From: Thermoplasmatota archaeon | GTDB lineage: Archaea; Thermoplasmatota; Thermoplasmata; GCA-020350865; JAUVCJ01 | DNA length: 23,203 nt | NCBI GenBank assembly: GCA_030595765.1 | Contig: JAUVCJ010000010.1 | Coordinates: forward strand, 1-23,203 | Direction of reading: 5' to 3' | Part shown: positions 1 through 23,203 of the stretch, one piece after another | How positions within the stretch are numbered: position 1 is the first letter of the stretch | How the letters are laid out: the number at the start of each line of letters is the position of its first letter | Notes under the pieces: model-generated | Database searches by the model: none | Seen by the model: the letters and a program-made list of their open reading frames with translations, nothing else | Told to the model about the DNA's origin: nothing | Made by a program: the position numbers and the translations under genes

Positions 1-39
1 AGGCGATGAGTATTTATTGGCCGGAGATAATCAATGTGT

Positions 40-91
40 TGCATGTACTGGACATACATGCAGGGGAAAGTCTGCACTTTAGACTTTCCCC
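40..91. other. Two adjacent perfect hairpins (8-bp stem 40-47/55-62; 11-bp stem 63-73/81-91)
   Basis: Read directly: tgcatgta-ctggaca-tacatgca is immediately followed by ggggaaagtct-gcacttt-agactttcccc. Plus frame 2 is open from the window edge to TAG at 80-82, so this may be the 3' end or terminator region of an upstream gene. Confidence 0.7.
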
Positions 92-143
92 ACCTACCTT
101 CATGGAGATACGGTAGCCTCGCGGTTATACTTTATAAACCACA

Positions 144-159
144 AGAGACTGTAGAAAAG
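144..159. repeat. Left terminal inverted repeat of the IS
   Basis: agagactgtagaaaag is the exact reverse complement of 1950-1965. Confidence 0.8.
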
Positions 160-313
160 TGTGCAACATTTTTCAGTAAGTGTGTATGTTTGGTTTGATT
201 TTTGTTTACTTTCTGCCTAGATGTGGCTTTTCATCAGATTATTGTTTGATATTCTGTCTGATTTCGTCTCTGTCCCAATTTGGTGTAGTTATTTGTTCAT
301 TTTTTCTTGGTTT

Positions 314-1882
314 TCAGCATATTCCTGGTTGTTTTCGATAGCTATCGCTATCCAGTAGTTTTATCATTCGTTTCAGATTTACTACGAGCCCTGTAAGGAT
401 TGCCTGCACGTTTACTTTTTCGAGGCCGTGATAACGTGCTCTGTTCAAGCCGTGAAATCGTTTCATTTCGGCTTGTTTTGGCTCGATGTGGGATCGGATC
501 TTCATGTCCTCTTTGTAGTCGTCGGTTTTGCTGTATTTGATTGCTTTCTGCTGGATATCATAGTCTTTGTTTATTGAGATGGTTCGAAATGACCTGGGTG
601 TGCATTTGTTTTTACTAGTGCATTGTTCACATGTATTCTTTCCAAAGAAATATACCCATGAATTGTTTCCTTTGTTCCAATAATGTTTACTGGTAGTATG
701 CCCTGCTGGGCATACCATTTTTTTCTTGTCATGGTCGTAATCGAATTTGTCTTTGGAATAGTATTCGCTGTTGTTATGAGATGTTCTTGGTGGTGCTATT
801 AACACTGTTTCCGTATCTTCTGCAAACTTACGGTTGTCTATAGTGCCATAGATACCATCTGCCCTTATTTTCTTTGGAGACAGCCCTTTTTCTTTCTGTC
901 TTTTTAAGTTCCCAGGCAATTGCGAATCATCACATGTATCTCCTGGTGTTACTTTAACGTCAGTGATTATCTGACGGTCGGTTTGAGATGTGTGTGCTTT
1001 GTAACCACAGAATGTTTTCTTGTCTGATTTTGCGCCCCAACGAGCATCTTTATCAACATTGCTTACCAACCGGCCTTTACCTTTTTTCTCTCTTTGCTTA
1101 AAATCAGTGCCGTCATCTGTTTCGACTTCTTTGATATAATCGTTCAAAATCGACTTGAGTTGTTCTATATATTCACTTGTTTCAGGACTTATGTTTACTC
1201 CCATATAAGCGAAGTGATCGATGAGGCTCTTTGCATCTATCACTACCCTCTTCAAGGTAGCTCTTTTTTCTCTCTCAGCCATCTTGAACTCTTTCTTTTC
1301 ATTGTTATCCAGATAGAATTCTCTGTTAACTGGACAATCACCATCATAGGATCTCAGGATTGATACTATAGCCTGTTTTACCAAAGCGATAGTTGTTGGT
1401 ATCGCTATATCAGCAATGATATGAGTTGCATCTATCGATTGGTTCTCATATTCATCAAGCAGACTCTTCTGCTTGAACTGCTCCAATATACGATTGAACA
1501 ATGTTCTATGCATATCCTCTCCCAAAGTGTTGCGAAATTTACCCGGAGCTGTAAAATGGAATACCATCTCATCCAGTTCATATCCCACAAACCACCGATA
1601 CACAAGATTTTCCACGATCTGATTTCTGAGCTGCCGCTCAGACAAACAGTACATATACTGGACAATCTCAGCTCTGAACATAATCTCAGGATAATTCGTA
1701 ACCTTCCGACCAATATCAGGTTCATATAGATCTTTACACTCTTTGTTCACGAAAGAGAAATCGATCTCTTCATTTATTCGATATAAAAGATGATTTCGAG
1801 ATACCACATTTTTGTAAACATCCTGGCTCAAAACAAATCTCGTTTCTTTTGGCTCATCTACAAAAACCATCCCATACACCAT
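314..1882 (-). CDS. IS1182/IS5-superfamily DDE transposase (522 aa)
   Basis: The N-terminal region is InsH/DUF772-like (YRINEEIDFSFV...YPEIMFRAEIVQYMYCLSERQL...RWFVGY). A Cys-rich insert is present (CPAGHTT...CEQCTSKNKC). The C-terminal DDE tail motif is EMKRFHGLNRARYHGLEKVNVQAILTGLVVNLKRM. The start is an ATG at 1882. Confidence 0.85.
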   Translation of the reverse strand: MVYGMVFVDEPKETRFVLSQDVYKNVVSRNHLLYRINEEIDFSFVNKECKDLYEPDIGRKVTNYPEIMFRAEIVQYMYCLSERQLRNQIVENLVYRWFVGYELDEMVFHFTAPGKFRNTLGEDMHRTLFNRILEQFKQKSLLDEYENQSIDATHIIADIAIPTTIALVKQAIVSILRSYDGDCPVNREFYLDNNEKKEFKMAEREKRATLKRVVIDAKSLIDHFAYMGVNISPETSEYIEQLKSILNDYIKEVETDDGTDFKQREKKGKGRLVSNVDKDARWGAKSDKKTFCGYKAHTSQTDRQIITDVKVTPGDTCDDSQLPGNLKRQKEKGLSPKKIRADGIYGTIDNRKFAEDTETVLIAPPRTSHNNSEYYSKDKFDYDHDKKKMVCPAGHTTSKHYWNKGNNSWVYFFGKNTCEQCTSKNKCTPRSFRTISINKDYDIQQKAIKYSKTDDYKEDMKIRSHIEPKQAEMKRFHGLNRARYHGLEKVNVQAILTGLVVNLKRMIKLLDSDSYRKQPGIC

Positions 1883-1949
1883 AGCCAGATAGGTTTCTGA
1901 CTATTAAAAGATGGCTCCGATTTATTACGCTGGCTAGTGAAATAGGTAG

Positions 1950-1965
1950 CTTTTCTACAGTCTCT
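1950..1965. repeat. Right terminal inverted repeat of the IS
   Basis: cttttctacagtctct lies 25 nt downstream of the stop codon of the C11 peptidase gene. Confidence 0.8.
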
Positions 1966-1990
1966 CTTTCAATTAGCTCTTCCCTTCCAT

Positions 1991-4552
1991 CTAGGCATCC
2001 GTCTCTTCCACTTTGCCTATTCCATCCATGTTATCATTTTTCTCTTCCAATCGCCCCTTCCCATCCATCTCGGCATCTTTCTCTTCCAATTGGCCCTTTC
2101 CATCCATCTCGGCAACTTTCTTTTCCAATTGGCCCTTTCCATCCATCTCGGCAACTTTCTCTTCCAATTGGCCAATCTCTCTCACTTTGCCATCTTTTCC
2201 TTCCAATGTGTCATCTTTTTCGTCCTGGTGGTTGCTGAATTTGCTCTTGAAGGCCTCACCAATTCCTCCCTTTGTCATTCTGGAAAGGGCATCGTGCCAT
2301 TCCTGGATATTCCTCTGGACCACCGGTGTAGGTGCAATTCTCGTAGGCGTAGGAAGGATGTAAGCATCCATCTGGGTTCCGTTCCAGAGGTAGCTTACCC
2401 TGAGCCAGGATGGATCGTTCTCATTTTTTGATAGGCGGGCAAGATCCACAACTCGTATGGAATCTATGGGGATTATGAACCGTTTGATACCATTGAATTC
2501 CAATCCATCTCCTGTTAGTATCAACTCTCCAAGATTCTCATATCGTTTCCTCTCCAGGTCGCTCTGGCCTGGTTTCAGGGCAGTTCCAGCCTGTACAAAG
2601 TAGGCCATGTTCTCATATTTGACAACCCCCCTTGGCCCTCCGCTGGTCTGTCTCTTTGGCACCTCTTTTCGCTTGAGAAGCAAACCTGCAGCCAGCAGAA
2701 CGACCAAAAACGCCTCTATCAATACGATCGCCAGCAATGGTAATAGTAACGTATCCTTCTCTTCTGGCAGTTCTAGGTCAAGTAGGGAGCTTAGTTGCAG
2801 GGAATCGACACCATCTTCCAGAACAGTTATGCTCACGCTCATGACCTCATTATACTCTGCTCTCAATTCAAGTGCCTGCCCTTGGGATATCCATTTTGGT
2901 ATGAGTACCCTGGTAGAGAAGCCTTCAGAATCCTGAATCAAAGATACTCTGGCATTTGTTGCCAGGTTCGTGAGTGTAATTTTCGCTCCCTGAATGGTTC
3001 TGCCTGTGGTGTCCTGCACATTCCCAGAAAGGCTGAGCCATTTCTCGATGATGAGCTCCATCTCCATCCAGAGGTGAGCTTCTATGCTGCCAGGGTTGAT
3101 GGTTATGTAGAGCGCTGTGTTGTAGTAACCCGCAGGCAGGTTGTCGAACTCTAAGGAACCCACTCCAAGATCAGATGGATTAACTTCCTTGATAGCAACG
3201 AATTTACCCATATTATCATATATCTCGGCCACCACCGGGTTTGACCCCTGGTTTGATGTGAATTCCAGTCTGAGAGTGTCATTGAGCCCGTTGCCGCTTA
3301 GGTCTTGTGAGGTAGGAGTGGCATTAAGCACCGCACCACCTGTGAATTGAGGGTCCAGGTCCATGGTCTGGAGGAATGACCACCAGGTGCAGTTAGCTCC
3401 AAAATCGGTTTGCAAATAAGAGGGGTTGAGATATTCATCCACAGGAAACCAGATCCCCAAGCCATGAGCGTTCTCGACCGAGGTTCCTTTCGGGTCGATG
3501 TCGCTTGTCCAGTGTCTTTCCACAATAACAGCTTTGTCGATGAGATCCAAAAGCTCTCCAGCAACTTGTCTCAGCGGAAGATAGGGAACCCGGCTTTCCA
3601 GAAGGCTTGCGAAATGAAAAAGATCCACTGGCTCGGGGGTGGCATGATATTGTTCCGTATCGTTTCTAGCATCCCTTATCCAGGTGCTCAGGTGGGGGTA
3701 ATTGTCTGTGAGCAGGTTCGAAAGCTTCGATATCCCCTCAACCACCTCCTCGATCGAATCCAGGTCTATCAGAGACTGGGCGGCTGAATGGGCGCTGTTG
3801 TTCGCAGACCAGTCCACAAAGATGTTCACGATGGAGGTGCCCAGAGCCCTTCCGTCCATGTACGGGCTGCTGGCAAGCCCATCCAGTATCAAGTCGTAAG
3901 GTAACCCACGGTCGTCTTCCTCCTTCTCGGAAGCCACTGATAGGTTTGCAAGCCCCCGAAGCTGATAGAATACCTCCACCATTGCCTGGTTGCACACATC
4001 AAAGCCGATAAGGTCCAGCTTCTTTCCCAATGGAAGTATGCCATTTCTAAGCTCAGTCATTTCCAGGTAGTCGGACCCATCTGGAGATACTCCTTTCCAC
4101 CCCCTGCCATGACCCCACATTATCAGTGCGTACCTCTGGGCAGGGAATTCGTTGATAGACCACTGCAGAAAATCCTGCAGGGCATTAGCTGTGCCCATGT
4201 TCGTCTCTCCAATGCTCCACTGATCATGCCCTTCAACGTAGCTGTGAAACAGATCGGTGTCATTGTCCTGCTGCACCAGGAACCGCCTGGTGTCGGTCCA
4301 GTCCCCGTTCGTGTCGTCATGACCTGTATCTCTATCGAACTGAACCACTATGTTCAATTCATCTGTGGAGCCAACTAGCTCCATCTCGTTGAGGTCCTCT
4401 ACTGCGAGTCTTTCCAGCTCGTTATCCCCCGACATGTAGACCATGAATGTCCATTTTGCAACAGGGAGCTCTGCTGCCTGGACATGGACTCCAGGAGCTA
4501 ACAATGAGCCTGCGAATAGAAAGATAATAAGGATTGGGAACATCTTTTTCAT
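1991..4552 (-). CDS. Membrane-anchored clostripain-like cysteine peptidase (MEROPS C11-like), 853 aa, with a cytoplasmic PH-like domain and a repeat tail
   Basis: A signal peptide MKKMFPILIIFLFAGSLLAPGVHVQA starts at ATG 4552; the track's start at 4621 adds 23 non-signal residues. C11 motifs are WTFMVYMSGDNELE, the catalytic His in LIMWGHGRGW and the catalytic Cys in LIGFDVCNQA. Beta-rich domains follow, then a TM helix (LLLPLLAIVLIEAFLVVLLAAGLLL-KRK), then a ~210-aa tail. A TATA-like box at 4577-4587 fits the 4552 start. Confidence 0.75.
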   Translation of the reverse strand: MKKMFPILIIFLFAGSLLAPGVHVQAAELPVAKWTFMVYMSGDNELERLAVEDLNEMELVGSTDELNIVVQFDRDTGHDDTNGDWTDTRRFLVQQDNDTDLFHSYVEGHDQWSIGETNMGTANALQDFLQWSINEFPAQRYALIMWGHGRGWKGVSPDGSDYLEMTELRNGILPLGKKLDLIGFDVCNQAMVEVFYQLRGLANLSVASEKEEDDRGLPYDLILDGLASSPYMDGRALGTSIVNIFVDWSANNSAHSAAQSLIDLDSIEEVVEGISKLSNLLTDNYPHLSTWIRDARNDTEQYHATPEPVDLFHFASLLESRVPYLPLRQVAGELLDLIDKAVIVERHWTSDIDPKGTSVENAHGLGIWFPVDEYLNPSYLQTDFGANCTWWSFLQTMDLDPQFTGGAVLNATPTSQDLSGNGLNDTLRLEFTSNQGSNPVVAEIYDNMGKFVAIKEVNPSDLGVGSLEFDNLPAGYYNTALYITINPGSIEAHLWMEMELIIEKWLSLSGNVQDTTGRTIQGAKITLTNLATNARVSLIQDSEGFSTRVLIPKWISQGQALELRAEYNEVMSVSITVLEDGVDSLQLSSLLDLELPEEKDTLLLPLLAIVLIEAFLVVLLAAGLLLKRKEVPKRQTSGGPRGVVKYENMAYFVQAGTALKPGQSDLERKRYENLGELILTGDGLEFNGIKRFIIPIDSIRVVDLARLSKNENDPSWLRVSYLWNGTQMDAYILPTPTRIAPTPVVQRNIQEWHDALSRMTKGGIGEAFKSKFSNHQDEKDDTLEGKDGKVREIGQLEEKVAEMDGKGQLEKKVAEMDGKGQLEEKDAEMDGKGRLEEKNDNMDGIGKVEETDA
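1994..2173 (-). repeat. In-frame tandem repeat, 39 nt (13 aa) x ~4.6, forming the C-terminal tail of the C11 peptidase
   Basis: The tail reads GQLEEKVAEMDGK / GQLEKKVAEMDGK / GQLEEKDAEMDGK / GRLEEKNDNMDGI / GKVEETDA. The DNA units are visibly near-identical at 2057-2173. Confidence 0.85.
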
Positions 4553-4576
4553 GACAACATCAAATTGCCAATGCGG

Positions 4577-4587
4577 TTTATTAATAG
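4577..4587 (-). promoter_or_regulatory. TATA-like box for the C11 peptidase gene
   Basis: The minus strand reads CTATTAATAAA, centred ~26-30 nt upstream of ATG 4552. Confidence 0.35.
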
Positions 4588-4651
4588 TTTTGCCGAGATC
4601 CAACCATAAAAAGAGCCTCATGCAGAGCAGTTTTGGCTGAAGTTGAGAAAT

Positions 4652-5185
4652 TCATTTACTGTTTTTCGAGATAAGAAGTTCGCTGGCGGTCAGGATCGCT
4701 TGAAAGGGAATGCCGTGCTCTTTCATGAGTGTTGATGCTCCTTCCTCTCTGTCCACCACTACCAAGGCTCTGACGACCTTTAAACCAGCATCCGTGAGGA
4801 TTTTGGCGGTTTTGACAATGGAGCCGCCACTGGTAGCCACATCTTCAACAATGGTCACGCGCTCCCCGCTTTTGAAAGCACCCTCAATTCCTTTGCCGGT
4901 CCCATGGGCCCTGTCTCCTTTGCGCACCATCAGGTAGGGAATGTTGGTTTCCAGGGAAGTCGCTACAGCTAGCGGCACCGCCCCGAGCTCCATGCCTGCG
5001 ATCCGCTCCCCTTCAACTTGCTCTGCCAGGCAGGTCGCCATGAGCCTGAGCAGGTCTGGAAGCGTGGAGGCTTTCTTGATGTTGACATAATACTGGCTCT
5101 TTTTTCCGCTGGTCAGGGTAAAATCGCCAAATTGGACTGCCTTGCAACGAATGAGGCCATCCAGTAGTTCATTTTTAATGCTCAT
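4652..5185 (-). CDS. pyrE: Orotate phosphoribosyltransferase
   Basis: 177 aa. The N-terminus reads AVQFGDFTLTSGKKSQYYVN. The PRPP-binding motif is RVTIVEDVATSGGS. The start is an ATG at 5185. Confidence 0.9.
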   Translation of the reverse strand: MSIKNELLDGLIRCKAVQFGDFTLTSGKKSQYYVNIKKASTLPDLLRLMATCLAEQVEGERIAGMELGAVPLAVATSLETNIPYLMVRKGDRAHGTGKGIEGAFKSGERVTIVEDVATSGGSIVKTAKILTDAGLKVVRALVVVDREEGASTLMKEHGIPFQAILTASELLISKNSK

Positions 5186-5252
5186 GTCACCGCCAAATTC
5201 ATAATTTCCTTCTTCTCTCCAATCAATAACTGACAGAACACTTATCTCAGAA

Positions 5253-5387
5253 CTATTTTTTCTTATCCGAACAGGCTACGCAGATACCCATCTGAACCCA
5301 GAAACAATTTGAACATACATGTTTTCCGCAATTGATGCATTTGTGGTCAAGACCATCCTTTCCGCAAATAGCGCAGGTTTCACTCAT
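5253..5387 (-). CDS. Small zinc-ribbon protein (44 aa), not in the supplied ORF track
   Basis: Manual translation gives MSETCAICGKDGLDHKCINCGKHVCSNCFWVQMGICVACSDKKK*, with four CxxC pairs. Its ATG lies 4 nt after the carS stop (TGA-TATT-ATG), which suggests translational coupling. Confidence 0.5.
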   Translation of the reverse strand: MSETCAICGKDGLDHKCINCGKHVCSNCFWVQMGICVACSDKKK

Positions 5388-5391
5388 AATA

Positions 5392-5964
5392 TCACCACGG
5401 CACGTCCTTGTGTCCCATCCTGAAACCGAGGACGTTGACCCCCCGATGTAGTAGGGGGGTTATTACAATTACGCTTAGAAAGGAGATCCAACCCTGTCCA
5501 TGGACGAAGCTGTCAAGGAACCATCCCATGTCGAAAATGCAGATCAATAGCCAACTTCCAAGGAGGAAATCATACTGGTCCAGTATCGGGGTCTTGGCTC
5601 CGCGCTCCCTGCCCATTCTTCTCTTGAAATAGGAGCCTAACATGTCTCCGAGCATCGCACCGAAGGCCAGTAGAGCAACACGGAATAGAGATTGAGGAAA
5701 TTGACCAAATGTCCATGCCTGCGAGGCGCCAACAACTGATGCCAATCCGATGATTATGAGCCCAAGAGTTGTGCCACTGATGGTTCCGCCTGCCCACCCC
5801 CTCCAGGTCTTTCCATCACCCAACAATCGTTTTCCGTCTCTAGCGTTTTTACCCATGTCAACAGGCTTTCCCCCTCCGAACAGCACTGCCATGGGGTTTG
5901 CTGCGTAGGATGGGAGAGTAAGCCAGAACCCCAGAATAACAGAGACAAAGATGACTTCTAACAT
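5392..5964 (-). CDS. carS: CDP-archaeol synthase (CDP-2,3-bis-O-geranylgeranyl-sn-glycerol synthase)
   Basis: Motifs read LPSYAANPMAVLFGGGKPVDMG...DGKRLLGDGKTWRGW...GDMLGSYFKRRMG...PILDQYDF. The track start at 5982 is a GTG. ATG 5964 (MLEVIF...) fits a TATA-like box at 5987-5994. Confidence 0.85.
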   Translation of the reverse strand: MLEVIFVSVILGFWLTLPSYAANPMAVLFGGGKPVDMGKNARDGKRLLGDGKTWRGWAGGTISGTTLGLIIIGLASVVGASQAWTFGQFPQSLFRVALLAFGAMLGDMLGSYFKRRMGRERGAKTPILDQYDFLLGSWLLICIFDMGWFLDSFVHGQGWISFLSVIVITPLLHRGVNVLGFRMGHKDVPW

Positions 5965-5986
5965 CCAGAATCCCAAGAGCACCAGG

Positions 5987-5994
5987 ATAGTTAA
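5987..5994 (-). promoter_or_regulatory. TATA-like box for the carS / zinc-ribbon ORF (possibly pyrE) unit
   Basis: The minus strand reads TTAACTAT, centred ~26 nt upstream of ATG 5964, implying a leaderless transcript. Confidence 0.35.
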
Positions 5995-6231
5995 GGTTTC
6001 CCTAATTGAGTAACATTTTCTCTAGCCATAGAGTTGAACTGCTCGCCCTTGGTAGAAAGTCACATCGTGATACCGTTACTGATAGTTCCTGTTTATGGCC
6101 TTACAAACCTCACTCATATCTAGAGAGCTATAGAGTGCCGGTGATGCTTCCGATGCCTTTGTTACATCCCTCCTGATAATACTCTATCTATGGGAAACTA
6201 CAAGGTTATTAAAGGAGGAGGGCGTTCGGCG

Positions 6232-6239
6232 AAATATAA
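6232..6239 (+). promoter_or_regulatory. TATA-like box
   Basis: AAATATAA is centred ~27-29 nt upstream of ATG 6265. This favours the internal start over the track start at 6190. Confidence 0.35.
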
Positions 6240-6264
6240 CCGAACATCCCGGGGACTAACGAAA

Positions 6265-6585
6265 ATGAAGCTCCAGCCCATTGATGACGTCAACTATCAT
6301 ATTGCCCTGAACAAGGGGCGGACCAAGGATGTTCAAATCCAATGGAAAACCGGCCAGATATGCCTTTCATTCAACAATATCTTTCTGACTGGAGAAAATA
6401 CGGTATATGAGATACCCCTGGGAGATGTTAGCTCCATTGACATCATAGAGAACGACAAGACTAAGCTACTTTTCAACCTCAATAGCATAAAGGTCTGTGT
6501 CAACTCCGAGAATCCTGCCAGGCTCAGGGCGCTTCGTCATTTTCTGCTCCCGTTCATCAATGAAAGGCCGGATGCCGGATCCTGA
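6265..6585 (+). CDS. Hypothetical small protein (106 aa) with a PH/GRAM-like pattern
   Basis: The ORF track gives 6190-6585. The pattern GQICLSFNNIFLTGENTVYEIPLGDVSSIDII followed by a terminal helix (ARLRALRHFLLPFI) resembles the cytoplasmic domain of the C11 peptidase (GELILTGDGLEFNGIKRFIIPIDSIRVVDL). The function is unknown. Confidence 0.45.
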   Translation: MKLQPIDDVNYHIALNKGRTKDVQIQWKTGQICLSFNNIFLTGENTVYEIPLGDVSSIDIIENDKTKLLFNLNSIKVCVNSENPARLRALRHFLLPFINERPDAGS

Positions 6586-6590
6586 TTGGA

Positions 6591-7574
6591 TTATTCACCC
6601 ACAGTGCGTAAGGTTTTTTTCCCCTTTCCCTTCATCTTAATGCTCCTTTTGGTTGGCTTCAAATCCCCTTTTTCAAAGGCCATTAGCATGTCCTTTACTC
6701 CTTCCAACCTAGGAACCTCCAGCAGAACAGCCATTGTTTTGTATCTGGGTATGATCCTGAATATCTCCTCGGCCATGTGTTTCTCCCTGGCCTTCTCCAG
6801 CCTTTCGAATCCCTTTATGCTGGTTATGTCCCTGTCCCATGCCAGTGCAAATTTCTGGGGACTATCAGCAGGATATCTACGATGTTTGAGCTTGCGAATT
6901 CTGATGCTGTGCTCCACCAGCTCTCTGCCGGATATTTTTGAACAGTATTCAAGGGTGTATCGCTCCTCGCTCATGTCTATGGCTATTAGAGGAATGGCAT
7001 TCTTCCTGCAGTAATCTAGAGCTTCGATGTATTCTGTAGGGGGTGCCTTAACCTCACCGAAGTTAGCCAGATATCGGGAGTATATCTCCTCATACCTTGA
7101 AGGGCAATGATCCTCGATATCATCATGGCTCTCATCATCTTCATCGTCATAATTGTCATCATCACCGTCTTTATCTATGTCATACTCATCGTCTTCATCA
7201 TCTTCAGCATCTTCATAATTGTCATCTTCATTAGCGCCATCATCTTCATCATTTTTAGCAACTTTAGCATTTTTCTCAACGTTGGCATCTGCATCATTTT
7301 TGACATCTTGAGCACCCTCACCATTGTCTTCATCCATTCTGGTCTCTCTTTCATCATCTGGCTCCAAGATGTCCCGTTCTTTTTGGGTTTTTTTCTGGTC
7401 TTCTTCGCCTGTTGCATTGACATGTTTTTCTAGGGCAAACAGCTGCTCTCTTGGGAGCGGAATGGTCATTGCCTGGGGTTTAAACCTCTCAAGGGCGGCT
7501 CTTACCCTTTTACCTTCGGATACGAGCCCTGGAACCGATGAGATCAATTGTATGCGAGAACCCAGGAGATCCAT
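6591..7574 (-). CDS. TraB/PrgY-family-like protein with degenerate signature motifs and a ~100-aa acidic insert
   Basis: It is colinear with the TraB layout as I remember it. IQLISSVPGLVSEGKRVRAALERFKPQAMTIPL sits where LIGTAHVS...V(E)L is expected. EALDYCRKNAIPLIAIDMSE matches the middle motif. REKHMAEEIFRIIPRYKTMAVLLEVPRLEGV sits where ERDxYMA...VVGAGHL is expected. The D/E-rich insert is encoded at about 7100-7400. The track start at 7628 is a TTG that overlaps the upstream gene, so ATG 7574 is preferred. CDS confidence is higher than the family call. Confidence 0.45.
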   Translation of the reverse strand: MDLLGSRIQLISSVPGLVSEGKRVRAALERFKPQAMTIPLPREQLFALEKHVNATGEEDQKKTQKERDILEPDDERETRMDEDNGEGAQDVKNDADANVEKNAKVAKNDEDDGANEDDNYEDAEDDEDDEYDIDKDGDDDNYDDEDDESHDDIEDHCPSRYEEIYSRYLANFGEVKAPPTEYIEALDYCRKNAIPLIAIDMSEERYTLEYCSKISGRELVEHSIRIRKLKHRRYPADSPQKFALAWDRDITSIKGFERLEKAREKHMAEEIFRIIPRYKTMAVLLEVPRLEGVKDMLMAFEKGDLKPTKRSIKMKGKGKKTLRTVGE

Positions 7575-7605
7575 TCCAATTTCTTCGTCATCCAAGATCC
7601 TCACC

Positions 7606-8580
7606 CTAATCCAGCACTTGCCTCTCAAGTATAAGCTCTAAAATAGTCTTCGGCTCGTCTGCTTTCTCAAGCTCCTTTCTGGATATGACTGGAGTACCCT
7701 CCAGACTTTCCTTTTCCGATCTTTCTATGAATATGACAGAGGGTCTCTCAACTATTGCTGAGATGGCAGCGGCGATCTTTGCCTTCCTGCGCACACCGCG
7801 TTCCTGCACGCTGATCCCGGTAAGCAGCACCTCGTCCTGGGCGCTAAGCGCATCGAAGGGGCATCTGGTCGTAGGTGTGACCCGGTATCCAAGGGAGGCT
7901 AGCCTGGTGAATACAGCCCTGTGAAAGCCTTCAGTGTTTGCAAAATCATCACTGACCTCCTCTACCTCGACAACCACCGAGGTTGGGTCCACCTCATGGA
8001 TTATGGGCTGGTCAAGAAACTCTTCAAGCCTAACAGCGGCATCGATCACTGCGCCCATGCCTTCCTCGTACATCTGGATGGTTCGTCTCGACACTCCAGC
8101 GATCTCAGCCAGGGTTCCCAGGGATATCTTGCGATGATGCCTGATCTCCCTGAGCAGTTCTCCGTCCAGGTGCACGTATAATCCTCCTGGAGCAGCGTAT
8201 ATGAAAGGAGGTATCCCCTCAACGAAATAGTTCTGGAGGGTGCCAAATGATATGATAGGTATTCCATGCCTGTAATAGACGATGTCGTCCTCGAGCCCAC
8301 CAGTCCCACCATGGGAGCCGATTATTATTGGAGCCGCACCCAAGCCGTTCGCCAGTATCTTAAGCTCTCTTGAATTGCCTTTGCTAAAGGAGTCTACATT
8401 CAAAAATACCTTGCAGACCAGCAATTTTTCGTCCCTTCGTGCAAGAAAATCGAAAGCTCCGCACCTGACCTGAGTTGGGTCTGATACAAAGAAACCGACC
8501 TTCGACAGGACATCACAGACCTGCGTCAGGAGATCTTCCCGCCGCATGAGCTTCAATACGACAGGCCTTCTATATATCAT
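7606..8580 (-). CDS. Archaeal putative HTH-type transcriptional regulator (MJ1164/COG1395-like)
   Basis: 324 aa. The N-terminal domain reads FDFLARRDEKLLVCKV...LGAAPIIIG. The central Cro/C1-type HTH reads LREIRHHRKISLGTLAEIAGVSRRTIQMYEEG. A C-terminal domain follows. The start is an ATG at 8580. Confidence 0.8.
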   Translation of the reverse strand: MIYRRPVVLKLMRREDLLTQVCDVLSKVGFFVSDPTQVRCGAFDFLARRDEKLLVCKVFLNVDSFSKGNSRELKILANGLGAAPIIIGSHGGTGGLEDDIVYYRHGIPIISFGTLQNYFVEGIPPFIYAAPGGLYVHLDGELLREIRHHRKISLGTLAEIAGVSRRTIQMYEEGMGAVIDAAVRLEEFLDQPIIHEVDPTSVVVEVEEVSDDFANTEGFHRAVFTRLASLGYRVTPTTRCPFDALSAQDEVLLTGISVQERGVRRKAKIAAAISAIVERPSVIFIERSEKESLEGTPVISRKELEKADEPKTILELILERQVLD

Positions 8581-8685
8581 TTCCTATGATTTTTCTTTCC
8601 CTGGGTGCCTTATTGACAAAACAGTGGCCTACCCTTCCTAAAAAGGCGGCGCCAGAAAATATGGTTGTTGCTCGAGAGAAAGATG

Positions 8686-8769
8686 ACTGATGGAATGACT
8701 GATGGAATGACTGATGAAAAGGCTGATGAAAAGGCTGATGAAAAGACTGATGAATAGGCTGATGAAAAG
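8686..8769. repeat. Intergenic tandem repeat, 12 nt x7 (RCTGATGRAWWG)
   Basis: Units are actgatggaatg x2, actgatgaaaag, gctgatgaaaag x2, actgatgaatag and gctgatgaaaag. The array sits between the divergent HTH regulator gene (ATG 8580) and the zinc-ribbon membrane protein gene (ATG 8807). Confidence 0.9.
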
Positions 8770-8775
8770 AAACGG

Positions 8776-8783
8776 TTTTTAAT
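8776..8783 (+). promoter_or_regulatory. TATA-like box
   Basis: TTTTTAAT is centred ~27 nt upstream of ATG 8807 (leaderless geometry). It lies directly after the 12-nt repeat array. Confidence 0.35.
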
Positions 8784-8806
8784 GGTAGTATGCATATTGG
8801 TTCTCC

Positions 8807-10030
8807 ATGGCTTCCGATGGAGAGGATTATGCCAGGACATTGATATGCACCGGCTGTAATCGGAATTTTAAATCTATACTCCCTCATTCGCCTGTAGCCA
8901 ATAATTTGAATGTTCTATGCCCACATTGCAGCACCCAGAACATCATCCCATATGGGGCGGTGCTTCCTTCCCTCATGTATAACCCCTCCTCCTCTAACAA
9001 TTCTTCCATCGCGCAATCACCTTCTCAGAATTCTCCTAGCCAGCAATCGTTCTCAGGGAGTCCTTCCAGTGTGCAACCACCTCCTCAAAATCCCCCTGGT
9101 ATACAATCGTTCTCAGAGAGCTCAGGTAGCCCAGGTAGCTCTTCCAACGCACCTCCCCCTCTCCAGAGCCCCCAAGGTGTTCAGTCGTACCCCTGGAACC
9201 CCTTCAATGTCCACTCGGCTCCAACAGCACCTTCAAACACACAATCCTTTTCCTGGGAATACAATCCAAATCTCTTCAGGCATATGCCTGGGCCGATCCG
9301 TCAGGCGCCTCGTTCCAAGCTTCTTGTTGATGTTACAACGATCTCTATGCTAGCGCTTGCCATCATTCTCATTCTAACTTCCATCACGATGATGATGATG
9401 CCAGTGCTCCCACCTCAGAACGACTCACCACTGCTTCTAAGTGGTTATGTAAGTGATTCTCATTTTGAACCAATGGTGGGTATCCGGGTAAGCATAGATG
9501 GCACTGGCCAGATGGCAACGACAGACTCGGATGGCTATTATGAGATAGTTAACGTGGCTCCAGGGGTAAAAGACATTACGTTCTCGAAGAACTGGATAGA
9601 AAAGGAAACTCACACAGTATTCCTTATTGATAGGACCGAGGAGCTAGCCACCAATTTCACCACCCTTGACGTTTCCATGAGGGCCGAACCTCCAACCGAG
9701 CCCATCAACGACCTGTGGGTCTTTTACTCCCTTGGATTTTTTGGGCTCATTCTCTCGGCATTTCCCTTTGCCGGGGCAATATTATCACGAAAAGGCCATT
9801 TCTACTCGGTAATGGTGGTAAGCTCCCTGGTTGGCTTGGGTTTTACAATACCAGTAGGTAGGGTATTGGGGCTGTTCCACCCAGGGTTGATATGCCTGGC
9901 CATGTTGGCGCCAATGGTCCTAGTCCTGGTGTTCATCCAGGCCAGATTCTTCTCCGATGTTCTGCCCGATAGCCTGCTCCCTCTTTCTGAGGACGACAAC
10001 GGCGATACCGATGGCAATGACGACCAGTAA
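8807..10030 (+). CDS. Membrane protein with an N-terminal zinc ribbon, a P/S/Q-rich linker, a carboxypeptidase-regulatory-like beta-sandwich and C-terminal TM helices
   Basis: The zinc ribbon reads CTGCNRNF...CPHCSTQN. Roughly 130 aa of S/P/Q low complexity follow. A TM helix reads MLALAIILILTSITMMMM. The beta-sandwich region reads GYVSDSHFEPMVGIRVSIDGTGQMATTDSDGYYEIVNVAPGVKDITFS. Three predicted TM segments and an acidic tail complete the protein. Confidence 0.65.
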   Translation: MASDGEDYARTLICTGCNRNFKSILPHSPVANNLNVLCPHCSTQNIIPYGAVLPSLMYNPSSSNNSSIAQSPSQNSPSQQSFSGSPSSVQPPPQNPPGIQSFSESSGSPGSSSNAPPPLQSPQGVQSYPWNPFNVHSAPTAPSNTQSFSWEYNPNLFRHMPGPIRQAPRSKLLVDVTTISMLALAIILILTSITMMMMPVLPPQNDSPLLLSGYVSDSHFEPMVGIRVSIDGTGQMATTDSDGYYEIVNVAPGVKDITFSKNWIEKETHTVFLIDRTEELATNFTTLDVSMRAEPPTEPINDLWVFYSLGFFGLILSAFPFAGAILSRKGHFYSVMVVSSLVGLGFTIPVGRVLGLFHPGLICLAMLAPMVLVLVFIQARFFSDVLPDSLLPLSEDDNGDTDGNDDQ

Positions 10031-12277
10031 TATTACAAGCCACCAGGGGAACCCTTCCGGCTCCTGCTGTACTGGTGCAATTTCTTTGGGGGATATTCCT
10101 CCTAGGTCAAATATCGGTTGTTCCATCCCTATCTCGCCACCTATGTAGGCTGGGCTTGGTGGGGCAAAGTAGAGGGCCGAAAGGTCTGATTTGTAGCGAG
10201 GCATTGAGATAGTGAGATTCGTATCAGGGGTGATACCCAATGTCATTTGGGCGCTGACCATGTAGCTTGCAAAGGCTTCTGGATAGTCTTGAACCCCTTT
10301 ATCCTCCCTGTTTATGATGTTAATAGGGCTGGCACTCGCCAGTAGCCCATTGATATTGAATTGCCAGACCTGGTCTGCCATTTCTCCAGACACGTCTATG
10401 GTATTCTCCACGTTCCCGCTCCTGTCCATGGTTGGGCCTGACCAGTCAACCGAGCCATCGCCGTTGTAGTCTATCGACAGATAAAGGCTGGTAACCTGCA
10501 ATGTAGCAGGTCCAATGGCGCTGTACTGAAGCGCCAGGTCCACTGTTGTTGTCATTGGAGGTATGTAGAGGTAATGTGGGAACGATTTGAACACTTCCCT
10601 GTCCCTGCTAGGTGTTGAATCAACGTTCATGTTCGAGACCTGCCCCTTCCACTCGGCCACAAGAGTGTCGGTCTCTGCGGTTACGGTCCTATTGGAGATG
10701 ATGTCCTTGTAATACTCCAGAGCATCCCAGACAGTGGCGCTCTTGTCATCTCGCCTCAGCTCTTCCAGGGTGAGTGCTAGTGCAACAGCGTCCTGCACAT
10801 TGACCATTCCATATCCTTGGGCGTAATCATTGATGATGCCAGCCATTCCGCCAGAGCCGTTGGGCGGTACCCCGTTCTCAGGAGCCACGGTGATATACCT
10901 GCTTGCAAGCTTCATTATCAATTCAGCTTCATGTATGCGGGTCTCGGAGTTGTTCCAGTATCCAACATCATCACCTTGATAATCATCATGAACAGAACTC
11001 ACCCTCATGCTGGGTGCAGCTTCCCAGAGAAGTGCTGCGATACCTGCTATATGTGGTGTTGCCATTGAAGTGCCGGATATTGCCATGTAATAGGCTTCTT
11101 CCTCGAACTCCACAATAATATCATTGTAAGTTGTCATGGCGGTTATGTAGGTTCCTCTGGCCTGGGTAGATTGGATAGCCACTCCAGGGGCTCCAATGTC
11201 AGGCCATGTGAAGTTATCATCTGCAATGCCACGGGAGCTGAATACCGCAATACCGGAACCATCACGCTCGATGGCGGCAATTGACAGGGCAGCGGGTTCC
11301 AATGAATAGGGATTGGTGGTGACAATGCTGCCATCATGGTTCTTGGAGCCATCGTTCCCGGCAGCAAATACCACAACAACGTTGTTCTCGTAAGTTAGCG
11401 CCCTAATTACCTGCATGACCGCATCCTCGGAGTAGTACTCTCCAGGACTTCCCCATGAGTTGGAGGCCACCCTGATGTTGTAGGGGTTGGCACCGGGCTT
11501 GCTGTGCTCGTATATCCATTCCAGCGCACCTAGGGCGTTGAGGATCACAACTGCCTCACCTGTGCTTATGCCGATCAGGTTCGCACCAGGTGCCACACCT
11601 TTTCTGGCACCGCTTGAAGCCTCTCCATTACCAGCGACGGTGCCTGCGCAATGGGTGCCGTGGCCGCTGGAGGTATCAGTGTTTGCATCCTCGGTGTAAA
11701 TAAAATCGGTATTTGACTTGAGATTTACAATGACCTTCTCCTTGTATGGCAGATCAGGGTGCCCGGCATCAACGCCGGTGTCTACCACTACGACCGTGAC
11801 AGGGACCCTTTTACCGTTGACCAGCATTGCGCTACCGTCAATCGGGGATGATTCTCGCCCTTCAGGGCTGAGTATAGGTGCGTTCCAAGTAGTGGTGGCA
11901 TTGATAGTGGCTGTGGATTCGTCCATTGCCTGGTATAAAAGCCTGTTTACCTCCATCCAGTGTACCCGGTGATATTGGCTCAAAAGCTGTACTGAGCGCG
12001 CTGGCCCAGTTGCGTATACAGCCTGGCTTCCAGTGAAAAAGTGCTGAATTTCCAGGCCAGCTGCGTTGATGGCCCTAACATCCTGGTCCTGATATCCACC
12101 CTCGAACTGAACCAGCAACTCGATCTCGTCGAAATCCTGCGATCTGGCCAATTCCGCTCTGAGATAGGGGTTCATTACACCTGTGTTCATCTCTTCTGGG
12201 CTGGATATGTCTCCAAGAACTGGGGATACCATCAGCAGGACTGCAATGAATAGTGCTAGAGTTACCTTTACGTTCAT
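9920..12277 (-). CDS. Secreted, C-terminally membrane-anchored subtilisin-like serine protease (S8), 785 aa
   Basis: Triad motifs are VVVVDTGVDAGHPDL (Asp), GHGTHCAGTVAG (His), AAGNDG (oxyanion Asn) and SGTSMATPHIAGIAALL (Ser). A signal peptide MNVKVTLALFIAVLLMVSPVLG starts at ATG 12277; the track start at 12304 is a TTG. The C-terminal TM is WWLVILLVVIAIGIAVVVL-RKR. Confidence 0.9.
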   Translation of the reverse strand: MNVKVTLALFIAVLLMVSPVLGDISSPEEMNTGVMNPYLRAELARSQDFDEIELLVQFEGGYQDQDVRAINAAGLEIQHFFTGSQAVYATGPARSVQLLSQYHRVHWMEVNRLLYQAMDESTATINATTTWNAPILSPEGRESSPIDGSAMLVNGKRVPVTVVVVDTGVDAGHPDLPYKEKVIVNLKSNTDFIYTEDANTDTSSGHGTHCAGTVAGNGEASSGARKGVAPGANLIGISTGEAVVILNALGALEWIYEHSKPGANPYNIRVASNSWGSPGEYYSEDAVMQVIRALTYENNVVVVFAAGNDGSKNHDGSIVTTNPYSLEPAALSIAAIERDGSGIAVFSSRGIADDNFTWPDIGAPGVAIQSTQARGTYITAMTTYNDIIVEFEEEAYYMAISGTSMATPHIAGIAALLWEAAPSMRVSSVHDDYQGDDVGYWNNSETRIHEAELIMKLASRYITVAPENGVPPNGSGGMAGIINDYAQGYGMVNVQDAVALALTLEELRRDDKSATVWDALEYYKDIISNRTVTAETDTLVAEWKGQVSNMNVDSTPSRDREVFKSFPHYLYIPPMTTTVDLALQYSAIGPATLQVTSLYLSIDYNGDGSVDWSGPTMDRSGNVENTIDVSGEMADQVWQFNINGLLASASPINIINREDKGVQDYPEAFASYMVSAQMTLGITPDTNLTISMPRYKSDLSALYFAPPSPAYIGGEIGMEQPIFDLGGISPKEIAPVQQEPEGFPWWLVILLVVIAIGIAVVVLRKREQAIGQNIGEESGLDEHQD

Positions 12278-12307
12278 TCGCTCACCAATGGGAGCATTTA
12301 TCAAAGC

Positions 12308-12317
12308 TATTTAAAAA
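12308..12317 (-). promoter_or_regulatory. TATA-like box for the subtilase gene
   Basis: The minus strand reads TTTTTAAATA ~30 nt upstream of ATG 12277. It lies downstream of the TTG at 12304, which argues against that start. Confidence 0.35.
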
Positions 12318-12379
12318 CTCTCCGGTAAAACTGTTACACCTTAATTACGGCCAGTGATATTTCAACCGATGTCGCAACC

Positions 12380-12387
12380 CTTATATC
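12380..12387 (+). promoter_or_regulatory. TATA-like box
   Basis: CTTATATC is centred ~26 nt upstream of ATG 12410 (leaderless geometry). Confidence 0.4.
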
Positions 12388-12409
12388 GAACCGTGTCGGT
12401 TCCATATTC

Positions 12410-13747
12410 ATGGCAGATATGGACATCGCCGGCATAATAATCATCTGTCTAGTAGCAGCACTCGTGGCCTTCGGGCTGGCCATGATACTTATAAAAAAAC
12501 TCGAGAAGAGGCCAGACCGCCTCAGGCATATGCTTTCCAAAGGGCACATCGAGGACGAGGCCTCCAATGCCATAACTTCCACCATTGCAATAATCAACAA
12601 TATGTCCTCCAGGGGAATGGAAGTTGCAGAGGCCAGAAGCCTGATGGATAGGGCCCAAAATGCACTGGAAGCAAAGCAATATGCCAAGGCGATAACTTGG
12701 GCAGACCAGGCCAGAGCCGCACTTGCACGTTCCAAAGGCAGGGCAGGGCCAGCTCCTTCACAGAGGAACCAACCCCATTTTAGCCCTGCAGGTAACACAA
12801 AATCCAACGCCCAACCTCTATCCCAATCTCAAATCCATGAAAGGCTAGAGATAGAAGCTGTTGAACCTCAGCTAGAGGAAAGCCAGCTAGAGGGACGCCA
12901 GGCAGAGGAGACATATCTGGAGCCGGAAATTACAAGACCCATAATCTTACCAGAGGAGAAGATGAACATGAGCCAGAAGAGAGAACAAGAGCTACCTATA
13001 GACCCTAATGCCCATTTAGAGCTGGCAACCGAAGATGACATCATTGCCCAAGCGCAAAAGGACGACATGCCAGCAAAGTTCATGATATCCCAGGCACGCT
13101 CAAAGATGCATCAGGCGCGCTCAGGCGGGTACGACGTGTCAGAACCACAGCATCTATTGGAAGAGGCTCAAGTTGCACTGGATAACCAAAATTTCGGACA
13201 TGCTCTTCACCTGGCAGTCCAATCCAAAAAAAGGTCTGAGGAGCTGATGAATGCTCCAATGCAGGATTATATCAGCCAGGAAGGGCCTGAGGATGAGGTG
13301 ACCCATCAGGTAGCCATTCCTGAGGCCAACACTCCAGATCCAGCCAAGGTGCGCTGCTCCAAGTGTGGATGGTTCAAGGAGCCCTACATTGAGATGAAAA
13401 TAGATAATCAGCTAGAAAGCATCTGCGAGGCTTGCTACAGGGAGGAGATCGGTCAGCCAGCAGACGAAGCTAGCTCAGAGAAAGAGGACGACGCTAGCCC
13501 CCAGAAGAATGGCGAGGACACAGGCGATGACCAGCAGAACATCGATAACCAGCATGTTTATGACCAGCAGGCAAACCTCTCTAGCATGATAGAATGCTCC
13601 AGCTGCAGTGAGCCAATGGACCCTGAAGAGGATGCGTTCTGTGGAAAGTGCGGCACCCCTATTCCGGCTGAACGACTTTGTGAGGAATGCAACGCAGCAG
13701 TAGCCCAAGACGATGAGTTCTGCCGCAAATGTGGGAATAAACTCTAG
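12410..13747 (+). CDS. N-terminally membrane-anchored protein with two helical repeats and C-terminal zinc ribbons
   Basis: The TM helix reads IAGIIIICLVAALVAFGLAMILI. A helical motif is duplicated (MEVAEARSLMDRAQNALEAKQYAKAI / YDVSEPQHLLEEAQVALDNQNFGHAL). The cysteine clusters are CSKCG...CEAC, then CSSC...CGKCG...CEEC...CRKCG (double-zinc-ribbon pattern). Confidence 0.65.
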   Translation: MADMDIAGIIIICLVAALVAFGLAMILIKKLEKRPDRLRHMLSKGHIEDEASNAITSTIAIINNMSSRGMEVAEARSLMDRAQNALEAKQYAKAITWADQARAALARSKGRAGPAPSQRNQPHFSPAGNTKSNAQPLSQSQIHERLEIEAVEPQLEESQLEGRQAEETYLEPEITRPIILPEEKMNMSQKREQELPIDPNAHLELATEDDIIAQAQKDDMPAKFMISQARSKMHQARSGGYDVSEPQHLLEEAQVALDNQNFGHALHLAVQSKKRSEELMNAPMQDYISQEGPEDEVTHQVAIPEANTPDPAKVRCSKCGWFKEPYIEMKIDNQLESICEACYREEIGQPADEASSEKEDDASPQKNGEDTGDDQQNIDNQHVYDQQANLSSMIECSSCSEPMDPEEDAFCGKCGTPIPAERLCEECNAAVAQDDEFCRKCGNKL

Positions 13748-13812
13748 TGGCGGAACTTTTGATGAATGTAGGAATAATATTCTGGAGTGAGCTCTAGGGC
13801 AAATATTGGGCA

Positions 13813-14820
13813 CTAGCGCCTTGCCCTGTGCAGGGATAATTTTCTTTTTGGAGGGATGAAGCTCTTCCTGGGTAATGGGTCGTTAGGCCCTTTCATTGTT
13901 CGAGCCTTCCCCATGAATATGCAGACGCTCTCAACATCAGACCAGAGGTAGCTGCTCAGGCGCTTGTAATCCACCGAGTCCCAAAGCAGGTAGGCCAGGT
14001 CATCTGCCAATTCATTGCGCAAAGAGCAAAGGACCTCGTTGGGGTCTTCCTGCACCGTGAATATCTTTGGGGATATGCGAATGTCTAGTTCGGCATAGAA
14101 TCCATCCTGGGTCGGCTTGAGCATGACCGTACTATCTCCGCGTTTTCCACTGCCGCTATCTAGACCCTGGACAGACACTTTTCCGTTGCTGGATATGGTG
14201 GCCTTTTCTGGAACTAGCATGGTCTCTAAAAGGTTCAATATGAATTGCTCAACTTCCCTTATGGAGCTGGTAAGTTCAGTTCCCAAGAACGTGCTGGAGG
14301 CCTGAATGTGGAGGGAGGCGCTGAAGGCCTTTAACCCACTAATTTCCGGAGAGCCATTGATGATCTTGGGCTCAACAGATACTACTTTTCCTGCTTCCAT
14401 TGCGAAACAGGATAGGGCCACCCCGTCGGTCACCACCGAAAGCGTGTTCTTTTTGCCACCTCTTGCAATGAGCGTCTCATCATCTGTGTGGCTGTGGAAT
14501 ATCGAATGAACATCTGAAAGGTCGCGAAATTCGGCGTGGTAGTCATCCCTGAACGGATGGGAGTGATAGAGTCCGACTATGCCGGCGTTTCTGGGGTAAC
14601 CAGTTGCAATTCTAAATTCCTCCATGGGGTCAGCGTGTGCACCCACTCTGGATTGGTGCAGGTACTTTCTGCATTGTACAGCATCCATGACAAATATCTC
14701 ATTCCTGAACCTGTAACCGGTCAGCCAGCCCAACACCTCATTGCCGCTGGACTTAGCCTCTTCCAGTGCATGCCCCAGCAAACCTTGCACTGAGGACTCT
14801 GTCATGGTAACATCTACCAT
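13813..14820 (-). CDS. JAMM/MPN+ metalloprotease-domain protein (335 aa) with a long uncharacterised C-terminal extension
   Basis: The motif elements are GNEVLGWLTG (Glu), GLYHSHPF (HxH) and FHSHTDDE (SxxD). ATG 14820 (MVDVTMTESS) lies 4 nt after the E1 stop. The track start at 14931 would overlap E1 by 107 nt. Confidence 0.75.
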   Translation of the reverse strand: MVDVTMTESSVQGLLGHALEEAKSSGNEVLGWLTGYRFRNEIFVMDAVQCRKYLHQSRVGAHADPMEEFRIATGYPRNAGIVGLYHSHPFRDDYHAEFRDLSDVHSIFHSHTDDETLIARGGKKNTLSVVTDGVALSCFAMEAGKVVSVEPKIINGSPEISGLKAFSASLHIQASSTFLGTELTSSIREVEQFILNLLETMLVPEKATISSNGKVSVQGLDSGSGKRGDSTVMLKPTQDGFYAELDIRISPKIFTVQEDPNEVLCSLRNELADDLAYLLWDSVDYKRLSSYLWSDVESVCIFMGKARTMKGPNDPLPRKSFIPPKRKLSLHRARR

Positions 14821-14824
14821 TTGC

Positions 14825-16015
14825 TCAATCCCTCCCATTCTCTTTGCTGGAGATCTCATCGAAAATCCTGGCAGCCCTATCCAATACATCAGGGCTCGGC
14901 CTTGGGATGCGGCTCTTGCCAGTCTCATCATTTACATCAGTTCTGTCATCCTTGTCATCGGCTCCTTCCTCGTCATCCTGAGTTCCGACATCATTATCCT
15001 CAGCCCTTTCTTCCGCCTCTTGGGCTCTGCCATCGCTATCATCAGCCCCTTCCTCGTCCTCTTGGGCTTTACCATCGCTATCATCAGTTCTTTTCTCGTT
15101 CTTTTGAGCTCTGCCGTCGCCGCAGATTGGGCACCCCGGATCCAACACCCAGTCCACCCTTTGGAGTGTGCCATCGGCTCCGTCGTAGATGAGGTATGGA
15201 GCCACGCTACCAAAGCCAAGCAGATGCTTGAAGGCTTCCTGGCACTGAAGGGAGGCGATGATCGACATCGTTGTTGGCAAGGATGTGACGTGACATAGAC
15301 CTGTGACGTGGTCAGGCGCATTCGGGTCCGGCTTAGGCTTGAAACCAGTCATGCCATGAGATTCGGTAAGCGGCCTGTTGCAACGGTAGCAAGGAGTTTC
15401 TCCTGGTAGCACAACATGGACACTGCCCCGTATGCCATCCAGGCTGGTGCCGCCATCAAATAGTGGGACTCCAGCTTTAACGCACTTAGCATTCAGGAAT
15501 AGCCTGACCCCAAAACTATCTACACATCCAAATAATGCATCGACTTTCTGATCCTCACTACTTCCTTCATTTCCCTCATTTCCTTCACAGCCTTCACCAC
15601 TTTTATCGCTATTAATGCTGTATAGGAGTCTGGAGTATCCCTTGTCGATAGTCACGTCCTGGGAGTTTGCTATGACCTTTGTGTCTGGGTTTGCAAGCTG
15701 AAGGTACTGGGCAATGGCATCGACTTTTGGCATCCCAACCTGGTCTGGTCTGTATATGAGCCTGTTCATGTTGGCCTGCTCCAAAGTGTCGTAATCAAAT
15801 ATCTCAAGGGTGCCAATGCCGCAACGAGCCAGTATGTCACAGACCACTGCACCCAAACCACCCACTCCAACAACTATTACCTTCATGGATCTGAGCCTTC
15901 CAAAATCCGCATGTGGAAACAGACCCAGTCTATGGTATCGGTCAGGCTCCATTGTATCACCATCCAACTCATCTCCTAACTCATCTCCCATTTCATTTCC
16001 CATCTCATTTCCCAT
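14825..16015 (-). CDS. UBA5-like E1 (ThiF/MoeB-fold ubiquitin-fold-modifier activating enzyme), 396 aa
   Basis: Motifs are VVGVGGLGAVVCDILARCGIGTLEIFDYDTLEQANMNRLIYRPDQVG, zinc cysteines CYRC and CPIC, and GLCHVTSLPTTMSIIASLQ (Cys codon at 15293-15295). These are near-colinear with human UBA5 as I remember it. ATG 16015 shares a base with the E2 stop (TGATG). The track start at 16024 is a GTG. Confidence 0.85.
   Translation of the reverse strand: MGNEMGNEMGDELGDELDGDTMEPDRYHRLGLFPHADFGRLRSMKVIVVGVGGLGAVVCDILARCGIGTLEIFDYDTLEQANMNRLIYRPDQVGMPKVDAIAQYLQLANPDTKVIANSQDVTIDKGYSRLLYSINSDKSGEGCEGNEGNEGSSEDQKVDALFGCVDSFGVRLFLNAKCVKAGVPLFDGGTSLDGIRGSVHVVLPGETPCYRCNRPLTESHGMTGFKPKPDPNAPDHVTGLCHVTSLPTTMSIIASLQCQEAFKHLLGFGSVAPYLIYDGADGTLQRVDWVLDPGCPICGDGRAQKNEKRTDDSDGKAQEDEEGADDSDGRAQEAEERAEDNDVGTQDDEEGADDKDDRTDVNDETGKSRIPRPSPDVLDRAARIFDEISSKENGRD
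14927..15094 (-). repeat. In-frame tandem repeat, ~42 nt (14 aa) x ~4, forming the acidic tail of the E1
   Basis: The protein reads DDSDGKAQEDEEGA / DDSDGRAQEAEERAE / DNDVGTQDDEEGA / DDKDDRTDVNDE. The DNA units gccatcgctatcatcag...cctcgtcctcttgggct are visibly repeated. Confidence 0.8.
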
Positions 16016-16497
16016 CAGATCCACCCCTTTTTATCCAGGTCGAAAATGATGGCTTGCACCCAGTAGGAGATCTCTCGTTTCATGTATAGGGCGATACCAC
16101 AGTGTTCGTTCCACCAGTAGTTGCTTTCCATGTGCATGTCGCAAAGCCTCAGGCCAAGAACCTCGTCTTCAAGCTTTCTGTCAGTGTATTTCATGAGCGC
16201 CGGGATGGATGCGGCCGGTGGGGTAAACGGATACGAATTTTTCAGGATCAGGGTAAACTCATAGTCCTGGCGTTTTGGAGGGCTAATGATGCCAGTCCAG
16301 CGTGTGGCGCTTTCATCAGTGGGTCTGATGGAGAACCATCTGCGGCTTCCATCGCCTTTCTCAAGGTAGTCCAGATATTCCATGAGCTTCAGGAGGGCAT
16401 ATTTTTCCTCCTTTACCCTCATGTCCCACCCCTTCTCCCCTGGAGATACCACTGTGGAGCATTGAAGGAAGTAGAAAAGGTCTTCTTCCTTTTTCAT
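16015..16497 (-). CDS. UFC1-like E2 (ubiquitin-fold modifier conjugating enzyme-like), 160 aa
   Basis: The sequence RVKEEKYALL...RWFSIRPTDESATRWTG...DYEFTLILKNSYPFTPPAASIPAL...GLRLCDMH...CGIALYM...DLDKKG is colinear with human UFC1 as I remember it (RLKEEYQSL...[16 protein letters not shown]...[26 protein letters not shown]...GKICLTDH...FGLAHLM...DLIQKG). The candidate catalytic Cys codon is at 16141-16143. There is no HPN motif. Confidence 0.8.
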   Translation of the reverse strand: MKKEEDLFYFLQCSTVVSPGEKGWDMRVKEEKYALLKLMEYLDYLEKGDGSRRWFSIRPTDESATRWTGIISPPKRQDYEFTLILKNSYPFTPPAASIPALMKYTDRKLEDEVLGLRLCDMHMESNYWWNEHCGIALYMKREISYWVQAIIFDLDKKGWI

Positions 16498-16521
16498 AGA
16501 ACCAATAAATGACCTGGCTGG

Positions 16522-16529
16522 TTATTTAG
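16522..16529 (-). promoter_or_regulatory. TATA-like box for the E2-E1-JAMM operon
   Basis: The minus strand reads CTAAATAA, centred ~27 nt upstream of the E2 ATG at 16497 (leaderless geometry). Confidence 0.4.
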
Positions 16530-16540
16530 GTTTTCCCAGG

Positions 16541-16706
16541 TCTCCTTCCATTCCTCTCTATCTCTTTCCCTCTTCCCCTCTCCCTTCTTTCTCTCTCCTC
16601 CTTTTCCTCTCTCTTTTTCTTCTCCTTTTCTTTTTCCCTTTTCTTTTTTCCTGGCCTATGAATTTTCCTTTTCTCTTCTTTCTCCTTTTTTCTCTTTTTC
16701 TTTCCC
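16541..16706. repeat. Long homopyrimidine (plus strand) / homopurine tract
   Basis: I count 8 purines in 166 nt. The pure C/T runs are 16561-16652 (92 nt) and 16663-16706 (44 nt). The tract lies between the divergent E2 operon and rlmE. Confidence 0.9.
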
Positions 16707-16786
16707 ACCCTGCGGTCTCCAGACATATCTTCAGGCAAACGGTTCGAACCCAATCTTTATGAATCACGACAGTACATTGCATCCCT

Positions 16787-17473
16787 GTGTCTAAGCAATG
16801 GATGAGGCAGAACAGCAAGGATCCCTACTACAAGGCGGCCAAGAGGGATAACTACAGGTCTAGATCCTCCTTCAAGCTGATTCAGATCCACCAGAGGTTC
16901 GAGCTATTGCGTAAAGGCCAGGTGGTGGTGGACCTTGGCTCTGCACCTGGGGGGTGGCTCCAGGTAGCAAAGGAGTTCGTAGAAGAGGAGGGGCTGGTGA
17001 TCGGAGTTGATCTAGCTTCCATATTGCCTATAGACGGAGTTACGATAATTCGAGGGGACTTTACCACCCAGCGTGTTCGAGATCGAATCATGGAGACCCT
17101 GGCAGACAACGGCAAGAAAAAAGTGGACATAGTTCTCTCGGACCTAAGCCCGAACCTGACAGGCAAGTATGCAATGGATCAGGCCCGCTCGGTTGATCTG
17201 GCCGAGACTGCATTGAGGTTTGCACTGGATGTGCTTTCACCAAACGGAGCCTTTGCTGTAAAGGTGTTTCAGGGCGATATGTATCAGGATTATCTCAAGC
17301 TTTTCAGGAATTCTTTCGGATCAAGCAAACCATTTTCACCAAAGGCCTCCAGGTCTCACAGCTCAGAGATCTATCTGGTGGGCAAGAATCCGATACCGAT
17401 ATCGCGTAGAGTTGGAAAGATGTTCCAATCCGACCCTGAACAAAAGCTCTACTCCCCTGGCTATATCCATTGA
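16787..17473 (+). CDS. rlmE: 23S rRNA (uridine-2'-O)-methyltransferase RlmE/FtsJ
   Basis: Motifs read YRSRSSFKLIQI...VVDLGSAPGGWLQV...VDIVLSDLSPNLTG...AVKVFQGDMYQDYL...SPKASRSHSSEIYLVGK. Position 16787 is a GTG, and the alternative ATG is at 16802. A TATA-like CTTTATGA sits at 16755-16762. Confidence 0.9.
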   Translation: MSKQWMRQNSKDPYYKAAKRDNYRSRSSFKLIQIHQRFELLRKGQVVVDLGSAPGGWLQVAKEFVEEEGLVIGVDLASILPIDGVTIIRGDFTTQRVRDRIMETLADNGKKKVDIVLSDLSPNLTGKYAMDQARSVDLAETALRFALDVLSPNGAFAVKVFQGDMYQDYLKLFRNSFGSSKPFSPKASRSHSSEIYLVGKNPIPISRRVGKMFQSDPEQKLYSPGYIH

Positions 17474-17711
17474 TCAGCGTGTGGGGCGGCTCCACAATCA
17501 GGCTCTAATGCCCTAATGCCTTTATGGCGCGATCCAATAACCTAACATCAAATAACATCACATCACATCACATATGGAACAATCCAATAAAACACCATAT
17601 GGCGCACCCCAAAAAACCCGCGTTGGTGTTCTCCATCAATTATGGTCAATAGTTGCCCTGGCTCGATGCTTGACCCGATTTTAATACATTCACTGACCCC
17701 CCTGGCAAAGG

Positions 17712-17719
17712 GTTATACC
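17712..17719 (+). promoter_or_regulatory. TATA-like box
   Basis: GTTATACC is centred ~26 nt upstream of ATG 17742 (leaderless geometry). Confidence 0.35.
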
Positions 17720-17741
17720 TGACCAATTTCATGCACTCCTT

Positions 17742-18251
17742 ATGTCTGGAGGCGATTACGAACGGGAATTAAAAGGGATACTCCAGGCAGATGCCCAGGT
17801 TCTGCACAGGGTGACCAAGACTTGCACTGAGTATCAGGAATTACAGTATTTCAAGATCCAGAGAAAGCCCTTCATAGTCATACGGGCAGCTGGTTCATTT
17901 GGGGTGGACCTAGTCGCTCTTAGAGGGGATGTATCATTCCCAATAGAGGTAAAGTCCTCAGTGTCCAGAACCATACGTTTTAGCAGGAATGAGAGGGTAA
18001 AGGAGCAGGCCGAGAGGATGCAGGACGAGTGCGCCAGAGCCGGTCTGGTACCCATATATGCCTTCAGGCTGAAGAGGGTAAGAGGGGACACCTGGAGAAT
18101 GTTTGCACTTCCGCAGGAAAAGAACGTTCAAGGAAAGCTCAGGATAATCAATGACAGGATGCCCAAAGTTGATACGACCAAGGCTGGCAACTACGTTCTT
18201 AGATGGGATGATGGGATGACTCTGGCCGATTTTATCGACTATGTTTGTTAG
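17742..18251 (+). CDS. hjc: Archaeal Holliday-junction-resolvase-like PD-(D/E)xK nuclease (Hjc-like), 169 aa
   Basis: The Hjc signature order is present: GGDYERELKGIL ... VIRAAGSFGVDLVAL ... PIEVKSS ... AGLVPIYAFRLK. About 20 extra residues sit between the first helix and the RxxGS strand. Confidence 0.6.
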   Translation: MSGGDYERELKGILQADAQVLHRVTKTCTEYQELQYFKIQRKPFIVIRAAGSFGVDLVALRGDVSFPIEVKSSVSRTIRFSRNERVKEQAERMQDECARAGLVPIYAFRLKRVRGDTWRMFALPQEKNVQGKLRIINDRMPKVDTTKAGNYVLRWDDGMTLADFIDYVC

Positions 18252-18699
18252 TTAAAATAATATCTCATTAACACTCTCCCATTCAAGCCAATCCATTCAA
18301 GATTTCAGCCTTATACATAGCCTTATACAACGGCTTGTCCAGCATATCCGGCACTAGCTCCGAGTGGGACAAGTAGGATAAGTAATAATATATTCTAATG
18401 TCATACGGGATGGGCAATAATTAACAGTGTATGGGTAGAATAATTAAGATGAGGGCGAGTAGAATAATGAAACACCCAAGAGTGTGAAAAGTGTGAAAAG
18501 TAATAACTCGGAATGATTCGATAGAGGCAAGTAGGATTGTTCATACTTCTCCTACTCCGGCCTGGTTTGGGTCTGGTCTACTTGTTTAACCAGAATGTAG
18601 GTGTAAAAATGGTTCTCAGCACTCATAGGGTTCATCAAGTATCAGCCGACCACGTTTCATCATCGAACCGGTCAAGAATGTTGCATATTGCTTAAAAAG

Positions 18700-18707
18700 T
18701 TATATAT
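18700..18707 (+). promoter_or_regulatory. Strong TATA-like box (preceded by an A-rich BRE-like stretch)
   Basis: The sequence is aaaaag-TTATATAT. The predicted TSS at ~18729 coincides with the first base of the 24-nt repeat array. Confidence 0.35.
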
Positions 18708-18728
18708 CAAAGAACACATTTGTTAATC

Positions 18729-18872
18729 CAGTACAAGGTCATATTGCAGACCCGATATACGGCCACTTTGCAAACCCGGCACAAGGCCATCTTCCAGGCC
18801 TGACACGCGGTCAATTTGCAGACTAGGCAAAAAGCCATCTTGCAGACCCAGTACAATATCCTCTTGAGGGGA
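18729..18872 (+). repeat. Degenerate tandem repeat, 24 nt x6, ending 6 nt before the coiled-coil gene ATG
   Basis: Units are cagtacaaggtcatattgcagacc / cgatatacggccactttgcaaacc / cggcacaaggccatcttccaggcc / tgacacgcggtcaatttgcagact / aggcaaaaagccatcttgcagacc / cagtacaatatcctcttgagggga. Confidence 0.8.
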
Positions 18873-18878
18873 AATACT

Positions 18879-21374
18879 ATGAATCTTCCTGGCGGAAAGA
18901 CAGCAATGACATCACTCGGTGGCAGAGAGTCCCTTGACAAGATACTTGCAGAATCCAGCAATCCTGGGTTTAGCGGGTATCTATTGACATCCATGGTATC
19001 AAAGGGCACTCCATGCACTGGATATCTGGTCATCAAGAAAGGAAAACCTGTCCTGGCAAGTTGGGAAGGGGATGTATTGCTCAAAAGAGAGCCAGCTGCC
19101 ACAAGACTACTAGCCGATGCACTAAAAGAGGATTCGGTTCTGGAGTTGCATAGTTTTTCATACGGCTCATCAACCATCAATGTGAGCTACCTAGTCAAGC
19201 AATACAAAGATTCAAAGCTGGCAGATCTGGATTTTGATGTAGAGCAGGAGCTGGCCAGAGCCGCTGAAGAACTGAGAAGCGAACTTGATACTGAGCGGAG
19301 CCAGAGAGATGCCCAGGCAAAAGCATTGCGAACCCAGACCGACATAGAATCGGCGCTTCATGAAAGTAGCTGGGATTCAGCAAAGAAGGAAGACCTGCTC
19401 AGGGAAAGGGAAGCTTCCATAGAGTCTCTACGCCAGGAGCTGGACTCGGTTCGCCATGGAAGCATGGCAATACTCAAGCATCTTACCAAAAAGCAGGAGG
19501 GAAGCCTTGGCCAGGATGATGTAGTTGCACTTGCAGAAAGAAAGGTCGAGGGCATTCGTCTAGCTCAGGAGCGAGAGCGCTTGCAACGACATGAGGAGAA
19601 GCTCCAGACACAGACATCCGAGCTTGAGCAGGAAAGGACCAAGCTCCGCAAGAAAGAGGAGTTTCTCAGGCAGAAAGGACTAGAGAACAAGCGCGAGGGA
19701 GCTGCTGTACAGAAGGAACGCAAGGACCTGGATAAGATCTGGAAAGAACTTGAGGATCAGACCAATGTAATATCAGGCCAGCGAGAGAGCCTTGAGGCCA
19801 GTGCAGCTCAACAGCTTGCAAGGGAACAGGCCATGCTCAGGAAGGAGGATGGACTCAGGGAGCTAAAGGATGATCTAGGCCGTGAAAGGGTCGAAATGAC
19901 CAAAGAGAGAAAGGAGCTATCTCAAAGGCAGGAAGAGGTGGCCAGGAGCAAGGAGGATTTGTCCTCCAGAATGGAAGCGCTTGAGGAATCCAGCCAGGAG
20001 CTGGCCCAGCTACAGAAGGAGCTGAAGGGTAAGAGCAGGGCCCTGGAAACAGAGTCAAAGGCTCTTGACAGGGTAAGGCGAGAGCTTGAAAAGGGAACCC
20101 AGGAGGCTGATGCGAGGGATAATGAGCTTACCGAACTAGAGGAAGCATTATCCAGGCAGGAAAAGAGCCTTAACCTCAAGAAGAGCAGGCTTGAGAAATC
20201 AGAACTAGCTCAGAAAAAGGCTGATAAGAAGAATGTTTCCCTCAAGAAATCCTTGGATCACCAGAAGAAGGCGCTAAAGGGATTGGAAAGTGACCTGGCT
20301 AAACGAGAGAAGAGCTTGGCAGAGAAAATAGAGATCAACACCCAGGCCGCAAAGGACCTGGCTGTACATGAGCGCGAGCTGGCAAAGATCACACGTGCAA
20401 ATAACAAGATGCTTATGGAAATAAAGGAAAAGGAAGGCCTGCTAGCTGAAACAGAAGGGAACCTTGATGAGCGGCATGGCGCTTTGAACCTGCTTGAGAG
20501 TGAGCTTGAAGAGCGTTCAGAGCAGCAGGATGGTAGAGCTGAGGAACTGGAACTGCTTAGCAGGGAAATGGATAAGCGCGAGTTGGAGCTAAGAACCAGT
20601 TCATCCGAGCTCCAAAAGGAAAAGAAGGAAGGCGAAAGGGAGCTTGCCCAAGCAAGGAAGAAGATGCAGAAGCTCCAAAAGGATGTATCTGCCGAGAGCC
20701 TGGCACTTGTTGTTGTTAGAGAGGAGCTCGAAGGACGGGAATCCCAGATCCAGGTGACCGAGTCTGACCTATCTGAGGAGCGTGCTACATTGGAGGAGCT
20801 TTCCACCAGCCTGATGCTCAAAGGCGAATCTCTGGAGCAGAGAGAAAAATCTCAAGCAGCCAGTCTGAAGGAGCTTGAGAAGGAAACAAAATCCACAAAA
20901 AAGGCTCTGGATTCCAGGGAAAATATGTTTGGCCAGCAGCAGACCGAGCTTGCAGGAGAACAGAAGGAACTTGCCCAGTCCATCAAGAATTTGGGCAAGG
21001 AAGCCAAGCTGGTAGAAAAAGATAAGGCCAGGATGGAAAAGGATTTCGAGAAGAGGGAGAGAGGGTTCAGTGTCAAGGAAATACAGCTTCTGGACAAGGA
21101 GCAGTCCCAAAAGGATGAAGCCACCAGAATTTCAGAGCTCATAGAGGCTCAGGAAGAGCGTGAGACCATTCTAAAGTCTGGCGAGAAGGAGTTAGCAGGC
21201 AGGGAGAATCAACTCAAGGACCAGGAAAAAGCGTTGGCTGCCAGGGAAAAGGCAATGAAGAAGAAGGAAAAAGAGGTTCTAGCCCTGAAAGAGAGCATGG
21301 AGGACCGAAAGCGGAGCTTTGATGATCGCAGGTCTGAGCTGGAAAAGATCCGTAAAGGACTTCAAGACCTCTGA
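18879..21374 (+). CDS. Large coiled-coil protein (831 aa) with a ~110-aa N-terminal globular domain
   Basis: The N-terminal domain reads FSGYLLTSMVSKGTPCTGYLVIKKGKPVLASWEGD...VLELHSFSYG. About 700 aa of E/K/L/R/Q-rich heptad-like sequence follow (ELE..., KEL..., LEE... reiterated). No Walker motifs or TM segments are seen. The first ATG is at 18879; the track start at 18816 is a TTG inside the repeat array. Confidence 0.8.
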   Translation: MNLPGGKTAMTSLGGRESLDKILAESSNPGFSGYLLTSMVSKGTPCTGYLVIKKGKPVLASWEGDVLLKREPAATRLLADALKEDSVLELHSFSYGSSTINVSYLVKQYKDSKLADLDFDVEQELARAAEELRSELDTERSQRDAQAKALRTQTDIESALHESSWDSAKKEDLLREREASIESLRQELDSVRHGSMAILKHLTKKQEGSLGQDDVVALAERKVEGIRLAQERERLQRHEEKLQTQTSELEQERTKLRKKEEFLRQKGLENKREGAAVQKERKDLDKIWKELEDQTNVISGQRESLEASAAQQLAREQAMLRKEDGLRELKDDLGRERVEMTKERKELSQRQEEVARSKEDLSSRMEALEESSQELAQLQKELKGKSRALETESKALDRVRRELEKGTQEADARDNELTELEEALSRQEKSLNLKKSRLEKSELAQKKADKKNVSLKKSLDHQKKALKGLESDLAKREKSLAEKIEINTQAAKDLAVHERELAKITRANNKMLMEIKEKEGLLAETEGNLDERHGALNLLESELEERSEQQDGRAEELELLSREMDKRELELRTSSSELQKEKKEGERELAQARKKMQKLQKDVSAESLALVVVREELEGRESQIQVTESDLSEERATLEELSTSLMLKGESLEQREKSQAASLKELEKETKSTKKALDSRENMFGQQQTELAGEQKELAQSIKNLGKEAKLVEKDKARMEKDFEKRERGFSVKEIQLLDKEQSQKDEATRISELIEAQEERETILKSGEKELAGRENQLKDQEKALAAREKAMKKKEKEVLALKESMEDRKRSFDDRRSELEKIRKGLQDL

Positions 21375-21440
21375 ATATGGCACCATTGAGCACAATTTCG
21401 AGCACAAGATCGCAAATTTATCCTTTCAGGTACATTCCGT

Positions 21441-21520
21441 CCAGTTCATCTCTACTCCAGTTCACTTTTACACAAGTTCATCGTTACGCAATCTAATCTT
21501 TACATCAGTTCATCACATCA
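21441..21520 (+). repeat. Degenerate tandem repeat, 16 nt x5 (core CAGTTCAYC), 67 nt downstream of the coiled-coil gene stop
   Basis: Units are ccagttcatctctact / ccagttcacttttaca / caagttcatcgttacg / caatctaatctttaca / tcagttcatcacatca. Confidence 0.6.
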
Positions 21521-21656
21521 ATAAACTGCAATAATACATCAACTAACTGCACTAACAGATTGTTTCAACAAAGAAACAATTCGTATGGTATAACTCATAA
21601 AACAAGCCTATTTATTGAAGCGAAAATCGTCTGACAACATTATGGGAATTCGTTGA

Positions 21657-21690
21657 ACCCTTGAGGGTACCCTTAAGGGTCTTGAAGGGT
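21657..21690. repeat. Three head-to-tail palindromic or near-palindromic units
   Basis: The units are acccttgagggt / acccttaagggt (a perfect 12-bp palindrome at 21669-21680) / cttgaagggt, followed by a T5 run. Confidence 0.6.
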
Positions 21691-21898
21691 CTAGGTTTTT
21701 CGAAATATTAGCCAGTGTGTTTGAATATGGTGTGATATGTATGAAAAAGCGGTCTGTCACACCGTTACGTATATGGTATCATTCATAAATGAACTGCGTA
21801 TGACAGCAGAAAAAAGCGCAAGCGCTGGCTTCTTCACACTAGATATATTAGATTATCAATCGAAAGATTAATGACCAACTGCGCCAGTATGGTAATGG

Positions 21899-23203
21899 AT
21901 GGGTTCAGGTTATTTCCTAAAAAAAGCCGTTTATCAGAGGCTTACGATAGTTTTCGCCATCATGCTCCTTTTTGGGGCCATTCCGTATACAGGTGGAGAC
22001 GATAAAACGCTAAACCGTGAAATTGATCCTGTCACAGTTTCCCTGCACTCAGACATGGCACAGATCATGGCGCAGAAAGACTCGCATAAGGACTCCCCTG
22101 CGATATTGCAGGATACTCAGGTTCGTCTCGATGAATTGACAACTGTGGAACAGGAACCTGCGGCTCAAATAGTTAAGGGTGTTGATTTTCAGGTACAGAC
22201 CGATTCTGCTATTGCGCCGCCTGGGCTTGCAGTATTAGAAAGCATTCTCAACAGACAATCCACTGAAGAACCGTTCACTCCCAATGACATCATAGATTTT
22301 GTTGTCAATCAACCCCTGAACTACTGGATGCATACCAATTACACCACCAATACGGAATCCCTCCTGTCATTCGAGAAGGGCAACATAAGGCCGACCCTTA
22401 TAAATCCAACTAACCTGGATATGTGGGTAGACGTGGATGTGGATAAAACAGGCACCACTGACATAAGCGGTATATTTCGCCCGTTAGCATCCTTGGAGCA
22501 AATAAATATTGAGCTCCCACCGACCGCAGATGTTGAGGGCGGGCTAGAAGCTGCAATAGAGAGGCGAAACACCGCTCCCTTCGAGCATTCTTCATTCAAT
22601 AGCCTATCAACTCATTTCATCAAATCTTTTTCCTATAACGACAATAATTTTCTTCTCACTTTGGGATTCGGGATGACTGATGTTCCTGACAATTTCAAGC
22701 TGTCATTGCAGGCTGACAGAATCGTGGTAGGCAATCTTTTCGGTGATCTTGCAAAGGGTATAATAGATAACGGCACACTTTCGGATATCTATGGTCCTCT
22801 TTGGGTAGACTGGTCATCCGGCGAGGGCATTCCAGGCTCTCTGGAGATATACATTTCAATGATACAGGTAGAATGGAACGCGACTGGGGTTTACACCCTA
22901 GGAGAACGGTCATGGATGGAGATAAAGTTCGATTGCCGGGACGATGAGACCACTGTTCCGATCGATGCCAAGCTTACACTGGATGTTGAGAGCACAACAG
23001 CCCCCATCGACGGCTTCAGCTGGGAGGGTGGAGTAACATCAGACATGTCTCTGAAATTCGTGGAGTTAAAAGAGGACATCACATACGCAATTACCAAGCT
23101 TGGAGGCCTTCCCTCAAGCATTGATGTAACCATGAAGGAAGTTCAGGAAGGTAGCCTCAACATTAGCCAGATCAATTTCAATGCCAGCTCTTCCATGGAG
23201 TAT
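21899..23203 (+). CDS. Partial (3'-truncated) ORF of at least 435 codons with an N-terminal signal-anchor; probable large secreted or surface protein; not in the supplied track
   Basis: Manual translation from ATG 21899 gives MGSGYFLKKAVYQRLTIVFAIMLLFGAIPYTGGDDK...WVDVDVDKTGTTD...EWNATGVYTLGERSWMEIKF...NFNASSSMEY. The frame stays open to the last base of the window. The track omits it because it has no stop codon. Confidence 0.65.
   Translation, partial: MGSGYFLKKAVYQRLTIVFAIMLLFGAIPYTGGDDKTLNREIDPVTVSLHSDMAQIMAQKDSHKDSPAILQDTQVRLDELTTVEQEPAAQIVKGVDFQVQTDSAIAPPGLAVLESILNRQSTEEPFTPNDIIDFVVNQPLNYWMHTNYTTNTESLLSFEKGNIRPTLINPTNLDMWVDVDVDKTGTTDISGIFRPLASLEQINIELPPTADVEGGLEAAIERRNTAPFEHSSFNSLSTHFIKSFSYNDNNFLLTLGFGMTDVPDNFKLSLQADRIVVGNLFGDLAKGIIDNGTLSDIYGPLWVDWSSGEGIPGSLEIYISMIQVEWNATGVYTLGERSWMEIKFDCRDDETTVPIDAKLTLDVESTTAPIDGFSWEGGVTSDMSLKFVELKEDITYAITKLGGLPSSIDVTMKEVQEGSLNISQINFNASSSMEY

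Follow-up and report, generated by a model that had tools for sequence, protein, structure and literature searches.

The tandem array at positions 18729-18872 of the window (the whole 23,203-nt stretch of DNA that was analysed) is best explained as a lineage-specific, near-neutral, non-coding minisatellite in the satellite-prone genome of a Thermoplasmata-type archaeon, a reading to which a probability of about 0.6 may be assigned. The array appears to lie immediately ahead of a gene encoding an 831-aa coiled-coil protein, where it would separate the promoter from the ribosome-binding site, and would be transcribed, most likely, from a TATA box at 18700-18707. The first-pass annotation of this DNA had interpreted the repeats as a multivalent binding platform, at the level of either the RNA or the DNA, which controls the coiled-coil gene. 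The geometry on which that interpretation was built, that is, the promoter and the predicted leader made of repeats, has held, while the functional inference has found no support.

The array consists of six head-to-tail units on the plus strand, which begin at 18729, 18753, 18777, 18801, 18825, and 18849, in an exact 24-nt phase, free of indels, that is reflected in the self-identity of the sequence at lags of 24 and 48 nt. The first five units are clear, matching their consensus at 17-21 of the 24 positions and one another at 14-19 of 24 (58-79%), with an overall identity of about 69%. The sixth, which merges into the ribosome-binding site, is degenerate, with 12 of 24 positions matching the consensus and 15 of 24 matching unit 1, including the first 8 bases, which are common to these two units. 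The self-identity at lag 24 is 0.583, a value reached by none of 5000 dinucleotide-preserving shuffles, for which the best lag between 8 and 60 was taken in each case (mean 0.35, maximum 0.47), and the six tandem units of the first-pass annotation are thus borne out. The self-identity at lag 48 is higher still (0.635), because the odd-numbered units are the most alike (17-19/24 with each other, against 14-16/24 for neighbouring units), which indicates a higher-order period of 48 nt. This is the pattern expected for a re-duplicated 48-nt dimer, and is typical of the way in which satellites grow. The indel-free phase, which has been kept even though approximately 20% of the positions depart from the consensus, may be a sign of constraint, or of a homogenisation that is still under way.

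A repeat search recovered five copies at an exact 24-nt spacing, with 67-75% identity to unit 1, together with a second repeat family, in which units 1, 3, and 6 are linked by their opening 19 nt. The array is taken to be old and decayed because TRF, at its default stringency, sees just 2.4 copies (score 58). The longest word that the units have in common, TTGCAGACC, is intact in only two of them. By alignment-based criteria alone, the array qualifies as a satellite, given that its period is constant over at least four head-to-tail copies, its regularity is above chance, and it is non-coding, locally generated, and composed of a unit unique to the locus. It does not conform to the SATFIND rule, in which an exact decamer occurs at least four times at a regular spacing, and is absent from the 49 satellites recovered by a SATFIND-like scan of the same genome. 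The units abut, with no spacers between them of the type found in a CRISPR array.

A TRF census of the 2.29-Mb assembly, in which arrays with a period of at least 14 nt and at least three copies were merged, returned 181 arrays (79/Mb), with 93 inside ORFs and 80 outside ORFs. The period is divisible by 3 in 88 of the 93 coding arrays, whereas those of the 80 non-coding arrays are distributed 30:22:28 over the residues modulo 3 (37.5% divisible by 3), and this contrast indicates that the division into coding and non-coding arrays is sound. The median non-coding array has a period of 24 nt, 3.7 copies, and 77% identity, while the base composition of the arrays throughout the genome is that of the intergenic background (27% A, against 29%). 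The array at 18729-18872 is a typical member of this set. An all-against-all blastn comparison of the 80 non-coding arrays identified no families, each array having a sequence of its own, and the genome-wide search for further copies of the unit, which the first-pass annotation had called for, found none in the 2.29-Mb assembly. A mobile element or a dispersed repeat family is rejected on these grounds, that is, the lack of a second copy of either the unit or the array, and of any blastn family. The density of the arrays is similar in co-directional (0.34 per kb), divergent (0.23), and convergent spacers (0.30; chi-square p=0.43), which implies that they have no preference for the spacers that bear promoters.

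Other arrays in this genome include, for example, those at C184:5740-5823, C3:2225-2359, C23:6656-6826, and C258:6702-6898. Within the window itself, an unrelated array of 4.5 copies of a 16-nt unit is located at 21443-21514, 68 nt past the stop codon of the coiled-coil gene, and an array of seven 12-nt units is found at 8683-8770, in a spacer bordered by the gene that occupies 7606-8580.

The arrays of this type appear to be specific to the lineage. A sample of 507 kb from related genomes, comprising 400 kb from three relatives and a further 107.5 kb made up of the surroundings of the orthologous gene in 35 relatives, contains only eight arrays, all with a period divisible by 3, where approximately 40 arrays would be expected at the rate of the present genome, some 13 of them with other periods. 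The relatives sampled thus have essentially no non-coding arrays. Conservation of the repeats upstream of the orthologues, on which the first-pass annotation had made its platform depend, is likewise not seen in the relatives compared. In the 400-700 nt upstream of the orthologue in approximately 34 distinct relatives, all of them distant (no more than 39% identity in the N-terminal domain), TRF reports no array that combines a period above 12 nt with more than three copies, and the best windowed self-identity does not exceed 0.52, against 0.63 in this genome. The genome is the only one of its family among the relatives compared, with the closest orthologue having 39% identity in the N-terminal domain, and the others less. 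No closer relatives were found in metagenome contigs (using the N-terminal 174 aa as the query), in a set of 5.8 billion proteins, or by an exact look-up of the neighbouring Hjc, and there is no record of an identical, or nearly identical, locus in any other source searched. The repeat unit has a weak and ambiguous similarity to the TSS region and proximal promoter of the relatives, and homology between them was set aside for this reason.

The gene downstream of the array (18879..21374, plus strand) was delimited by its ORF and by the alignment of the orthologues. All 19 of the aligned orthologues start with M-x-[LIV]-P-x-G-[KR] at the position of the ATG, and this common N-terminus fixes the start codon at 18879, as in the first-pass annotation. 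The protein has a globular N-terminal domain of 130 aa (18879-19274), followed by approximately 700 aa of coiled coil. The N-terminal domain was found in 26 of 41 relatives, and the family is present in 201 of the 401 genomes of the class that were sampled (E<=1e-10), often as two paralogues per genome. Searches of Pfam and NCBIfam found no domain in the protein beyond coiled-coil noise against SMC, and no match to a DNA-binding domain. The AF2 model of the N-terminal domain has a pLDDT of 92.7, and a Foldseek comparison of this model with the PDB returned no fold match (best E 0.046, TM 0.25). The array has as its neighbours the genes for Hjc, for a C/D box sRNA, and for the coiled-coil protein itself, with no rep gene, regulator gene, or origin features adjoining the repeats. 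Elsewhere in the window, on the minus strand, a UFC1-like E2 (E 4e-9), a ThiF-type E1, and a JAB-domain protein are encoded one after the other at 13813-16497.

The position of the array relative to the promoter was evaluated against the upstream geometry of the genome, as derived from crude gene calls. In the genes that lack a Shine-Dalgarno (SD) sequence, A/T hexamers peak at -30 genome-wide, which is indicative of leaderless transcripts, whereas in 220 genes with an SD they lie at -60 to -40, as expected of short leaders. An SD is present in about a quarter of the genes, so that the genome is mixed, and the earlier impression of a mostly leaderless geometry, gained from the other genes of the window, does not hold for the genome. 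A 16-column BRE/TATA matrix (consensus CCAAAACCTTTATATC) was trained on the upstream regions of the non-SD genes, in which its modal start is 38 nt before the start codon, which was adopted as the offset from the start of the matrix to the TSS, and its median score is 6.25 bits. On the plus strand, the best site in the region, at 18693..18708, scores 11.1 bits (the 99.999th percentile of random genomic positions), and includes the TATA box TTATATAT at 18700-18707, as first annotated. The TSS predicted from this site is at 18731 (+/-2), 2 nt into unit 1, and the earlier estimate of about 18729 is upheld as a prediction.

All the other plus-strand sites in the region score 3.7 bits or less. These include everything downstream of the start of the array, and ACAATAT in unit 6, previously offered as a possible weak TATA box for a leaderless transcript, finds no support in the matrix. 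A leaderless promoter in unit 6 can be discarded on this basis, and given that the SD is retained in the orthologues of the same order. Because the distal BRE/TATA site is strong and no credible proximal promoter exists, the array most likely constitutes the predicted leader of the coiled-coil gene, of approximately 148 nt, made almost wholly of repeats and ending in a GAGGGG Shine-Dalgarno sequence, so the leader of about 150 nt initially proposed is still the best prediction. The array has no run of four or more T of the kind that would stop an archaeal polymerase. The SD-like GAGGGG itself, which the first-pass annotation had not recorded, is located at 18866-18871 (-13 to -8), a position that fits the genome-wide SD peak, and GGAGG is found at the same place in the orthologues of the same order, which argues that the mRNA carries a leader. 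In both the MFE and the centroid folds of the leader, a small hairpin (UCCUC:GGGGA) is predicted in unit 6, at 18859..18872 on the plus strand. This hairpin, which is worth -4.5 to -5.0 kcal/mol by itself, would partly sequester the SD-like GAGGGG, and could damp translation, but it is not a property of the repeats. The leaders predicted for 18 orthologues are mostly 6-60 nt in length, with one of 107 nt, and the leader of the present gene would fall within this range, at approximately 28 nt (unit 6 plus 6 nt), if units 1-5 were removed.

The same A/T-rich core would also serve an sRNA gene on the opposite strand, which was absent from the first-pass annotation. An sR41-like C/D box sRNA was identified in a local search at 18612..18668 on the minus strand (RF01126, 36.7 bits, E 7e-07). 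This score is below the gathering score of the family (54), yet the C, D', C', and D boxes are present, as is the same D guide, CCCUAUGAG, which is conserved, and a run of five T follows the 3' end of the sRNA. The gene is conserved in the class and divergent from the coiled-coil gene, the guide motif being found divergently upstream of the latter in the loci of 21 of 33 relatives. Its predicted BRE/TATA site (18691..18706, minus strand) scores 4.5 bits (99.6th percentile), and places the TSS at 18668. The Rfam match has its 5' end at this very base, which represents an independent check on the 38-nt offset. The overlap of this site with that on the plus strand suggests a compact, bidirectional A/T core common to the sRNA and the coiled-coil gene. 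A stronger minus-strand match to the matrix, at 18602-18617 (10.8 bits), was rejected as a promoter, as it is probably the T5 terminator run that follows the sRNA. The rRNA target of the sR41-like sRNA is absent from this assembly.

Among the relatives, Hjc is found further upstream only in the three of order level. The spacer between Hjc and the sRNA (window 18252-18611) is approximately 365 nt in length, against approximately 50 nt in an order-level relative (L008), and is made up largely of short local duplications. The sequence AGTGTGAAA occurs twice at 18481-18501, and its counterparts, repeats of AGTATGAAA, lie just past the 3' end of the sRNA in the order-level relatives L008, L013, L046, and L050. 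Read on the minus strand, these repeats are CTTTTC runs, and may be terminators of the sRNA.

The minisatellite reading can be set out as a sequence of events. The array would have grown by local tandem duplication, through either slippage or unequal exchange, in which the 24-nt unit was duplicated first, and then, probably, the 48-nt dimer, lengthening the 5' leader from approximately 28 nt to approximately 148 nt. The limits of the array would have been set by two elements that cannot be disturbed, the promoter with its TSS at one end and the SD at the other. Expression would be affected only as a by-product, for example through the longer leader or the small SD hairpin of unit 6, with no dedicated factor that binds the repeats. 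The predicted position of the array within a leader is unusual in this genome, and keeps the regulatory readings alive. In 25 of the 55 pairs formed by an array and an adjacent gene start, a good promoter separates the two, and only two pairs, the present locus and C184:5740-5823, have a strong TATA box, array, SD, and ATG in succession, with no promoter downstream of the array. This is the pattern to be expected if arrays can persist in leaders only where the promoter and the SD are spared.

The main competitor is a dedicated, multivalent binding platform, which, when its RNA and DNA versions are considered jointly, is a minority expectation that nevertheless deserves to be weighed. Overall, it finds no support in a unit that is unique in the genome and set among some 80 unrelated non-coding arrays, with no counterpart upstream of approximately 34 orthologues, no core conserved significantly above chance, and no hairpin common to the units. 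In its RNA version, which is unlikely, a motif with the core UUGCAGACC would recur five or six times in the leader of approximately 148 nt, and the binding of a protein or of a small RNA to this motif would control the translation or stability of the coiled-coil mRNA, perhaps through the SD hairpin of unit 6. The predicted TSS at unit 1, the termination of the array in the SD, the 24-nt phase kept without indels, and the rarity of this layout, found in only two arrays of the genome, are all in agreement with such a platform, as is the distribution of the substitutions from the consensus over the thirds of the unit (12:8:4), the 3' third having the fewest. This skew is not significant, however, in permutation tests (P 0.18-0.44 overall, with 0.18 obtained when the best 9-column window is scored and 0.30 when the invariant columns are counted), and the conservation of the apparent core TTGCAGACC is not significantly better than chance. 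A hairpin common to the units is ruled out, since GGYC-N8-GRCC forms only in units 1 and 3, and the fold of the putative leader, a check that the first-pass annotation had proposed, is unremarkable (z = -1.74, matched by 6 of 200 shuffles), which provides no case for a distinctively structured leader. An Rfam search of the 649-nt spacer, even at E<=10, returned no match covering the array, which argues against a known RNA family. The adjacent C/D sRNA was also discarded as a guide acting on the leader, given that, in terms of duplex energy, 173 of 500 shuffled leaders pair with it as well as the actual leader does. The motif is found nowhere else in the genome, and none of the orthologues compared has the array in its leader.

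A further alternative, also unlikely, is that the repeat-built leader has become a functional scaffold, either as RNA or as DNA just downstream of the TSS, which titrates or recruits a factor and sets the dosage of the coiled-coil protein, having been born de novo from the propensity of the genome to form satellites. If true, this would be an example of a regulatory leader derived from a minisatellite.

The DNA version of the platform, an operator array, is improbable. In this case, a transcription factor would bind the units cooperatively, and would either form a roadblock just past the TSS or act from an array located upstream of a weak proximal promoter, itself within units 5-6. The regularly phased direct repeats do abut the promoter, and the A-rich box in unit 5, which MAFFT aligned with the proximal promoter of the order-level relatives, scores 3.7 bits as a BRE/TATA site. 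This score corresponds only to the 99.35th percentile, however, and a TSS directed by this box would fall on the SD. No gene for a DNA-binding regulator adjoins the array, the rest of the genome contains no further copy of the site, and the array was not found at the orthologous loci. A spacing of 24 bp is equivalent to 2.3 helical turns, moreover, so that the bound proteins would not lie on one face of the helix, and in this genome convergent spacers carry arrays as often as divergent spacers do.

The possibility that the repeat is coding, either as a decayed or recoded N-terminal extension with an 8-aa repeat (x-Y/H-K-A/V-I-L-Q-T) in frame with the ATG, or as part of a 157-aa antisense ORF at 18707-19180, is very remote. 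In its favour, the period is a multiple of 3 and the units share the frame of the ATG, while no stop interrupts the minus-strand frame anywhere in the array. By hand count, in addition, seven of the eight third-codon positions vary, against four of eight for the first and second positions (a hypergeometric P of about 0.09 by hand, uncorrected for the six frames). Against it, an open frame in an 8-codon repeat is expected by chance approximately two times in three, unit 4 contains an in-frame TGA, the sole upstream start (TTG 18720) precedes the predicted TSS, the antisense ORF overlaps the conserved N-terminal domain and has no support of its own, and the conserved M-x-L-P-x-G-K is the N-terminus of every one of the 19 orthologues, with the SD directly upstream. 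The TGA, the conserved N-terminus, and the SD are the grounds on which both forms are rejected.

Under the minisatellite reading, the array has little consequence for the coiled-coil gene, and most likely only lengthens its 5' leader. The more useful result is at the level of the genome, and is best appreciated by comparison with the repeat systems that are already known.

Reiterated motifs in a 5' leader are familiar from RNA-binding regulators such as TRAP, which binds an array of (G/U)AG triplets in the trp leader of Bacillus, and CsrA, which binds GGA arrays. In these systems, on which the RNA-level reading of the first-pass annotation is modelled, the sites are short cores with variable spacers, they show conservation between species, and the protein that recognises them is known. 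The present array resembles them in having reiterated motifs in a predicted 5' leader that runs up to the ribosome-binding site, and differs in that the whole 24-nt unit is repeated, with no core that stands out statistically and no conservation, the leaders of the orthologues in approximately 34 distant genomes having no such array. At the level of the DNA, phased repeats are found in the iterons bound by plasmid Rep proteins and in the reiterated boxes over the TSS that are bound by archaeal repressors. The array shares with these systems its phased direct repeats, of approximately 20 bp, adjoining a promoter, but no rep or regulator gene, or any feature of an origin, lies next to it, no second site is found in the genome, the spacing does not correspond to an integral number of helical turns, and the array is not conserved.

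The Borg elements provide a closer parallel. In the intergenic arrays of these elements, for which a regulatory or ncRNA role has been proposed, but not shown, 14-38% of the periods are divisible by 3 (Schoelmerich et al. 2023, PMC9879509). As in the Borgs (PMC9879509), array formation is specific to the genome, each locus has its own unit, partial units flank the arrays, and the coding arrays have periods divisible by 3, while this is true of only a minority of the intergenic ones (14-38% in the Borgs, 37.5% here). The Borg repeats are perfect, recent, and A-rich, however, whereas the arrays of the present genome are degenerate (median identity of 77%) and have the composition of the background, as does the array examined here, with a unit identity of 58-79% and 29% A. 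These arrays are located, in addition, on a chromosome-type contig with housekeeping genes.

The array is closest to the non-coding satellites known from a few archaea (PMC6749651). Among prokaryotes, Methanosarcina and Methanobrevibacter are rich in such non-coding satellites, which are otherwise rare (Subirana & Messeguer 2019, PMC6749651), with medians of 0-3/Mb and more than 4/Mb in only 21 of 142 archaeal species, while densities above 20/Mb were found, among the archaea, only in Methanosarcina, Methanobrevibacter, and Methanococcus voltae, together with two Burkholderia chromosomes (PMC6749651). The SATFIND-like scan of the present genome, a re-implementation that approximates the original criterion and is not the original program, gives 21/Mb. 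The likeness extends to the head-to-tail units of 10-60 nt, the short arrays, the unique sequences scattered over the genome, the proportion of about half that is non-coding, judging by the period, and an abundance that depends strongly on the genome. The differences are that the array described here is too degenerate for the rule of an exact decamer present four times, and that its host is an uncultured Thermoplasmata-type archaeon, a group that was not singled out in that survey. This genome has a density of non-coding arrays otherwise reported mainly for Methanosarcina, Methanobrevibacter, and the Borg elements. Given this, its single arrays should not each be read as a candidate regulatory device, and the lineage may represent a case for the study of the growth of archaeal spacers and long 5' leaders by local duplication.
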